DNA from: Clostridiaceae bacterium
GTDB taxonomy: Bacteria > Bacillota > Clostridia > Saccharofermentanales > DTU023
Assembly: GCA_012518795.1 (NCBI GenBank)
Contig: JAAYRL010000029.1
Coordinates: forward strand, 20,607 to 84,606
Reading direction: 5' to 3'
DNA: 64,000 nt
Part shown: positions 1 through 64,000 of the stretch, one piece after another
How the letters are laid out: each line of letters opens with the position of its first letter
How positions within the stretch are numbered: position 1 is the first letter of the stretch
Notes under the pieces: model-generated
Database searches by the model: none
Told to the model about the DNA's origin: nothing
The model's input: only the letters and a program-made list of their open reading frames with translations
Position numbers and translations under genes: made by a program

Positions 1-1
1 A

Positions 2-2641
2 ATTGCCCAAAGAGGTTCTTGGGAAATCAGATATGAAAGAGTAAACCCGGAGCAAGCTGCCTCAATGCTTGAATCACCTGATATCAAGAAATATGTTTCA
101 AGTCAGGAAATCGGTTATGCCAAGATAGAAAGCGAGAATCCATATAAGCCGTATCTTTATATCATGGGTGTCAGCTCTGACTTTACGGATATCGTTCCGT
201 TGTATTTAACTGAAGGTAAAATGCCTAGTGAGCCGAATGAAATTATTTTACCGCAACATTTTTTAGACAGCAGGCTAGAAAAATTTGAAATTGGCGATCA
301 GTTAAATCTGGAGGTAGGAAAACGATTTTTGCTCGACGATAGATTGGATTATACAGGTAATGCAGGTAGTGAAATTGTAAACGAAGAACCAGTAGATTAC
401 TCACAAGAATTATCCCAGGATGATTCGTATTTTTTAGATGAAGAAAACCCGACTGAAGAATTAAGAGATACAGAAAGCAAAACTTATACAATAACCGGAT
501 TTTTTAAACGCTACGGTTTAGAAAATTATAGTGCACCGGGTTATACCGCGATAACGGCAATCGATCAAACTGCTGAATCTAATTTAAATAGCTATTATCT
601 GGAATTTAATAATCCAAAACAAGTTTTTGAGTTTCAGAAAAAATATCCGGTTGAAGGAACTTCTGAAGTACATAATGAATTATTAAGATATTATGGGCTT
701 AGCAGAAATGATAATTTTAATGCCACGCTTTTATCTTTAACCATTATTTTCTTAGCAATGATTCTAATCAGTTCGATTGTATTAATTAACAATGCCTTTA
801 CCATTTCTTTAGCTGAAAGAACCAAACAGTTCGGCTTATTATCCTCGATCGGTGCCAGTAAAAAACAATTGAGGCGGACAGTTTTAACTGAAGCAATGAT
901 GATTAGTTTAATCGGTATTCCGTTAGGTATATTAGGTGGATTGTTAGGTATAAAGCTAACATTGATGGTAGTTAGCGGGCTTATAAAAGACATGATTACA
1001 TCTTCAGTTGTTTCTAATGTTGGTTTAGAGCTGATAATATCAAGTAAAGCTATTATAGCGTCAGTGATAATTGCTTTATTTACAGTTTTGATTTCGGCTT
1101 GGATTCCGGCAAAACGCGCTTCACGTATCACGGTAATGGATACTATCCGTCAAACTCAAGATATAGTTGCTAAACCGGTAAAAGTTTCAAAAGTAACTTA
1201 CAAATTGTTCGGCTTGCCGGGCTATTTAGCTACCAAGTATTTCAAGCGCAGCCGAAAAAAATATCGTTCAACGATTATCAGTTTGAGCTTGAGTATTTTG
1301 CTGTTCATTTCAGCTTATACTTTCACTTCAATGATGACAGATTCGATTGAAAATATTTATTCAACTAAAGTTTCGGATTTGGAATATTATTGCAGGCCGG
1401 AAGCAGAAGATGATAGTGAAATTATAGTAGAGTTAAATACAATGCATAATCGAATCAAGGATTTAGATCATGTAACCTCGGTTAATTATACTGCCTCATT
1501 GATGCAAAATTATGTGGTGAATAAGGATAATTTAACATCTGAATATATCGAATATATACTTCAGGATCCGAATACAATGTATTATTTATACCAAATCAAG
1601 GATGGTCAACAAGAAAAATATTTGCTTTCTATTAATACCGTGTTTATAGAAGATGACATTTTTGCTGAGATGTTAGAACAGTTTAATATAGATTTGACTG
1701 AATATTTGAGTTCAACTGAATTGTTGCCGATTGTTAAAAACAATGCTTTTATATTTGATATGGCAGCTAGAAAGTATGTCACGTACGATGTCTTTAACAC
1801 AAGTAAAAAAAGTAAAATTGAAATTGAACTCGTGAATTTGCAAGATATTCCGGATAAATATTTGAGTGAAGTTATTAGCGATGAAGACTCCACAGCTGAT
1901 TCTATATTTGTTTTTAGAAATTATGCTGAAGATACAATACAAGAAGTACCTTTATCAGAAGCTTTTGAGTCAAAACAAATGATTGAAGCGGAATATTTTA
2001 CAGATAAAATGCCGAGTTTTCTCGATAATAGATCCGATATAACGCTGCTTTTCCCAATCAGTAAAATGGCCGATTTAGCAGTAGATTCGAGTTTATTCAG
2101 TATCAGTTTTCATATCAATTCAGATAATCATCAACTGACGGAAAATGCTTTAGCCCAATATAATGCTGAATTGGCAAATAGAGGTGACTATGTAAATCAT
2201 GTTGCATATCGTCAAAATAATAAGAATTTAGTAACGATAGTAAATATATTCTGTTACGGTTTTATCGTTTTGATTTCATTAATTGCTTTGACTAATGTGT
2301 TTAATACGATAACGACCAATATCAATTTGAGAACACGGGATTTCGCAATGTTGAAAAGTGTCGGCATGTCAAATAAAGGCATCCGTAAAATGATGATTTA
2401 TGAATGTCTGCTATATGGAACAAGATCACTACTGTGGGGGTTACCACTGTCACTCGGAGTTTCTTATTTGATTTACCGGGCAATTGATCGCAGTGTAGAA
2501 CAATCCTATACGATACCGTGGATAGCAATAGCAATCGTCTGTATTTCAGTGTTCCTGTTTGTTGCAATCAGCATGATTTATGCCTTACGCCAATTCAACA
2601 AAAAGAACATTCTCGAATCTTTAAAAAATGAAAACGATTGA
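2..2641 (+). CDS. FtsX-family ABC transporter permease, large double-FtsX-domain type; 5' end runs off the window
   Basis: The frame is open from nt 2 into the listed ATG at 65 (IAQRGSWEIRYERVNPEQAAS precedes MLESPD), so the gene is truncated by the window edge. Two FtsX signature blocks are present (ERTKQFGLLSSIGASKKQL and RTRDFAMLKSVGMSNKGI). Each sits in a cluster of hydrophobic helices, and a large soluble domain separates the two. Confidence 0.75.
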   Translation: MAQRGSWEIRYERVNPEQAASMLESPDIKKYVSSQEIGYAKIESENPYKPYLYIMGVSSDFTDIVPLYLTEGKMPSEPNEIILPQHFLDSRLEKFEIGDQLNLEVGKRFLLDDRLDYTGNAGSEIVNEEPVDYSQELSQDDSYFLDEENPTEELRDTESKTYTITGFFKRYGLENYSAPGYTAITAIDQTAESNLNSYYLEFNNPKQVFEFQKKYPVEGTSEVHNELLRYYGLSRNDNFNATLLSLTIIFLAMILISSIVLINNAFTISLAERTKQFGLLSSIGASKKQLRRTVLTEAMMISLIGIPLGILGGLLGIKLTLMVVSGLIKDMITSSVVSNVGLELIISSKAIIASVIIALFTVLISAWIPAKRASRITVMDTIRQTQDIVAKPVKVSKVTYKLFGLPGYLATKYFKRSRKKYRSTIISLSLSILLFISAYTFTSMMTDSIENIYSTKVSDLEYYCRPEAEDDSEIIVELNTMHNRIKDLDHVTSVNYTASLMQNYVVNKDNLTSEYIEYILQDPNTMYYLYQIKDGQQEKYLLSINTVFIEDDIFAEMLEQFNIDLTEYLSSTELLPIVKNNAFIFDMAARKYVTYDVFNTSKKSKIEIELVNLQDIPDKYLSEVISDEDSTADSIFVFRNYAEDTIQEVPLSEAFESKQMIEAEYFTDKMPSFLDNRSDITLLFPISKMADLAVDSSLFSISFHINSDNHQLTENALAQYNAELANRGDYVNHVAYRQNNKNLVTIVNIFCYGFIVLISLIALTNVFNTITTNINLRTRDFAMLKSVGMSNKGIRKMMIYECLLYGTRSLLWGLPLSLGVSYLIYRAIDRSVEQSYTIPWIAIAIVCISVFLFVAISMIYALRQFNKKNILESLKNEND

Positions 2642-2659
2642 TAATTTGAAAGTATTAAT

Positions 2660-2992
2660 GTGCACACTTTTTAAGCTTAGGCGACAATCTGACGGTTCAA
2701 CCTTAAATAGTGTGCAGGTTCTTTAATAAAACCGGTTTTTTCGGGCCATATGTGCACACTTTTTAAGCTTAGACTGCAATCTGACGGTTCAACCTTAAAT
2801 AGTGTGCAGGTTCTTTAATAAAACCGGTTTTTTCGGGCCATATGTGCACACTTTTTAAGGTTAGACTGGATTTCTCCGGTATAGGCTTAAATAGTGTGCA
2901 TGCCCTTTAATAAAACCGACTTTTCTGAGTCAAATGTGCACACTTTTTAAGCTTAGGCGGTAATCTGACGGTTCAACCTTAAATAGTGTGCA
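2660..2992 (+). repeat. Array A: 4 tandem copies (92-bp period) of a ~57-nt hairpin element with arms GTGCACACTTTTTAAG / CTTAAATAGTGTGCA
   Basis: GTGCACAC starts at 2660, 2752, 2844 and 2936, an exact 92-bp spacing. The arms are invariant and the 26-nt interiors differ between copies. The 35-nt linkers (ggttctttaataaaaccggttttttcgggccatat) are repeated. The array fills the gap between convergent genes. Confidence 0.9.
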
Positions 2993-3012
2993 TACCCTTT
3001 CTCTTGATAATT

Positions 3013-4245
3013 CTAATAATCAACTTCAAACTCTGTAGGTAAGGGATTATCATGCATATATTTGAATACGCCGCAAATTATTTGAGCGGCTTCTTCGATT
3101 AAAGCATCGTCTTGAGTAGCAGTATAGCTTGTTCTTAACAAACATTTGCCATCGGCAACTGCCGGCGGTAATACCGGATTAACATAAACTCCTGCTTCAA
3201 GCAGTAGTTTTGCTGCATACAGAGTTTGAGCTACAGTTCCTGTTATTAATGGAATAATTGGAATAATATCGTTATTACTGTCATGTACTTCAACATAGGG
3301 ACATTCTTTCAGCAATGCTCGCATTTTTGCTGTGATTTGGTGAATACGTGTAACTCTTTCCGGTTCAGAACGCAAGATACGCAAAGCTTCATGAGCTGCC
3401 GCAACCTGTCCGGGAGGAATTGAAGCACTGAAAATAAACGGTCTGGCAATATGTTTAATATAATTGATTACTCTTTCTTCGCCGGCAATACATCCACCGA
3501 GTGAAGCATAGCTTTTGGAGAAAGTATTCATGATTAAATCGACTTCATCTTCTAAGTCGAAATATTCAGCCGTACCACGGCCGTGTTTGCCCAAAACACC
3601 GAGTCCGTGGGCATCATCAACCATGATTCTGGCTTTGTATTTTTTAGCTAATTCGACTATCTTTGGAAGATTGCAAATTTCACCTTCCATACTAAATACT
3701 CCGTCAGTAACAATTAAAATACCACCGGATGTTGCTTTCTCAGAACAGCGAATCAATAATTTTTCTAAAGCATCCATATCGTTATGGGCATATTTGTAGG
3801 TTTTCGCAAAACTTAATCTAGTCCCATCAACGATACTGGCATGATTCAAGTCATCTGAGAGAATGAAATCATTCCTACCGGCAAGTGCAGAAATAACAGA
3901 AAGATTGGTTTGAAAACCGGTAGAAAAACTTAAACATGCCTCTTTCTGCAAGAATTCAGCTTGTTCACGTTCTAAATCACCATGCAATTTTAAAGTGCCG
4001 TTTAAAAATCTTGAACCTGAACAACCGCTGCCATAATGCTCAATGGCATCTTGAGCGGCTTTTTTTACGCGAGGATCGCCGGTTAAACCTAAATAATTGT
4101 TTGATCCCAGCATGATGGTCCGACGACCATCCATTTCCACTATATTATCTTGTTGGGTTGTTAATTCATGGAAATAGGGATAAACACCCATTTCTTTTGC
4201 TTGATCGACGACATAATAGTCATAACATTTTTGAAAAATATCCAT
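3013..4245 (-). CDS. PLP-dependent alpha-oxoamine synthase, serine palmitoyltransferase-like
   Basis: 410 aa. Motifs GSGCSGSRFLNGT, NHASIVDG, DDAHGLG and TFSKS (PLP lysine). By eye, end-to-end similarity is closer to bacterial Spt (Sphingomonas/Sphingobacterium/Bacteroides type) than to BioF or Kbl. SD-like gagg lies upstream of the ATG. Confidence 0.7.
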   Translation of the reverse strand: MDIFQKCYDYYVVDQAKEMGVYPYFHELTTQQDNIVEMDGRRTIMLGSNNYLGLTGDPRVKKAAQDAIEHYGSGCSGSRFLNGTLKLHGDLEREQAEFLQKEACLSFSTGFQTNLSVISALAGRNDFILSDDLNHASIVDGTRLSFAKTYKYAHNDMDALEKLLIRCSEKATSGGILIVTDGVFSMEGEICNLPKIVELAKKYKARIMVDDAHGLGVLGKHGRGTAEYFDLEDEVDLIMNTFSKSYASLGGCIAGEERVINYIKHIARPFIFSASIPPGQVAAAHEALRILRSEPERVTRIHQITAKMRALLKECPYVEVHDSNNDIIPIIPLITGTVAQTLYAAKLLLEAGVYVNPVLPPAVADGKCLLRTSYTATQDDALIEEAAQIICGVFKYMHDNPLPTEFEVDY

Positions 4246-4361
4246 TTACAAACCTCATTTACTTACTTAATATACTGTTTATTGTTGTCCGTTCCATTAA
4301 GACGATTTTTTGTTGTTAAGTATGTATTCTGTATTATACATTTTTTTTGCGAATGTTTGCT

Positions 4362-5219
4362 TTACGAAGCATACATTTTATATAAAATATAGTTTATCAA
4401 TCTGATTGGTAAAAATTTCGCAATGACTAATGCAGCACGATAGAAGAAACCGAAACTTTGGATCGGTTTAGGCCTGCGTTTTTGGGTTGTAAGTTTAACA
4501 ATACGTTTGGCCAAAGGTTCAATAGGATTCCCGGTTTTTTCATCTTTTTCCATTTTGGCGACTGAATTATAAGGAATTTTACCATAGATATTTAAGCATT
4601 CCTCGGATTCTTCCGATTTAATTCTTTTATCGGTAAAATCGGTTTTGGTATCACCCGGCATCAAAGCTACAGCTTGAATATTGAAAGATCGCAGTTCGTT
4701 ATTCAAAGTTAATACCAATTGGTTAATTGATGCTTTAGTACAGGTATAAAAACTCTGATATGGAATAGGCATCACTGCAGCTACTGATGAAACACAGAGA
4801 ATTCTGCCGCCACCGCTTTGACGTAAATATGGAACAGTTGCTTGAATCATATTAACAGTACCGAAAAAATTGACATCAAATTGCTGCTTAATATCTTCAG
4901 TAGGAGTGAGTTCGATCGGTCCGGATATACCGAAACCTGCATTGCAAATCACAATATTAAGTTGACCACATTCTGCAATAATTTGTCCAACTGCATTTTT
5001 GACGTCAGAAAGTCGAGTAACGTCACCTTTGATATGAGTTACTCCCGGTTGCAAAATTTCACGACGGCTTAATTCGTAGACTCGATAACCATCTTGAGCA
5101 AATAATTTTGCTGTGGTAAATCCGATACCGCCGGAGCCGCCACTGATAAAAACTACAGGTTGCTTATCATTCTTTCGGCTAACTGTACCGGAATTTAAAT
5201 TATCAGATTCTGTTTTCAT
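4362..5219 (-). CDS. Short-chain dehydrogenase/reductase (SDR) with hydrophobic C-terminal tail; candidate 3-keto-sphingoid-base reductase
   Basis: 285 aa. Cofactor site ISGGSGGIGFTTA, NAG motif (CNAG) and catalytic YTCTK. The C-terminal ~35 aa (FGFFYRAALVIAKFLPIRLINYILYKMY) is hydrophobic/amphipathic. The gene lies directly upstream of the Spt-like gene on the same strand. The family call is solid; the substrate is inference. Confidence 0.75.
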   Translation of the reverse strand: MKTESDNLNSGTVSRKNDKQPVVFISGGSGGIGFTTAKLFAQDGYRVYELSRREILQPGVTHIKGDVTRLSDVKNAVGQIIAECGQLNIVICNAGFGISGPIELTPTEDIKQQFDVNFFGTVNMIQATVPYLRQSGGGRILCVSSVAAVMPIPYQSFYTCTKASINQLVLTLNNELRSFNIQAVALMPGDTKTDFTDKRIKSEESEECLNIYGKIPYNSVAKMEKDEKTGNPIEPLAKRIVKLTTQKRRPKPIQSFGFFYRAALVIAKFLPIRLINYILYKMYAS

Positions 5220-5461
5220 ACGTCTTCCTTAAAAAATTAAATAATGAATTATCCTGAAAAATCATTAATTATTAGAAATTGTTGTTCAGGCAAATTATTA
5301 TTAAAAAGTCAATATTATTATAGGCGAAACATGATTGACTTATGTACAAATAGTATAAAATTAAACAAAATATAAGAAAATTCAAATCAGTTCTAATGAT
5401 TAGTAGATCATTTGTCAATAAGTCGTATTTCTAATTATATTTATGCAGATTGTTTTATTAA

Positions 5462-6865
5462 TTAATCTTTCAAATCGGCAATTTCGCCGAGATCGGGCAG
5501 CCAAACGTCAGAACCATCAATAAAAACATCGAGATTATCTTCTCTGGCAGCGGTTTGACCTGCAATAGTGCCAGGAATAGTGCCATCCAATTGACCACGG
5601 ATACTTTCGGCACGCAAAAGACAGAAATCACAAAATGTTTGAACACCGATTTTAAAATCTTCAAAAGAACAAAAAGCGGTTGGATCCTTTTGAACATAAG
5701 GGGAGATCAAGGCAATTGTTTCAGTAACTTTCAATGAGAAATAATCTGATTCGAAATATTCACGAATCAAATAATCAAAATTTTCTTTATATTGGGCAAA
5801 ATAATCCGGATTTTTCATCAGATTATGATACAGAGGACGTTTGAACATAATTTCTCCAGAAGCGGGCGTAAAAATCGGATGATTGATATAGAGTTCGGCA
5901 TCGTTGATTGGTTCCGGCATACCGAGCGAATAAGTTCCGAATGCCAGATTATAATCCCACGGCAGCATGCTGATAATTCCGTTTTCTTCATAGAGAAAAT
6001 AGTTATGTGCGTTTTTACCTAAATAACCATCAAGATTTACAACAAAAACCTGTACCGGAAAGAATTTTAAGACAGAATTAACGTTTACCGCATCTGTTAT
6101 ATTTTCTCCGGTAGATAAAACCTGCAAAGCTCGGATTAACCTTTTTTTATCCTGTTCAGTCGGATTAAATTTTGCTTTGCGGAAAATATTATCATAACTT
6201 TCCGGATTGTCGTCAATATACCTTAACGCAACATCTGCATTTTCAGCATCGATATTTTTGTAGGCCGGCTTATAGAGCTGACCATGATTAACACCGAAAT
6301 TTCTTCTGGCAAAACCTTGTTCCGGTTCTTCAATTGCCAGATAAAGTCCCCAAGCCTGATCATTAATTGTTAGCCAAACATAGCTGGTCAGAGGAGAAGG
6401 AACATCCATAAATGCCATCATGTCATAGGTAATATAAGATTTTAAATAACTGTTATCCTGAAATGAAGAATCTAGGGAGAATTTGTCTAAACCGTAATAA
6501 CTGTTGGTTACATAATGGTCAAATTCGATTTTGAAACTATAGCGTTCGGAGCCATATCTATGTGTTAGACGTAAAGAATTATTGCCTTTTGTTCTAAAAC
6601 CGACATTCTCGAAATACTCACCGTCGATTTCAATATCCGCAAGTTTATATAACTCTGCTCGCGGATCGGCAAGAATTTCATCCCATTGTTCACAGTAAAT
6701 GTTTATATTATGAACACGACTATCATCAAACAAGCGATGCTCATAGCCGGGATTTAGTCCGGCAGGAAGAATCCCCAAATTTCCGTTCATGAATAAAATG
6801 GTAAAGAGGGAAGCAACAATTAGAATTGTAATGATTATTTTGTCGATATGTTTATGTTTTAACAT
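5462..6865 (-). CDS. CotH-family protein (atypical kinase fold), N-terminal membrane anchor or signal
   Basis: 467 aa. An N-terminal hydrophobic helix (IIITILIVASLFTILFM) is followed by CotH-like blocks (FRTKGNNSL, YSFKIEFD, GLDKFSLDS, GQLYKP, NYFLYEENG..LPWDYNLAFG). Confidence 0.75.
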   Translation of the reverse strand: MLKHKHIDKIIITILIVASLFTILFMNGNLGILPAGLNPGYEHRLFDDSRVHNINIYCEQWDEILADPRAELYKLADIEIDGEYFENVGFRTKGNNSLRLTHRYGSERYSFKIEFDHYVTNSYYGLDKFSLDSSFQDNSYLKSYITYDMMAFMDVPSPLTSYVWLTINDQAWGLYLAIEEPEQGFARRNFGVNHGQLYKPAYKNIDAENADVALRYIDDNPESYDNIFRKAKFNPTEQDKKRLIRALQVLSTGENITDAVNVNSVLKFFPVQVFVVNLDGYLGKNAHNYFLYEENGIISMLPWDYNLAFGTYSLGMPEPINDAELYINHPIFTPASGEIMFKRPLYHNLMKNPDYFAQYKENFDYLIREYFESDYFSLKVTETIALISPYVQKDPTAFCSFEDFKIGVQTFCDFCLLRAESIRGQLDGTIPGTIAGQTAAREDNLDVFIDGSDVWLPDLGEIADLKD

Positions 6866-6942
6866 TTTAATTCAGATAATCAATTTATTTTGATTTTCAC
6901 AAATTATGTTGTGCAGGCATATGTAATATTGTTTCAGCTGAA

Positions 6943-7626
6943 TTAACTCATATAATCGCCGTTGTAGGAAACCATCACAGTGTGATTGACACCTTTAATC
7001 GCAGCCAATTCATTAATAAATGAACTGTCGGCTGATTTCAATCTGACCTCATAATTCAGTTCAATCTGTTCGGGCATAATTGTTTTACTCTTAAGTGAAT
7101 AACGCTTGACCGAATTGATGATATGGCTGAGAATTTCTTTTTCAACATCTTCATCAATGCAATGTACAACTAGTATATAAGGTTGTTCATGAGTTTTTGT
7201 ATTGGCAAAAATCAGCATTATTATTCCAATGAAAAAACTGCCGAACAAGGCAAGAGGAATTAAGCCTGCAGCTAGTACGATACCGACGGCAATGCTCCAA
7301 AATAAAAAAGCAATGTCGGATGGTTCTTTGATTGCAGTTCTGAAACGCACGATTGAAAGCGCACCGACCATACCGAGTGATAGAACAATATTACTGGTTA
7401 CTGCCAAAATCAAGAGTGCGGTAATCATGCTGAGAGCGATCAAAGTGATTCCAAAGCTGGCAGAATACATTACTCCTGAATATGTTTTTTTATAAATAAA
7501 AAAGATAAATATGCCGAGTACAAATGAGAGTAGCAATGTAATCAACATATCCATGAGCGGAACTGCGTTGATATTTTCTAAAAAACTTGATTTGAAAATG
7601 TCCTGAAAGGTTATGGTCATATACAT
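6943..7626 (-). CDS. DUF4956-type integral membrane protein
   Basis: 227 aa with about 4-5 TM helices. It has the block LSLGMVGALSIVRFRTAIKEPSDIAFLFWSIAVGI that I associate with DUF4956, and a soluble C-terminal domain. A good SD (aggaga) lies 8 nt upstream of the start. Confidence 0.65.
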   Translation of the reverse strand: MYMTITFQDIFKSSFLENINAVPLMDMLITLLLSFVLGIFIFFIYKKTYSGVMYSASFGITLIALSMITALLILAVTSNIVLSLGMVGALSIVRFRTAIKEPSDIAFLFWSIAVGIVLAAGLIPLALFGSFFIGIIMLIFANTKTHEQPYILVVHCIDEDVEKEILSHIINSVKRYSLKSKTIMPEQIELNYEVRLKSADSSFINELAAIKGVNHTVMVSYNGDYMS

Positions 7627-7653
7627 GAATTTGATCTCCTGTTATTTAATTTG

Positions 7654-8346
7654 TTAATCGTATTTTCTACACATAGAATATTTGGAATAAGCCGTAAGCG
7701 GACGATTGTTCAAGCAGATTGCCATCTTAACGATATCCGGTAAAAATTCATCATATTTTACTTCTAATACTGCAAGTCCATCTGAAATATCAATGTGCTT
7801 ATTTAATTGTAAGAAATTATCGGTTTTGGTCGTTGTCCTTAAGTTTCGATCTATTGTAATTCGTACATTGCCGGGGTGATAAATAAATGCCTCTCGGTCA
7901 TATGTCACGATAGTTTTCGGTTTTAATAATTGTCCTTTTAATTTTGAATAAAATTCAATTGCTAAGGCATCGTTTTTTTGTAAAAGAAAATCAATTTCCG
8001 CATTGAGAATTTGCTGAACTTCGGTTTGAGTCAACGGTACAGTTTGTTTTGCACATTTTCCGTTAATTTTTATTTTGCGTTCTAAACGGATAAAAGAAAA
8101 ATCGTTGTTATAATAGCGAATGCGGAATTTCTCTCGCTGATTGGTTCCTGATATGTTTTGGCTTAAAGCTTTATCATAAGGGGTATCAAAATATAAACTA
8201 CTCACACGGTAGTTACCGTGTGAGTCGGAATGTTTATCATGCCGGAAAAAATTTTTCAGTGTTCGACTTAGTATGAAACCGTCTGCATGATTAATATTAT
8301 ATTTTTTTTCATTACGTAATTTTAACGTTTCTTTTTTCTTAATCAT
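7654..8346 (-). CDS. VTC-domain (polyphosphate polymerase-like, CYTH-like tunnel fold) protein
   Basis: 230 aa and soluble. VTC-type landmarks: RNEKKY near the N-terminus, SSLYFDTP, FRIRYY, LERKIK and VLEVKYD. It sits in the usual VTC-DUF4956-CotH gene order. Confidence 0.65.
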   Translation of the reverse strand: MIKKKETLKLRNEKKYNINHADGFILSRTLKNFFRHDKHSDSHGNYRVSSLYFDTPYDKALSQNISGTNQREKFRIRYYNNDFSFIRLERKIKINGKCAKQTVPLTQTEVQQILNAEIDFLLQKNDALAIEFYSKLKGQLLKPKTIVTYDREAFIYHPGNVRITIDRNLRTTTKTDNFLQLNKHIDISDGLAVLEVKYDEFLPDIVKMAICLNNRPLTAYSKYSMCRKYD

Positions 8347-8455
8347 TTAAAAATATTTCCGGATGATTCAAAATAGTTTTTGTTTTATTTGTTCTTAGAT
8401 CAGTTTTAATTTAGATTTTTTCAGATAGTGATTATTAATTAGTGATTATATAATC

Positions 8456-9316
8456 CTAATCATCATAGTCCGAATCCTCATAATCTGAATTATCTGCTAT
8501 GGGAGCAGCAGTCGGTGCAGCTGTCGGAGCATAATCCGTTTCATCATAATCGGTGTAATCTTCAGTCGTAGCAGCTGTCGGAGCGTAATCTGTCTCATCA
8601 TAATCAGTATCATCTACTGTCGGATCGTAATCTGTTTCATCATAATCGGTGTCATCTACTGTTGGGGCAGTAGTTGGATCATAATCTGTTTCATCATAGT
8701 CCGTTTGATCTTTGGTAGTTGGTACAGTAATTGTTATAGCATTGCTGTCATCTTTATTGTCTTTTTTACTATCTTTATTGTCTTTATGATTATTATCTTT
8801 ACTTTCTTTATCATTATTATCTTTATTGTTAGTGTCAAGTTCTACATCAAGATTTAATTCACTAACTTTTTCTTCGACAGCTTTTCCGATGTTAACGATA
8901 AAATCTTCATTCGGCAAGTAAGAACCTTCCTTTAATTCTAAAGTTAGAGTTTTAGCCTGGCTGCCGACTTCATGAACAAAATATCCGGCAGTATTGATTT
9001 TATCAACTAATTCTTGAAGAACGACAGTTGAATCTTTGCCGATATAATTATCATAACCTTTTACAAGATTTGTACCATCTTTGTTTGTACCACGTACATC
9101 GGTAACCTTACCATTTTTATCATATTCAATTTCAATTTTCGGATTTATTGAAAGTACGATTACACCTCTTTCAGAATCAGTATCTATTTCTTCTAATTTA
9201 GTATTTGACTTTGTTTGGCTACCGCAACTTGTGAGTAAAAGTACCAATAATAACGCTGTGAGGGAAAGTGCCAATACTATCGAAATGATTCCTAATAAAT
9301 TTAATTTTTTATTCAT
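8456..9316 (-). CDS. Lipoprotein with lysine/aspartate-rich linker and C-terminal acidic Asp/Tyr/Thr repeat tail
   Basis: 286 aa. Signal peptide plus lipobox (LLLTSCGS). The linker reads NNKDNNDKESKDNNHKDNKDSKKDNKDD. It is followed by about 8 copies of (T/S)DYDETDYD(P/A)T-like repeats running to the C-terminus. Strong SD aaggag. Confidence 0.7.
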   Translation of the reverse strand: MNKKLNLLGIISIVLALSLTALLLVLLLTSCGSQTKSNTKLEEIDTDSERGVIVLSINPKIEIEYDKNGKVTDVRGTNKDGTNLVKGYDNYIGKDSTVVLQELVDKINTAGYFVHEVGSQAKTLTLELKEGSYLPNEDFIVNIGKAVEEKVSELNLDVELDTNNKDNNDKESKDNNHKDNKDSKKDNKDDSNAITITVPTTKDQTDYDETDYDPTTAPTVDDTDYDETDYDPTVDDTDYDETDYAPTAATTEDYTDYDETDYAPTAAPTAAPIADNSDYEDSDYDD

Positions 9317-9423
9317 TTTTCAATTCTCCTTTTTTATGAATTTTATTTCACAAACCATTTTTATTGTTTTTGGTCTATAGTGATAGATTCCGCAGCAAGT
9401 TTTTTATTATCGGGGTCATTTTT

Positions 9424-9463
9424 TAAAAAAAAGACTATCTCAAAAAAATCTTTTGAAATAGCC
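9424..9463 (-). terminator. Rho-independent terminator downstream of tRNA-Arg
   Basis: The minus strand reads GGCUAUUUC-13 nt loop-GAGAUAGUC (9 bp including 2 G-U pairs), followed by a run of 8 U. Confidence 0.55.
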
Positions 9464-9472
9464 TTTTTTGTC

Positions 9473-9549
<77 letters not shown>

Positions 9550-9847
9550 ACTATTAATTGCTTTGCAATTGTAGGCAATTAAAATAAATCTGTCAAGCAG
9601 TTTATTTGAGTAATAATGCTCGTTTAATTGCAAAGTTAAGTTCCAGTCTAAAGAAAAGGTAATGGAAATTAGTTTTACAAATAATGCTCTTTTGAATTGC
9701 AATTACTAATTAAATATACAACAAATTAACACAATTTGAATGCAATATTTTCTTGTTAATGCTTGCTAAATTCGTTAAAATAACCACAGATGTAAATCAG
9801 CTCTCTTAAATAAAGATGAAGAAAAAGAGATCTTCCAGGAGGTTTAG

Positions 9848-10477
9848 ATGGAAAACGTTTTTATTTTTGATCATCCTTTAATCCAGCACAAAATCTCATA
9901 CATGCGTGATAAAAATACTTCCACGAAAGAGTTCAGAGAATTAACAACCGAAGTATCACGCCTGATGGCATATGAGGTCACAAGAGATCTCCCTTTAAAA
10001 ACTATTGAAATTGAAACTCCGGTGGCTGTTGCCAAAGCACAAATAATTGCCGGAAAAAGTCTTGCTTTGGTTCCGATTTTAAGAGCAGGTCTCGGTATGG
10101 TTGACGGTATGCTGGATTTGATTCCAATGGCTAAGGTTGGTCATATCGGACTTTATCGTGATCCTGTAACTTTGGAAGCGGTTGAATATTATTGTAAATT
10201 ACCGGAAGATATTGAAAGCAGAGATGTCATTCTTTTAGATCCGATGCTTGCAACAGGTGTTTCCGCAGCAGATGCTGTGAGTCAGTTAAAAAAACGCAAT
10301 ATTACTTCAATAAAATTTGTATGCATCATTGCTGCTCCCGAGGGCATTAATAATCTGCAATCCACTCATCCCGATGTGCCGATCTTCTGCGCAGCAAAAG
10401 ATGAGTGCTTAAATGAAGATGCATACATTGTTCCCGGTTTAGGAGATGCAGGCGATCGACTCTTCGGTACAAAGTAA
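9848..10477 (+). CDS. upp: Uracil phosphoribosyltransferase
   Basis: 209 aa. Typical Upp N-terminus ([15 protein letters not shown]), PRPP loop ([13 protein letters not shown]) and C-terminal [18 protein letters not shown] aggagg. Confidence 0.95.
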
Positions 10478-10499
10478 TATCTGTAATAATTAAAGATAA

Positions 10500-11582
10500 T
10501 TATTCAACATGAAAATAAAAAGTTCGTTCAGCAAACTTCAAACGACATTGGTCCGGCAACAGATAAGTTTGATGTTTGTTAAGCTTTTTTTCATCTAAAG
10601 TTGTTCCGTTTGCAGAACCGAGATCTTCTAAAAAATAATGACTGCCATGTCGAGAAATTCTGGCATGTACTCTGCCGATAGTTGATTGAGTTAAAACCAA
10701 ATCACAAATCATTTTATCTCTACCAATCAAAAACTCATCTACCAGAATGAATGCTCGGATTCCTTCACTCTCGGCAAGTGTTCCCGGTGGTCCTTCTGAA
10801 AGCATTGCTAAACGAAACAAATCATCTTGAGGATTTAACGGAACTGTTGTTTCGCTCGGAACAGTCTTTTTATACCTATTTATATTTTTCAAGCGATTTG
10901 CAAATTTTTTAATTAAACTGTTTTTGGCCGGTTTTGATTTTTTATTCGATTTATTATTTTTATGCAATATTGATTTATTTACCGGTTCAGTTAATGGTTC
11001 TATATTCTTCTTTAGTTTTGTGTTTTTAAGATGATTATCTAATAAAATTTTAGCTTCCTTAAAACGATCTTCTAAGATTAATTGATAATGGCCGCTGACA
11101 ACATTTTTCAGTTCAGATTTACTGTCTATAATATAATTCCAAAGATTACCTGATTTTTGCTTAATTGAAGAAACGGGTATTCCAATCTGCAAATCTGAAG
11201 GTATAACAAACCATTGAAGTTCGGTAATAATTGAATGTTTTTTACAAAATGTAATTAACTCGGGTCTAATTAAATTGAGATTTGGTTTTATTAAATGTTG
11301 ATGCAGTTCAGATAAATTATCGGTAATAATTTTTAACAGTGTCAAATAAAAAGATTTTTGCATACCGCAATCAGCAGTTTTAAATTTTTTGGATTCACAC
11401 CAATCAAATAATATATTTTTATCTGTTGAGATGTTAAATAAAAGATAATTTAGCTGACTATTTGAGTCGGAAATCTTGACGAAGTCGTTAGAAAAAGTAA
11501 AGTTTAGTTGTAATAAATGCAGAAGTTCCGACTCCTGCATTTGATTAATCTTTTTCAAATCTAAACGGATATACGGATTCAT
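10500..11582 (-). CDS. FHA-domain protein (C-terminal FHA, uncharacterised N-terminal domain, basic linker)
   Basis: 360 aa. The C-terminal ~90 aa match the FHA pattern (FLIGRD...GRVHARISRHGSHYFLEDLGSANGTTLDEKKL). A Lys/Asn-rich linker precedes it. It is the last gene of the Tad-like operon. Confidence 0.75.
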   Translation of the reverse strand: MNPYIRLDLKKINQMQESELLHLLQLNFTFSNDFVKISDSNSQLNYLLFNISTDKNILFDWCESKKFKTADCGMQKSFYLTLLKIITDNLSELHQHLIKPNLNLIRPELITFCKKHSIITELQWFVIPSDLQIGIPVSSIKQKSGNLWNYIIDSKSELKNVVSGHYQLILEDRFKEAKILLDNHLKNTKLKKNIEPLTEPVNKSILHKNNKSNKKSKPAKNSLIKKFANRLKNINRYKKTVPSETTVPLNPQDDLFRLAMLSEGPPGTLAESEGIRAFILVDEFLIGRDKMICDLVLTQSTIGRVHARISRHGSHYFLEDLGSANGTTLDEKKLNKHQTYLLPDQCRLKFAERTFYFHVE

Positions 11583-11606
11583 TTTGATACGATGTTTTTT
11601 TTGTTA

Positions 11607-11795
11607 TCAGTAGCTGATATCTTCGATTATCGAATAATCGAAAACCTTATTGATCAGGCTTTTAGCAAAGCTTGATAATTGAGTTCTGAAGATTAAGGCA
11701 ACTGCAACCAGTACAGCTATTATTAATACTATTTCCAATGTACCTAAACCTTGTTCGTCTTGTAGTTTTTGTTGAAATTCTTTGTTTTTAAACAT
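11607..11795 (-). CDS. flp: Flp-type (type IVb/Tad) prepilin
   Basis: 62 aa. A polar leader ends in GLG and is followed by TLEIVLIIAVLVAVALIF, which is the G/xxE + hydrophobic helix layout of Flp prepilins. It lies directly downstream of the TadB/C-like gene. Confidence 0.65.
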   Translation of the reverse strand: MFKNKEFQQKLQDEQGLGTLEIVLIIAVLVAVALIFRTQLSSFAKSLINKVFDYSIIEDISY

Positions 11796-11982
11796 GATTT
11801 TTCCCTTTCTAAATATTAAATAATAATTTCTGATTAATAAAATTGACTTGTTATTTAAATGTTTCTATTTATTCGATTAATTAAAATCGGCTTCTTTTCC
11901 TGTTTTCTCCAAACTGAATTTATAACTTAATGCATAAGGTGGCTTTTTAACATAAAAAGTGAAGATAAAATATACTTAAAAG

Positions 11983-13494
11983 TTAAAGCTGCAAATTACT
12001 CATGCTGGCAACAGCAGGCAACATTGCCATGATTATTACAATAAATAAATCTGTTGCCATCGGTAATAACAAAGCCATATTTTTGGTTTGCAAACGACGA
12101 CGCATCGCATTGCGATATAATTGCCAACTGGCGTTAGCTTGTAAATCCAGAATGTCCAATATTTCTTGTCCTCCATCTCGATCATAACGTGCCATTAATT
12201 GCAAAACGGAGGCGATTTCTTCTTGCGGTAAATTTTCTGTTATTTGCAGTACAGCAACAGATGCACTTTCTCCCACACTTAAAGCATGTTTAATCTGCGC
12301 AAGATCAGATTTAAGTTGTGAATTGCGACTATTTTGATATGAATCGATCATTAACCTCAGACTGCGGTCTAGACTGATTCCGCTGCGTAATAGAACAACC
12401 ATTGAATTTAGAAAGGTAGGATATTCAATCCTGATCTGTTGTTTTAACTTATTCTCTCTCCGGATGAGATCTAAATCCTGAATGAACCAAAAAAATAGAG
12501 GAACGATTAATAAAATCGACCAAGAGATTATATTTAGCAAACAAAACACGCAGGCTATCAATGTAATAGTAAAGGTAATAATTATTTTTCTTTTAAGATA
12601 AATCAGCCAAGCATGAGGTTTATTTTGCGATAGAATCCTCACAGTTTCAGCTAAGTTATAACCGAGTTTGGTAGGAGCGTAGGTTAATATAAACTGAGCA
12701 GTAAATGTTATGAATTTTGATTTAGGCTTTTTACCCGATAAATTAATAAAAACATCTTTTTCTTTAAAGCTTGCCGGATTTTGTGCGAAAATAATTAAAG
12801 TCCAGCAAATTGCTAAATGTGCAATCAAGAATATTATTGCCAATAAAGGCCTGCTCCATTTAACTTCCGACAAGGAACTTGCATATGAAGAACTATTTTT
12901 GATCAATACAAATGAAAATATAAAGGGCAAAAATATAAGAATAACTGCTTCACTGTTCTGAGCATTTTGTTCTGACTGAATCTCTTTTTGCATTTGGATT
13001 TCCGCATTTAAGGTACGATGAGTTTGCTTGACGAAAACATCCAGGCGACCACCATAATGATTGAGATAAGGTAAAACATCAAAAAATGCATCACCCGCTT
13101 TGCATTTAAATTGATTTTTCAGATTAAGTAAACAACGATCTAAATCAAGTTGTGCTTTCATGCCTTGATTTAACTGTTTCAAACATTTAGCTAATAGACT
13201 TCTGCGCCCCAATTCTTCTTGGAGACGATTTGATGCTTCCAGCAATGTGACTTCTAAGGTATGTCCTGCCGCCAGCCTGCTGCTCAGATATTCAAGCAAA
13301 ATTTTATACTGCTCATTTTTGGCAGATGCTGTTCTACCCATAATAAATTTAGTTAGACCATAACAGATAATCAACGCTGCGAGAAATATAATCAGGATGC
13401 TTTGATTTTGCAAATCAATCCAAGTCAAAGATGATAAATATACAAAAAGCAAAGCTGGTAATACCATTTTGGAAAATTGTTTTAGATATGACAT
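11983..13494 (-). CDS. TadB/TadC-like platform protein (two T2SS-F-like halves fused)
   Basis: 503 aa polytopic protein. It has two repeated soluble segments of the GspF/T2SSF type (LSSRLAAGHTLEVTLLEASNRL and LLRSGISLDRSLRLMIDSY), each flanked by TM helices. It overlaps the upstream ATPase gene by 13 nt. Confidence 0.65.
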   Translation of the reverse strand: MSYLKQFSKMVLPALLFVYLSSLTWIDLQNQSILIIFLAALIICYGLTKFIMGRTASAKNEQYKILLEYLSSRLAAGHTLEVTLLEASNRLQEELGRRSLLAKCLKQLNQGMKAQLDLDRCLLNLKNQFKCKAGDAFFDVLPYLNHYGGRLDVFVKQTHRTLNAEIQMQKEIQSEQNAQNSEAVILIFLPFIFSFVLIKNSSSYASSLSEVKWSRPLLAIIFLIAHLAICWTLIIFAQNPASFKEKDVFINLSGKKPKSKFITFTAQFILTYAPTKLGYNLAETVRILSQNKPHAWLIYLKRKIIITFTITLIACVFCLLNIISWSILLIVPLFFWFIQDLDLIRRENKLKQQIRIEYPTFLNSMVVLLRSGISLDRSLRLMIDSYQNSRNSQLKSDLAQIKHALSVGESASVAVLQITENLPQEEIASVLQLMARYDRDGGQEILDILDLQANASWQLYRNAMRRRLQTKNMALLLPMATDLFIVIIMAMLPAVASMSNLQL

Positions 13495-14660
13495 ATTAGC
13501 TTGTCTCCTTGCCTGCTAAATAAAAATTCAATTTGAAATTGCTGATTTTCATATCCTGTAATACGACTTATTTCTTGAACAATTCTTTTTCCGTTAGGCA
13601 GTCTGGTCAAGTGAACGTTTACATCAAGTGCCGAGGCGACTAATCTGCGTACAGCGTCCCAAGGCAAACTGGAAGACATCAAGATCATCAAACTGATTCG
13701 ATTCAACATTTCCAAACTGTTGTTTCCGTGTCCGGTAGACATAGATCCCGGATGACCGGTGCTCATTGCTTGAATCATCTCGAAAGCTTCACTTCCTCTG
13801 ATTTCTCCGACTAAAATACGATCCGGTCTTAGTCTTAGTGAAGAACGGATTAATTGGTCCAGTGTAATAGCTCCCTGACCGTCCGGTCCGGACTCTCTGG
13901 CTTCTAAACGTACAAGATTGTCGATTCCTTGCAAATCCAATTCAAGATTATCTTCAATTGTTACGATTCTTTCCTGTTTACCGATATAGGCTGAAAGCGC
14001 ATTGAGAAAAGTTGTTTTCCCTGTCCCGGTACCACCGGAAATAAATATGTTCTTTTTGTTCTGCACAAATTCAATCAATGTATTTGCTGCATGTTCTGTT
14101 AATGTCTGATGTTCGACCAAAGATTCTAAGCGAGGTCTGATCCCCGTAAATCTTCTAATGCTCATAACCGGCCCTTCAGGTGCAGCGGGCGGCAGAACGG
14201 CATGTATCCGTGAGCCGTCAGCTAAACGCATACCGTTAATCGGATTTTGTTCATTTATTAAACGGTTGGCCTTGCCGAAAAAGCGAGTTATCACATGAGT
14301 CAAATGTTCGGTATGATCAAATTTCACTGATGTCTGATAAATTTGACCATCTCTTTCTACAAAGATAGCTTCAGCGCCGTTGACCATAATTTCAGTAATT
14401 GAATTATCATCAATAAACGGTTGCAACAAGTCTAAACCGCGCATTGTATTAAACAATTGATTGATTAATCTTTTTCTTTCCGGCAGATTAAGTTGAGACA
14501 TATCTTGATATTTAGCTACTAGTTTTGTTAATAACTGCTTCAATTCGACGTCAGACAGACGATCAATTTCCGAATATTTAGCGACTAAATGCTCAATGAA
14601 TTTCTGTCGGGCTTGATGATTTAACATATTACTAGACCTGCTTATCTTACTTGGTGTCAT
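13482..14660 (-). CDS. cpaF: CpaF/TadA-family secretion ATPase
   Basis: 392 aa. Walker A is GGTGTGKTT, the Asp box/Walker B region is RPDRILVGEIRGSEA, and the His box is GHPGSMSTGH. These are typical of VirB11/CpaF ATPases. Confidence 0.85.
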   Translation of the reverse strand: MTPSKISRSSNMLNHQARQKFIEHLVAKYSEIDRLSDVELKQLLTKLVAKYQDMSQLNLPERKRLINQLFNTMRGLDLLQPFIDDNSITEIMVNGAEAIFVERDGQIYQTSVKFDHTEHLTHVITRFFGKANRLINEQNPINGMRLADGSRIHAVLPPAAPEGPVMSIRRFTGIRPRLESLVEHQTLTEHAANTLIEFVQNKKNIFISGGTGTGKTTFLNALSAYIGKQERIVTIEDNLELDLQGIDNLVRLEARESGPDGQGAITLDQLIRSSLRLRPDRILVGEIRGSEAFEMIQAMSTGHPGSMSTGHGNNSLEMLNRISLMILMSSSLPWDAVRRLVASALDVNVHLTRLPNGKRIVQEISRITGYENQQFQIEFLFSRQGDKLICHI

Positions 14661-14722
14661 ACTGCTATTCCGGTTGTCACGATTTGCTTGTACCTCTCAG
14701 AACTGAATTATGCCTGCTCTAC

Positions 14723-15661
14723 CTACGACTTACCCGGGGCAATCGGTTCGAATTTAACAGTCGGACTTTTTTCTGCCAGAAATGTCGCAATTTCTGTTTT
14801 AGCAATACGTACTCCATAACTATCTTCTTCACCTAAGTCGAAATGACATACATCACAAACTGATGCTAAATCTTTAACTAAACGGAAAGGGCCGGCTTCA
14901 ACATCAATTAAACCGACGCTAGATTTTTCATGTTGGATAATAAATTTATTAAATAATTTTCCGATGGTTTGAATTGATTGATGTTCATAAGTAAATATAT
15001 CGTCTGCAGCTGAATTACCTCGAGATAAGAAAATGCCGGATTTTTGTTTTTCGAAAATTAATCCTAAATCTTTTTCGGTAATTTCAATATCTTGTTCAAT
15101 TTGTAAAACGAGATCGGATAAGTTCGGCCCGGCGTGAAAATCAGCTTGATAATTCCATAAATACAGAGGTTTGAGCGGTAATACGAAAATCTTATTCCCT
15201 TCAGAATTTTGCTCAATTAACCATTTTTGACAAAACTGATGACGAACATGCTGATTAAAAGTGAAAAGCAAATGAATTTTATTCTGTCGTATATCAATTC
15301 GTTGCTCCATTTGATCAAGTTTTAATATGAGCCAATGCAACCACTCTGCAATTGTAGTTCTGCGGGATAAAACCAAAAAATCGGATTCGTTAGAATTGCT
15401 GTCAGATGCTTGTACATCAAAAGGAACTGTCGTATTATCAAGCCTAATAATTTTTTGATTTTCAATTTTTTCTAATTGGAGCAGATATCGTTGGTCAAAA
15501 AAATAACTTGTGTGGACAATGATTAAGTCAAAATTTTCCTTTAATTCTGCCGGTGAAACTAATAGCTCAATTTTTGCGATTGGCTTTAATTTCGGATTGA
15601 GCTGTTTTTGCAGCTTTTCTGCGTATTTTTGATTTGGATCGATAAGATAAACTTTTCTCAT
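14723..15661 (-). CDS. Hypothetical protein, first gene of the Tad-like operon (possibly a degenerate TadZ/CpaE-like factor without P-loop)
   Basis: 312 aa and soluble. The position matches where TadZ/CpaE sits in Tad loci, but I see no KGGxGK(S/T) Walker A. The functional guess is positional only. Confidence 0.4.
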   Translation of the reverse strand: MRKVYLIDPNQKYAEKLQKQLNPKLKPIAKIELLVSPAELKENFDLIIVHTSYFFDQRYLLQLEKIENQKIIRLDNTTVPFDVQASDSNSNESDFLVLSRRTTIAEWLHWLILKLDQMEQRIDIRQNKIHLLFTFNQHVRHQFCQKWLIEQNSEGNKIFVLPLKPLYLWNYQADFHAGPNLSDLVLQIEQDIEITEKDLGLIFEKQKSGIFLSRGNSAADDIFTYEHQSIQTIGKLFNKFIIQHEKSSVGLIDVEAGPFRLVKDLASVCDVCHFDLGEEDSYGVRIAKTEIATFLAEKSPTVKFEPIAPGKS

Positions 15662-16095
15662 GATTATTTCTCACTCTTCTGTTTGCTTTGTCAATATAAA
15701 AACAACACCAGCCTGCTAATAGGACATTCTTAAACATAAAGATGATTTTTAAATTTAATAAAGTGAAGTGATTCTGAATTTAATGAATAAGATAATTTGA
15801 AATTATGTTGTACCTATTGTACATCTGAAATGGAGCGTATGCGGTTGGTTTTTTTGGTAAACATTAATAAAATTTGGAAAAAAGTTAAAAATATGAAATT
15901 AGATAGATTCATGGTGAAATCTTTTCGTAAATCAAATAAATGAACATAAATAATTAACCTTAGCTACATGACAATGCGGTATATTCTATCTATAATTAAT
16001 ACTAAGTTTTAGTATAAAAAATACAAAAAACGCAAAATAAATTTAACATCCTATTTTGTTTTAAAAATATAGACAATGAAAGTGTAAGGTGATGT

Positions 16096-17388
16096 ATGCT
16101 CAATATTTTAGATGAGGCCAAATGGTGTCTGCAATGTAAAAAACCGAAGTGTAGAGAAGCTTGTCCAATTAACAATCCGATTCCGGAATTTATCAAATTA
16201 TTGATTGATGGAAAAATCAAAGAAGCGGGAAATCTAGTGTTCACGAATAATCCATTGACTATAGTTTGTTCATTGGTTTGTCCGCATAGTGAGTATTGTC
16301 AGGGTCATTGTATCCGAGGTATCAAGTCGACACCGGTGCAAATCGGACAGATTGAACATTATATCGCTCAGTACTGTTTGGATCATCTGGATTTATTTTC
16401 TACACAGGAGTATAGCGGAGAGATCGGCGTGATAGGTGGTGGTGCAGCAGGGATCGCATTGGCATTCTATTTGCAAAGGGTAGGTTATCAAGTGACGATA
16501 TATGAAAGTCAAGCCCGTATTGGCGGTATTATGCGTTATGGCATACCGGAATTCCGTTTACCGAAGTCGATTCTGGATCGCTTGGAAACCAAATTACGTG
16601 AATTGGGTGTAATAATTCATCCGCATACAATTGTCGGACCGACTACAACTGTTGACGATATGTTGCGTGACGGTTTTGATGCGGTGTTTATGAGTACGGG
16701 AGTATGGAAACCGATTAAACTGGAAATACCCGGAGATTCTTTGGGACATGTACATTATGCGATCAATTTTCTCAAATCGCCTGAAGTATTTGATCTTGGT
16801 AATAAGGTTGTTGTAATCGGGGCCGGCAATGTAGCGATGGATTGTGCCCGGACTGCGATCAGACAATCCGTACGCGAAGTAGTTGTTTTATACCGCAAAG
16901 GTGAAGCCGATATGCCTTGTCGTCATGATGAATACGGTTGGGCAAAAATGGACGGGGTTTTGTTTTCATTTTATTCCACACCGACCCGCATCACGAAAGA
17001 AGGGATTTATTATATTGATAATTCTGAGAATGGATCGGGGGAAGAAGAATTTATTGAAGCCGATACGGTAATTATTGCTATCTCACAAGAATCACAGAAA
17101 AACATTGTAGCAACCTCGCCGGAAATTGAATTGGATGAAAGAGGTCGTGTCATAGTAGATGAACATATGATGACTACAAAAGAAGGGGTTTTTGCCTCAG
17201 GTGATGTTGTAACCGGTGCAAAAACAGTCAATCAGGCAGTTTCACAAGCTAAACATGCAGCCAATACAATTCATAACTATGTACAATCAAAGAAAAATCC
17301 GCAATGGAAAGAAGAGTTGTTATATTCATATGATATTATGGAAACAAAAGATGAGGACTTAGCAAGATTCAAAAGACAGGATGCTTGA
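16096..17388 (+). CDS. GltD/NfnB/SudA-family NAD(P)H-dependent oxidoreductase (glutamate synthase small-subunit-like), stand-alone
   Basis: 430 aa. N-terminal Cys clusters (CLQCKKPKCREACP, CPHSEYCQGHC). Two dinucleotide folds (VIGGGAAGIALA, VVVIGAGNVAMDCA). C-terminal FASGDVV. No large-subunit or NfnA-like partner is adjacent. Confidence 0.75.
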   Translation: MLNILDEAKWCLQCKKPKCREACPINNPIPEFIKLLIDGKIKEAGNLVFTNNPLTIVCSLVCPHSEYCQGHCIRGIKSTPVQIGQIEHYIAQYCLDHLDLFSTQEYSGEIGVIGGGAAGIALAFYLQRVGYQVTIYESQARIGGIMRYGIPEFRLPKSILDRLETKLRELGVIIHPHTIVGPTTTVDDMLRDGFDAVFMSTGVWKPIKLEIPGDSLGHVHYAINFLKSPEVFDLGNKVVVIGAGNVAMDCARTAIRQSVREVVVLYRKGEADMPCRHDEYGWAKMDGVLFSFYSTPTRITKEGIYYIDNSENGSGEEEFIEADTVIIAISQESQKNIVATSPEIELDERGRVIVDEHMMTTKEGVFASGDVVTGAKTVNQAVSQAKHAANTIHNYVQSKKNPQWKEELLYSYDIMETKDEDLARFKRQDA

Positions 17389-17437
17389 CAGTTGTCTAAT
17401 CTGGTGTTAGGTTAAAAAACAAGTTAATATAATTTTA

Positions 17438-17565
17438 TTCTTATCTAGAGTGGTGGAGGGAACGGCCCTGTGAAACCCGGCAACCCTAAGAGGGTGCCAA
17501 TTCCGGCAGGTTATACCTGAGAGATGAGTTCAATAAAGCTTCTCCGGGTGAGAGGCTTTTTTTAT
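17438..17565 (+). promoter_or_regulatory. SAM-I (S-box) riboswitch with intrinsic terminator, leader of metK
   Basis: TTCTTATCTAGAGTGGTGGAGGGAACGGCCCTGTGAAACCCGGCAACC...GGTGCCAATTCCGGCAGG...GAGAGATGAG matches the S-box core. The terminator AGCUUCUC-cggg-GAGAGGCU plus a U run lies at 17537-17563. Confidence 0.9.
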
Positions 17566-17620
17566 AACTAAGTTAAAAGAAATTATAAGAAATGCCAAAA
17601 TTGAAGAAAGGTTGATTAAT

Positions 17621-18811
17621 ATGACAAGAAAAATGGTTTTTTCTTCAGAATCAGTTACTGAAGGACATCCGGATAAAGTGTGTGATCAGATTTCCGATGC
17701 GATTTTGGATGCAGCTTTAACTGATGATCCGAATGCTCGAGTTGCCTGTGAAGTAATGGTCAGTACCGGTTTAGTATTTGTTACCGGAGAAATTACAACT
17801 ACTTCATATATTGATATTCCCCAAGTAGTGAGAAAAACAATTCGGGAAATCGGTTATACAGATCACCGATTAGGTTTTGATGCTGATTCATGTGCCGTGC
17901 TGACTTCAATTGATGAACAATCACCGGATATTGCCCAAGGAGTTGAGCAAGGATATGAAAAGCGCATGGGTGAAATGGTTGATGAATTATCAGGTGGTGC
18001 CGGCGATCAAGGAATTATGTTCGGTTTTGCTAACAAAGATACGCCGGAATTGATGCCTTTGCCGATTTCATTAGCACATAAACTGGCTAAACAATTAGCT
18101 GTTGCCAGAAAAAGCGGACAAGCAAAGACTTTTTTACCGGATGGTAAATCTCAAGTCACTATTGAATATCAAGATGATCGACCTGTTCATATTGATACGG
18201 TAGTAATCTCAACTCAACATACAGAATCAAGCTGTTTGGCGGAAGTTGAACAAGAAGTTTTAGAATATGTTTTGAAACCTGTTTTACCGGCAAACTTATA
18301 CGATGAAAAAACCAGAATTCTGATTAATCCGACAGGACGTTTTGTAATAGGCGGTCCGGAAGGTGATACCGGGGTAACCGGTAGAAAAATTGTGGTTGAC
18401 ACGTATGGCGGATTCGGCAGACACGGTGGAGGGGCACTTTCCGGTAAAGACCCGACAAAAGTTGATCGATCTGCAACTTATGCTGCCCGTTATGTGGCAA
18501 AGAACATTGTTGCAGCAGATTTGGCTGATTCCTGTGAAGTACAGCTTGCTTATGCTATCGGTGTTGCAAAACCGGTTTCGATTTTTGTTGATACTTTCGG
18601 CACATCCAAGATTGCAGAGCAGGATTTGGAAAAAATTGTCCGGAATAATTTTGATTTAAGACCACAAGCCATCATTAAAGATTTTGATTTGTTAAAACCT
18701 ATATATAAACAAACAGCAGCATATGGTCATTTGGGGCGTACGGACATTGATTTGCCTTGGGAAAAAACTGATAAAGTTGATCTGCTGAAAGCTGCTGTAC
18801 AAAAACTCTGA
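17621..18811 (+). CDS. metK: S-adenosylmethionine synthetase
   Basis: [24 protein letters not shown] and the other MetK blocks are present. I chose the ATG at 17621 (SD aaagg 9 nt upstream) rather than the listed TTG at 17612. Confidence 0.95.
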
Positions 18812-18814
18812 CTA

Positions 18815-19567
18815 ATGTTGAATTTTTTGCAGGCAGAGAATTGTCTTGTTTGTAATCTTTCTGCCGGTAACAACTTTTTCAGGCAGAGTGAATTATTACG
18901 CTTAGGTGTGCTCGAAAATCGAAAAGATAATCAACATTTATTATTTCTCAAGCGCCATACATGTAAGGATTGTCTAAGCAGATTACCCTTGTTATTTCCA
19001 AAGAATACATGGTGTTTTGATCATACGGATCTTGAGATTAGAGCTTTATTTTCTTACAAAGAACCGATTAAGCGAATGCTTCTAAGCTATAAATTTTATC
19101 ATAATATTTATCTGGCAAATTGGTTTGCTGAGGTCATGTTTTTAGCATGGCAACAATTTTGGCTTGATCATCGAAAACAAGCAGTTATCGTGCCGATTCC
19201 TTTAGGTAAGAAAAGATTAAAGCAAAGAGGCTTCAATCAGGCCACCGGAATAGCCGAATTGATAGCAGATTTTTCAGAAATAACTTGTTTACCTGATTTA
19301 TTAATCCGGCAACGGGAGACATCAAGGCAAACCGAAATGCGAAACAGAGCAGCCAGGCACACTAATCTAAGAGATGCATTTAAGATTAATCCCGAATCGG
19401 ATGTATCTACACTTAAAATTAAGCAAGAAAACTTAACCGTAATTCTATTTGATGATGTGACAACGACCGGCATTACGCTTTTTGAAGCAGCAAAACCTTT
19501 GTTGAATCAAGGTCTGCAAGTATGTGCTGCAGTTGTAGCTACAGAGCATCAAATGAGTGATTTATAG
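18815..19567 (+). CDS. comFC: ComF-family protein (ComFC-like phosphoribosyltransferase-fold)
   Basis: 250 aa. N-terminal Cys pairs (CLVC ... CKDC) and a PRT loop (VILFDDVTTTGITL). Confidence 0.8.
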   Translation: MLNFLQAENCLVCNLSAGNNFFRQSELLRLGVLENRKDNQHLLFLKRHTCKDCLSRLPLLFPKNTWCFDHTDLEIRALFSYKEPIKRMLLSYKFYHNIYLANWFAEVMFLAWQQFWLDHRKQAVIVPIPLGKKRLKQRGFNQATGIAELIADFSEITCLPDLLIRQRETSRQTEMRNRAARHTNLRDAFKINPESDVSTLKIKQENLTVILFDDVTTTGITLFEAAKPLLNQGLQVCAAVVATEHQMSDL

Positions 19568-19575
19568 GGAAATTC

Positions 19576-19803
19576 TTGAACTGTTAGGCATAATTTTGTA
19601 TATTATAAGTACCCTTAGGATGTAAGTCGCTTCATATTTGAACCTGCAACGTTTTTAGGGGAGTCCGGAGTCGATGCGGAATACGATTTATGCTTTTCAG
19701 TAAAGTCAAAGACCGCCGCAGGGCACCCACCTGGTCTTGAAGGCTAGGTTTCAAAAGAAGTGCGTTTTTAAGGGTTTTTATTAATTATGCTTGGAGGCAC
19801 TTA
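19576..19803 (+). promoter_or_regulatory. Promoter plus ~190-nt unassigned, apparently structured leader of cysS
   Basis: TTGAAC-17 nt-TATATT at 19576-19604. The leader 5' end ACCCTTA (19611-17) is complementary to TAAGGGT (19767-73), which is followed by TTTTTATT. A second long-range pairing is CTTC..TTTGAACC (19629-46) with GGTTTCAAAAGAAG (19739-52). I found no canonical T-box sequence. Confidence 0.35.
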
Positions 19804-21222
19804 ATGCATATATATAATGATTTAACGAGACAAAAAGAAGAACTTGTTCCTCAACAAAAAAACCATATTACTATTTATGTTTGTGGTCCGACGGTCTATG
19901 ATTTATTCCATTTAGGTAATGCCAGACCTTTTGTTGTTTATGATACATTGCGTCGCTATTTGCTTTATAAAAACGTTGAAGTTACTTATGTGCAAAATTT
20001 CACCGATATTGACGATAAAATGATCAATCGAGCTCAAGCACTCAATATTTCTGTTAAACAATTGGCAGATGAAATGATTAAAGAGTATTACCATGATGCA
20101 GATAACCTCAATGTAATGCGGGCTGATTACCATCCGAGAGCAACTGAAACGATTCCGGAAATTCTTGAAATGATTTCTACTTTGAAAGAAAAGGGTTATA
20201 CCTACATTTTAAATGATGGAGTTTATTTCGATACGTCTAAGTTTGCGGATTACGGCAAACTCTCAAAACGCGATCTTGAAGATCAGGAAGCCGGAGCTTC
20301 GGAACGAGTTGAATTACTGGAAGATAAACGCAATTTAAGCGATTTTGTACTTTGGAAATTTAAAAAAGAAGGTGAACCTGCTTGGGAATCACCTTGGGGC
20401 GAAGGCAGACCGGGTTGGCATATTGAATGTTCAGCAATGAGTAAAAAATATTTAGGTGATACGATCGATATTCATGCCGGTGGGATGGACTTGATTTTTC
20501 CGCATCATGAAAATGAAATTGCTCAAAGTGAAGCGGCTAATGGTAAGCCTTTTGTGAATTATTGGATGCATAACGGCTTTATCAATGTCGATAATGAGAA
20601 AATGGCAAAATCCGGCGGCAATTTTTTCTTGGTACGCGAATTAGCCGGTGAATACGGTTATGATGTTTTACGTTTTTTTATCTTACAAGCTCATTATCGG
20701 ATGCCGTTAAATTTTGAAGAAGAACCCTTAATGGCAGCCACTCATGGTTGGCAGCGAATTCTGCGCAGCGTGGAGAACATAGAATTCTTAATAGCAAATG
20801 CAAATCCCGAATTTGATCAAACTCAGTCTGGGGAATTGTCGGATTATATTGCTGATACTGTGCAAGAATTCGAACGTGCGATGGACGATGACTTAAACAC
20901 ACCTGATGCTTTTGCTGCAATTTTTAATTTAGTACGCCATGTAAATATTGTATCTACAGATTATGCATTGAGTGCTGATTCGTTACAAAAAGCCCGTGAT
21001 TGTATTGTTGAATTATGTTCTGTCTTGGGGTTAGATGCTGAAAAAGAAGCAGAGGCTGAAATTCCGGCGGATATTCTTGAACAGGTAAAATTAAGAGATC
21101 AAGCCAAAGCGGAACGTGATTTTGCTACAGCGGATAGAATAAGAGATGAATTGAATGCTTTAGGCTATAAAATTGAAGACACTCCTCAAGGACCTAAAGT
21201 CAGTCGGGAAGTTGAGCATTAA
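19804..21222 (+). CDS. cysS: Cysteine--tRNA ligase
   Basis: 472 aa. HIGH-type motif (HLGNARP), KMSKS-type motif (KMAKSGGN) and a CysRS-typical N-terminus (CGPTVYD). Confidence 0.95.
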   Translation: MHIYNDLTRQKEELVPQQKNHITIYVCGPTVYDLFHLGNARPFVVYDTLRRYLLYKNVEVTYVQNFTDIDDKMINRAQALNISVKQLADEMIKEYYHDADNLNVMRADYHPRATETIPEILEMISTLKEKGYTYILNDGVYFDTSKFADYGKLSKRDLEDQEAGASERVELLEDKRNLSDFVLWKFKKEGEPAWESPWGEGRPGWHIECSAMSKKYLGDTIDIHAGGMDLIFPHHENEIAQSEAANGKPFVNYWMHNGFINVDNEKMAKSGGNFFLVRELAGEYGYDVLRFFILQAHYRMPLNFEEEPLMAATHGWQRILRSVENIEFLIANANPEFDQTQSGELSDYIADTVQEFERAMDDDLNTPDAFAAIFNLVRHVNIVSTDYALSADSLQKARDCIVELCSVLGLDAEKEAEAEIPADILEQVKLRDQAKAERDFATADRIRDELNALGYKIEDTPQGPKVSREVEH

Positions 21223-21224
21223 TA

Positions 21225-21608
21225 GTGAAAACATTGGATTTACCGATTTCAACCCTGGCATATATCGGAGATGCGGTTTATGAACTGCAAATTCGTTTGT
21301 CATTATTAAAATTATATGCAGCAAAAGCCGGTACTTTACATCGTGAAGTGATTAAACTGGTCAATGCGGAAGCCCAAGCTGAAGCTTTACAATTGGTGTT
21401 GCCGTACTTGTCGGAATCCGAGATCCAAGTAGTCAAAAGAGCCGGTAATCAATCAGTACCGTCTGCCCGTAATATCGATCCTGCAGATTATCGTCAGGCA
21501 ACTGCATTTGAAACGTTAATCGGCTACATTTATCTTGAAGGAAATACTGAAAGATTACTTGATTTGTTAAGTAAAGCTAATCCGGATTTAGAATTTCATA
21601 GATTATAG
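21225..21608 (+). CDS. mrnC: Mini-ribonuclease 3
   Basis: 127 aa. LAYIGDAVYELQIR and the Mini-III layout. Conserved position after cysS. The GTG start is tentative. Confidence 0.85.
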   Translation: MKTLDLPISTLAYIGDAVYELQIRLSLLKLYAAKAGTLHREVIKLVNAEAQAEALQLVLPYLSESEIQVVKRAGNQSVPSARNIDPADYRQATAFETLIGYIYLEGNTERLLDLLSKANPDLEFHRL

Positions 21609-21628
21609 AAAACACAGCGGAGTTTACT

Positions 21629-22438
21629 TTGGCTAAAAACAATAAAATAAATAATAATATAGCTAATAAAGATAATGTTGAAAAAAATGCTGAAAAGTAT
21701 CTTGACCGGATTGAGGGTCGAAATCCGATTAATGAAGCACTGCGTGCAGGGCGATCTATTAATAAGATTTGGGTTGCAAAAACCGATCAACGTCGTGAGC
21801 AAAGGTTATACGAATTAATTGTTAAGTGCAAAAAACAAGGAGCGATTATAGTTGAAGTAGATAAAGATGTTCTTGAGGAGATGGCTGAAACTTCAAGACA
21901 TCAAGGCATTATTGCTCAAGTATCACCGAAAAATTATGTAGAACCTTTTGTAGTACTTGATGAACTTAAAGCTAAGGGTAAGCAACCTTTTATCTTAATT
22001 CTGGACAATTTACAAGACGGGTATAATTTCGGTTCCATTTTACGAATTTCTGAAGCGGCAGGGATTGATTTGGTTGTGATTCCGGAACGGAGGTCAGTTA
22101 CTGCTGATGCACATGTGGCGAAAGCTTCCGCCGGTGCAATTGAATTTGTACCGATTGCCAGAGTGACCAACCTGGCAACTTTTATTGATAGGATTAAAGA
22201 ACAGAACTTTTGGATTTATGGTACAGAAGTAGATCAGGCAGAAAATTACCAAAAAGTTGATTACAAAGGCTCTATCGCTTTAATCATAGGTAATGAAGCA
22301 AATGGTATGAGTGAGAATATTAAAAAACGTTGTGACTTTTTGGTCACTATTCCGATGCACGGTCAGATCAATTCATTGAATGCAGCTGTTGCCACAGGAA
22401 TCATCGTTTTTCAAGCTGTAGAACAACGAAATAGTTAA
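21629..22438 (+). CDS. rlmB: 23S rRNA (guanosine-2'-O)-methyltransferase RlmB (TrmH/SpoU family)
   Basis: 269 aa with a SpoU C-terminal domain (LILDNLQDGYNFGSILR, LIIGNEANGMS, SLNAAVATGI). TTG start with SD gcggag. Confidence 0.85.
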   Translation: MAKNNKINNNIANKDNVEKNAEKYLDRIEGRNPINEALRAGRSINKIWVAKTDQRREQRLYELIVKCKKQGAIIVEVDKDVLEEMAETSRHQGIIAQVSPKNYVEPFVVLDELKAKGKQPFILILDNLQDGYNFGSILRISEAAGIDLVVIPERRSVTADAHVAKASAGAIEFVPIARVTNLATFIDRIKEQNFWIYGTEVDQAENYQKVDYKGSIALIIGNEANGMSENIKKRCDFLVTIPMHGQINSLNAAVATGIIVFQAVEQRNS

Positions 22439-22512
22439 CCTATATAATTGTTAACTCACAATGAGAATTATGTAAGAATGAACCTATAAAAGCTGGAGAA
22501 ATTTACGATTCG

Positions 22513-23142
22513 ATGCCGAACACAGCATATGACAGATTGACAGATCAAGAATTAATATCTTTAATAAGAAATAATGATGAGCAAGCAACTGAAGTTTTAT
22601 TGAAGAAATACAAGAATTTGGTTGCCGGTAAGACAAGGCGCTTGTTTTTACAAGGTGGTGACCAGGAAGATTTAATTCAAGAAGGCATGATCGGTTTATA
22701 TCAAGCTATTTTCAGTTTTGATGCAACGCAAAATGTACCATTTAAAAATTATGCTTCGGCTGTTGTAGATTCAAGATTATATGATGCAATTAGAACTGCT
22801 ACCAGAAAAAAGCATCAACCATTGAATGAAAGCTTGTCTTTGGATTATTCTTATGATAATAGTTCTGAAGATCAACCGATATCTTTGTTTGAGGTTCTTT
22901 CTGATGAATCGGCTCTGACACCGGAAAGTCTATTATTGGACAAAGAAATAATAATTAGTTTAGAGAATTTTTTACAAAATTATCTAAGTAAATACGAAGA
23001 TCAGGTAGCCAGTTTATATTTACAAGGTAAAACGTATCGGGAAATTGCTGACAAATTAAATGTTTCAACCAAAAGTGTGGATGGTGCCTTACAAAGAGTT
23101 CGTAGAAAATTGAGCGAATATCGAGACGAAAAAGATTTATGA
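22513..23142 (+). CDS. sigH: Sigma-70 family sigma factor, SigH-like
   Basis: 209 aa. Strong resemblance to Bacillus SigH blocks (DLIQEGMIGLYQAI, TATRKKHQPLN, YLQGKTYREIADKLNVSTKSVDGALQRVRRKL). It occupies the conserved position after rlmB. The SD is 14 nt from the ATG, so the start is less certain. Confidence 0.85.
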   Translation: MPNTAYDRLTDQELISLIRNNDEQATEVLLKKYKNLVAGKTRRLFLQGGDQEDLIQEGMIGLYQAIFSFDATQNVPFKNYASAVVDSRLYDAIRTATRKKHQPLNESLSLDYSYDNSSEDQPISLFEVLSDESALTPESLLLDKEIIISLENFLQNYLSKYEDQVASLYLQGKTYREIADKLNVSTKSVDGALQRVRRKLSEYRDEKDL

Positions 23143-24572
23143 AATTACGCGCTACAAAAAAACAAAATAACAGGCAAAGTATTCTGAGGATTTCAGCTAT
23201 TTTCTGCAGTTTGTTAATCCTGCTTCCAATGCTTACCGGTTGTTTGAGTTTAGGTTCAAATTCAATTCGTAAAAATAATACTACGAAAACTAAAGCGAAG
23301 CTTCCCTATAAGATAAACACCGAAGCCAATGGGGAAATTACGGATATTTCGCTTCTGTCGGCAATGATTGATTCTATTAACAATCTTGCTACTGTCCAAG
23401 AAGTCTTTACAGCAATACCCGAGCCAAACAAAAGAGATCTTTCGCTCAATGATTTCTCTCAATATATTGAAGCTATGTCGCATCCTGAGAAAAAAGAAAT
23501 CATTGAATTTCGTTGTGTACCTACTGATTTAAAACGCCAGATTACAGTTGGTATCAGTACAACTATGTCCAGCTTGGCTCTTGAAGCGGAAAGCACAGAA
23601 TATTATGAATTGATTTTTTCAAAAGGTGATCAGGAAGTTAATGCTGAAACTGATCAAGAAGCCGAAATTGTTTCAACAATCATCGGAATTCAGCATGATG
23701 AGGAAGGTAAACCATATTTATCTGCTGACTGGATTGAAGAAGTCAATCAAATATATGAGTTTTCCCGATTTTATTTTAAAGCTTTAAATGATCGGGATAA
23801 AGATATGTTGGCATGGTTGCTAATGCAAGCATATCCTGAACAAGTTGAAGACATAATTTCTGAAATAGTGAATAATAAGGCACAATTATTGATTGATTAT
23901 TATCGTTTGAACATTGAAACTGAACCGCTCAATAGTGTAGCTAAGCTCTTGATGCCTAACTCAATCGAATATCTTCAAGAGCTAACCACTTCAACGAACA
24001 ATCAAAAAAGTTTTCGTATTTGTACATTCAAACAAAACAAGAACTTAATTTCCGTGTCCGAACCTTATCCTGATAAAATTAAAAATCAGCATTTAAATTT
24101 GTACTATGAAGACAGTTTTTTATTGTCTTGGTCCAGCAACGGGGTTAGGGAAATATATTTTAGCGATAGGTTTAACACTATCTTGGGAGAACCGAAAATC
24201 GAAAAGCTGGCAATGGATGACCCAATACAAAGTGGTGCAGTTTTTTGGCAAATACAATATGGTCAATTGAATTTAATTATTAAAGGATTTGCTGATCCGG
24301 AAAATAAAACTTGGTCAGGAATTATTGAGCAATTTGAGTTGAATGAAAAATCCGATAAATTAAGTTTGGGATCAACTAAAGGTGCAGCTGATTCATTGTA
24401 TTACAATATGAATCTAAATGATTTTTGTATGAATTATCCGTTTTCTCCGGAATCAAATTTTGTTATCCAGGGAAATCAACAAGGCACAAAAATGGAATTA
24501 ATTGTTCAAGCTGAAAACTCAAAGATTACCAGAATAATTATTCGGGCAGTGTATGATCAAGCAACAGCGTGA
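23139..24572 (+). CDS. Hypothetical lipoprotein, translationally coupled to sigH
   Basis: 477 aa. Signal peptide plus lipobox (LPMLTGCLS). Its ATG overlaps the sigH stop (ATGA). I recognise no domains. Confidence 0.6.
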   Translation: MKLRATKKQNNRQSILRISAIFCSLLILLPMLTGCLSLGSNSIRKNNTTKTKAKLPYKINTEANGEITDISLLSAMIDSINNLATVQEVFTAIPEPNKRDLSLNDFSQYIEAMSHPEKKEIIEFRCVPTDLKRQITVGISTTMSSLALEAESTEYYELIFSKGDQEVNAETDQEAEIVSTIIGIQHDEEGKPYLSADWIEEVNQIYEFSRFYFKALNDRDKDMLAWLLMQAYPEQVEDIISEIVNNKAQLLIDYYRLNIETEPLNSVAKLLMPNSIEYLQELTTSTNNQKSFRICTFKQNKNLISVSEPYPDKIKNQHLNLYYEDSFLLSWSSNGVREIYFSDRFNTILGEPKIEKLAMDDPIQSGAVFWQIQYGQLNLIIKGFADPENKTWSGIIEQFELNEKSDKLSLGSTKGAADSLYYNMNLNDFCMNYPFSPESNFVIQGNQQGTKMELIVQAENSKITRIIIRAVYDQATA

Positions 24573-24685
24573 CTTTGAGATCAACAGATGTCAATTTTAG
24601 ACCATGTTTAAGCCGAAATAAAAACTAAAAAGCCAAATTCTTTGCGACAGGAGAATCCAACCACTTGTCAAATGCAAATAAATAA

Positions 24686-24979
24686 TCAATTATTCTTTAA
24701 TCGATCTATAATTGTATGATAACCGTCACTGCCGTACTCTAAGGCACGTCTGACACGAGATATGGTGGCACTGGAAGTGCCGGTGATCTCTTCAATTTCA
24801 GAATAAGTTTTACCTTGCTTGATTAAAGTTGCAACCTGAAATCTTTGTTTTAATGCAATAATTTCATTTGCTGTACAGAGATCATCAAAAAATTGATAAC
24901 ATTCTTCAACTGTTTGTAGAGCAAGTACACCTTTAAACAAATTGTCTAAAGCTTCGTCTTTTAAATTATCGATATGCAT
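24686..24979 (-). CDS. yerC: YerC/YecD-family TrpR-like DNA-binding protein (candidate histidine regulator HisR)
   Basis: 97 aa. Matches the YerC pattern (ALKQRFQVA...G.TYSEIEEITGTSSATISRVRRAL.YG). It is divergent from the his operon. Confidence 0.8.
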   Translation of the reverse strand: MHIDNLKDEALDNLFKGVLALQTVEECYQFFDDLCTANEIIALKQRFQVATLIKQGKTYSEIEEITGTSSATISRVRRALEYGSDGYHTIIDRLKNN

Positions 24980-25047
24980 TATATTCTCCTAAATTATTTG
25001 AATTTGTTATTTTTGCTTGAAACCGGTAAAAAATTTTGTTATTATTC

Positions 25048-25076
25048 TTGACATCATTGCTTTAGCGCGATAAAGT
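25048..25076 (+). promoter_or_regulatory. Candidate sigma-A promoter of the his operon
   Basis: TTGACA (25048-53), 17 nt, TAAAGT (25071-76). Two perfect palindromes follow: ATGATATATCAT at 25093-25104 and TTGAAATAATTTCAA at 25107-25121. Confidence 0.45.
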
Positions 25077-25169
25077 AATGAAGCACTTATTAATGATATA
25101 TCATATTTGAAATAATTTCAATTTTGCTAAAAATATTTTTAGATAGTCAGAATAAATTGAGGTAGTAGA

Positions 25170-25982
25170 ATGTCTAATCAAGAACTTTTAAATAGAATAT
25201 CACTGGGTTATCAATATACTAAAATCATGGCTGATCAAGGCTATAAATTAATTGATTTGAATATGATTGAACCTTTCAGAATTGAAGATAAAAAATATCA
25301 ACCCAGTAGTATTGTTTTTGAACGTGATGAACGAATGTATGCAATTCGCAGTGACTGGACCAGATCATTATTGAATTTCAATGAAGCATATTTTTTAGCT
25401 GATCGTTTGTTTTGTTATTATGGACCGGTAATCAGGAATTATCGCTCATTTTATCAAGCCGGTGTTGAATTATATCAGCCAAGTACAGGCGAAATCGTTA
25501 ACAGTATTAAGCTGCATTTGGATTTTATTCAAGAACAGGCTGAACGACAGAATCGAGTTTTGCGCTCGTTTGTTGCTAATAATGATTATTTGATTGATTT
25601 GTATTTAGAAAAATATAACTTGGATAGTGAAATCAGATTTTTGATTTATGATAAAAACTTGAGTGAATTAAGAGAAAAGCTTGGTGGCGGTCATCCATTA
25701 TACAAAATTTTATCAACCAGGGTCAGCCAACAATTTGACTTGATTCAGCAAGAGTTTTCTGATGATGCCCGGATGAAATTAATCGATCAGATTAAAATTA
25801 TTGCTGAGCAGCATCAGATTAAGTTTATGTTGGATCTGTCGTTTAGATCGCCTCAAAGTTATTATAACGGTTTATATTTTCAAGTTTTTTTAAATTATGA
25901 TACACCTCTGTTAAGTGGTGGTGAGTATAATGATGGTGCATTCGGCATAGCTCTCAATTTGGAGGATGGAGGTTTGGTATGA
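25170..25982 (+). CDS. hisZ: ATP phosphoribosyltransferase regulatory subunit (short HisZ)
   Basis: 270 aa. HisRS-like core without an anticodon domain (RSFYQAGVELY). It overlaps hisG by 4 nt. Confidence 0.8.
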   Translation: MSNQELLNRISLGYQYTKIMADQGYKLIDLNMIEPFRIEDKKYQPSSIVFERDERMYAIRSDWTRSLLNFNEAYFLADRLFCYYGPVIRNYRSFYQAGVELYQPSTGEIVNSIKLHLDFIQEQAERQNRVLRSFVANNDYLIDLYLEKYNLDSEIRFLIYDKNLSELREKLGGGHPLYKILSTRVSQQFDLIQQEFSDDARMKLIDQIKIIAEQHQIKFMLDLSFRSPQSYYNGLYFQVFLNYDTPLLSGGEYNDGAFGIALNLEDGGLV

Positions 25983-26584
25983 TTACGGTAGCATTGCCTA
26001 AAGGTCGTTTGTTGGACGATTTTATAGATTATTTGGATGATCAGGGCTTAGAGCAGTACTCTGCAGGTTTAGATGCTAAATCACGCTCTTTATATACGAT
26101 TGTTAATGATGTAAAATTCATCTATGCGAAAGGCAGAGATGTACCGATTTATGTTGAAAACGGCAGTGCTGATATTGGAATTATCGGCCTGGATATTATT
26201 ACGGAAGATGAATTTAATATTATGAATGTTTCACGCCTTCCATTTGGCGATTGTCATTTTTCGGTTTGTGGTTTGCCGGGGGTTGAGCGTTTCAGAACGA
26301 TTGCAACAACATTTAGGAATATTGCTTTTCAATATTTCAAAGCAAAACGCCAACAGGTTTCGTTGATTCACCTCAATGGTTCTGTAGAATTGGCACCATT
26401 GCTCGGTTTGGCAGACGGAATTGTAGATATCGTTGAAACCGGTAATACATTACGTGCCAACGGTTTGATAGAGTATGAGAAAATAATGGATGTACATGCA
26501 CGTTTGATTGCTAATCGCCAAACTTTTTATACGAAAGAAGATAAAATATATCCTTTTTTGAAAGAGATTGGAGTTTTTGAATAA
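25979..26584 (+). CDS. hisG: ATP phosphoribosyltransferase, short form
   Basis: 201 aa. MITVALPKGRL, DIVETGNTLRANGL. Confidence 0.9.
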   Translation: MITVALPKGRLLDDFIDYLDDQGLEQYSAGLDAKSRSLYTIVNDVKFIYAKGRDVPIYVENGSADIGIIGLDIITEDEFNIMNVSRLPFGDCHFSVCGLPGVERFRTIATTFRNIAFQYFKAKRQQVSLIHLNGSVELAPLLGLADGIVDIVETGNTLRANGLIEYEKIMDVHARLIANRQTFYTKEDKIYPFLKEIGVFE

Positions 26585-27855
26585 TGATTGAATTAAAACC
26601 GATTTACAACTGTGAAGATTTTAAGTCAGTATTCAGCGATGCTACGTCTGAAACTAATCTTGAGCAAACTGAACAAGTAATGCAAATTTTACAAACTGTC
26701 CGCAAGAATAAAGACCGGGCTTTACGTGAATATACAGCTAAGTTTGATCAGCAAGAGATTACGGATTTCAAGGTTCCTGCCGAGTTTTTAAAAGCAAGTT
26801 ACGAATCTTTGGAACCGGATTTACAAAATGCTTTGCAATTTATTAAACAGCGAATCGAATCCTATGAAATTCAGATTAAACATCAAGACCTTGATTTGGG
26901 TGAATTCCAATATGTTTATCATCCTTTAGAAAAAGTAGGTTTTTATGTTCCGGGCGGGCAAGCTCTCTATCCTTCTTCAGTTTTAATGAGTATTATCGCT
27001 GCCAAAGTTGCAGATGTTGCGGAAATTCATGTAGTTACCCCGACCTACACTGAAAACAACATTACCTTTGCAACTTTATTTGTTTGCGGTGTAGAAAATG
27101 TATATACAGTTGGTGGAGCACAGGCAATTGCTGCTTTAGCCTATGGTACGGAAACAATTCCGAAAGTTGATAAAATTGTTGGCCCCGGCAACAGTTTTGT
27201 GGCTAATGCAAAACGTTTGGTTTTCGGTGAAGTAGGTATTGATATGATAGCAGGACCTAGTGAAATATTGGTTTATATCGATCAATCAGCCAATCCGGAT
27301 GCAGTGGTTTTGGATTTATTTGCTCAAGCCGAGCACGATCCGGAAGCTAGAACTTTCCTGACAGCTGAGTCGTCAGATTTGTTGGAAACAGTTCGCTTAA
27401 AAGTTCTGGAAGCTTTACCTTCACAAGTCAGATCTGAAATCATAGCTAAATCTTTGCAAAACAATCATTATTCGATAGTCGGCAACAGAGAAGATTTGAT
27501 CAATATTATCAACTATATTGCACCGGAACACGTTTCAATTCAGCATCAAGCTGCGTCAGAGATCATTCCTCAAATCAAATATGCCGGAGCGGTTTTCCAA
27601 GGTAATTTTTCACCGGAAGCCGTTGGCGATTATGTAGCAGGTCCGTCACATGTTTTGCCGACAAATAGAAGTGCAAGATTCAGTCACGGCTTAAATGTCA
27701 ATGATTTTTTAACCAGTCATGCTATTATCAATATCAAGCAAGATACTTTTCAGAAAATTGTCGATCCCGCGATCGAAATTGCTCAAGCTGAAGGATTATT
27801 CTGTCATGCAGAAAGTTTAAAAATTCGTAAAGACGAATTAGAGAATAACAAGTGA
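26584..27855 (+). CDS. hisD: Histidinol dehydrogenase
   Basis: 423 aa. GPGNSFVANAKR, IDMIAGPSE, QAEHD, EHV blocks. Confidence 0.9.
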   Translation: MIELKPIYNCEDFKSVFSDATSETNLEQTEQVMQILQTVRKNKDRALREYTAKFDQQEITDFKVPAEFLKASYESLEPDLQNALQFIKQRIESYEIQIKHQDLDLGEFQYVYHPLEKVGFYVPGGQALYPSSVLMSIIAAKVADVAEIHVVTPTYTENNITFATLFVCGVENVYTVGGAQAIAALAYGTETIPKVDKIVGPGNSFVANAKRLVFGEVGIDMIAGPSEILVYIDQSANPDAVVLDLFAQAEHDPEARTFLTAESSDLLETVRLKVLEALPSQVRSEIIAKSLQNNHYSIVGNREDLINIINYIAPEHVSIQHQAASEIIPQIKYAGAVFQGNFSPEAVGDYVAGPSHVLPTNRSARFSHGLNVNDFLTSHAIINIKQDTFQKIVDPAIEIAQAEGLFCHAESLKIRKDELENNK

Positions 27856-27969
27856 TTTCAATCTGAGTTTAATTTACAATTAATATTCAGATTCGTATTG
27901 ACGAATTGTTTTGCTTTGTTGACAATCAAATATTAGATATTTAAAGATAACTGAACATTGGAGAAAAAT

Positions 27970-28953
27970 ATGATCATAATGAATCGCAATACCAGTCCGC
28001 TCAAACCGTTAAGTGAAGAACAAATTATCAAAGTTGTTCAAAACACAAATTATAATCAATATCCGGATCAAGAGAGACAACGCTTTATTGACATTTATGC
28101 CAAAGCTTATGATTTGAATCCGGCCGAAATTGAAGTAGCAAACGGTTCGGACGAGTGGATTCAGAAAGTAATTATGACTCTTGGTCAGAACGGTGTCATG
28201 ACTTTGAATCCGGATTTTGTGATGTACAAAGTATATACGGAACAAGTTTTGCCGGAGATGTTGACTGTTGACTGTGAATCAGATTTTTCTTTTGATTTTG
28301 TTAAAGTTGTGCAAGCGATTAAAGAGCAGAAACCGTCTTTGTTCCTTATTTCCAATCCGCATAATCCGACAGGGGTAATGTTCAAAACAGAAGAATTGCA
28401 GCTTCTGGCAGATACAATGGCTGAAGTCGATGGTTATTTAGTTTTGGATGAATGTTACATAGATTTTGCTGTAGATTACGAAAGACCGCAAGGTGATAAC
28501 ATCGTTCTCTTGCGAACTTTAAGTAAAGTATATGGTATGGCGGGCTTAAGAATTGGCTTGGCAATTGCACAAGGTGATACCTTTATCAGAATTAACAGCA
28601 TTAATCATCCTTATCCCTTAAACTCTTTATCTCTGAATTTGGCGAGTGAATTATTTTCTGATCAAGAAAAATTAGCTGAGTATAAGAATTATCAATTTGA
28701 AAGCAAAAGACAATTGGAGAAAGCTTTGGCTCAAGTTGAGGATTTGATAACAATCAAGCCTTCGCTTGCTAATTATATTTTTACTTACGGTGATTTTGCC
28801 GTTGACTTGGCAGAGTTTTTAATTGGAAAAGGATTTTTACCTCGAACATATGATACCCCGATTCTGAAAAATACAGCACGTTATTCAATCATCAGACTCG
28901 ATGATTATCCGGCATTAAATCAAGCAATTATCGAATGGAAAGATAAACACTGA
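27970..28953 (+). CDS. hisC: Histidinol-phosphate aminotransferase
   Basis: NPHNPTG and LRTLSKVYGMAGLRIG (PLP lysine). The ATG at 27970 is preferred (GGAG 6 nt upstream) over the listed TTG at 27958. Confidence 0.85.
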   Translation: MIIMNRNTSPLKPLSEEQIIKVVQNTNYNQYPDQERQRFIDIYAKAYDLNPAEIEVANGSDEWIQKVIMTLGQNGVMTLNPDFVMYKVYTEQVLPEMLTVDCESDFSFDFVKVVQAIKEQKPSLFLISNPHNPTGVMFKTEELQLLADTMAEVDGYLVLDECYIDFAVDYERPQGDNIVLLRTLSKVYGMAGLRIGLAIAQGDTFIRINSINHPYPLNSLSLNLASELFSDQEKLAEYKNYQFESKRQLEKALAQVEDLITIKPSLANYIFTYGDFAVDLAEFLIGKGFLPRTYDTPILKNTARYSIIRLDDYPALNQAIIEWKDKH

Positions 28954-29067
28954 TACAAATCAATACGAAAAAACAATGCAATAAAGTAATATGAAAGAAC
29001 AATGAATAAGTAATTTTAAAAGAAGATTGAAATAAACCAATATGAAAATATGAAATGGAGATGCAAT

Positions 29068-29646
29068 ATGTTAAGTAAAAAACGCTCGACTTTAGAAACC
29101 AAAATAGAAGTAAGTTTAGCAGAAGATCGATTGGCAACTGAATCAAAAATAAATACCGGAATCGGTTTTTTTGATCATATGCTGACTTTGTTCAGCTTTC
29201 ACTCGAATTTATATTTGGAAGTAGTTGCCGATGGTGATTTGCAAGTCGATTTTCATCACACAGTGGAAGATATCGGAATTGTTCTGGGTCAACTGATCCG
29301 AGATCTTTATACTGCAAAAAAATCTTATCAAAGATACGGTTTCTTTTACTTACCGATGGATGAGTCATTGGCAAGAGTTGTTCTGGATTTATCCGGCAGA
29401 CCGCATTTGAATTTCCAAGCAGATTTCTCTCAAGCAAAAGTTGGAGATTTTGACGTTGAATTAGTTGAGGAATTTTTTAATGCAGTTGCGATGAACAGTC
29501 GAATGACTTTGCATATAGATTTGCTGAAAAAGGGCAATACACATCATGAAATAGAGGCGATTTTCAAAGCTTTTGCCCGGAGTTTAAGAATTGCTTTAAG
29601 CGAAACGGATGGCGGAGTCCCATCATCCAAAGGACTGATTGAATAA
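29068..29646 (+). CDS. hisB: Imidazoleglycerol-phosphate dehydratase
   Basis: TLETKIEVSL, GIGFFDHML, HHTVEDIGI, HHEIEAIFKAFARSL. The ATG at 29068 has GGAG 7 nt upstream. Confidence 0.9.
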   Translation: MLSKKRSTLETKIEVSLAEDRLATESKINTGIGFFDHMLTLFSFHSNLYLEVVADGDLQVDFHHTVEDIGIVLGQLIRDLYTAKKSYQRYGFFYLPMDESLARVVLDLSGRPHLNFQADFSQAKVGDFDVELVEEFFNAVAMNSRMTLHIDLLKKGNTHHEIEAIFKAFARSLRIALSETDGGVPSSKGLIE

Positions 29647-29689
29647 TTTTTGATTTGTATTATTTCTAATAGAATGTGAAAGGTTTTTA

Positions 29690-30394
29690 ATGATAAAAAT
29701 TATTCCTGCTATAGATTTGATTGATGGTCAAAATGTGCGTCTGAGGCAAGGCGATTATCAACAAAAATCTTTGATGCAACGTACACCTCAAGAGGCAATT
29801 GAGTTTTATGGCAAATTTCAACAAGTTGCCAGAATTCATATTATTGATTTGATCGGAGCAAAAGCAAGAGAAACGAAAGAAATGCAATTGATTTCCGAGT
29901 TGAAAACCTTAACCGATTTGCCTTTGCAAATTGGTGGCGGGTTGCGTGATGCAAAATCCATTGCCAATTATGCCAAACAAGGCATCGATTATTTTATTCT
30001 CGGAACCAGAGCGATCATGGATATAGAATGGCTGCAAGAAATGACCGCCCTTTATCCTGAAAGGATTTTTGTCGGTTTAGATGCGAGAATTGATCAAATA
30101 TTTATCAACGGTTGGACTGAAGATAGTGGAATGACTGTTGATCAATATTTACCTCTAATTGAGAATCTTTCTTTAGCCGGTATCATTTATACGGATATTA
30201 ATAAAGACGGTATGGATCAAGGTCCGAATTTTACGAATACTGCGAGAATTAATAGATTGACACGTCACAAAGTCATTGCAAGTGGCGGTGTACGTAGCAA
30301 AGAAGATCTTGACCGATTATTTGAACTGGGCATAACGGAAGCTGTTGTCGGTAAAGCAGGCCACAAACCGAATTTTTGGGATAATATTATTTAG
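29690..30394 (+). CDS. hisA: ProFAR isomerase (HisA)
   Basis: 234 aa. IIPAIDLIDGQNVRL, GGGLRD, ASGGV. Confidence 0.9.
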   Translation: MIKIIPAIDLIDGQNVRLRQGDYQQKSLMQRTPQEAIEFYGKFQQVARIHIIDLIGAKARETKEMQLISELKTLTDLPLQIGGGLRDAKSIANYAKQGIDYFILGTRAIMDIEWLQEMTALYPERIFVGLDARIDQIFINGWTEDSGMTVDQYLPLIENLSLAGIIYTDINKDGMDQGPNFTNTARINRLTRHKVIASGGVRSKEDLDRLFELGITEAVVGKAGHKPNFWDNII

Positions 30395-30413
30395 GAATAA
30401 TCCGGAGATTTAT

Positions 30414-30467
30414 AGAGATAGTAGAGATAGTATAGATGGTATAGATGGTATAGATGGTAGAGATGGT
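30414..30467 (+). repeat. 9-bp tandem repeat x6 (AGAGATAGT x2, ATAGATGGT x3, AGAGATGGT) in the hisA-hisF spacer
   Basis: Read directly from the sequence. The period is exactly 9. The repeat is in frame with hisF and has no stop between 30345 and 30498. Confidence 0.9.
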
Positions 30468-30497
30468 AGAAGACAAGAGAGTAATAAAGATAATAGT

Positions 30498-31286
30498 ATG
30501 AAAATTGAAAATAATATTCGGAAAATAATCCCCTGTTTGGATTTAAAAGAAGGCAAAGTAGTCAAAGGTACAAATTTTGTCGGCCTAAGAGAAATGGGTG
30601 ACCCTTTGACAATGGCAAAGCATTATTGCACAACCGGTGCAGATGAATTGGCGATATTGGACATTTCAAAAACTCAAACCGGCGCAGATTTCAATGTTGA
30701 TCTGATTAATCAAATTTCTTGCTCAATTGATATTCCGTTGATTGTTGGTGGCGGTATTGCATCTTTGGCAGATATTGCGAGAATTCTTCAGGCAGGTGCA
30801 GATAAAGTAAGTATTGCCAGTGCAGCTTTGAGCAAACCGTTTTTTATTAAAGAAGCTGCTTTGAAATTCGGCTCGGAAAAAATAATTATTGCTTTTGATA
30901 TTCAACTGGAAACTGAATCCGGCAAGTATTATCTTTTTACTCATGGTGGAACAAAAAAATCGGATTGGGAAGTGTTCTATGCCTTAGAGAAATTCACCAA
31001 ACTCGGTGCAGGTGAATTCTTAATCACGGGAATTGATTTTGATGGTGCAAAACAAGGATTTGATTTAGAGTTTTTTAAAGAAGCAGAAAAATATACTGAT
31101 AAACCGATAATTGCAAGTGGTGGTGCCGGCAAAATAGAGGATTTTATTGAATTGTTCAAACAGACATCTGTAAAATCCGGTTTGGCTGCATCAATTTTCC
31201 ATCAAAATGAAGTTGAAATAGCGGAATTGAAAAAGGCTCTTGCGGAAGCAGGAATTAAAGTAAACAAGAAAAGAAATGAGATTTGA
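30498..31286 (+). CDS. hisF: Imidazole glycerol phosphate synthase cyclase subunit (HisF)
   Basis: From MKIENNIRKIIPCLDLKEGKVVKG the protein aligns with HisF N-termini. I chose the ATG at 30498 over the listed 30345, which lies inside hisA. No strong SD is present. Confidence 0.85.
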   Translation: MKIENNIRKIIPCLDLKEGKVVKGTNFVGLREMGDPLTMAKHYCTTGADELAILDISKTQTGADFNVDLINQISCSIDIPLIVGGGIASLADIARILQAGADKVSIASAALSKPFFIKEAALKFGSEKIIIAFDIQLETESGKYYLFTHGGTKKSDWEVFYALEKFTKLGAGEFLITGIDFDGAKQGFDLEFFKEAEKYTDKPIIASGGAGKIEDFIELFKQTSVKSGLAASIFHQNEVEIAELKKALAEAGIKVNKKRNEI

Positions 31287-31914
31287 AAAAATGCAACCTG
31301 ATTTTTCGAAAAATAACGGCTTACTTTCAGTAATTCTACAAGATTATGATACCGGTCAAGTCCTGATGAACGGTTTTATGAACGAGGAGGCCTACAACTT
31401 AACGGTACGGGATCAAATAGTTTGGTTTTATTCAAGAACACGCCAGGAGTTGTGGAAAAAGGGCGAAACCAGCGGAAATTTTCAGCATGTAATCAGCATG
31501 TGTCTTGATTGTGATCAGGATGCTTTATTAATAAGGGTTAAACCTGACGGGCCGACTTGTCATTTGGGAAATATAAGTTGTTTTGATGATTATTATTTCA
31601 CTTTGGAAGTTTTGGAAAAAACGATTCAAGATCGGATGGAAAATCCGCGAGAAGGTTCTTATACGAAATATTTGATTGAACAGGGTATTGATAAAATTCT
31701 CAAAAAAACCAGTGAGGAAATGACGGAAACGGTAATTGCCGTTAAAAACAAAGATCAAAAAGAAATCATTAATGAAGCCAGCGATTTACTCTATCATTTG
31801 ATTTTACTGCTTAATCAAAGCGGCGTGACTTTAGCGGATATCAAAGATAATCTGGCTGAGCGACATGGTCTTAAACAAAAATATAAACAACGTAAAGATA
31901 TTAAAGAATGGTAA
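31276..31914 (+). CDS. hisI: Bifunctional phosphoribosyl-AMP cyclohydrolase / phosphoribosyl-ATP pyrophosphatase (HisIE)
   Basis: 212 aa. Cyclohydrolase half (ETSGNFQ, CDQDALL, CH.G) followed by the PRA-PH half (EEMTETVIA, ASDLLYHL). Confidence 0.9.
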   Translation: MRFEKMQPDFSKNNGLLSVILQDYDTGQVLMNGFMNEEAYNLTVRDQIVWFYSRTRQELWKKGETSGNFQHVISMCLDCDQDALLIRVKPDGPTCHLGNISCFDDYYFTLEVLEKTIQDRMENPREGSYTKYLIEQGIDKILKKTSEEMTETVIAVKNKDQKEIINEASDLLYHLILLLNQSGVTLADIKDNLAERHGLKQKYKQRKDIKEW

Positions 31915-32104
31915 TAATAGATAGAATATAAGCTGTAGTCGCCTCATCGCAAGTGGAAAAAGAAATCGAACAATGGTAATAATAGATGAATGTAAACTGA
32001 GTAAACAATCAGACTTTTGTTTGATAAAACAACGGTAAATCAGGCTAGCAAATAAATATTTATAAATAAAATTTGAAATGACAATAGAAACAGGAGAAAT
32101 TGTA

Positions 32105-32746
32105 ATGAATGATCAATCTTTATTCTTGAGTGTGCTCAATCGTGGTAAGGCAGAACAGGTTTTGAGCGAAATGAGAATCTTGGGTTTGACGGGCGGTGTA
32201 GTTTTGCTCGGCGAGGGAACTGTTTCCAATAAATTCTTGGAAATTCTCGGTCTGGAGGAAACCCAAAAAGAAGTCATATTTTTACCGATTGAATCAAGAT
32301 TTGAAGATGCTATTCATGAGATGATGCTTGAAAGTTTCAATATAAAGCGTAAAAGGCAAGGAATTGCTTTTTCGATTCCGATCAGTCGTTTCGGTCATTC
32401 GAGTAATCTTTCAGAAAATGAAAGATTTGATCCGCAGTGTTTTGATCATCAATGTATTTTTGTAGTAGTTAATGAAGGAAAAGGCAGAGAAGTTATGCGC
32501 AATGTTCGTCGAATTGGAGAAGTAGGCGGTACGATTATCCATGGACGTGGTGCGGGTGTTCCGGCCGAGTCATTTTTCCCGATCAACATAGAACCGCAAA
32601 AAGACATAGTTATGCTTTTGGTTAAGAATGAAGCGGTTGAACCGATCAAAGAATGCTTAATAACTGAAATGGATTTAGACCAACCGAGCAAAGGAATTAT
32701 TTTTGTATTACCAGTTTCACGTATTACAGGTGCTTATCAAGCATAG
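32105..32746 (+). CDS. Tandem PII-like (two PII-fold domains) soluble protein
   Basis: About 213 aa from the ATG at 32105 (GGAG 8 nt upstream). Two ~95-aa paralogous halves each follow a PII-like pattern: LTGGVVLLGEGT...GIAFSIPISRF and VGGTIIHGRGAG...GIIFVLPVSRI. Confidence 0.6.
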   Translation: MNDQSLFLSVLNRGKAEQVLSEMRILGLTGGVVLLGEGTVSNKFLEILGLEETQKEVIFLPIESRFEDAIHEMMLESFNIKRKRQGIAFSIPISRFGHSSNLSENERFDPQCFDHQCIFVVVNEGKGREVMRNVRRIGEVGGTIIHGRGAGVPAESFFPINIEPQKDIVMLLVKNEAVEPIKECLITEMDLDQPSKGIIFVLPVSRITGAYQA

Positions 32747-32755
32747 GAGGCTTAC

Positions 32756-34627
32756 ATGAATATATTACAATCAAAAACTAAAGAGGTTTCTCAATCTCTT
32801 ATACCGATCGTAATTTTTGTAGCGATCTTGGGCTTGATATTTATTCGGATCGATATTCCGGTTGTACAAAGATTTTTTGTTGGTGCTTTTTTGGTTTTTG
32901 CCGGACTTTCGATTTTTCTCTGGGGTGTAGATCAGAGTATGGAGCCTATCGGCTACCATATGGCACATGAAATAGCGACAAGCAAAAGTTTAATTAAGAC
33001 GATTCTGCTCAGTTTTGCTCTTGGATTTTTAATCACGATTGCTGAACCTGATATTTTAATTCTTGGAGATCAAGTTGAGAGTGCTTCCGGTGGAACCCTG
33101 GATGCCGGTTTCTTAGTAACAATGATTTCAGTAGGTGTCGGTGTACTTATTTCAATTGCTTCAATCAGAATTCTCAGTAATTTTAAATATAATGTGATGA
33201 TGACCTTGGTATATCTGGTAATCTTGGTTTTAGGAACTCAGGTTTCCGAAGAATTTTTGGCTATTTCATTCGATGCCTCAGGAGCAACAACCGGTGCTTT
33301 GACTACGCCGTTTGTTCTGGCAATTTCAATCGGTTTGTCGCGGACGAAAGGCGGGAAAACGGCGGAAGAAGACTCTTTCGGTATGGTAGGTGCAATGAGT
33401 GCCGGACCGATTTTGGCAGTAATGCTAATTTCAGTTCTTACCGGACAACAAAACATTCATGGCGAAACAGCAGAATTTGTTACTTCAACTGAGGTGTGGT
33501 CTCCGATTTTCTCAGCTATGCAACACACTTTTCTTGAATCAATTAAAGCTTTAGCCCCGATTGCAGGTTTATTCTTTGTCTTCAACTTTTTCAAATTTAA
33601 AGTAGAACGTAAAGAAATGATCAGAATTGTTCGCGGTTTAATTTATACAATTCTCGGTTTGACTTTGTTCTTGGTTGGCGCGAATGAAGGATTTATGGAT
33701 ATGGGGCGTATCCTGGGGATGAGGCTTGCGGATAGATATTTTGGCATGCTCCCTATCTTCGGACTTTTATTAGGTATGATGGTTGTACTGGCCGAACCGG
33801 CCGTTCATGTTCTGGGAGAACAAGTTGAGGATGTTACTGCAGGTAATATACCGGTGACAGTTTTGAAAAGCACACTCTCAATAGGAGTTGGAATGGCAAT
33901 TGCTTTATCTATGATCAAAATTATGTCACCGCAAGTTCAACTATGGTACTTTTTGTTACCCGGTTTTGCCATAGCGATTGCACTGTCATATTTTGTTGAT
34001 CCGATCTTTGTAGGTATTGCATTTGATGCCGGCGGAGTAGCATCAGGTCCGATGAGTGCAACCTTTGTTTTGGCATTTGCTCAAGGTGTAGCTGACAGTA
34101 TACCTACAGCCGATGTTTTGCGTGATGGATTCGGTATTATTGCGATGATTGCGATGACGCCGGTTTTAAGCATTATGATTTTGGGTTCGATAAATAAAAT
34201 TCAAACTATGCGTTCAAAGGATCTTCCGCAAGACATTGCTCCGGTTGCCCAAAAGGAAATTTGTGCAGTTAACTCAGATCAAATTATAGGAGAGCAAAAA
34301 GATTTAATTTTTTGTGTTATAGAGCGAGGCTACGCTGAAGATGTGATCAGTTTAGCAAGATCTGCCGGTTCCACCGGTGCGACAATCCTGCATGGTCGTG
34401 ATGCAAGAGCAGGAACCTGGCTCAGCAAATCAATGCGACTTGAACCGGAAAAAGAAGTGCTTTGGTTTTTAGTTGATGCAAATATTACATCAAAAGTCAG
34501 TCAAACTTTGTTAGATGCTTTAAATGAACAAAACAGCCATATTGTCTCAATTTTTGCTTTGCCTGTAACTGACTCTTACGGACTTACTGCCAATGAAAGT
34601 GTGTTTAAAATTACGGAAAAAATATAA
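32756..34627 (+). CDS. Polytopic membrane protein with internal duplication (DUF1538-like x2) fused to a C-terminal PII-like domain
   Basis: 623 aa. Two homologous membrane halves share the block (L/V)AEP(D/A)..(I/V)LG(D/E)QVE. The C-terminal ~100 aa (STGATILHGRDAR...VSIFALPVTDSYG) is paralogous to the domains of the upstream gene. Confidence 0.6.
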   Translation: MNILQSKTKEVSQSLIPIVIFVAILGLIFIRIDIPVVQRFFVGAFLVFAGLSIFLWGVDQSMEPIGYHMAHEIATSKSLIKTILLSFALGFLITIAEPDILILGDQVESASGGTLDAGFLVTMISVGVGVLISIASIRILSNFKYNVMMTLVYLVILVLGTQVSEEFLAISFDASGATTGALTTPFVLAISIGLSRTKGGKTAEEDSFGMVGAMSAGPILAVMLISVLTGQQNIHGETAEFVTSTEVWSPIFSAMQHTFLESIKALAPIAGLFFVFNFFKFKVERKEMIRIVRGLIYTILGLTLFLVGANEGFMDMGRILGMRLADRYFGMLPIFGLLLGMMVVLAEPAVHVLGEQVEDVTAGNIPVTVLKSTLSIGVGMAIALSMIKIMSPQVQLWYFLLPGFAIAIALSYFVDPIFVGIAFDAGGVASGPMSATFVLAFAQGVADSIPTADVLRDGFGIIAMIAMTPVLSIMILGSINKIQTMRSKDLPQDIAPVAQKEICAVNSDQIIGEQKDLIFCVIERGYAEDVISLARSAGSTGATILHGRDARAGTWLSKSMRLEPEKEVLWFLVDANITSKVSQTLLDALNEQNSHIVSIFALPVTDSYGLTANESVFKITEKI

Positions 34628-34642
34628 TTATAGAGACAAAGA

Positions 34643-35614
34643 ATGACGATACAAGAGCAAAATCAAAATGAAATAAATAAAATACAGTTTTTTGAAAAAA
34701 AGAGTGTTTGGCTAACAGCAACTTATATTTGCATCATTCTCTGGGGTAGTGCTTTTCCGGCGATAAAGACCGGCTATAATTTATTTCAAATCGACAATGC
34801 TGCAGCGGATGCCGTACCGTCTTTACTTTTATTTGCCGGTCTTAGGTTTTTTCTGGCAGGCTTATTAATGATTTCGTTCACCGCAATCACTGAAAAAATC
34901 AGCCCGTTTCCGCAAAATAAAGTACAATGGCGTGATTCTTTAATTCTTGCTATACCACAAACAATTTTGCAATACGGTTTTTTCTTTGTTGGTCTTGCTA
35001 ATACTTCCGGAGCGATCGGCTCGATTATGGCTTCAACATCTTCATTTATGTCAGTTATTCTGGCAAGTTTGGTATTTGTTGATGAAAGACTGAATTTTTC
35101 AAAAATAATCGGTTGTATTATCGGTTTTATCGGCGTGATTGTTCTAAATATCAACAGAGATACTACATTGGGCTTTAATTGGCTGGGTGACGGTTTGATG
35201 TTGCTTTCAGCACTTGCAACGGCAATCGGGACATTGATCAATAAGATGTTTGTAAACCGTAATCATCCACGCTTATTGAGTGGCTGGAATTTCATTTTTG
35301 GCAGTTCAGTTTTAATTCTTACCGGTTTAAGTCTTGGCGGTTCCTTGTATCCGCGTGACAATACTGCCTGGCTGATATTGATTTATTTGAGTGCTTTAAG
35401 TGCAATTGCTTTCGCATTATGGTCAACAATGTTAAAATATCATTCTGTTTCAAAATTGAGTATGTTTAAGAGTTTGATTCCAATAGTAGGAACGATCGGT
35501 TCAGCCATATTTTTGAAAGAAAATATTTTGCAAATAAACTTAATAGTCGCATTGCTATTAGTAGTGGCGGGAATCGGTTTAGTAAATTATAATAAAAGTG
35601 GAGATGAAAAATGA
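34643..35614 (+). CDS. DMT-superfamily (EamA-type) transporter
   Basis: 323 aa. About 10 TM helices in two EamA-like halves. Its stop overlaps the start of the aspartokinase gene (ATGA). Confidence 0.75.
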   Translation: MTIQEQNQNEINKIQFFEKKSVWLTATYICIILWGSAFPAIKTGYNLFQIDNAAADAVPSLLLFAGLRFFLAGLLMISFTAITEKISPFPQNKVQWRDSLILAIPQTILQYGFFFVGLANTSGAIGSIMASTSSFMSVILASLVFVDERLNFSKIIGCIIGFIGVIVLNINRDTTLGFNWLGDGLMLLSALATAIGTLINKMFVNRNHPRLLSGWNFIFGSSVLILTGLSLGGSLYPRDNTAWLILIYLSALSAIAFALWSTMLKYHSVSKLSMFKSLIPIVGTIGSAIFLKENILQINLIVALLLVVAGIGLVNYNKSGDEK

Positions 35615-36948
35615 AAGTTACAAAGTTTGGCGGAACATCGTGTGCTGATGCTTCCCAGTTTAAAAAAGTAAAATCAATTATTACAGCAGACAGTGAAAGA
35701 AAGATTGTGATTGTATCTGCACCCGGTAAACGCTTTGCTGATGATCATAAAATTACTGATATGCTATATTTATGTCATCAATTGATGGAAATCGGAATTG
35801 GTGGTGAAGAAGTTTTTACTTCAATTAAAAAACGCTTTTTGGAGATTCAAAACTCTCTGAATTTAGCAATTGATCTTGAACCTGAATTGGATGAAGTTGA
35901 ACAAAAGCTGATTGCGGGAGCATCCAGAGATTACGCCGCCAGCCGTGGTGAATATTTCTCAGCGAAATTGATGGCGGAATATCTCGGTTATCAATTTCTA
36001 GATGCTGCAGATATAATTCGTTTTGATCAAAATGGAAGATATGATGAGAATATTACTCGCATATTAATTAAAGAAAACATTGTGAAAGATGGTTGTTTCG
36101 TAATTCCGGGATTCTACGGTGCTCAAGAGAACGGTTCAATTGTCACTTTTTCCAGAGGCGGTTCGGATATTACCGGCTCGATTGTAGCTTCTGCACTTTC
36201 TGTTGAAAAATATGAAAATTGGACGGATGTTTCAGGTTTTCTGGCAGCTGACCCTAAAATTGTGGATAATCCGATGCCTTTGCATATTGTAACCTATGAT
36301 GAATTGCGTGAATTGAGTTATATGGGTGCTGCAGTTTTGCATCATGAGGCTATATTCCCTGCCAGACAAAGAGGTATTCCGATTCATATCCTAAATACCA
36401 ATGCACCTGATGAGCCCGGGACGCTGATTTTACCGAAAGCAAAAAGAACCAAAGAAGATCCGATTCTGACCGGTGTGGCCGGTGTGAAAGATTTTATGGT
36501 AATAAATGTTGAAAAATATCGGATGACCGAAGATTTAAGTTTCTTTCGTAAATTATGCTCGGTTTTTGAAACTAACGGAATTCAAATCCACCATATGCCA
36601 TCCTCGATAGATACGGTATCGTTAATTGTGCGTGAAGATAGTATGCAAGGCAAAGAAAGAAAGATCTTGGAAGAAATCGACATATATTGTTCACCGGATC
36701 GCATCGATATAACGCCAGGTTTGGCATTGTTAGCAGTTGTGGGTGAGAATATGGCAATGCGTGCCGGTGTTTCAGCGAAAGTATTCGGAGCTTTAGCAAA
36801 AGCAGGAATAAATATTCGTATGATTTCTCAAGGATCAAGTGAATTTAACATTATACTAGGTATTGCGAACAATGATTTTGAAAAAGCAGTATCAACAATT
36901 TATGATGAATTCTTCAAACAACCTCTCGTCAAACCTGCGAGTAGTTAA
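35611..36948 (+). CDS. Aspartate kinase (long, YclM/LysC-like, C-terminal ACT domains)
   Basis: 445 aa. MKVTKFGGTSCA, FSRGGSDITG, and a C-terminal ACT-like region (LAVVGENM...RMISQGSSE). Confidence 0.85.
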   Translation: MKVTKFGGTSCADASQFKKVKSIITADSERKIVIVSAPGKRFADDHKITDMLYLCHQLMEIGIGGEEVFTSIKKRFLEIQNSLNLAIDLEPELDEVEQKLIAGASRDYAASRGEYFSAKLMAEYLGYQFLDAADIIRFDQNGRYDENITRILIKENIVKDGCFVIPGFYGAQENGSIVTFSRGGSDITGSIVASALSVEKYENWTDVSGFLAADPKIVDNPMPLHIVTYDELRELSYMGAAVLHHEAIFPARQRGIPIHILNTNAPDEPGTLILPKAKRTKEDPILTGVAGVKDFMVINVEKYRMTEDLSFFRKLCSVFETNGIQIHHMPSSIDTVSLIVREDSMQGKERKILEEIDIYCSPDRIDITPGLALLAVVGENMAMRAGVSAKVFGALAKAGINIRMISQGSSEFNIILGIANNDFEKAVSTIYDEFFKQPLVKPASS

Positions 36949-36966
36949 CTAATATACGAGGGAAAA

Positions 36967-38418
36967 ATGAAATATCACAGTACCAGAAATAATAATGATT
37001 TATTTTCACCTTCCGAGGCGGTCTTGCAAGGTCTGGCACCGGATGGCGGACTTTTTGTGCCACAAGAATTACCGAAAGTTGATTTTGCTACATGGATCGG
37101 TTTAGATTATCAGACAATTGCCAAAAGAATTTTCAAAATATTTTTTTCGGATTTGTCCGATCAGATTATTGCGGAAATAGTCAGTGCAGCATATGGTGAT
37201 AATTTTGATGATCCTCAAATTGTTCCGGTTCACCTAATTGATGATCAAATCGGTTTTTTAGAATTATGGCATGGACCGACTCTGGCTTTTAAAGATTTGG
37301 CTCTCCAGTTTTTACCGCATTTGATGCAGGCTGCTAAGAAACAGCTCCATTTTGAACAGGATATTTTAATTCTGACAGCAACTTCAGGTGATACGGGCAA
37401 AGCCGCAATGGAGGGTTTTGCCGGTGTAGAGCATTTTAAAGTAATTGTTTTTTATCCGCATAACGGAGTTAGTTCTTTCCAGAAAAGACAGATGTTATGT
37501 CGTGATTATGATAATGTGCGAGCTATTGCTTTGCGAGGGGATTTCGACGATTGCCAACGTGGGGTAAAACAGTTATTTTCCGATCAGGAATTTGCCGGTG
37601 AAGCAGCAACAGCAGGCTATGCCTTATCTTCTGCCAATTCAATCAATATCGGACGTCTGATTCCCCAAATGATTTACTACATCAATAGTTATTTACAGAT
37701 GGTTACAGCCAATTGTTTATCATATGGCGAGCCGATATCAATCGTAGTTCCAACCGGCAATTTCGGCAACATTTTAGCAGCTTGTTATGCCAAAGCAATG
37801 GGATTGCCTTTGGGTAGAATTCATTTAGCAGCTAATCAAAATAATGTTTTGGCTGATTTTTTGCAAACCGGTATTTATGACAGTAATCGCCCTTTAGTCA
37901 AAACTTCATCGCCTTCAATGGATATTCTGGTTGCCAGTAATTTAGAACGATATTTGTATTTAAAAAAACCGGATAGTGAATGGCTGAAGTCTTTAATGCG
38001 TGATTTGAATGTTTCCGGTAAATTTCAAATAGATCCGGAGATATTAGATTTAACGGCTTCTTGGACAGATGAAAATGAAACTTCAATTGCGATTAATCAG
38101 GTTTATCAGTCATATGAATATTTGATTGATCCACATACCGCTGTTGCCTATTCAGCGATAGCTAAAGCAGGTTTAACCGGTTTAACCTTAGTAGCCAGCA
38201 CTGCCAGTCCATATAAGTTTATGGAAAAAATATTATCATCTTTAGACAAAGAAATTCCGCCGGATGATAGGCAATCAATTGAAACTATTGCTGAATTATC
38301 CGGGCAGGGAATTCCTCAAACCGTCAGTAAATTATGGCGATTGCCTCAAGATAAGGAGATAGTAATTTCAGCGGATCAAATGGCAAAAGCAATATTTGAC
38401 AATATTAAAAGGAAATAG
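36967..38418 (+). CDS. thrC: Threonine synthase (long type)
   Basis: 483 aa. HSTRN...GLAPDGGLFVP, PTLAFKD (PLP lysine), SGDTG. Confidence 0.9.
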   Translation: MKYHSTRNNNDLFSPSEAVLQGLAPDGGLFVPQELPKVDFATWIGLDYQTIAKRIFKIFFSDLSDQIIAEIVSAAYGDNFDDPQIVPVHLIDDQIGFLELWHGPTLAFKDLALQFLPHLMQAAKKQLHFEQDILILTATSGDTGKAAMEGFAGVEHFKVIVFYPHNGVSSFQKRQMLCRDYDNVRAIALRGDFDDCQRGVKQLFSDQEFAGEAATAGYALSSANSINIGRLIPQMIYYINSYLQMVTANCLSYGEPISIVVPTGNFGNILAACYAKAMGLPLGRIHLAANQNNVLADFLQTGIYDSNRPLVKTSSPSMDILVASNLERYLYLKKPDSEWLKSLMRDLNVSGKFQIDPEILDLTASWTDENETSIAINQVYQSYEYLIDPHTAVAYSAIAKAGLTGLTLVASTASPYKFMEKILSSLDKEIPPDDRQSIETIAELSGQGIPQTVSKLWRLPQDKEIVISADQMAKAIFDNIKRK

Positions 38419-38419
38419 A

Positions 38420-39409
38420 ATGAAACAGTATACAGTAAGAGTCCCTGCCACCAGTGCGAATATAGGTCCCGGTTTTGATTGTTTAGGTATAGCATTTAAA
38501 TTATATAATTGGTTTACTTTCACTTGGGAAAATCCTGAACATCCGGTAAGTTATGAAGAACAGATCAAATGGCTTGCAACAAGAACCGCGTCTCAAATGC
38601 CGATGCTCGAAGCATATGTACAATATTGCCGTCTCTTCGAGGTGGAATTACCGATTCCAACTAAAGTTGAATGTATCAGGAGTGATGTTCCGGTAGCCAA
38701 AGGTCTGGGTTCTTCTGCAACTTGTTATGTTGCAGGTGCAGGAGCTGCACAATGGATTGCTGAACAACTTTATTCCGCCAATCAAATTAAATCTGATTAT
38801 AATACTTACAATGTGAATCCATTTTCAAAAGATGCGATTTTAGCGATTGCTTCAACAATTGAGCAACATCCGGATAATCTGAGTCCTGCTGTTTTTGGCG
38901 GTTTGCAACTGGCTGCAATTCTGGATTCAGATAATTTGCCGCAAGTAGTTACGCAAGAACTAAATGTGAGTCCGGAAGTTAATTTTATTATCAGCATTCC
39001 TAATTTTAGTTTAAAAACGGCTAAAGCCAGGGGTGTTTTGCCTGCAGAAGTAGCACGTGCCGATGCAATCTTCAATATCAGAGCATTAGGTTATTTACTT
39101 AAAGGTATGTCCGATGCCAACCATGATTTATTGAGTTTAGGTTTGCAAGATAAATTACATCAGCCTTATCGGGCAGGTTTAATTCCTAATTTTTATGAAA
39201 TACTGAATGTTGGAACCAAATCCGGTGCGTGCGGTAGCGTTCTTTCGGGTGCAGGACCGTCAATTTTGACTATAACCAGTAACTCGCAAAATAATGCCTT
39301 GCAAATAAGAAATAGTATTCAAAGCTGCTTAGGCAATACTTGGGAAGTCAAAATTCTTGAACTTGATCATAAAGGTATGGTTGGGTATGAAGGAAAAACA
39401 ACATTTTGA
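38420..39409 (+). CDS. thrB: Homoserine kinase
   Basis: VPATSANIGPGFD and PVAKGLGSSATC (GHMP motif). The ATG at 38420 has an SD-like aaaagga upstream and is preferred over the listed 38396. Confidence 0.85.
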   Translation: MKQYTVRVPATSANIGPGFDCLGIAFKLYNWFTFTWENPEHPVSYEEQIKWLATRTASQMPMLEAYVQYCRLFEVELPIPTKVECIRSDVPVAKGLGSSATCYVAGAGAAQWIAEQLYSANQIKSDYNTYNVNPFSKDAILAIASTIEQHPDNLSPAVFGGLQLAAILDSDNLPQVVTQELNVSPEVNFIISIPNFSLKTAKARGVLPAEVARADAIFNIRALGYLLKGMSDANHDLLSLGLQDKLHQPYRAGLIPNFYEILNVGTKSGACGSVLSGAGPSILTITSNSQNNALQIRNSIQSCLGNTWEVKILELDHKGMVGYEGKTTF

Positions 39410-39422
39410 AAATATTAATAAT

Positions 39423-40019
39423 ATGAAGTCTTTTCAGAAAGATTTCCAAGAGAATACTTTAAAAGCATCCGACCGAGAATTTTATGCATTGTTGAGTCAA
39501 ATGATTATTAATCGTCTGGAAAAAAATCATTTTGCCAATGCATTGGGTGCAAAAATTGAAACGGTTAAGTACCGAAAATCGGTTGTATCACTGCTGGTTT
39601 CTGAACAACATTTGAATCCCAACGGTACGGTACATGGCGGTGTATTGATGACTTTAGCTGATACGGCAGCCGGTACCTGCATGATATATCTTGGCCAACC
39701 TACAGCAACAATTGATCTTAGTTATCGCTTTTTGAAGCCTGTTTTTGCCGGTGATTTGATAGTTGGAAAAGCCAGAGTTATTCAATCCGGTAAAACAGTT
39801 ATCGTAGTTGAAATTAATTTATATGTTGTTAATCAGTCTGAATGTGATAATATTGCTGATCTGATTAATATTTCCATAGAAGATCTTGATCAGAAATTGA
39901 TTGGTACAGCAACAGCTTCATTCTTTCGTCGTGACCGTCATCTCCCGGAATTACCGCCTGAAATCTTGGAGCTTGCTGACCGGTTTATTCAAGATTATAT
40001 TGCAGAAAAATCAAAATAA
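39423..40019 (+). CDS. PaaI/hotdog-fold thioesterase
   Basis: NPNGTVHGGVLMTLADTAAG is the PaaI-type core. The start is uncertain: in-frame ATGs also occur at 39387 and 39357, inside thrB. Confidence 0.65.
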   Translation: MKSFQKDFQENTLKASDREFYALLSQMIINRLEKNHFANALGAKIETVKYRKSVVSLLVSEQHLNPNGTVHGGVLMTLADTAAGTCMIYLGQPTATIDLSYRFLKPVFAGDLIVGKARVIQSGKTVIVVEINLYVVNQSECDNIADLINISIEDLDQKLIGTATASFFRRDRHLPELPPEILELADRFIQDYIAEKSK

Positions 40020-40048
40020 TCAGTAATGATAATTTTAAGCAAATTCAG

Positions 40049-40218
40049 AAATATAACGGTAGCATTATGTGTGGCTTATAAAAATTCAAAAAGCTACAGC
40101 TCATCTGTCTAAAATCGCAAACTCGGACTAAAGTCCTCAAACAGTGCGATTTCTGACGACAGATTCGCCAAGTTTTTTAGAATTTTTAACACAAACACAT
40201 ACTCCGACCGTTATATTT
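40049..40218. repeat. ~170-bp imperfect palindrome (about 85-bp arms) between convergent genes
   Basis: AAATATAACGGT (40049-60) pairs with ACCGTTATATTT (40207-18). Inner matching blocks are TATGTGT, AAAAATTC.AAAAA, ATCTGTC and AAATCGCA/TGCGATTT. The tip is GGAC-TAAA-GTCC at 40125-36. Confidence 0.8.
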
Positions 40219-40267
40219 TGAAATTACAAAATAATGTATTCGTTACCGGTTATTTTTTATTTATGCT

Positions 40268-40993
40268 TTAAAGGATTTTAGATAAGAATTGTTGGGTGCG
40301 TTCTTCTTGCGGATTATCAAAAAAGTCGTTCGGATCATAACTTTCTTCTACAATCATGCCTTCATCAATAAACAAAATGCGATTTGCAACTTGGCGGGCA
40401 AAGCCCATTTCATGTGTAACGACAGCCATAGTCATGCCTGCTTGGGCTAATTCAGTCATCAATTCCAATACTTCACCAACCATTTCAGGATCGAGAGCGG
40501 AAGTCGGTTCATCGAATAATAATAAGTCGGGATCCATCATTAAAGCGCGAGCAATGGCAATTCTTTGTTGTTGACCGCCGGATAATTGATTGGGATAATT
40601 TTTTACTTTTTCCGGCAAACCGATGCGTTTTAATAATTCCATTGCTTTAGTTTCAGCCTCATCTTTGTTCAAACGGTGACGCATGACCGGAGCGAGAGTT
40701 AAATTTTCCAACACATTGAGATTAGAAAAAAGATTGAATTGTTGGAATACCATGCCCATATTTTCTCTGACTTTGTTAATGTCGACATGGCTATCGTTTA
40801 TTACCTGATCTTTAAAAATTATTTCGCCGGAAGTAGGTTTTTCCAAAAGGTTCATACAGCGTAACATGGTTGATTTGCCGGAACCTGATGGCCCGATAAT
40901 AACCACTTTCTCACTGGGCTTAATTTCTAAATTTACACCGCGTAACACTTCAAGTTTATCAAAATTTTTATACAAATTACGTATTTTAATCAT
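40268..40993 (-). CDS. Polar amino-acid ABC transporter ATP-binding protein (GlnQ-like)
   Basis: 241 aa. [36 protein letters not shown]. Confidence 0.9.
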
Positions 40994-41705
40994 GGGTAAT
41001 TCTTCTTTCTAAAGCATGGAAAATCTGTTCAAGAATTAACACTACAATCAAATATATCAATGCTGAAGCAAAGTAGGGTGGTGCAGCCCGAAAGGTTTTA
41101 CTGATTAATATTCCTGCTCCGCGCGTTAAGTCAACTAAGCCGATGAAACCGCTGATTGAAGTTTCCTTAAACAAGGTGATAACTTCATTGCCGAAAGCAG
41201 GCAAACAATTGCGAAAAGCTTGCGGCATTACAATTTTAGACATAGTTTGCATATAACTTAAACCAAGTGATCTTGCAGCTTCTATTTCACCTGCACTGAC
41301 AGCTTGGATACCGCTGCGGAATATTTCAGCCATATAAGCTGCCGAATTTAAACCAAAAGTTAAAATAGCAACAATTTTCAGATTATGCAGATTAATCAGA
41401 ATTACATTGAACATGATTAGAAGTTGAACGGTAGTAGGTGTTCCGCGAATAATCGTTATGTAGATGTTAGATATTTTGCTTAAAAGATTGATTAAAAATC
41501 CGGAAGGAGTTTTCCAGCTCGGGCTTAAGTCTTTACAAGCAACTCTGATGATTGCTAAGAAAATGCCTAAAGCAAAACCTATCAAAAATGCAAAAAATGT
41601 GACTTGCAAGGTGATGGAAAAACCGTTAGTCAGATATTTCCAATAATCATCTTTGATAAAGTTATTTTGAATAAAATCTACTATTGCTTGGAGGGATACA
41701 GTCAT
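40986..41705 (-). CDS. Polar amino-acid ABC transporter permease (His/Glu/Gln/Arg/opine family)
   Basis: 239 aa. About 5 TM helices and an EAA-type loop ([22 protein letters not shown]). Confidence 0.85.
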
Positions 41706-41804
41706 GAACGTCTCCTCATGTCATTTGAATGCTAACTACCGATTGAGCCGATGGTTTTTTATTCGGTTACATTGTTCATTAATTTCTGAAAACGATAATA
41801 ATAA

Positions 41805-41840
41805 ATTTGCCGATTTTTCTATAATAAAAAATCGGCAAAT
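41805..41840 (-). terminator. Perfect 14-bp-stem hairpin between the binding-protein and permease genes (attenuating terminator candidate)
   Basis: ATTTGCCGATTTTT-8 nt-AAAAATCGGCAAAT. On the minus strand it is followed by UUAUUAUUAU. Confidence 0.5.
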
Positions 41841-41860
41841 AGCTAAAATTACAATTTATC

Positions 41861-42781
41861 TTATTCAGCTTTGATATACTTATCAATGATTTCTTGCAGT
41901 TTACCACTTTCTTCAAGAGCTGCCAAAGCTTCGTTCACTTCTTCCAGAAGAGCATCATTGGTTTTGGTTAAAGCGATTGCATAATCTTCAACTGCATAGT
42001 CAGTTTCGAGGACTTTCAAATTATCATTTGCTGCAGCAAAACTTTTTGCCGGTTCATTATCAATGATAACTGCATCAACTTTGCCTGCGTTGAGTGCAAC
42101 AACAGCATCAGCACCTTTATCAAAAGATTGAACATTCTCTTCACCAAAATCATCCTGAGCATAAAAGTCACCGGTTGTACCGAATTGAGTTCCTATTTTT
42201 TTGTCTGTGAGATCATCCGGACCTTCAATGTCGGAATCCAGAGTTACAATAATTGATTGAATACCGGTAGCATATGAATCTGAAAAATTTACACTTTCTA
42301 AACGCTCTTCTGTTACTGTCATGCCGGCAATTCCACCGTCAACTTTTCCGCTTTCGATTGAGGCGATGATATTAGCAAATTCCATGTCGTGGATTTTCAG
42401 TTCATAGCCTAAATAATCGGCAACTGCTTGAGCGATTTCAGGGTCAATACCGACAATTTCTTCACCTTCATAAAATTCATATGGCGGGAATGCAGCATTG
42501 GTACCCAGATCAAGTACCCCGTCTTCCAATGCTTTGCCGGTTGAGGCATCAGCGGGTTCTTCGTCTGCTTCTGTTTCTTCTTTAGCTTCTGTTGTTTCTT
42601 CTTTAGCTTCTGTTGTTTCTTCTTTAGCTTCTGTTTTTTCTTCTTTAGCTTCAGTTTCTTCTTCTTTAGCTTCAGTTTCTTTTGCCGTATCTTTCTTGCT
42701 ACCACAGGCAGCAACACTCAGCATTAGCAAAATTGCTAAAAGTACTGATAAAATTGATTTTTTGTTAATTGTTTTTTTCAT
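41861..42781 (-). CDS. Amino-acid ABC transporter substrate-binding lipoprotein with acidic 7-aa repeat linker
   Basis: Lipobox LSVAACGS. It is followed by (T/E)TEAKEE x ~6, encoded by 21-bp tandem repeats at about 42573-42690, and then a family-3 SBP domain. The ATG at 42781 (GGAG 5 nt upstream) is preferred over the listed TTG at 42796. Confidence 0.85.
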   Translation of the reverse strand: MKKTINKKSILSVLLAILLMLSVAACGSKKDTAKETEAKEEETEAKEEKTEAKEETTEAKEETTEAKEETEADEEPADASTGKALEDGVLDLGTNAAFPPYEFYEGEEIVGIDPEIAQAVADYLGYELKIHDMEFANIIASIESGKVDGGIAGMTVTEERLESVNFSDSYATGIQSIIVTLDSDIEGPDDLTDKKIGTQFGTTGDFYAQDDFGEENVQSFDKGADAVVALNAGKVDAVIIDNEPAKSFAAANDNLKVLETDYAVEDYAIALTKTNDALLEEVNEALAALEESGKLQEIIDKYIKAE

Positions 42782-42791
42782 GTTTTTCTCC

Positions 42792-42848
42792 TTCAATGTT
42801 TAATTTCTCTTTCAATGTTTAATTTCTCTTTCAATGTTTAATTTTTAT
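42792..42848 (-). repeat. 19-bp tandem repeat x3 forming the RBS-proximal leader of the binding-protein gene
   Basis: The minus strand reads AAATTAAACATTGAA-AGAG / AAATTAAACATTGAA-AGAG / AAATTAAACATTGAA-GGAG-aaaaacATG. Only the proximal copy has a consensus GGAG. Confidence 0.9.
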
Positions 42849-42907
42849 GACTTATTGTTTTCCCTAAGTCTGTACGATAATCGAAATTTGAAATATTGTA
42901 CAAAAAT

Positions 42908-44290
42908 TTATACTTTATAAGTTTGTAATTTTTGTTTAACCCAAGCGATTTGACGCTCGACTTCTGCCGGAGCAGGTCCTCCGAAAGAATTTTTTGAATT
43001 GACTATACTATTCATATCAATTACCTCGAAAAGATCAGCCTCAAATGCTTGTGATACCTTGCGATAAACTTCCAACGGAAGCTCGGCAAGAGTTTTTCCT
43101 TCCTGATTGGCTATTCCAACCAGCTGAGCAATCATGTGATGGGCATCTCTGAACGGAATATCTTTTTTGACTAAGTAATCGGCTAAATCGGTAGCTGCCA
43201 AGTAACCGAGTTCAGTTGCCTGTAACATCTTATCTTGATTAACTGTTAAGGATAATAGCATATTTGTCATTATTTCCAGACAAATTTTTACAGTATCAAC
43301 TGAATCGAAAATTGATTCCTTATCTTCTTGCATATCTTTGGAATAAGCAAGCGGCAAACCCTTGATCATAGTCAGGCTCTGAATCAGATTACCTAAAACT
43401 CTGCCGGATTTACCACGAATCAGCTCAGCCATATCCGGATTTTTTTTCTGCGGCATAATTGAAGAACCGGTTGAGAATTCATCGGCTATTCTAACGAAGC
43501 TGTAGGGTTGTGAACTCCAAATAATCAGTTCTTCAGCTTGACGCGAAAGGTGGACAGCGATAATTGCTAAAACGCCGTTTAATTCTATAATGAAATCCCT
43601 GTCGCTGACCGCATCCATGCTGTTTTGCATAACTTCTTCAAAATTCAACAAATCAGCAGTTAATTGACGGTCAATCGGATAACTTGTACCGGCTAAAGCA
43701 CACGCACCTAAAGGAGATTGATTAAGTCTTTTTCGGCAATCAGCAAGTCTGTCTAAATCACGCAAAGCCATCATGCAATATGCAGATAAATGATGGGCAA
43801 ATGTGATCGGTTGAGCAGCCTGCAAATGTGTATATCCCGGCATAATAGTTGTCAGATTTTGTTCGGCAATATTACACATGGCCATGATATAGTTTTGCAA
43901 AAGTTCTGAGATTTGAACAATCTCAGAACGCAAATTAAGTCTGATGTCCGTTGCGACCTGATCATTTCTTGAACGGGCAGTATGAAGTTTTTTACCTGCT
44001 TCACCGATACGTTTGGTTAATTCATTCTCAATAAAAGTGTGAACATCTTCAGCCTGCGGATCAAGTTGCAACAAATTATTTTCCAAATCTTTTTTAATCT
44101 CTTGCAGTCCCGTAATAATTTGTTCAACATCATTTTGCGGCAATACACCTGTTTGTCCGAGCATGGTCGCATGAGCAATCGATCCGTCAATATCTTGACA
44201 GATCATTCTTTGATCAATTGCAAAAGAAGCATTAAATTCTTCCGCTTTTTGATTTAGTTCGCCTGAGAGCATACCTTGCCACAATTTCAT
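42908..44290 (-). CDS. argH: Argininosuccinate lyase
   Basis: MKLWQG...GSSIMPQKKNPD signature. The ATG at 44290 (SD agagga) is preferred over the listed 44350. Confidence 0.9.
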   Translation of the reverse strand: MKLWQGMLSGELNQKAEEFNASFAIDQRMICQDIDGSIAHATMLGQTGVLPQNDVEQIITGLQEIKKDLENNLLQLDPQAEDVHTFIENELTKRIGEAGKKLHTARSRNDQVATDIRLNLRSEIVQISELLQNYIMAMCNIAEQNLTTIMPGYTHLQAAQPITFAHHLSAYCMMALRDLDRLADCRKRLNQSPLGACALAGTSYPIDRQLTADLLNFEEVMQNSMDAVSDRDFIIELNGVLAIIAVHLSRQAEELIIWSSQPYSFVRIADEFSTGSSIMPQKKNPDMAELIRGKSGRVLGNLIQSLTMIKGLPLAYSKDMQEDKESIFDSVDTVKICLEIMTNMLLSLTVNQDKMLQATELGYLAATDLADYLVKKDIPFRDAHHMIAQLVGIANQEGKTLAELPLEVYRKVSQAFEADLFEVIDMNSIVNSKNSFGGPAPAEVERQIAWVKQKLQTYKV

Positions 44291-44377
44291 TTTAATCCTC
44301 TTACTATGTTCTTTCTGATTATCATGATTGAATCCGTATCTTTTATGCAAAATTATTATCGTTATCCTGTAGATTAA

Positions 44378-45610
44378 TTACTTTTCAGGGTTTTGCAACA
44401 TTGCCTGAAGTTTATTGGACAAACCGAATAATTTAATAAAGCCGCCGGCATCACCGTGGTCATATACTTCATCATGTTCGAACGTTGCATAACCTTCATC
44501 AAATAATGAGTAGGGAGAAGTCAGACCTGCCGGTTGCATGCTACCTTTATATAATTTTACCTTTACGGTCCCGGTCACGAATTTTTGAGTTTCTGCAACG
44601 AAAGCTGCTAAAGCTTTACGTAAAGAGCTTTCCCATTTGCCGTTATAAACCAATTCTGCATATTTATGCGCAATTGACAACTTAAAATGCAAGGTGTTAG
44701 CTTCAACAGTTAATGTCTCCAGTTTGTGATGGGCAAAATAGAGAATTGAACCTGCCGGGTTTTCGTAGACACCGCGACTCTTCATTCCGACCAGACGACT
44801 TTCAACGATATCATCAATACCGATTCCGTGTTTTCCGCCGATTTCATTTAATGCGGTGACTAAATCAACCGAATTCATTCTTTTACCATTGAGACCAACC
44901 GGTTTACCTTGCACAAACTCAATCTCAACAATTTCCGCTTTGTCCGGAGCTTTTTCCGGCGGGGTAACCCAATGCAGAATTTTGTCTAAATTTGCAGCAT
45001 TAGCAGGATTTTCCAAGTCCAAACCTTCATGCGAAAGATGCCAAATATTTTCATCCATTGAATAATCTTCTTCTCTGGAAAATTCTAACTGAATATTATG
45101 AGCTTCAGCATAATCAATTTCTTCGGAGCGACCCTTGATATCCCAGAATCTCCAAGGAGCGACAACTTTCATTTCAGGTGCCAAAGCATTGATCGTTAAT
45201 TCAAATCTTACTTGATCATTGCCTTTACCCGTGCATCCGTGCACGATTACATCAGTTTTTTCTTTTCTGGCTATTTCGACTAATCCTTTAGCAAGAATCG
45301 GTCTGGCAACTGCCGTGCCGAGTAAATAGACATTTTCGTATTTTGCTCCGGCCTGCATGGTGGGAAAGATATAGTCATCCAAAAACTCTTCAGTTAAATC
45401 CAAACAATAGAATTTGTCGGCACCTGTGTTGATAGCTCTGGTTTCCAAAGCTTTTGGATCGGATATTTGACCGACATTACCGGCGACACAAATAACTTCA
45501 GCAACACCTTGCTCTTTTAACCAGGCAACCAAGACAGAAGTATCCAGACCGCCGGAATATGCAAGAACAACTTTTTGTGTTTGTTTTAATAATTCGTATG
45601 GATTTTGCAT
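44378..45610 (-). CDS. argG: Argininosuccinate synthase
   Basis: 410 aa. AYSGGLDTS, GCTGKGNDQVRFE. Confidence 0.95.
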   Translation of the reverse strand: MQNPYELLKQTQKVVLAYSGGLDTSVLVAWLKEQGVAEVICVAGNVGQISDPKALETRAINTGADKFYCLDLTEEFLDDYIFPTMQAGAKYENVYLLGTAVARPILAKGLVEIARKEKTDVIVHGCTGKGNDQVRFELTINALAPEMKVVAPWRFWDIKGRSEEIDYAEAHNIQLEFSREEDYSMDENIWHLSHEGLDLENPANAANLDKILHWVTPPEKAPDKAEIVEIEFVQGKPVGLNGKRMNSVDLVTALNEIGGKHGIGIDDIVESRLVGMKSRGVYENPAGSILYFAHHKLETLTVEANTLHFKLSIAHKYAELVYNGKWESSLRKALAAFVAETQKFVTGTVKVKLYKGSMQPAGLTSPYSLFDEGYATFEHDEVYDHGDAGGFIKLFGLSNKLQAMLQNPEK

Positions 45611-45659
45611 AAAACCTCCAAAAATGTTAATAAATATGTAGCACCTAAGAATAAAAAAT

Positions 45660-45680
45660 CTTCTGAAATAATTTCAGAAG
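45660..45680. promoter_or_regulatory. Perfect 21-bp palindrome upstream of argG, ARG-box-like (candidate ArgR/AhrC operator)
   Basis: CTTCTGAAATAATTTCAGAAG lies 50-70 nt upstream of the argG start. The core TGAAATAATTTCA resembles the TGAAT-W4-ATTCA ARG box but is one base shorter. Confidence 0.3.
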
Positions 45681-45960
45681 TAAACTTAAATACTTTTAAA
45701 ACCATAAATAATATAAATTAAAATATAAACTACTTTTTAATGAATTTTTTATATTATATTTATAGGTTTTTTAATTGTCAAAAAATAATACCTGAATAAC
45801 GTAGTTCTATGAAAAAAGTATGCAAAGAACAATGAACCGACAAGATATTTTATAAAAATTGGGCAATTTGCAATCTTATATTTATACATAATAGGGTGTT
45901 AATTTAAAATGTTGTCTAAATGGTGTAAAATGAGTAAGTTAAAGTTGTAGGAGGATTAAA

Positions 45961-47574
45961 ATGGTTAATAAGAAAAAAGTAATGCGGATAGTTTTGGTAA
46001 TATTATCATTAGTTTTATTCTTAACAGCATGTGGTAAAAAAGATGCTGAAAAAGACACCGAGAAAGATACAGATGATACCGAACAAACTGATCAGGGTGT
46101 TATTGAAGACGATCCGGATGAAGATGATAAAGTGATAGAAGAGCCGGGAGATCCTCAACAAGGCGGTTCGGTGATTGTGGGAATTACACAAGAATTAGAT
46201 TCTTTGGATCCGTATTTAGCAGCTGCAGCCGGCACAAAAGAAGTAATTTATAATTTCTTTGACGGTTTAGTTAAATTAATGCCTGATGGAACATTTGAAC
46301 CTGCTTTGGCTGAATCTTTTGATTTCTCAGATGATGCGACGGAGTTTACGTTTAAAATTCGGACCGGCGTTAAATTTCATAATGGTGACGACTTAACGCT
46401 TGATGATGTAGTTTACTCTTTGGAAAGAGCTGCCGGTATGTTGCCGGACAGTGAAGCAGCTTTAATTCCGCAATTAGCTATAATTGAATCGGTTTCGGCA
46501 GATACAGAAGCGGGTACGGTAACTGTCAAACTGAAAGAATCTGATGCTGATTTTATTACTTATATGACTTTGGCAATTATTCCGCAAGACTATACGGAAC
46601 AGGCACAAAAGCCAATTGGTACCGGTCCTTTTATTTTTACGGAATATAAAACACAAACACATTTGAAAATGAAACGGAATCCTGATTATTGGCGTGACCG
46701 CACAGCATACTTGGATGAAGTAACATTTATGATTGTGCCCGATGCAGATGCTGCAATTATGGATTTGCAAGAGGGTAATTTCGATATATTTCCTTATTTA
46801 ACAATAGATAAAGCTGAATTATTAAAAGACAAATATGATTTTATTGCAGCTGATTCCAATATGGTTCAAATTTGGGGATTAAATAATCAGAGAGCACCCT
46901 TTGATGATCCTGTGGTGCGTAAAGCTATAAATATGGCGATAGACAAACAAATGCTGATTGATGCGGTAACCTTTGGTGAAGGCAGAGTATTAGAATCCGG
47001 TATGGCTCCGCCGATGCAAGATTACTATAATGCGGATTTGACAAGTCCATATAATCCGGAAGAAGCAAAAAGTATGCTGGAAGAAGCAGGTTATCAAGAT
47101 CTGAAAATAGAGATTACAGTTCCCGGTGACTATGTGATACATGTCCAAACAGCAGAAGTATTGGCTGAACAATTAAAACAAATCGGTGTGACTGCTGAAG
47201 TGAAAACTGTTGATTGGGGTACGTGGCTTTCAGATGTCTATATGGGACGCAATTATGATTCGACTGTAATTGCTTTAACCTTTGATTATGTAGCGCCTGC
47301 TACAGTTTTGAGACATTATTATTCAAAATCTGATAATAACTTCATAAATTTCGTCAGTACTGAATTTGATGAGTTATATGAAGCAGCATTGAGTGAAACC
47401 GATCATGCAAAACGGGTTGAACTCTATCATCAAATGCAAAAAATATTACAAGATGATGCAGCATCGGTATTTTTACAAAATCCCGGAACTCAGACTGCTG
47501 TAATCAAAACCCTTGGCGGCTACACAACGTATCCGCAATATGTCCAAGACATGTATACGGTGTATTTCAAATAG
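45961..47574 (+). CDS. Peptide/nickel-type (family 5) ABC substrate-binding lipoprotein
   Basis: 537 aa. Lipobox LTACGK, an acidic linker, then an OppA/DppA-like domain. Confidence 0.8.
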   Translation: MVNKKKVMRIVLVILSLVLFLTACGKKDAEKDTEKDTDDTEQTDQGVIEDDPDEDDKVIEEPGDPQQGGSVIVGITQELDSLDPYLAAAAGTKEVIYNFFDGLVKLMPDGTFEPALAESFDFSDDATEFTFKIRTGVKFHNGDDLTLDDVVYSLERAAGMLPDSEAALIPQLAIIESVSADTEAGTVTVKLKESDADFITYMTLAIIPQDYTEQAQKPIGTGPFIFTEYKTQTHLKMKRNPDYWRDRTAYLDEVTFMIVPDADAAIMDLQEGNFDIFPYLTIDKAELLKDKYDFIAADSNMVQIWGLNNQRAPFDDPVVRKAINMAIDKQMLIDAVTFGEGRVLESGMAPPMQDYYNADLTSPYNPEEAKSMLEEAGYQDLKIEITVPGDYVIHVQTAEVLAEQLKQIGVTAEVKTVDWGTWLSDVYMGRNYDSTVIALTFDYVAPATVLRHYYSKSDNNFINFVSTEFDELYEAALSETDHAKRVELYHQMQKILQDDAASVFLQNPGTQTAVIKTLGGYTTYPQYVQDMYTVYFK

Positions 47575-47680
47575 ATTTTGGATATAAACAGAAATTATCA
47601 ATTAATTTGTCTGAGTGATATTATGTTAAGATATTGCTCAGATATTTTTATATATGAACTGTTTTTGGATAAGGACTGTC

Positions 47681-48688
47681 ATGACACGATATTTATTGAA
47701 AAAAGCCGGTCAAATGTTGATTACGTTGCTGTTAATTGTTTTAATAGTCTTTATCATGTTCGAATTGATTCCGGGCAGTCCGGCGAGAATTATGCTCGGC
47801 ATGAATGCCAGTCAAGAACAGGTTGCTGCCTTGGAATCAGAATTAGGAATTCATGAACCTTTACCGCTCAAAATAAATAAATATTTTGTTGGCTTGCTAC
47901 AGGGAGATTTAGGACATTCAATCCATTTCGATAAGTCTGTTGGTGAATTAATCAATGAAGCTGCTCCCGTAACTTTTTCTTTGGCAATGTATGCTTTTGT
48001 TTTAATTATTGTTTTGTCAGTACCTTTGGCGTTATTAGCTGCAAGAAAACAAGGTTCTTTTTTAGATAATTCGATCCGTTTTGTCACAGAAACTACTTTA
48101 GCAATTCCGCCGTTTTTTATGGCGATTATCTTGATGTTGATTTTTCGCACAACACAGTTAGGCTTGAGTTCCGGTCGAGGTAATTTAGAATCGCTCGGTT
48201 TTTTAAGAAAATTCTTCATGCCGGCTCTGGCAATTGCATTATCGAGAGTTGCAATGGCGCTGGAGTTCCTGCGTGATGCGATTATTGAGCAAAAGAAATT
48301 ATTTTATACCAGGGCGGCAGTCGGTAAAGGAGCGACTAAATCACGCATCTTGTTCTTTCATATTTTCAGAAACAGTCTCGTTCCGTATGTAACGGCTTTG
48401 GGCTTAATATTAGCGGAAGTTTTTGGCGGCAGTATTATTATCGAGCAGGTTTTTCTTTTACCGGGTTTAGGCAGGTTATTGGTGACCGCAGTTGAAGCAC
48501 GGGATTTTCCGTTGACGCAAGGAATTATTATTTTAATTGCGACGGTTGTTATTATTGTCAATTTTTTAGTGGACTTTATTAACCAATTCATTGATCCGCG
48601 GCTGAGATCGTCTGATATGAAATCGACTAAATCAAATTTTTGGCTTAAACTCAGCTATAAGCTTAAATTTCGAGGAGATGTTGAATGA
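47681..48688 (+). CDS. Oligopeptide/dipeptide-type ABC permease (DppB/OppB-like)
   Basis: MTRYLLKKAGQMLITLL is the typical N-terminus. The ATG at 47681 has aagga 6 nt upstream. Confidence 0.85.
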   Translation: MTRYLLKKAGQMLITLLLIVLIVFIMFELIPGSPARIMLGMNASQEQVAALESELGIHEPLPLKINKYFVGLLQGDLGHSIHFDKSVGELINEAAPVTFSLAMYAFVLIIVLSVPLALLAARKQGSFLDNSIRFVTETTLAIPPFFMAIILMLIFRTTQLGLSSGRGNLESLGFLRKFFMPALAIALSRVAMALEFLRDAIIEQKKLFYTRAAVGKGATKSRILFFHIFRNSLVPYVTALGLILAEVFGGSIIIEQVFLLPGLGRLLVTAVEARDFPLTQGIIILIATVVIIVNFLVDFINQFIDPRLRSSDMKSTKSNFWLKLSYKLKFRGDVE

Positions 48689-49596
48689 TGAAATTCAAGC
48701 GTAAATTTAAGCATAAAGACAAAAATAATCAGATTTCTTTTATACCTGACGCTCAACGGGCTTATTACAGAACAAGTTCAATCAATAAGGTAGCTAAACT
48801 TCAATTCCGAATCGGCTTTATGTTGCTGCTAATTCCACTTATATTATTCTTGATTAATTTATTATATCGGCCTTATGATACTACCTCAATGAATATGTCA
48901 GAACGTTTTACCGCTCCCAATTTCAGTCATTGGTTCGGTACGGATAACTATGGCCGCGATATTTTTACTCGTGTGATGAGCGGTTTACCTCTAACTATCT
49001 TTATTTCAATCGGTATTAATTTGATCGGTTGTTTGAGCGGTTTGCTAATCGGTGCCTTGAGCGGTTATTATGGCGGAGTGGTAGACTATTGGGGCAATCG
49101 AATCGGCGACGCGTTATTATCAATTCCTGCAATCCTGATGGGAATGCTGTTTGTTGCTACTTTCGGTGAAGGAATTTGGCAAGTAATCGTAGCTTTGGGT
49201 ATCATGTTTATTCCATCTTATATGCGAGTTATCCGTAGTGGTTTTTTAGAATATAGCCAGCGAAATTTTGTTAAAAGATTACAATTAATCGGAGCTTCAT
49301 CCGGCAGAATAATTTGGCGACACTTATTTCCTCAAATCAGAACTCGCTTAATGTCAGCAATTGCTTTGGGTTTTGCCAATGCAATTTTGGCGGAATCATC
49401 ATTAAGTTTCTTAGGACTTGGTGTTCCAATGTCTCAGATTACATGGGGCAGAATGCTCAAAGATGCTCAAGGCTTTCTTTTTCAAGCACCGTGGTCGGCA
49501 ATTGCTCCGGGGTTAATGATTGTGATATTGGTTTTAGGCAGTTTTTTTATCAGTAACGGATTGAAACAATTTTCTCAACAAAGGAATATGACTTGA
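48685..49596 (+). CDS. Oligopeptide/dipeptide-type ABC permease (DppC/OppC-like)
   Basis: 303 aa. HWFGTDNYGRDIFTRV motif. Overlaps the upstream gene by 4 nt. Confidence 0.85.
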   Translation: MMKFKRKFKHKDKNNQISFIPDAQRAYYRTSSINKVAKLQFRIGFMLLLIPLILFLINLLYRPYDTTSMNMSERFTAPNFSHWFGTDNYGRDIFTRVMSGLPLTIFISIGINLIGCLSGLLIGALSGYYGGVVDYWGNRIGDALLSIPAILMGMLFVATFGEGIWQVIVALGIMFIPSYMRVIRSGFLEYSQRNFVKRLQLIGASSGRIIWRHLFPQIRTRLMSAIALGFANAILAESSLSFLGLGVPMSQITWGRMLKDAQGFLFQAPWSAIAPGLMIVILVLGSFFISNGLKQFSQQRNMT

Positions 49597-50573
49597 TGCA
49601 ACAAGATCTGACAAAAGCAGAGTATATTTTAAAAGTCGAACATCTGAAAGTTGTATCTGCACAAGGTGCAGAATTAGTGCGTGATGTTTCTTTAAAGATT
49701 AAACCGGGAGAAATTGTCGGTTTAGTCGGTGAGTCCGGCAGTGGGAAAAGTATCAGTACAATGGCGATAGCAGGTATTTTACCCGAGGGGATCTCGATTG
49801 CTCAAGGTAAGATATTTTTTAATGACCGGGATATTACTCGGATTTCCGCTCAAGAAAGATGTAAGATCAATGGAAATAAAATTGGGATTATTTATCAAGA
49901 TGCAAGTCAATCTTTGAATCCTTTGATTCGTATTGGCAGACAGATAGATGAAGTCTTGAAGATTCACACTGATCTAAGTCCGCAAGAGCGCCGAGACAGA
50001 GTTTACGGTACAATGCGGGCGGTTAATTTGTCGAATGTTGAAAAATTGGCACAACGTTATCCGCATGAATTATCCGGCGGTCAGAGACAAAGAGTACTGA
50101 TAGCGATGGCAATAATCAATAATCCTGAATTATTAATCGCTGATGAACCCACGACAGCACTGGATGTTTCAGTTAAATCTCAAATAATCGAATTGATTAA
50201 ATTAATCAATTTCAGCAGAAAAGCATCAGTTTTATATATTTCACATGATTTTTCAACAGTCAAAAAATTGTGTGATCGGGTTTATGTTTTGTATCAAGGT
50301 ATACCGGTTGAGGTTGGTGCAACTGAACAAATTATCAAAAGACCTCAACATATGTATACTAAACTCTTATTGGAATCGATTCCCTCACCGGAAAAAAGAG
50401 GGCAGAAATTACTGACGATGAAAGCCAGAACAAGAGATTATCGCGGACCTGCTGTAAATTGCCTGTTTGCTGAACGCTGTCCCAAAGTGTTTGAACGCTG
50501 CCGTCAAGAATTACCGGATATGTTTAAAATAGACAAAGGTCATCAAGCAGCATGTTTTTTATTTGATAAGTAG
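49593..50573 (+). CDS. Oligopeptide-type ABC ATP-binding protein (DppD/OppD-like)
   Basis: GESGSGKS, LSGGQRQR, ADEPTTALD, and a C-terminal Cys-containing oligopeptide-type extension. Confidence 0.9.
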   Translation: MMQQDLTKAEYILKVEHLKVVSAQGAELVRDVSLKIKPGEIVGLVGESGSGKSISTMAIAGILPEGISIAQGKIFFNDRDITRISAQERCKINGNKIGIIYQDASQSLNPLIRIGRQIDEVLKIHTDLSPQERRDRVYGTMRAVNLSNVEKLAQRYPHELSGGQRQRVLIAMAIINNPELLIADEPTTALDVSVKSQIIELIKLINFSRKASVLYISHDFSTVKKLCDRVYVLYQGIPVEVGATEQIIKRPQHMYTKLLLESIPSPEKRGQKLLTMKARTRDYRGPAVNCLFAERCPKVFERCRQELPDMFKIDKGHQAACFLFDK

Positions 50574-50665
50574 ATTTTTAAGGGAAAGATTTTTTACAGT
50601 TGTATTTGCTTTAGTTTTGCCATCAATTATATTGTTTAAAAGACAAATAGAAGAAATAGAGAAAA

Positions 50666-51451
50666 ATGACAGGTGAATTGCAAAATATCTTAGAAATAAA
50701 CAACATTTATGCCAGTTATTCTACTTCTTTACGAAAATTGGAGTTTGTTTTAGAAGATTTATCTCTGGTAATGAAATCCGGCGAATGTTTGGGGATGATT
50801 GGTGAGTCGGGCTCCGGTAAAACAACTTTGGCAAATTTAATTACCGGTTTTATTAAACCGATTTCCGGCAAGATTCATTTTCGCGGACAAGAAATCCAAA
50901 ATTTGTCATTAAGACAAAGAATAAAACAGTTTAATCGTGGAATTCAAATGGTTTTTCAGGATCCTTATGATTCTTTTAATCCAAAGATGACGATCGGTAA
51001 ACAATTGATGGAACCTCTGGAAATCCGGAAATTTCTAAGTAACTCTGAAATTGAAGCCAAGGCACGTTATACCTTGGAACAAGTAGGTTTATCTGCAGAT
51101 TATTTTTCAAGATATCCGCATCAATTATCGGGCGGTCAATTACAGCGAGTTGCTCTGGGATGCGCCTTGATTGTTGAACCTTGTCTCTTGATTGCTGATG
51201 AACCGGTTTCATCACTTGATGTTTCGGTGCAAGCTCAGGTTCTTGATTTGATTATCGATCTGCGCAAAAAATTTGATTTTTCATGCTTATTCATTTCTCA
51301 TGATTTAGCAGTTGTATATCATCTTTGTGATACGGTAGCTGTTTTAAATCAAGGCAGCATAGTGGAACAAGGGAATGTTGAAGAGGTTTTTCAAAATCCG
51401 CAAAATGTATATACCAGACAGTTAATTTCTGATTCCGGATACGGTGATTAG
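50666..51451 (+). CDS. Oligopeptide-type ABC ATP-binding protein (DppF/OppF-like)
   Basis: GESGSGKTT, LSGGQLQR, ADEPVSSLD. Confidence 0.9.
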   Translation: MTGELQNILEINNIYASYSTSLRKLEFVLEDLSLVMKSGECLGMIGESGSGKTTLANLITGFIKPISGKIHFRGQEIQNLSLRQRIKQFNRGIQMVFQDPYDSFNPKMTIGKQLMEPLEIRKFLSNSEIEAKARYTLEQVGLSADYFSRYPHQLSGGQLQRVALGCALIVEPCLLIADEPVSSLDVSVQAQVLDLIIDLRKKFDFSCLFISHDLAVVYHLCDTVAVLNQGSIVEQGNVEEVFQNPQNVYTRQLISDSGYGD

Positions 51452-51516
51452 AAATGAGAATAAACCCAAAATAATATAGCTATTATTTTGTCAGGATATT
51501 TGAAGTGAGGTTGAAT

Positions 51517-52818
51517 ATGAAATTGCATGGCACAATGAAAATTGATAATAACCAATTGTTGATCGGCGGTGTTTCAGTTGAACAATTGCGTGCGGAGTAT
51601 GGGACGCCGTTATATATAATTGATCAAAAACATTTTGTGGACAAAGCAAAAATATTTTTGGACAATTTCCGCTCGAAAAAATTCCAAACCCATATTTCTT
51701 ATGCCTCAAAAGCTTTCAGTAATTTATACATTTTGGGCTTGGCCAAAGAGCTCGGTTTATTTTTGGACGTTGTCAGCGGGGGAGAACTTTATACGGCACT
51801 GAAGGCAGGTTATGACCCGGAAAAAATTTCACTGCATGGCAATAATAAATTACCGGACGAGTTAGAAATGGCTCTGACTAACAATGTCGGCAAAATTATT
51901 GTCGATCATCGTACAGAATATACACTTTTATCGGGATTAGCTGCCCGAAAACAAAAAAAGATTAAAGTGTTATTGAGAGTTAATCCCGGTATTACAGCGG
52001 ACACTCATGCGTATATTCAAACGACCAAAGAAGATTCGAAGTTTGGCATGAGCATTTCTGATCCGGCAACCTTTTTGTTAATACAAGATATGAGTTCTGA
52101 TCCTTGGCTTGAATTGGAGGGTATTCATTGTCATATCGGTTCGCAAATTTTGAACAAAGATTTCTTTTTCGAGGAAGCGGCACTTATGTTTTCTTTTGCC
52201 CGTAAGTTATTGGATGATTATTCGATCAAGCTGAGTGAAGTTAATCTCGGCGGAGGTTTTGGAGTTTACTATACAAAAGCCGATCAGCCTTTTAACTATG
52301 CTGAATTTTTGGCTGAATATATTGAAAAAATTGAAGAATTAGTTACGAAACTTGATCTATCAATCAAAATTGTCAGTATTGAGCCGGGACGTTCATTAAT
52401 CAATTCGAGCGGCAGTACTCTCTATACGGTGGGTGCAGTCAAACAACCCTATCAGGGTAAACCCTTTGTCTTTGTAGATGGTGGTATGACTGATAATCCG
52501 AGACCTGCACTTTATCAAGCGGAATACGAGGCATGTTTGGCGAATCGAATGGAGGATGAACCGGCTGATAATTACCGAATTGCCGGTAAATGTTGTGAAA
52601 CAGGTGATATTTTGATACATGACATTGCTTTACCGAAAGCTGAACCGGGTGATTTGTTATTAATTCCCGGAACCGGAGCATATAATTATGCAATGAGTTC
52701 AAACTATAATCGTATTCCCAGACCGGCAGTTGTTTTTGTCGAAGACGGACAAAGTTATCTTGCTGTTAAAAGAGAAACCTATGAGGATTTAATTCGTAAT
52801 GATCAAGCATATTTATAA
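51517..52818 (+). CDS. lysA: Diaminopimelate decarboxylase
   Basis: YASKAF (PLP lysine), HCHIGSQ, GGGFG, CETGD. I chose the ATG at 51517 after gtgagg. Confidence 0.9.
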   Translation: MKLHGTMKIDNNQLLIGGVSVEQLRAEYGTPLYIIDQKHFVDKAKIFLDNFRSKKFQTHISYASKAFSNLYILGLAKELGLFLDVVSGGELYTALKAGYDPEKISLHGNNKLPDELEMALTNNVGKIIVDHRTEYTLLSGLAARKQKKIKVLLRVNPGITADTHAYIQTTKEDSKFGMSISDPATFLLIQDMSSDPWLELEGIHCHIGSQILNKDFFFEEAALMFSFARKLLDDYSIKLSEVNLGGGFGVYYTKADQPFNYAEFLAEYIEKIEELVTKLDLSIKIVSIEPGRSLINSSGSTLYTVGAVKQPYQGKPFVFVDGGMTDNPRPALYQAEYEACLANRMEDEPADNYRIAGKCCETGDILIHDIALPKAEPGDLLLIPGTGAYNYAMSSNYNRIPRPAVVFVEDGQSYLAVKRETYEDLIRNDQAYL

Positions 52819-52899
52819 TGTTATTTTCAAATTCTGAAAATCTATTGTAATTATAGTGAAAGAATATATTGACAGACGGAAATATTGTAACGGTGAAAA

Positions 52900-54105
52900 A
52901 TGAAGAGATTAGTTATGAAATTTGGTGGTACATCGGTTGCTACCACAGACAAAATTAAACAAGTATGTCAGTTGATTTTACGCCAAAAGGAACAATATGA
53001 TGACCTCGTAGTAGTTGTTTCCGCAATGGGCAAAACTACAGACAAACTGTTGGCAATGGCATATGAGGTGAGTACTCGTCCGGTTGCCAGAGAAGTAGAT
53101 GTTCTATTATCTAGTGGTGAATTAATATCTGCTTCACTTTTGGCATTACACTTGAATGATTTAGGTTGTTCGGCAGAGAGCTTTACCGGGTTTCAGGCAG
53201 GATTCAGAACCAGCGGTTCTCATCGTAAAAGCAAAATAGAAGATCTTAATCCGACCTTAATTGAAACTGCTTTAAAGCGTGGTGAAATTGCTGTAGTTGC
53301 AGGATTTCAAGGTATGAATAAAGATGGAGATATTACTACTTTGGGTCGTGGCGGTTCCGATACTTCGGCAGTAGCATTGGCTGCAAAATTAGGAGCTAAA
53401 TGTGAAATATATACAGATGTAGACGGTATCTACAGTGTAGATCCGAGAATTCGCCCGCAAGCCAAAAAAATTGATCGGATTAATTATGAAGAAGTTGTTG
53501 AAATGGCTCATCAAGGAGCACGGGTTATCGAAGCACGCAGTGTTGAATTGGCAGCTAAATATCAAGTTCCCTTATATATTGCATTAAATACCGGAGAAGT
53601 GGAAGGTACTTACGTTGCGAATTTTACAGAACAAACCGGAGAGAGAAAAATGGAAGATTTTAAGTTAACTAATGTTTCAGCAATCGAAAATATTTTATTG
53701 GTCAGCATTCAGGGTCTGCCCAATTTAAGCTTTGAATCGTCAAAATGTTTTACTGAATTAGCAGCTGCCGGTGTTAACGTGGATATATTAAATCAAGTTA
53801 TTTTAGACCGTGATAATTCTGCTTTTTCGTTTACTTCAGATATGGATTCCAAGCCTGAAATAATTGAAGTTCTGGATCGTATGAAACTTGAATACACATA
53901 CGTTGAAAATTTAAATAAAGTTTCAATTATCGGCAGTGCAATGCGCAATCAAGTAGGTGTTGCGGCAAAAGCATTCAATGTATTTATAGAACAGAATATC
54001 CCGTTCTATATGGTTTCAACTTCTGATATCAGTATTTCATATGTTGTCAAAGCTGAAGACAAAAATACAATTATCAATGCTTTAGCTGATGCTTTCGGTT
54101 TATAA
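52900..54105 (+). CDS. Aspartate kinase (about 400 aa, DapG/LysC-like)
   Basis: MKFGGTSV, TLGRGGSDTSAVALA, C-terminal ACT pair. Confidence 0.9.
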   Translation: MKRLVMKFGGTSVATTDKIKQVCQLILRQKEQYDDLVVVVSAMGKTTDKLLAMAYEVSTRPVAREVDVLLSSGELISASLLALHLNDLGCSAESFTGFQAGFRTSGSHRKSKIEDLNPTLIETALKRGEIAVVAGFQGMNKDGDITTLGRGGSDTSAVALAAKLGAKCEIYTDVDGIYSVDPRIRPQAKKIDRINYEEVVEMAHQGARVIEARSVELAAKYQVPLYIALNTGEVEGTYVANFTEQTGERKMEDFKLTNVSAIENILLVSIQGLPNLSFESSKCFTELAAAGVNVDILNQVILDRDNSAFSFTSDMDSKPEIIEVLDRMKLEYTYVENLNKVSIIGSAMRNQVGVAAKAFNVFIEQNIPFYMVSTSDISISYVVKAEDKNTIINALADAFGL

Positions 54106-54172
54106 ATTAAAACATGCGATTCAAGCATCGTTCAATGATCAATGCTTTAGCAGATGCTTTCGGTTTATAAAT
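54073..54172 (+). repeat. 35-bp direct repeat: the last 33 nt plus stop of the aspartokinase gene, duplicated 65 bp downstream
   Basis: ATCAATGCTTTAGCTGATGCTTTCGGTTTATAAAT at 54073-54107 versus ATCAATGCTTTAGCAGATGCTTTCGGTTTATAAAT at 54138-54172, with one mismatch. Confidence 0.9.
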
Positions 54173-54442
54173 AGCTAAATCATTGTGTATTTGTCTTAAT
54201 TGTACTTAATTTTGCTTGCAATCTTTTTATCTGCAACCTTTTTAAAGTTGGTTATAAACAAACAAATTGGTGTATAATTAATGATATTATCGATTTTTGA
54301 GCAAACCTCTGAGCGAATTGAATTTGTGATAGATAGTTCAATGGTCTTTTACTGAATATTGAATTCCGGAGAACAAAATTTGTGATTTGTTGTTTTTTGA
54401 TCGATAAAATAAAATAGCATAAATAATAAGGAGGAATTTTCT

Positions 54443-55321
54443 ATGTTATTTACAGGTTCCGGTGTTGCAATAGTCACACCTTTTAAAGAAAATGGAGAAA
54501 TTGATTATCCGAGTTTCGATAAATTGGTCGATTTTCATTTAAAAAACAAAACCGATGCTATTATCGTAATGGGAACAACAGGTGAGGCTTCGACTACTTC
54601 TGATCAGGAGCAGATTGAAGCAATTGATTATGTTGTAAAAAGAGTCGGCGGTAAAATTCCGGTTATTGCAGGTACCGGAATCAATCATACGGATCATTCT
54701 GTCGAGCTGAGTGTTGCTGCTGAAAAAACCGGTGCCGATGCTTTGTTAGTTGTAACGCCTTACTATAATAAAGCCACGAAACGTGGTCTATATGAACATT
54801 ACAAAACGATTGCCAACAGTGTTAAAATTCCCTTGATTCTTTATACAGTTCCCGGTCGTACTGCGGTCGAAATTCCGGTTGATCTGGTTAAGGAGTTGGC
54901 TGAAATCGATAATATTGTCGGTATCAAAGATGCGACAGGTAATTTATCTTATACAGCAGCAGTCAAAAATGCGGTACCAAAAGATTTCGCAGTCTATTCA
55001 GGTAATGATGATGTTGTAGTTCCTTTAATGTCACTTGGCGGTAATGGGGTTATTTCAGTGTTTGCCAATGCTTTACCGCTCGAAATGCACAATATGACTC
55101 AAGCTTGCCTGGATGGTGATTTCAAAACAGCCGGTGAGATGCAGGTTAAGTTTTTACCTTTGATTAAAGCAATGTTTGCTGAAGTAAATCCTGTTCCGAT
55201 TAAAAGTGCAATGGAATTATTAGATTTGCCTGCCGGTGGTTTACGTTTGCCATTAACTAAAGCATCAGAAGCAACGGTTGAGTTATTGCGCAAAGAGCTG
55301 ACTGCCTTGGGATATCTATAG
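54443..55321 (+). CDS. dapA: 4-hydroxy-tetrahydrodipicolinate synthase
   Basis: 292 aa. GTTGEAST, YNK, IVGIKDA (Schiff-base lysine region). SD aaggagg. Confidence 0.95.
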   Translation: MLFTGSGVAIVTPFKENGEIDYPSFDKLVDFHLKNKTDAIIVMGTTGEASTTSDQEQIEAIDYVVKRVGGKIPVIAGTGINHTDHSVELSVAAEKTGADALLVVTPYYNKATKRGLYEHYKTIANSVKIPLILYTVPGRTAVEIPVDLVKELAEIDNIVGIKDATGNLSYTAAVKNAVPKDFAVYSGNDDVVVPLMSLGGNGVISVFANALPLEMHNMTQACLDGDFKTAGEMQVKFLPLIKAMFAEVNPVPIKSAMELLDLPAGGLRLPLTKASEATVELLRKELTALGYL

Positions 55322-55356
55322 AATTCCGTAATTGCAAAGTCAAAGATAATAGCTGG

Positions 55357-55540
55357 CTCATAGTAAATGATTTACTGATTAAAATTATTCCCGGTAAATG
55401 AATTGCTAATTAAAAATATCCTTAGTAAATGAATTGCTAATAAAACTATCCTTAGTAAATAAATTGCTGATAAAAACTATCCTTAGTAAATGAATTGCTA
55501 ATTTACACAGTACTCAGCAAATGAGTTATTAAGTAAAGGA
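55357..55540 (+). repeat. Six tandem ~31-bp repeats (core AGTAAATGAATTGCTAA) filling the dapA-dapB spacer up to the dapB RBS
   Basis: Core starts lie at about 55363, 55394, 55425, 55455, 55486 and 55517 (spacing 31, 31, 30, 31, 31). The outer copies are more diverged. The last copy runs into the SD aaagga. Confidence 0.85.
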
Positions 55541-55550
55541 AGATAAGAAG

Positions 55551-56309
55551 ATGAAAATTTTATTATCCGGTGCTACAGGCAAAATGGGTCATATGATAAC
55601 CGATTTACTGAAAAATTCAAAGCAACATCAAATTGTTGCAGGTTTTGCAGCTGAATTGGGGCCGGATTTACCATATCCGATTTATCTTGATTTAGCTGAT
55701 GTTGAAAATCCCGAACAAATTGATGTGATTATTGATTTTTCCAATCCGGCAAGCTTAAGTGCTTTGCTGGATTTTGGAATTAAAAATAATTTGCCGATGG
55801 TGATAGCTTCAACCGGTTATTCCGATGAGCAAGAATCCGCAATAAGATCGGCATCTGAAAAAGTCGCGATTCTTCATGCGAAAAACATGAGTCTTGGTGT
55901 GAATGTCATGCAAATCATAGTTGAACAATTGGCCTCTATGCTGAAAAACTTTGATATTGAAATTATTGAAAAACATCATCGTTATAAAGTAGACTCGCCA
56001 AGCGGAACTGCAAAAATGCTATTTGATGCTGCGAATAAAGGTCGAACCGGTTCACTGCATGCATTGAACGGTCGCACCGGTATTTATGACGGTCGCGATA
56101 AAAATGAAATTGGAATTGCGGCTATCAGAGGCGGTACAATTGTCGGCGAACATTCGGTAATCTTTGCAGGTGAAGATGAAATTATTGAAATCAAACATAA
56201 TGCAAATTCGCGCAAAGTCTTTGCCAATGGAGCAATTCAGGCAGCCGAGTTTTTGGTTGAACAAACAACTGGTTTTTACGATATGGATGATGTTTTACAA
56301 AAGAAATAA
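55551..56309 (+). CDS. dapB: 4-hydroxy-tetrahydrodipicolinate reductase
   Basis: 252 aa. GATGKMG, EKHHRYKVDSPSGTA. Confidence 0.9.
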   Translation: MKILLSGATGKMGHMITDLLKNSKQHQIVAGFAAELGPDLPYPIYLDLADVENPEQIDVIIDFSNPASLSALLDFGIKNNLPMVIASTGYSDEQESAIRSASEKVAILHAKNMSLGVNVMQIIVEQLASMLKNFDIEIIEKHHRYKVDSPSGTAKMLFDAANKGRTGSLHALNGRTGIYDGRDKNEIGIAAIRGGTIVGEHSVIFAGEDEIIEIKHNANSRKVFANGAIQAAEFLVEQTTGFYDMDDVLQKK

Positions 56310-56386
56310 GCATTTTAAATAATTAACTTAACTGTTAAATGATACAAGAAAATACTCATATTACATGATCACGACAAGGGAAATAA

Positions 56387-57361
56387 ATGACGAAAATTAA
56401 AATAGGTATTGTAGGTTATGGTAATTTAGGTCGTGGTATTGAAACGGCTTTAACAAACAGTTCCGACATGGAGCTGTTTGCTATTTTTACGCGACGTGAT
56501 CCGTTAACGCTGGCTTCGACTTCACGAGTGGAATCCTATGATAGTCTGATTAATTTCAAAAATGAAATTGATGTTTTGATTTTAGCCGGCGGTTCACAAA
56601 AAGATATTCCGGAGCAAGGACCGGAGTTGGCAGCGAATTTTAATACGGTTGACTGTTTTGATACACATCCCGCAATTGCCGATTATTTTGCTGAAATGAA
56701 TCGGATAGCATTAAAGTACAAACATGTTTCAACTATTGCTATCGGATGGGATCCCGGACTTTTTTCTTTGCAAAGAATGCTTTCCGAGGCAATCTTACCG
56801 GCTGGCGAAACTTATACTTTTTGGGGAGAAGGTCTTAGTCAAGGCCACAGTGATGCTGTTCGCAGAGTACCCGGTGTGAAACACGGAGTACAATATACAA
56901 TTCCCGATCAGGCAATGATTTCTGATATTAAAGCAGGCAAAACAGTTAACTATACTTCTGCTAAAGCTCATAAAAGAGTTGTTTATGTTGTGGTCGAACC
57001 GGATGCTGATCAAAAAGAAATTGCGAATCAAATTAAGAATATGCCGGATTATTTTGCGCCTTACCAAACCGAAGTACACTTTATTTCTCAAGCTGAATTT
57101 TTGGAAAATCATCAAGGCATGCCGCATGGCGGTACAGTTATCAGACAAGGTGAAACTTCTCCCGGAACCAAAGCTGTTTTTGAATTTAATTTAAAGTTGG
57201 AGAGTAATCCGCAATATACTGCTGCAATAAGTGTAGCTTTTGCCAGAGCAACCTATAAATTATACAATGTAGAACAGTATGGTGCGAAAACAATTTTTGA
57301 CATTCCGCTCGGCTTGTTGTCAAATAGAGACTCAGAAGATTTGTTACATAATATAATTTGA
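56387..57361 (+). CDS. ddh: meso-Diaminopimelate D-dehydrogenase
   Basis: 324 aa. Near-colinear with Corynebacterium Ddh blocks (IVGYGNLGR, GWDPGLFS, FWG.GLSQGHSDA.RR.PGV, MPDYF, GMPHGG). Confidence 0.9.
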   Translation: MTKIKIGIVGYGNLGRGIETALTNSSDMELFAIFTRRDPLTLASTSRVESYDSLINFKNEIDVLILAGGSQKDIPEQGPELAANFNTVDCFDTHPAIADYFAEMNRIALKYKHVSTIAIGWDPGLFSLQRMLSEAILPAGETYTFWGEGLSQGHSDAVRRVPGVKHGVQYTIPDQAMISDIKAGKTVNYTSAKAHKRVVYVVVEPDADQKEIANQIKNMPDYFAPYQTEVHFISQAEFLENHQGMPHGGTVIRQGETSPGTKAVFEFNLKLESNPQYTAAISVAFARATYKLYNVEQYGAKTIFDIPLGLLSNRDSEDLLHNII

Positions 57362-57497
57362 TTGCTGTAAATTGATTGCTGTAAATTGCATAATTTTTTT
57401 AAATGCTCATAATAGAAAAGATATAGTACAAAAACATAGAGGAAACGAGCTGTTAAAATCATTAATATTAATGTGAAAATCGATTAACTGTTAACAA

Positions 57498-57563
57498 GTG
57501 CGATGATATTATTCTAGGAAGTGCAATGATATTATTCTAGGATGATATTATTCTAGGAGGAGG
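57498..57563 (+). repeat. Three tandem copies of ATGATATTATTCTAGGA forming the RBS-proximal leader of glnN
   Basis: Copies lie at 57503-19, 57526-42 and 57543-58. The first two carry a GTGC(G/A) prefix. The last copy extends into the SD AGGAGGAGG, 7 nt before the ATG. Confidence 0.9.
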
Positions 57564-57570
57564 AACCGCT

Positions 57571-59799
57571 ATGACTCGATTTGAATTGGTCAAGGAATTT
57601 GGTAAAAATTTATTCGGTAAGTCAGTAATGAAAGATCGTTTACCTAAACCGGTATATTATGCTTGGGAACAAGCAGTTTTCCAAAATCAGCCGATTGATC
57701 GAGAAGTTGCCGATGCAATTGCCCATGCGATGAAAGTTTGGGCAATGGAAAGAGGCGCAACTCATTTTTGTCATTGGTTTCAACCTTTAACCGGCAAAAC
57801 GGCTGAAAAACATGTTTCATTTCTCCAAGAGGGTAAAGACGGATCCCCGATCTCAAGGTTATCCGGTAAATCTTTAATGCGTGGTGAAACTGACGGTTCA
57901 GCTTTTCCGCATGGCGGATTACGCGATACTTTTGAAGCTCGCGGTTATACTTACTGGGATGTTTCTTCATCGGCTTTTGTCAGAAAAAACGTTCTCTATA
58001 TTCCGAGTGTATTTATCAGCTATACCGGTGCCAAACTTGATATGAAAATGCCTTTAATCAATGCGCGTGAAGCTTTGAGTGAACAGGCTACCAGAGTTTT
58101 AAATCTTTTAGGCAAAACAGAAGTTGAATTTGTACGTCCGATGGTCGGTTTGGAACAAGAATATTTCTTGGTTTATAAAGATAAAGCGATGCAAAGACCG
58201 GATATAAAGTTTTGTGAAAAAACATTGTTTTCAGCCGAAATGCCGCGCGGCGGTGATTATGAAGATCCGTATTTCAGTTCGATGAGTGAAAATGTTCAGG
58301 ACTTTATGGAAGAAGTGAATCGTGAATGTTGGGCATTGGGTATTTATGCGGAAATCGAACATAATGAAGTAGCTCCCGGTCAATATGAATTGGTAGCTTC
58401 GTTTGCCGATGTAACGACAACTATCGACCAAAATATGTTGATTATGGATATTTTGAAAAAAGTTGCCAGGCGTCACGGTTTTGAATGTTTATTAACCGAA
58501 AAACCATTTGGCGGTTTGAACGGCTCCGGTAAACATAATAATATTTCTTTGCAAGCATCAAATGGAGACAATTTATTTGATCCGGGTGATCGTGCTCCTG
58601 AAGACTTACAATTCATAGTATTTTTATCAGCATTTATTCAAACTATCGATAAATATCAGGTTTTATTGCGCATGGCATCTTCGAATGAAGGTAACGATCA
58701 TCGTTTAGGCAGACAAGAAGCGCCGCCCAGTGTACTTTCAATTTATCTCGGAGACAAATTGCATGACTTATTTATCCAATTAGCAGAAACGACCGAGATT
58801 ACTCCGGTTGAACTGACTCACTTAACAGCTCCGCTGGTAAGCCTGTCGGCACAAAGTATTGATGCTACGGATCGCAATCGTACGGCTCCAATCAGTTTCA
58901 GCGGCAATAAGTTTGAAATCAGAACTTTGGGAGCATCTATGAATGCATCTCCGCTCAATACATTCCTCTTTGCAGGTATGGCAGAAAGTCTAAAAGATAT
59001 TGCCGATCGTTTAGAAGCAAATTTATATTCTGATAATTCCGAGACAGCAGGAACGGAGACTTTAAATACATCAGATAAGGTAAATAAATCAGAAAAATCA
59101 AATGTCTTAGCTTCTGACAGCTCAGATTCGGATAAACTTAAAAAATCTGATGTTGAAAATTCGGGGAAACCGGAACCGGAAAATTTGCATAAAATAGTAA
59201 TGCAAATTACACACGACATCCTGAAAGAACATCATGCGATTTTATTTACCGGCAATGGTTATGATCAAGGTTGGAAAGCAGAAGCTGAAAAACGGGGTCT
59301 CAAACATTATGAAAACTATATTGACACTGTAGAAATCTTATGCGATTCTTCAACGATCAAATTATTGGAGAAATTTGATGTCCTAAATGCTCCGGAACTT
59401 GAGGCTCGCTATCAGGTTTTGGTCAAAGATTTTATTCATTCGGTCAAAACTCAAGCCAGAATTATTACTCGAATGGGCCAAGAAGGCGTCTATCCGGCAT
59501 TACTTGACTATCAAGCAAAACTTGAACAAGTTGCTGATGCCGGCTATAGCAAATCTGCTGTTGAACGTGCAAAGTTTAATGCCGATTTATTAGATCGGCT
59601 AGATGCACAAACTAAAAAAATTGATAAGATGATCGGTGAGATTATTGAGCCGGAAGATACCAATCAAGTTATCCGTGAGATGGTTGACAATCTGCGTCCT
59701 GCCATGGCAGAACTTGCTACGCTTCTGCGCGAAATAGAATTGTACACACCTTATGATGTATTCCCATATCCGTCACAAGAAGAACTGATTGTTTTATAG
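57571..59799 (+). CDS. glnN: Glutamine synthetase type III
   Basis: 742 aa. The GSIII-typical length and blocks are present (HFCHWFQPLTG, EHNEVAPGQYE, NGSGKHNN). Confidence 0.85.
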   Translation: MTRFELVKEFGKNLFGKSVMKDRLPKPVYYAWEQAVFQNQPIDREVADAIAHAMKVWAMERGATHFCHWFQPLTGKTAEKHVSFLQEGKDGSPISRLSGKSLMRGETDGSAFPHGGLRDTFEARGYTYWDVSSSAFVRKNVLYIPSVFISYTGAKLDMKMPLINAREALSEQATRVLNLLGKTEVEFVRPMVGLEQEYFLVYKDKAMQRPDIKFCEKTLFSAEMPRGGDYEDPYFSSMSENVQDFMEEVNRECWALGIYAEIEHNEVAPGQYELVASFADVTTTIDQNMLIMDILKKVARRHGFECLLTEKPFGGLNGSGKHNNISLQASNGDNLFDPGDRAPEDLQFIVFLSAFIQTIDKYQVLLRMASSNEGNDHRLGRQEAPPSVLSIYLGDKLHDLFIQLAETTEITPVELTHLTAPLVSLSAQSIDATDRNRTAPISFSGNKFEIRTLGASMNASPLNTFLFAGMAESLKDIADRLEANLYSDNSETAGTETLNTSDKVNKSEKSNVLASDSSDSDKLKKSDVENSGKPEPENLHKIVMQITHDILKEHHAILFTGNGYDQGWKAEAEKRGLKHYENYIDTVEILCDSSTIKLLEKFDVLNAPELEARYQVLVKDFIHSVKTQARIITRMGQEGVYPALLDYQAKLEQVADAGYSKSAVERAKFNADLLDRLDAQTKKIDKMIGEIIEPEDTNQVIREMVDNLRPAMAELATLLREIELYTPYDVFPYPSQEELIVL

Positions 59800-59811
59800 A
59801 TATTTTGTTTA

Positions 59812-59886
59812 TGGAGCGGGATACGGGATTCGAACCCGCGACTTTCAGCTTGGGAAGCTAACACTCTACCACTGAGTTAATCCCGC
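59812..59886 (-). tRNA. tRNA-Gly (anticodon CCC)
   Basis: The reverse complement is GCGGGATTAACTCAGTGGTAGAGTGTTAGCTTCCCAAGCTGAAAGTCGCGGGTTCGAATCCCGTATCCCGCTCCA. The acceptor stem is GCGGGAT/ATCCCGC, the anticodon loop is TTCCCAA, and CCA is encoded. Confidence 0.95.
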
Positions 59887-60026
59887 ATCAATTAATAAAA
59901 ACATTTTACCTCTTTTTAGCTATTTGTACCATGCCACTATCAAATATATGATTATAAAAGTGATAACCCAGCAACTATAATTAATAGAAAAGCCAAAAGG
60001 AAGAAAAGTTAAAAGAAAGTTTTGGT

Positions 60027-60292
60027 TTGCAAATATGAAAGCATTTTGATATAGTGCATTTGATAATTTAATATTTTAAGGCTGTGAGAAGGAAGAAGTT
60101 TTAAAAACGAGCCGCCTTTGAGCCGCGGACCGAACAGTAATTACTAAGTAAGCTCCGCCGTAAGTCCTGACGATATAAGGGTAAAGTATGAAAATACTTA
60201 GTGAGTGCGATTTGCTGTGAAGTAGATCGAATTTAGGTGGTAACACGGACTATGTTCGCCCTAAACAGAAGTGTCTGTTTAGGCGTTTTTAT
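60027..60292 (+). promoter_or_regulatory. Promoter plus T-box riboswitch leader of the aminotransferase gene
   Basis: TTGCAA-17 nt-TATAGT at 60027-55. A GA-motif-like GUGAGAAGGAAG lies near the 5' end. The T-box sequence is AATTTAGGTGGTAACACGG at about 60230-48. The terminator is GCCCTAAACAGA-agtg-TCTGTTTAGGC plus a T run at 60257-90. Confidence 0.8.
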
Positions 60293-60308
60293 TTTATAGG
60301 AGGTTTTT

Positions 60309-61559
60309 ATGAGAACTTTTCAGAAATCTTCAAAGCTGTTTAATGTAGCTTATGATGTAAGAGGTCCTGCGTTGGATGAAGCTATGCGTATGGAAAATGA
60401 AGGAATTGAAATTTTAAAATTAAACATCGGAAATCCGGGACCTTTCGGTTTTCAAGCACCACAAGAAGTTTTGAATGGTGTTACGGATGGCTTGAAAAAA
60501 GCTCAGGGTTACACCGATTCAAAAGGTTTATATGAAGCCAGAGAAGCAATTGCCAATTACCATTTGCAGATGGGTATTGAAGGAGTCACGCCTGATGATG
60601 TTTATACCGGCAATGGTGTTTCAGAATTAATTCAAATTTGCATGCAAGGTCTTTTGGAAGACGGTGATGAAATTTTAATTCCTGCACCTGATTATCCTTT
60701 ATGGACAGCGATGGCAACTTTAGCCGGTGGAACAGTCAGACATTATATTTGCGATGAAAAATCAAATTGGCAGCCGGATATTGATGATATGCGTTCTAAA
60801 ATAAATGATAAAACGAAAGCAATTGTCGTAATTAATCCGAATAATCCTACCGGTGTAGTTTATTCTGAAGAAATTTTGTTACAAATTGTTGAATTAGCTC
60901 GTGAGCATGAGCTGATCATTTTTTCAGATGAAATATATGATCGTCTGGTTATGGATGATATTAAATTTAAATCAATTGCTGCTTTAGCGCCTGATTTATT
61001 CTGTATTACACTAAATGGTCTTTCAAAATCTCATTTAATTGCAGGATTCCGTATCGGTTGGATGTGTCTTTCCGGTCCTAAGGTTGCTGTCAGAAGTTAT
61101 ATTGAAGGCTTGAATATGTTATCGTCAATGCGACTTTGTTCTAATGCTCCTGCCCAACTTGCCGTGTCGGCAGCTCTTAATTCAGTGGATGAAACCAAAG
61201 CGATGATCAGTCCGGGTGGCAGGGTATATGAACAAAGAGAAGCTGTATGTAATGCATTGGATAAAGTAGAAGGTTTGTCCTATGTTCGTCCGCAGGCAGC
61301 TTTTTATGTATTTCCTAAACTGGATATTGAGCGTTTTGGTATTACCAGTGATGAGAGATTTGTCTTTGATTTTTTAAGAGAACAACATGTTTTGCTGGTT
61401 AGAGGCGGTGGATTCCATTGGCCTGAACCGGATCATTTTCGTATAGTTTATCTGCCTGAAATAGAAATCTTGACAGAAGCTGTTAGCAGATTGGCAAAAT
61501 TTTTGAAAAACTACCGTCAAGATCATACAGACCAACATTTGATTTTTAAACATCAGTGA
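60309..61559 (+). CDS. Class I/II aminotransferase, AlaA/AlaC-like (probable glutamate-pyruvate aminotransferase)
   Basis: 416 aa, colinear with E. coli AlaA blocks (KSSKL.NV.YD.RGP, LKLNIGNP.PFGF, PDYPLWTA, NPNNPTG, GLSK...AGFR.GWM, SMRLC.N.PAQ). Confidence 0.8.
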   Translation: MRTFQKSSKLFNVAYDVRGPALDEAMRMENEGIEILKLNIGNPGPFGFQAPQEVLNGVTDGLKKAQGYTDSKGLYEAREAIANYHLQMGIEGVTPDDVYTGNGVSELIQICMQGLLEDGDEILIPAPDYPLWTAMATLAGGTVRHYICDEKSNWQPDIDDMRSKINDKTKAIVVINPNNPTGVVYSEEILLQIVELAREHELIIFSDEIYDRLVMDDIKFKSIAALAPDLFCITLNGLSKSHLIAGFRIGWMCLSGPKVAVRSYIEGLNMLSSMRLCSNAPAQLAVSAALNSVDETKAMISPGGRVYEQREAVCNALDKVEGLSYVRPQAAFYVFPKLDIERFGITSDERFVFDFLREQHVLLVRGGGFHWPEPDHFRIVYLPEIEILTEAVSRLAKFLKNYRQDHTDQHLIFKHQ

Positions 61560-61581
61560 CGGTAAATAACTTGGTAGTGAT

Positions 61582-61912
61582 GGCACACTATTTAAGGTCA
61601 TACAGACAAAATCCAGAATAAGCTTAGAAAGTGTGCATCTCCAGCTCGTAAACTCCGGTTTTAGATGATCCCATGCACACTATTTAAGGTCATACAGACA
61701 AAATACAGAATAAGCTTAAAAAGTGTGCAATCTGCCCGGAAAAACCAGGATTTTTTGAAAAAATTGCACACTATTTAAGGTCATACAGACAAAATACAGG
61801 ATAAGCTTAAAAAGTGTGCAAGTCTGACTTGGAAAGGCCGGTTTTATCAAAGAAATTGCACACTATTTAAGGTTGAACCGTAAAATCCCAGGATAACCTT
61901 AGAAAGTGTGCA
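61582..61912 (-). repeat. Array B: 4 tandem copies (92/91/92-bp period) of the array A hairpin family, on the opposite strand
   Basis: GCACACTATTTAAG starts at 61583, 61675, 61766 and 61858. The reverse complement of each unit reads TGCACACTTT(T/C)TAAG-26 nt-CTTAAATAGTGTGC. The linkers are homologous to those of array A. Confidence 0.9.
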
Positions 61913-61947
61913 AGTCCGATATAAAAAAAGCCGGTTTGTTTGAAGAA

Positions 61948-63321
61948 TTAGGTTCTTAAAGCTTCTAATGCTGATAATTTCATAGCACGTCGAGCGGGCA
62001 TGACGCCTGCCAGCATACCGATGATTGTTGCAAACCCGATTGCACCTGCAACCAACCAGAGCGGAATGATTGATAATGGACTTCCGTCTGCACCTACAGG
62101 ATATATTCCGAGTGCCTCCATACCTTGACCTGACGCATTGTTTAATATTGAGGAAACAATGAAACTCAAGCCGATTCCTAAAACACCGCCGATTAAACCG
62201 ATAAGACATGCTTCAGCTAAGAAGATGTTGCGAATATTCTTGAGACTACATCCCAAAACTTTGAAAATGCCGATTTCTTTTGTTCTTTCATAGACTGACA
62301 TCATCATGGTGTTGGCAATGCCGATTGCAGCAACGAAGAGTGAAATGCCGCCTATACCACCGAGAACCATTTGCTGATTAGCCGATTGCTGACGCATTGA
62401 ATCGATAAATTCAATATTTGAATCAACCTGAAAACCCATATCGCGGATTTGTTCCAGGACTTCTTTGGTATGTTCCAAATCGGTTGAGCCGACAATAATA
62501 CTATCATAGATGACTTCACCTACAGGTTTACCGCTTTTGGATTTCGGTTGACCGGGCCAGGCTTTACCTTTGAATGTTTGATTTAAGAAATCTTCCAGAT
62601 GTCCAATTTCAGTATAAGCAGAATACAAATTCGGTGACCATTGTTGTTCATCAGGTGAGCCCATGATTCCGTCGACATGCAACAGATGTTTTTTGGGCGC
62701 TGTACCTTCGCCGCCTTGAGCATTATAGTAAGCGTCCATATCCCAAGTTGCGAAACTAGGTTTATTAATTAAATCTACCTCTGCCGGTTCCCAATTATGA
62801 GAATTTGGATTATAGAATTGATAAGTAATATCTCTACCGATAACTAACGGTAAGTGGTCTTGTTTTTTTGTGAAATCCGGCAGTTCCCCTTCTATAATAT
62901 GGATTTTTTTCGTGGCAAGTGCGTCTGCAGTCATACCTTCAATATAAATATAATTTTCGTAAACACCTTGTTGAACACGAATTGAAATAGTGAGGACAGG
63001 AGATGCATATTTAACATTTGGCAGTTGTCTTATTTCGTTTACAGTTTCCATATTTAATTTCTTTTTACTGGCTTCAATTTGGCTGAAATTTCCGCTTGCA
63101 TCGATCATCATACCACCTTCATCATTTCTCACGTTAACGGTGGTCAAATCAGATGACTGATCGATCATTTTCATCATTGCTTCACTTTGTCCGATGCCAA
63201 TTGAAAGCATGGTCACGATTGATGCAGTACCAATAATGACTCCCAGCAGGGTTAATATAGAACGTAATTTACGACGCCATAAATTAGTTAGACTTAAACT
63301 AAGCAGATCATACCATTTCAT
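61948..63321 (-). CDS. FtsX-family ABC transporter permease (MacB-like: N-terminal TM, large extracytoplasmic domain, C-terminal FtsX domain)
   Basis: 457 aa. N-terminal LRRKLRSILTLLGVIIGTASIV. C-terminal ERTKEIGIFKVLGCSLKNI plus 3 TM helices. Confidence 0.8.
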   Translation of the reverse strand: MKWYDLLSLSLTNLWRRKLRSILTLLGVIIGTASIVTMLSIGIGQSEAMMKMIDQSSDLTTVNVRNDEGGMMIDASGNFSQIEASKKKLNMETVNEIRQLPNVKYASPVLTISIRVQQGVYENYIYIEGMTADALATKKIHIIEGELPDFTKKQDHLPLVIGRDITYQFYNPNSHNWEPAEVDLINKPSFATWDMDAYYNAQGGEGTAPKKHLLHVDGIMGSPDEQQWSPNLYSAYTEIGHLEDFLNQTFKGKAWPGQPKSKSGKPVGEVIYDSIIVGSTDLEHTKEVLEQIRDMGFQVDSNIEFIDSMRQQSANQQMVLGGIGGISLFVAAIGIANTMMMSVYERTKEIGIFKVLGCSLKNIRNIFLAEACLIGLIGGVLGIGLSFIVSSILNNASGQGMEALGIYPVGADGSPLSIIPLWLVAGAIGFATIIGMLAGVMPARRAMKLSALEALRT

Positions 63322-64000
63322 CGATTTCAGCCTGTTCTTTTTTTGCTTTGCGAATTCTTACAATTTTTACAATGATAGCTATTAGAATAAGTCCACCTGC
63401 TCCGATTGAAGCCCAACCCCACCAGGGGAATTTTTTTGATTCTTCACCCATCATATTCGGATCTTCACCCATCGGGAATTCACCGTAGAAAAATTCTTCA
63501 CCGGGGAATTCTTCCATATAATCGCCGCTTTCATTGATAAATAATTCTAAAGTTTTATCGATTTTAGTCACTTTTCCCACAGCATCTTCAAATGTAATTT
63601 GGAAAGGAATTTGATTATCAAACGTGGCTTGTATTGCTTTTACCATGAAATCAACATCTTTGGAATTCCCGGATTCCAAATTTCCAATAAAGATTTCATT
63701 TTTTTCTAAAGGACCCTCAGGAATGACAATTGTCAGATTATAAAGAGTCGCTTTACCTTTGTTAAATACACTGAACATGATATTAGCATCATTACCGACT
63801 TCCAATGTATCAGGCATGATTTCTATTTTACTTAAATCAAAGCGCAACTCCTGATAGACCATAATAGAAATGGATTCTTCGGCAGTATAGGGATTACCTT
63901 TATCATCTTCATATTCAAATTTTAATTCAAGCGGATAAGCCTTTTGTTCGATCGCAGCATTTGTTTTCAGTTTAACTTCCTGTTCAATTTCCGTGTCTTT
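63308..64000 (-). CDS. C-terminally membrane-anchored protein with beta-rich (CARDB/COG1361-like?) repeats; 5' end runs off the window
   Basis: The frame stays open from the listed Met (63862) up to nt 64000 (KDTEIEQEVKLKTNAAIEQKAYPLELKFEYEDDKGNPYTAEESISI precedes MVYQE). A C-terminal TM (WWGWASIGAGGLILIAIIV) and a basic tail are present. It overlaps the permease gene by 14 nt. Confidence 0.55.
   Translation of the reverse strand, partial: KDTEIEQEVKLKTNAAIEQKAYPLELKFEYEDDKGNPYTAEESISIMVYQELRFDLSKIEIMPDTLEVGNDANIMFSVFNKGKATLYNLTIVIPEGPLEKNEIFIGNLESGNSKDVDFMVKAIQATFDNQIPFQITFEDAVGKVTKIDKTLELFINESGDYMEEFPGEEFFYGEFPMGEDPNMMGEESKKFPWWGWASIGAGGLILIAIIVKIVRIRKAKKEQAEIDEMV

What the first reader, a model, noticed from the sequence alone, without database searches (positions are those of the whole stretch)
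32105..34627. DUF1538-like duplicated membrane protein associated with three paralogous PII-like domains (2 soluble + 1 fused)
Seen: the upstream 213-aa protein is two tandem PII-like domains (..LTGGVVLLGEGT..FSIPISRF.. and ..VGGTIIHGRGAG..FVLPVSRI..). The 623-aa membrane protein has two homologous polytopic halves, each with an (L/V)AEP..(I/V)LG(D/E)QVE block. It ends in a third domain of the same type (..STGATILHGRDAR..FALPVTDSYG). Established: PII proteins act as trimers and commonly gate transporters (AmtB-GlnK, SbtA-SbtB). PII-like proteins such as DarA/PstA bind c-di-AMP. DUF1538 proteins are uncharacterised and, as I recall, often neighbour PII-family genes. Inference: a 2+1 arrangement could assemble a pseudo-trimeric PII module tethered to its own transporter. 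That would be a self-contained ligand-gated transport system of unknown substrate. The operon continues into a DMT exporter and threonine-pathway genes.
Basis: partly seen in the sequence, partly recalled or inferred. Interest (0 to 1): 0.6.

Follow-up and report, generated by a model that had tools for sequence, protein, structure and literature searches.

The report
DUF1538 transporter with three-part PII sensor
Two adjacent genes encode a membrane transporter from a barely studied family together with three unlike copies of the small PII sensor domain. Two copies sit on a soluble partner and one is fused to the transporter, so this looks like a transporter with its own lopsided metabolic switch, a widespread pairing I found described in no paper.

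Summary
ORF1 (32105-32746, 213 aa) is two PII-like modules. ORF2 (32756-34627, 623 aa) is two DUF1538 repeats plus a third PII-like module on a flexible tether.

- **Homology:** the three modules match each other (BLASTP E 1e-11 to 1e-13) and are modelled with the PII fold (Foldseek prob 1.00 to GlnK/PII chains).
- **Selection:** all three are under purifying selection (dN/dS 0.06-0.13).
- **Conservation:** 118 of the 120 best ORF2 homologues have the same architecture. The tandem gene lies directly upstream in 17 of 17 intact loci, so the fused domain is not an accident.
- **Known family:** DUF1538 is not wholly uncharacterised. UmpAB of Halomonas is a Na+(Li+,K+)/H+ antiporter, but ORF2 scores far below the orthologue cut-offs.
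- **Module number:** almost every DUF1538 pair sampled has PII-like modules next door, usually two. A third module arose at least three times, in three layouts: a 1-2-3 chain, 1-2 plus a free 3, and 1-2 plus a transporter-fused 3 (this window).
- **Packing:** a single-chain triple is modelled as one compact body (pTM 0.84).

The 2+1 pseudo-trimer is therefore plausible (about 50%) but not shown, because no multimer tool or model coordinates were available. Ligand and substrate are unknown, and canonical ATP/2-oxoglutarate residues are not kept. The link to the DMT and threonine genes is local to this lineage.

The parts
32092..32096 (+). Shine-Dalgarno (AGGAG) for ORF1, 8 nt before ATG 32105
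   Evidence: Read directly from the sequence. It supports the 213-aa start over the 222-aa ORF listed.
32105..32746 (+). ORF1: soluble tandem PII-like protein, 213 aa, stop TAG
   Evidence: 198 homologues of 204-260 aa; 119 of the best 120 have two modules. It lies directly upstream of the transporter in 17 of 17 intact loci.
32105..32422 (+). Module d1 (type 1), residues 1-106. Own conserved loop motif LGEGTxxN(K/R)xLxILGLxETQKE; B-loop reduced to R-x-G-I-A-F.
   Evidence: No Pfam hit, but BLASTP E 3e-12 to d2. Modelled as beta-alpha-beta-beta-alpha-beta. Its clade groups with module 1 of tandem and triple partners.
32441..32743 (+). Module d2 (type 2), residues 113-213. The most PII-like module: HGRGAGVP...EPQKD...PSKGIIFVLPVSR.
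   Evidence: PF00543 at 31.1 bits against a cut-off of 25. It is the only PF00543 hit in the whole 1.87-Mb genome. Aligned to GlnK1 and GlnB.
32744..32750 (+). TAGGAGG: ORF1's stop codon embedded in the Shine-Dalgarno sequence of ORF2 (translational coupling). ORF1 and ORF2 are in the same frame.
   Evidence: The same TAG and frame occur in L001, L002, L004, L006 and L007.
32756..34627 (+). ORF2: fused DUF1538 x2 membrane protein with a C-terminal PII-like module, 623 aa
   Evidence: 7389 hits at E<=1e-5. 118 of the best 120 homologues are DUF-DUF-PII.
32807..33436 (+). DUF1538 repeat 1 (residues 18-227). Conserved acidic and polar residues sit at helix breaks: A96-E97-P98-D99, Q106, F172-D173-x-S-G-A-T-T-G.
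   Evidence: Pfam E 2.8e-59. Helix breaks from the AF2 model. At least 95% conserved in 73 homologues.
33560..34189 (+). DUF1538 repeat 2 (residues 269-478). Holds E347-P348, Q356 and D424-A-G-G-V-A-S-G-P.
   Evidence: Pfam E 1.3e-65. 23-25% identical to repeat 1, E 1e-20. Conservation.
34217..34300 (+). Tether between the last membrane helix and module d3 (about residues 488-515)
   Evidence: Largely low confidence in the model: pLDDT below 50 at fusion residues 705-717, block means 45-48. Poorly conserved (consensus).
34301..34609 (+). Module d3 (derived from type 2), residues 516-618. Motif HGRDARxGTWLS...E-x-E-K-E; the B-loop glycines are lost (NSHIVSIFALPV).
   Evidence: Pfam P-II only E 0.17, but BLASTP E 3e-13 to d2. 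PII-type fold in the model. Forms one clade, SH-aLRT 91-95. dN/dS 0.07-0.11.

Best explanation
A self-contained two-gene module.

The transporter: ORF2 is a secondary transporter of the DUF1538/UmpAB family, with the two homologous subunits fused into one chain. It probably moves a cation against protons. Conserved Glu, Asp and Gln residues sit at breaks in membrane helices in both repeats.

The sensor: activity is probably controlled by a dedicated PII-like sensor made of three non-identical modules. Types 1 and 2 form the soluble ORF1. A degenerate type-2 derivative hangs from the transporter's C-terminus on a roughly 28-residue tether that is largely low-confidence in the model.

Most likely assembly: the three modules form one asymmetric PII-type pseudo-trimer on the cytoplasmic face. 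Their three different, individually conserved T-loop-like loops would contact non-equivalent surfaces of the transporter. An unknown small ligand would switch transport on or off, as GlnK does for AmtB and SbtB does for SbtA.

Shown here: the domain identities, their paralogy, the conservation of the pairing, purifying selection, and the recurrence of three-module sets.

Inferred: regulation, the pseudo-trimer assembly, the cation substrate and the existence of a ligand.
For: - **Domains and folds:**
- **Coupling:** a 9-nt gap with the stop codon inside the Shine-Dalgarno sequence.
- **Pairing conserved:** the upstream tandem accompanies every intact DUF-DUF-PII gene (17 of 17). 118 of the 120 best homologues keep the fused module.
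- **Family-wide link:** 36 of 40 sampled DUF1538 contexts in the phylum carry two adjacent PII-like modules and 4 carry one per transporter pair.
- **Selection:** dN/dS is 0.056, 0.064 and 0.107 for d1, d2 and d3, against 0.056 for the membrane part.
- **Three modules recur in three layouts:** single-chain 1-2-3 directly after a roughly 500-aa DUF-DUF (4 of 4 checked); tandem plus a free 100-106-aa module; and this window's layout.
- **Repeated gain:** the transporter tree puts these layouts in at least three separate clades, with chain and free forms interchanging inside one starred clade. No case with four modules was seen.
- **Compact triple:** the single-chain triple is modelled as one confident body (pTM 0.84, mean pLDDT 82.9).
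- **Shared degeneracy:** third modules in this window's layout, in the free form and in several chain forms all lack the B-loop glycines.
- **Distinct loops:** each module type has its own conserved loop motif.
- **Precedents:** UmpAB shows antiport activity (PMC5484666). NifI1,2 is a 2:1 PII heterotrimer (PMC12439982).
Against: - **Two modules are the norm:** most DUF1538 systems have only two modules, and no third is found elsewhere in 9 of 12 such genomes. A closed trimer of three unlike modules is therefore not how the family usually works.
- **Weak fusion model:** the read-through fusion of this window's own proteins reached only pTM 0.59. I could not see coordinates or PAE, so trimer-like geometry is unverified even for the pTM 0.84 triple.
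- **Ligand residues not kept:** the canonical PII ligand residues R38, Q39, K90, R101 and R103 and the T-loop Tyr51 are replaced.
- **Not an UmpAB orthologue:** ORF2 scores 157 and 140 bits against UmpA/UmpB cut-offs of 490 and 500, so the substrate is a guess.
- **No fold relative:** no solved structure resembles the membrane domain.
Confidence: 0.55

Rival explanations
1. Classical homotrimeric rings. The transporter is a trimer, like AmtB or SbtA. Each module type forms its own homotrimer (d1x3, d2x3, d3x3), so three ORF1 and three ORF2 chains build a C3-symmetric assembly with stacked or adjacent PII-like rings.
For: - Tandem-only systems are the majority, and they can close PII-type trimers only this way.
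- Known PII-transporter complexes are trimer on trimer (established knowledge: GlnK-AmtB, SbtB-SbtA).
- The d3 tether is long and largely low-confidence, so three tethered modules could meet.
Against: - UmpAB was reported as a hetero-dimer, not a trimer of dimers (PMC5484666).
- d3, the free third modules and several chain third modules have lost the B-loop glycines. That is easier to tolerate in a mixed ring than in a ring made only of that module.
- AF2 packs three modules of one chain into one confident body (pTM 0.84).
- A third module was gained repeatedly, and never a fourth.
Confidence: 0.2
2. No common ring. d3 is an anchoring or auto-inhibitory domain that docks on the membrane domain by itself or recruits ORF1. 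The tandem acts as a separate two-lobed sensor, so the modules work as independent ferredoxin-like ligand-binding units rather than a PII-type trimer.
For: - The fusion model reached only pTM 0.59.
- Family members work with one, two or three modules.
- Canonical inter-subunit nucleotide-site residues are not kept.
Against: - The modules keep PII core features, including the G-x-T, G-x-G and G89/F92 equivalents. They match PII chains better than ACT or other ferredoxin-like repeats, which align only at rmsd 11-18 A.
- The d1-d2 linker is ordered in the model, with pLDDT about 80.
Confidence: 0.15
3. The PII-like modules are not regulators. They are part of the transport machinery, for example a cytoplasmic cation- or substrate-binding cap, as proposed for CutA-type PII-like proteins.
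For: - The ligand site is non-canonical.
- The coupling is tight, including covalent fusion.
- The genome has no canonical GlnB/GlnK.
Against: - Atopostipes DUF-DUF proteins lack any PII module nearby.
- UmpAB alone conferred antiport in E. coli when expressed from a fragment that held only umpA and umpB (PMC5484666). The modules are therefore dispensable for transport.
Confidence: 0.07

Closest known systems
UmpAB, the two-component Na+(Li+,K+)/H+ antiporter of Halomonas zhaodongensis (DUF1538/PF07556; NCBIfam NF041627 and NF041628; PMC5484666)
   Same: Both have two homologous DUF1538 units working together. Both halves of ORF2 hit PF07556 at E 1e-59 to 1e-65, and both NCBIfam models hit.
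   Different: - The two units are fused into one chain here.
- Scores are about 30% of the equivalog cut-offs (157 against 490; 140 against 500).
- ORF2 carries a C-terminal PII-like module and has a tandem PII partner.
- The UmpAB paper never mentions PII.
GlnK-AmtB and SbtB-SbtA (PII or PII-like proteins that gate a co-encoded transporter through their T-loops)
   Same: A PII-fold protein is co-encoded and translationally coupled with a transporter. Flexible T-loop-like loops are conserved.
   Different: - The transporter family is different.
- The modules are fused in tandem and to the transporter, and they are non-identical.
- The T-loop is 7 residues shorter, without Tyr51 or Arg47-type features.
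- The ATP/2-oxoglutarate residues are not kept.
- There is no SbtB-type C-terminal CGPxGC loop.
[quoted passage not shown]
   Same: It is a PII ring built from paralogous, co-encoded subunits with different T-loops. The best PDB match of the module profile is a 105-aa P-II family protein present 12 times in entry 9p1x (E 4e-5). This may be that NifI1, but I did not verify it.
   Different: - The target here would be a transporter, not nitrogenase.
- There would be three different modules rather than two.
- Two are covalently joined and one is joined to the target.
- There is no nif context.
Single-chain triple PII-like partners, and tandem plus free-single partners, of DUF1538 transporters (for example P0250 in L072; L076; L077 from Anaerocolumna sedimenticola CP048000)
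   Same: Same module types (1, 2 and a type-2-derived third) and the same transporter family.
   Different: The third module is fused to the tandem or is free, and the partner gene lies downstream. In this window it is fused to the transporter and the tandem lies upstream. On the transporter tree these are separate clades.

Membership tests
Canonical PII (GlnB/GlnK, PF00543) | Pfam PF00543 score above the gathering cut-off (25 bits) | tested here: inconclusive
   d2 meets it (31.1 bits as part of ORF1, 29.6 alone). d1 gives no hit. d3 scores 12.7 bits, E 0.17.
Canonical PII (GlnB/GlnK, PF00543) | Beta-alpha-beta-beta-alpha-beta fold with a T-loop between beta2 and beta3 | tested here: met
   The AF2 secondary structure shows this for all three modules, with low-pLDDT loops at 44-50, 155-162 and 769-780. 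Foldseek gives prob 1.00 and TM 0.6-0.78 to GlnK/PII chains.
Canonical PII (GlnB/GlnK, PF00543) | ATP/ADP/2-oxoglutarate ligand residues (R38, Q39, K58, G87, G89, K90, R101, R103) and the T-loop Tyr51 | tested here: not met
   From the alignment to E. coli GlnB and to M. jannaschii GlnK1:
- Equivalents of G27-x-T29, G35-x-G37, P57, G89, F92 and R98 are kept.
- In d2, R38 becomes V, Q39 becomes P, K90 becomes I, R101 becomes G and R103 becomes Y.
- The conserved Lys lies one column after K58.
- The T-loop is 7 residues shorter, with Phe at the Tyr51 column.
- d3 also lacks G87 and G89.
Canonical PII (GlnB/GlnK, PF00543) | Homotrimer of identical subunits | not testable with these tools
   No multimer prediction and no model coordinates were available.
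DUF1538 / UmpAB antiporter family | PF07556 domain, present as a pair of homologous units | tested here: met
   Two PF07556 matches, E 2.8e-59 and 1.3e-65. The halves are 23-25% identical, E 1e-20.
DUF1538 / UmpAB antiporter family | Orthology to UmpA/UmpB (NCBIfam equivalog cut-offs of 490 and 500 bits) | tested here: not met
   157 and 140 bits.
DUF1538 / UmpAB antiporter family | Na+(Li+,K+)/H+ antiport activity | not testable with these tools
   This needs everted-vesicle or complementation assays (PMC5484666 used E. coli KNabc).
PII-gated transporter systems (GlnK-AmtB, SbtB-SbtA type) | A PII-type gene conserved next to, and co-transcribed with, the transporter gene | tested here: met
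   - 9-nt gap with the stop codon inside the Shine-Dalgarno sequence.
- The tandem lies upstream in 17 of 17 intact 2+1 loci.
- PII-like modules are adjacent in all 40 sampled phylum contexts.
PII-gated transporter systems (GlnK-AmtB, SbtB-SbtA type) | Ligand-dependent T-loop binding that blocks or opens the transporter | not testable with these tools
   Only type-specific conservation of the loops could be shown.
c-di-AMP receptor PII-like proteins (DarA/PstA, PF06153) | Match to the family profile | tested here: not met
   No such hit for any module, even at E up to 10. It is also absent from the PDB profile hits.
Heteromeric PII (NifI1,2 type) | One ring built from paralogous subunits | not testable with these tools
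   Indirect only: three-module sets recur, and a single-chain triple is modelled at pTM 0.84.

The most novel reading that the evidence does not exclude
The module encodes an obligate, fully asymmetric PII pseudo-heterotrimer in which all three positions are permanently different. It is split between a soluble tandem chain and the target transporter itself, so the sensor is both tethered to and completed by its target. Evolution reached the same three-module unit at least three times by different gene fusions. That would make DUF1538 systems a natural series from homotrimeric to single-chain PII sensors, and a second kind of heteromeric PII besides NifI1,2.
Probability: 0.45. Interest if true: 0.8.

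Novelty: new variant of a known kind. Interest (0 to 1): 0.6.

Why it matters
PII proteins are among the most widespread signal integrators, and they are almost always homotrimers of one gene product. A recent preprint calls NifI1,2 the only known heteromeric PII (PMC12439982).

Here a large, undescribed branch of the superfamily is dedicated to one poorly known transporter family. The module profile finds 3244 representative proteins. The branch comes with one, two or three unlike modules, and in this lineage one module is welded to the target.

If the three modules form one ring, this gives:
- a natural model for how asymmetry in a PII ring is used to read a non-threefold target;
- a handle on the physiological role and regulation of DUF1538 transporters, which occur in about a third of the genomes sampled in this phylum (108 of 301).

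This organism also seems to lack any canonical GlnB/GlnK. These modules are its only PII-type proteins.

Tried and rejected
- **Rfam:** a scan of 28-40 kb at E<=1 found no riboswitch or leader, including in the 190-nt region upstream of ORF1.
- **Promoter and terminator scans:** counts were no better than shuffles.
- **PDB sequence searches:** nothing for the membrane protein.
- **Foldseek, whole model:** only non-credible membrane hits (RND pumps, VcINDY, M-PPase, TM 0.21 or less). The DUF1538 fold stays unassigned.
- **First alignment (A1):** the first MAFFT alignment for the fusion model misplaced the tandem sequences, so I discarded it. A2 replaced it.
- **Read-through trick:** reading through the TAG gave a single-chain ORF1-ORF2 model, but the tool returns no coordinates or PAE. 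Trimer geometry could not be read, and pTM 0.59 is uninformative.
- **Hidden third module:** tandem-only genomes do not hide a third module elsewhere in 9 of 12 cases. One 115-aa hit in G080 (E 2e-12) was not followed up.
- **Shared origin of d3 and chain third modules:** the tree cannot resolve this, because the type-2 clade is a polytomy with only 107 columns.
- **Membrane topology:** positive-inside counting gave contradictory signs, so I dropped it.
- **Pyrrolysine or programmed read-through at the TAG:** rejected. The TAG is explained by the overlapping TAGGAGG, and more distant loci overlap out of frame.
Full report
**What is there**

The window holds a run of same-strand genes: hisB, hisA, hisF and hisIE, a 190-nt gap, then ORF1 (32105-32746), ORF2 (32756-34627), an EamA/DMT gene (34643-35614), an aspartokinase with ACT domains, thrC and thrB.

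- ORF1's real start is the ATG at 32105, which has an AGGAG 8 nt upstream.
- ORF1's TAG stop lies inside TAGGAGG, the ribosome-binding site of ORF2, which starts 9 nt later in the same frame.
- Gaps further downstream are 15, -4, 18 and 1 nt, so co-transcription is likely.
- No Rfam family matches anywhere in 28-40 kb.

**Domains**

- ORF2 has two PF07556 (DUF1538) repeats (E 2.8e-59 and 1.3e-65).
- NCBIfam matches both UmpA and UmpB, the subunits of the Halomonas Na+(Li+,K+)/H+ antiporter. The scores are 157 and 140 bits against equivalog cut-offs of 490 and 500 (PMC5484666). The family is therefore not wholly uncharacterised, but ORF2 is not an orthologue.
- ORF1's second module passes the Pfam P-II cut-off (31.1 against 25 bits). 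The first module and ORF2's C-terminal module do not.
- The three modules are nonetheless clear paralogues: 26-28% identity, BLASTP E 1e-11 to 1e-13, z 16-21 against shuffles.

**Structure prediction of this window's proteins**

ORF1 and ORF2 share a frame, so I translated through the TAG and submitted the 840-residue chain with a 99-row alignment to AlphaFold2.

- Mean pLDDT was 77.7 and pTM 0.59.
- All three modules fold as beta-alpha-beta-beta-alpha-beta, each with a low-confidence loop where PII has its T-loop.
- The d1-d2 linker is ordered (pLDDT about 80).
- The tether to d3 is largely low-confidence, and the artificial junction between the two ORFs is disordered.
- Foldseek matches the modules to GlnK/PII chains (prob 1.00, TM 0.6-0.78, 21-25% identity).
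- Foldseek finds nothing credible for the membrane part. Sequence search of the PDB also finds nothing for it.
- In the model each DUF1538 repeat has two broken helices. Their breaks carry the family's most conserved polar residues: AEPD...Q and FDxSGATTG in repeat 1, AEP...Q and DAGGVASGP in repeat 2. These are at least 95% conserved in 73 homologues. This pattern is typical of ion-coupled carriers; that reading is an inference.

**How PII-like the modules are**

I aligned the modules to E. coli GlnB (sequence from my own knowledge). HMMER independently aligned them to M. jannaschii GlnK1.

- Kept: the equivalents of G27-x-T29, G35-x-G37, P57, G89, F92 and R98.
- Not kept: R38, Q39, K90, R101 and R103, which bind ATP phosphates and 2-oxoglutarate in canonical PII (established knowledge).
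- The loop is 7 residues shorter and has no Tyr51.
- d3 has also lost both B-loop glycines.
- Each module type has its own conserved loop motif across genera.
- The closest solved proteins by profile are archaeal-type PII proteins.
- There is no DarA/PstA match and no SbtB-type C-terminal loop.

The ligand therefore cannot be inferred.

**Conservation of the arrangement**

- The best 120 of 7389 ORF2 homologues cover 94-100% of its length, and 118 of them are DUF-DUF-PII by my HMMs.
- Genome loci come from Saccharofermentanales, Mageeibacillus-like MAGs, Peptoniphilaceae, Kallipyga and Khoudiadiopia, plus three other families of the phylum. In these, every intact DUF-DUF-PII gene has the tandem gene immediately upstream (17 of 17).
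- dN/dS against a close relative is 0.056 (d1), 0.064 (d2), 0.107 (d3) and 0.056 (membrane part). The fused domain is functional, not an accident.
- The own genome (1.87 Mb, 94% complete) has a single DUF1538 locus and no other PF00543 hit, so it seems to lack GlnB/GlnK.

**The family picture**

PF07556 occurs in 108 of 301 genomes sampled across the phylum. I fetched 40 contexts and mapped modules with HMMs built here.

- All 40 have PII-like modules adjacent.
- Most have a downstream tandem. Nine loci have two single-module genes.
- Four loci have one module per transporter pair.
- Only this window's clade has an upstream tandem plus a fused third module.
- Atopostipes (Bacilli) loci, found through the ORF2 search, have DUF-DUF with no module nearby.
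- In 12 two-module genomes, 9 show no further family member anywhere.

**Origin of the third module**

- A tree of the modules separates a type-1 and a type-2 lineage.
- d1 groups with module 1 of other partners.
- d2 and d3 both fall in one starred type-2 clade, and d3 forms a single clade. The alignment has few columns and the inner order is unresolved.

**Independent test of a lead from earlier notes**

- A profile of the modules, searched against 1.84 billion representatives, found 3244 proteins. The best 150 were about 139 tandems and 11 single-chain triples of 304-357 aa.
- Four of four triples checked lie directly after a roughly 500-aa DUF-DUF gene.
- The closest relatives of one triple are tandems followed by a separate 100-106-aa third module, for example in Anaerocolumna sedimenticola.
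- On a tree of the transporter's membrane part, the fused-third-module clade is monophyletic (98). The chain and free forms interchange inside another starred clade, and two more triples sit elsewhere.
- A third module was therefore added at least three times, in three gene layouts. I saw no four-module case.
- The third modules of this window's layout, of the free form and of several chain forms share the loss of the B-loop glycines.

**Does a triple form one body?**

AlphaFold2 on the single-chain triple P0250 gave mean pLDDT 82.9 and pTM 0.84 (37-row alignment, third module only 9 rows deep). Three independently floating domains would not reach this value. Foldseek again matches single modules to PII chains. 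Tandem ferredoxin-like proteins such as ACT repeats align only at rmsd 11-18 A, so the packing is not of that kind. I could not inspect coordinates, so trimer-like geometry remains an inference.

**Reading**

- I hold as well supported that this is a dedicated PII-like partner and transporter module of the UmpAB family.
The main rival is a C3 assembly of homotypic rings.
- The two-module majority shows that three unlike modules is not the family's only solution.
- A heteromeric PII ring has a structural precedent in NifI1,2 (PMC12439982).

**Context claims**

- The EamA gene follows ORF2 only in the closest relatives (L002-L004, L007, L008, L015). L001 has only a remnant, and in L005 the gene lies 4 kb away.
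- EamA is absent after the module in Peptoniphilaceae and Tissierellia loci.
- Another lineage has an acetyltransferase and QueT there instead.
- The conserved unit is the two-gene module. The threonine link is local.

**Literature**

Full-text searches for DUF1538, UmpAB and PF07556 found only the UmpAB paper and papers citing it, none mentioning PII. Searches on PII-like, tandem and pseudo-trimer terms found nothing on this pairing. Subscription journals are not covered.

Earlier notes of this scan describe the same class many times. I used them as leads only. The claims I rely on were re-tested here.

Noticed in passing
window 31907-31922 and 31972-31987: There is an exact 16-nt direct repeat, AATGGTAATAATAGAT. 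The first copy spans the hisIE stop codon and the second lies 65 nt downstream, in the gap before ORF1. It may be a small duplication of the hisIE 3' end. There is no Rfam match.
   Followed up: no
window 32744-32758; L001, L002, L004, L006, L007: ORF1 and ORF2 are in the same frame, separated only by TAG plus 0-3 codons, in this window and five relatives. In the window the TAG is part of the Shine-Dalgarno sequence TAGGAGG. More distant loci overlap out of frame, so I read this as coincidence. Stop read-through would nevertheless give a single chain carrying all three modules.
   Followed up: partly
whole genome G000: The only PF00543 match in the 1.87-Mb, 94%-complete genome is ORF1's second module. 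No canonical GlnB/GlnK was found.
   Followed up: partly
L008 6004-7761: This is the one exception to the pairing. A Mageeibacillus-like MAG has a DUF-DUF-PII gene that lacks its first 33 codons and has no tandem gene upstream. The upstream genes are on the other strand. It could be a deletion, a rearrangement or an assembly join.
   Followed up: partly
L001 7842-8012: In the closest relative, the EamA gene after the module is reduced to a remnant matching only residues 267-323.
   Followed up: no
L053 1605-6106; L051; L052: Some genomes carry two adjacent copies of the whole transporter-plus-PII cassette. Such a tandem array is a plausible starting point for the upstream-tandem plus fused-module layout.
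   Followed up: no
L016, L017, L020 (Atopostipes MAGs): These are fused DUF1538 x2 proteins of 484-492 aa with no PII-like module within 5 kb, even at E up to 10. They are a natural regulator-less comparison group.
   Followed up: partly
L074 5084-7248: A DUF-DUF plus triple-PII pair is followed on the same strand, with small gaps or overlaps, by a 522-aa MgtE_N/CBS-domain protein and a DUF1003 protein. This may hint at divalent-cation or nucleotide sensing in that lineage.
   Followed up: no
G080:C1:201943-202233: A tandem-only genome has an unlinked 115-aa ORF that matches the module profile at E 2e-12. It could be a canonical PII or a detached third module.
   Followed up: no
window 34643-39409: The EamA/DMT gene's stop overlaps the aspartokinase start by 4 nt, and thrC and thrB follow. 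DMT members such as RhtA export threonine and homoserine (my own knowledge), so this block may be a biosynthesis-plus-exporter unit, independent of the PII module.
   Followed up: no

Follow-up and report, generated by a model that had tools for sequence, protein, structure and literature searches.

Within the window, i.e., the whole stretch of 64,000 nucleotides that was analysed, a gene encoding a class I/II aminotransferase (60309..61559, plus strand) converges on a gene encoding a MacB-type FtsX permease of 457 aa (61948..63321, minus strand; FtsX E=2e-18 and MacB_PCD). The gap between both genes contains array B (61583..61911, minus strand), which lies downstream of the permease gene, is co-directional with it and is composed of four 54-nt palindromic cores with linkers of 37-38 nt in between. 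Counted from the FtsX stop codon, the cores are located at 61858-61911, 61766-61819, 61675-61728 and 61583-61636, all on the minus strand, and the core starts at 61583, 61675, 61766 and 61858 confirm the four units with 92/91/92-nt spacing described in an earlier note on this DNA. The stop codon of the aminotransferase gene is 23 nt away from the last core, while the leader from the FtsX stop codon to the first core (61912..61947, minus strand) is linker-like and includes AAACCGGCTTTTTTT; in the orthologue of this leader at locus L005 a perfect hairpin AAACCGG-ATTTT-CCGGTTT is found in the equivalent place. Array A belongs to the same repeat family (2662..2991, plus strand; cores 2662-2715, 2754-2807, 2846-2899 and 2938-2991). 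It lies downstream of a gene for a double-FtsX permease (65..2641, plus strand; FtsX E=2e-37), which extends past the window start and encodes 930 aa at full length, and a further class I/II aminotransferase gene (3013..4245, minus strand), unrelated to the one at 60309-61559, converges on the array A gap. Tandem Repeats Finder reported a period of 92 with 3.6 copies for both stretches of the window, with 82% matches at 61583-61913 and 84% matches at 2658-2992.

As described earlier, both FtsX gaps are convergent and filled by the arrays, the upstream genes of both carry FtsX domains, and each array starts soon after the FtsX stop codon, the first arm being found at 20 nt in array A and at 36 nt in array B. 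It had also been stated that the arrays point in the same direction relative to the FtsX gene. This is correct for both window loci; the polarity had been read from a T:T mismatch in the arms, which is present in 79 of 104 distinct cores and is not a family-wide marker. The GC skew has one sign throughout the window, and therefore arrays A and B run in opposite directions on a single replichore, so that no polarity with respect to replication is seen. A segmental duplication of an FtsX-aminotransferase pair was rejected, because the gene pairs are unrelated beyond shared domains: the aminotransferases are unrelated and the FtsX proteins share the domain only. PLP-dependent aminotransferase-fold genes adjoin arrays at three distinct loci of the family, i.e., the two window class I/II enzymes and IscS at the isc locus; at 3 of 33 loci, a comparison with no genome background behind it, this looks like a coincidence.

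Each unit consists of the 54-nt core, in which 14-nt arms (GCACACTTTTTAAG on the left and CTTAAATAGTGTGC on the right) enclose a partly paired 26-nt interior, and of the 37-38-nt linker with the semi-conserved motif TAAAACCGG..TTT. The 14-nt arm pattern has 16 matches in the window, every one inside arrays A and B, at a chance expectation of 1.26, and a count of 16 was reached in 0 of 100 shuffles. Read on the minus strand, array B indeed represents the array A unit, as shown by a gapless column-by-column alignment with invariant arms and an interior that is always 26 nt long, and the interiors and linker motifs quoted in the earlier note are found in the sequence as written. The statement that the arms are conserved and the interiors variable is correct as well and extends to the whole family. 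Upon folding, the array B cores yield -20 to -22 kcal/mol each on both strands, and the family cores form predicted hairpins of about -18 to -22 kcal/mol each with stability alike on both strands. It had been implied that the interiors co-vary to preserve this structure. Covariation, however, is not above that of shuffles: among the 104 distinct cores 79.6% of the cells are paired versus 80.2% in shuffles, which also show the larger number of compensatory changes. The hairpin potential therefore stems from the conserved palindromic sequence rather than from compensatory evolution. Mutual information in the linkers carries a lineage signal only, and a strand test based on G-U versus C-A mismatches was contradictory, with positions 10 and 11 speaking for one strand, and positions 16 and 17 for its complement.

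A known RNA family was rejected: Rfam 15 gave no match to the arrays at the gathering score, and at E<=1 only plant miRNA-precursor models, far below threshold, were returned. Neither strand has a promoter-like or terminator-like site that recurs from unit to unit, a window-wide terminator scan gave counts near those of shuffles, no U-tract follows the core hairpins, and gaps A and B with their arrays contain no canonical terminator. The 92-nt period excludes a repeating reading frame. Judged by these sequence features, the unit is non-coding and devoid of a promoter or terminator of its own.

The distribution of the family was analysed by scanning bacterial and archaeal genomes, one per species, for the exact two-arm pattern, which resulted in 12 stretches from four MAGs only, two named "Clostridiaceae bacterium", one Saccharofermentanales and one labelled Bacteroidales. 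With a slightly degenerate arm pattern, 31 contigs were found in JGI metagenomes, all in four consecutively numbered related samples. Viral contigs gave no match to the repeat and a phage origin was rejected. The census is based on exact arm patterns on short contigs rather than on complete genomes, and its 43 loci (45 arrays) were reduced to 33 distinct loci after flank comparison. The 45 arrays contain 158 units, with 1-7 units per array. Unit polarity was assigned by profile scores; the arrays are arranged head-to-tail, with units of apparently opposite or ambiguous orientation only in L025 and L028/L038, and their period is nearly always 91-92 nt, the exceptions being two loci at 71 and one at 102. 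The assemblies containing the window sequence are biogas-fermenter metagenomes. Other assemblies of the window species are 100% identical over 12-22 kb and therefore carry no information on copy-number variation between strains. At L002, L005 and L053 the flanks match the window with 83-86% identity. Given the few genomes and samples and the related flanks, the family is therefore confined to few related species. It is a previously undescribed repeat family, and its hosts are a narrow group of uncultured Clostridia (Saccharofermentanales) from biogas reactors. Two loci, L009 and L012, lie in the Bacteroidales-labelled MAG AS23ysBPME_368, which is most likely a binning error and not horizontal transfer; the sequences of L009 and of metagenome contig L016 are identical. 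Contigs starting or ending within arrays include L004, L001, L019, L039, L041 and L051, and the end of L004 (6253-6700) and the start of L001 (9-62), which belong to one MAG, appear to flank one and the same array, in an iscS-array-iscU locus. As short-read assembly breaks at the repeat, the copy numbers of arrays at contig ends are lower bounds.

The flanking ORFs of the loci were identified with Pfam. FtsX neighbours are found among the 33 distinct loci only at the two window loci and their orthologues (L002; L005/L032), and the proposal of the earlier note that the element belongs to the 3' UTRs of FtsX exporter mRNAs is not supported, an FtsX neighbour being present at 0 of the 31 loci outside the window pair. 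These 31 loci have diverse, mostly housekeeping neighbours. In two species the array is located within the iscS/iscU operon. Further neighbours are gcvPB and gap, ftsY and ylxM, ychF and a comM-like gene, the genes of IleRS, TyrRS, PheT and RNase Y (rny), hfq, genes for thioredoxin-reductase-like flavoproteins, ApbE, amidohydrolase, PAP2, flavodoxin, an LPXTG surface protein and an IS transposase, and others. That both window arrays lie next to FtsX genes is a coincidence.

Among the distinct loci with both flanks resolved, 9 of 17 gaps are convergent, 7 tandem and 1 divergent. Convergent gaps are enriched compared to 3 of 52 gaps in the rest of the window (Fisher p=6e-5, with the 64-kb window as the only background), also if the two discovery loci are left out (p=6e-4), and when counting Pfam-supported or long ORFs only, 8 of 14 gaps are convergent with unchanged significance. 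This supports the other suggestion made earlier, namely that convergent gaps are tolerated landing sites, so that one half of the earlier interpretation is supported and the exporter 3' UTR element is not. No orientation bias was observed: 15 arrays have the same polarity as the gene on their 5' side and 10 the opposite polarity (p=0.42), and between co-directional neighbours 2 arrays are sense and 5 antisense. Overall, the family is strongly over-represented behind genes, at their 3' ends, with convergent gaps in the lead. The distance from the array to adjacent stop codons is typically 10-60 nt. Arrays are also found within operons and in one divergent promoter region, in either orientation.

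The arrays are not fixed at the FtsX gaps either. Close relatives show 4, 1 or 0 units or a different repeat, a variability that the earlier note had itself named as speaking against an association with these genes. In gap B, between the MacB-type FtsX gene and the aminotransferase gene, the window species has 4 units and L005 (flanks 83% identical) has 4 units with interiors differing from those of the window. L053 and L055 (flanks ~85% identical) have a different hairpin repeat, also with a 92-nt period, and the MAG of L053 holds arrays of the GCACAC family at other loci. In L044-L047 (FtsX 68% identical) gap B contains 0 units, an extra gene and ordinary terminator hairpins. In gap A, 4 units of the window species are opposed to 1 unit in L002 and L062 and 0 units in L060, where a long hairpin of a third type (CTGCTCAC...TTCTGAGCAG, -35 kcal/mol) and the insertion of a GGDEF gene are seen; in L063 (FtsX 51% identical) a 69-nt gap with a single canonical bidirectional terminator is found. 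Orthologous array sites occur in species with 80-87% identical flanks, and the unit counts of orthologous pairs are 4 versus 1, at least 6 versus 5, and 7 versus 5.

The second 92-nt hairpin repeat is located in L052/L053 at 6464-6810 and in L055 at about 6470-6560, in the orthologues of the window gap 61560-61947. It has 21-nt arms (GTGCCAAAAAAGACGCTCCTG / CAGGAACGTAATTTTTGACAC) and a 25-nt linker, is preceded by 3-4 copies of a linker-like 21-nt repeat, and its RNA has a predicted stability of -29.1 kcal/mol on the aminotransferase-sense strand versus -15.4 kcal/mol on the other strand. Homology to the GCACAC family was rejected, since there is no profile match and both share the GTGC start, ATAAAACC within the linker and the period only. 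The third hairpin-type repeat, CTGCTCAC-TTTT...AAATTCTGAGCAG, is found in L060 at 5790-5870, in L010 at about 7090-7160 and in L035 at 1058, and furthermore at array 3' flanks in L001 (131), L010 (6571), L013 (958), L026 (182) and L034 (1824). Its module GCACAGCTCGAAATTCTGAG or the full hairpin adjoins arrays at ~5 of 33 loci and stands alone at the gap A orthologue in L060; it is absent from both window arrays and from the window as a whole. This third hairpin could be a terminal module similar to boxA/boxC; the complementarity (duplex) test for this and for the nesting of arrays within the hairpin was equivocal.

Further repeats of other types were observed. Between a dapA-like and a dapB-like gene (window 55361-55503) lies a tandem repeat TAGTAAATGAATTGCTAAT... 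with 31/61-nt period and 4.6/2.3 copies, which is also present in L048 and L049, and in related genomes many more tandem repeats, of 40-88-nt period, lie between genes, as in L012 (1533-1889), L029 (1-370), L023 (510-674), L033 (3119-3308) and L048 (3-156 and 6987-7105). This suggests that the lineage tends generally to accumulate minisatellite-like repeats. Perfect short tandem repeats at 57354-57388 and 57496-57558 of the window (14-nt x2.5; 23-nt x2; 16-nt x2.1) lie directly upstream of a type III glutamine synthetase gene (start 57571) and may represent a regulatory leader. In-coding tandem repeats at 8426-8829, 30413-30470 and 42557-42677, with periods of 15-96, 9 and 21 nt, respectively, probably encode repetitive low-complexity protein segments. 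The window also contains a SAM (S-box) riboswitch (17438-17559, 81 bits) with a terminator-like hairpin (17535-17559) upstream of the S-adenosylmethionine synthetase gene (17612-18808).

Interiors of the GCACAC family are 83% identical within arrays and 59% between arrays, and linkers 61% and 41%, respectively. Except at the isc locus, orthologous arrays in sister species resemble each other no more than array pairs picked at random. As the likeness within arrays exceeds that between orthologues, local homogenisation and rapid turnover of the units are indicated; degenerate or truncated units are found at the array edges. The arms are 94% identical across all arrays and 93-100% identical between orthologous arrays, compared to 80-87% for the flanking genes, with interiors and linkers drifting. 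Decay would be expected of a repeat at orthologous sites if it were purely neutral or parasitic, and the fact that the arms are kept argues for sequence-specific selection, be it through a binding factor or through a function for the host. Position 15/40 of the core is almost never paired, and the substitutions tolerated differ between the two arms. Together with the T:T mismatch, these arm features suggest recognition of the sequence by some factor. In the window and in about 330 kb of loci, neither a transposase, a matching IS end, a target-site duplication nor a solo arm was found, and the sequence thus points to no mechanism of spreading. No candidate gene for a binding factor was found near any locus within the 64-kb window and about 330 kb of related loci.

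From these results, we consider it probable that the arrays are loci of a new lineage-restricted small interspersed repeat similar to BOX and BIME elements, with copies that gene 3' ends tolerate and that multiply there in situ. According to this model the arrays would expand, contract and homogenise in situ via slipped-strand mispairing or unequal recombination, the seeding of new loci would be rare, and copies would survive downstream of coding regions, where the harm is least. Transcribed within the 3' end of either neighbour, a core would form a stem-loop of about -18 to -22 kcal/mol. As the cores fold on either strand, the array would probably act as an orientation-independent 3' structure, which may block 3'-5' exonucleases or pause and attenuate read-through between convergent genes, and it would take the place of the ordinary bidirectional intrinsic terminator of relatives. 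The effect of the arrays would thus most likely be that of an orientation-independent stem-loop array in 3' untranslated RNA.

The alternative that survives best, although unlikely, is that the arrays are a host-selected 3'-end module that terminates or insulates convergent transcription or stabilises the upstream mRNA, thereby replacing classical intrinsic terminators. The arrays fill convergent gaps almost wholly, 10-60 nt from both stop codons, and gaps A and B have no canonical terminator while repeat-free relatives have one there. In sister lineages three distinct hairpin-type repeats are found at the same two gaps, and since two unrelated hairpin repeats occupy one orthologous gap, a strong structure could be wanted there. 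The hairpins are stable on both strands, and orthologous positions are kept in species with 80-87% identical flanks. However, the hairpins have no U-tract, 0 to 7 units at orthologous sites are hard to square with a tuned function, and arrays also reside in operons and in the divergent promoter region, in either orientation. Moreover, a structural role leaves unaccounted for that it is the sequence of the arms, rather than their pairing, that is conserved.

The conserved arm sequence is what would be expected if the arms were recognition sites bound by a dedicated factor, either an enzyme resembling REP-associated transposases that acts on hairpin DNA or a protein binding DNA or RNA, with the units serving as its clustered sites or as a sponge. 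This explanation is less probable again, even though the arms are conserved above flanking coding DNA without covariation, carry the conserved T:T mismatch, an unpaired position 15/40 and asymmetric tolerated substitutions, and are embedded in units of fixed interior length (26 nt) and period (92 nt) with the conserved linker positions TAAAACC, TTT and G.TG. Against it stand the missing candidate gene by any locus in the 64-kb window and about 330 kb of related loci, and the absence of the GTAG/CGTC tag and of the inverted dimers of REP/RAYT systems (Di Nocera et al., 2013, PMC3733652). A sponge of the CsrA type is unlikely because conservation of the apical GGA motif is only partial and array A lacks it. 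It is doubtful whether a dedicated trans-acting protein recognises the arms, with their T:T mismatch and constant 26-nt spacing, and whether the arrays are maintained by or for it. In one form this would be a REP/RAYT-like hairpin system with a new Firmicute architecture of long cores and direct tandem arrays; in another it would be a selected insulator between convergent genes that displaces classical terminators. A selected terminator/insulator role or a dedicated arm-binding protein, both taken together, may be regarded as possible, though not as the expected outcome.

It is very improbable that the arrays consist of independent sRNA genes, with one sRNA per unit expressed from its own promoter and ended by its own terminator. 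Tandem sRNA gene arrays occur in other Firmicutes, and each unit has a stable hairpin and a semi-conserved linker, yet no recurrent promoter- or terminator-like site per unit was found on either strand, there is no Rfam match and no covariation, and the arrays have random polarity relative to their neighbours and sit in a tight fit between stop codons. A specific 3'-UTR element of FtsX/ABC exporter mRNAs, as suggested by the two window arrays behind FtsX genes in the same relative orientation and by units at the orthologous gaps of two other species, is refuted by the census within the sampled loci, with 0 of 31 other distinct loci at the 3' end of an FtsX or ABC permease gene, absent, single or replaced units at the FtsX gaps of sister lineages and no polarity bias.

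With the favoured reading of a tolerated interspersed repeat, a new small interspersed repeat family is documented in an uncultured biogas-reactor lineage, and the exporter-specific 3'-UTR device, an attractive but false lead, is removed. The arrays disrupt short-read assemblies and are usable as VNTR-like strain markers. Furthermore, the turnover of hairpin repeats is unusually active precisely where relatives retain bidirectional terminators. A selected terminator/insulator or an arm-binding protein are the only routes to more than an ordinary finding; if a binding factor or a termination role were true, the family would constitute a Firmicute counterpart of the REP/BIME story.

Compared to known repeat systems, a CRISPR array was ruled out, as all parts of the unit recur (interiors 83%, linkers 61%) and no cas genes are present in the flanks. 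Similar to MITEs, the family has 14-nt inverted terminal arms that are complementary bar the one T:T, and it is AT-rich, highly base-paired and intergenic. In contrast to MITEs, there are no solitary dispersed copies with clean ends, and the units always come with a linker and usually in arrays. No target-site duplication was found, the core-adjacent bases either extending the palindrome (AT...AT) or being linker, and the roughly 330 kb analysed, which comprised the IS beside L006, contained arm-like sequences only within the arrays. MIRUs are dispersed intergenic tandem repeats of 40-100 bp in mycobacteria that are also located in operons and vary in copy number between strains; they are non-palindromic, oriented with the operon and contain short ORFs overlapping the flanking genes. 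The repeats described here share with them the dispersed intergenic tandem arrangement and the variable copy number, but their 92-nt period is not a multiple of three, their orientation is random and their unit is palindromic.

REPs are imperfect palindromes of 20-40 bp with a GTAG or CGTC tag that form inverted dimers (Di Nocera et al., 2013, PMC3733652). Like REPs and BIMEs, the family is an extragenic palindrome that resides for the most part behind genes, where neighbouring ORFs converge or run the same way; it occurs in clusters, has conserved linker motifs and keeps its sequence beyond the needs of a hairpin, and an effect at the RNA level would likely be that of a 3' stem-loop. It differs in its core of 54 nt instead of 20-40 nt, in direct head-to-tail units instead of inverted dimers, in being AT-rich instead of GC-rich, and in its host, a Firmicute instead of Proteobacteria. 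A GTAG/CGTC tag adjoins the arms in 0 of 158 units, the arms beginning with (T)GCACAC and ending with GTGTGC(A), and neither the 64-kb window nor the flanks of the 33 loci yielded a RAYT (Y1 transposase) gene.

For BOX, RUP and SPRITE the excess in convergent gaps was read as tolerated insertion of parasitic repeats, and no association with gene function was found (Croucher et al., 2011, PMC3049150). From BOX elements (boxA-boxB(n)-boxC), which were compared by description and have unrelated hosts, the family differs in that distinct terminal modules are missing from most arrays, among them arrays A and B, that the repeated unit is a 54-nt palindrome plus linker (92 nt) instead of the 45-nt boxB, and that no IS with matching ends is known here. 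In common with BOX, it is a small interspersed repeat of a narrow lineage with extensive secondary structure (PMC3049150), and its internal module is repeated head-to-tail with a copy number that varies between orthologous sites. As in BOX, a different hairpin module flanks the array at some loci, the repeats are over-represented between convergent genes with no tie to the function of the neighbours, and about half of the sites are common to related genomes, implying slow turnover of the sites.
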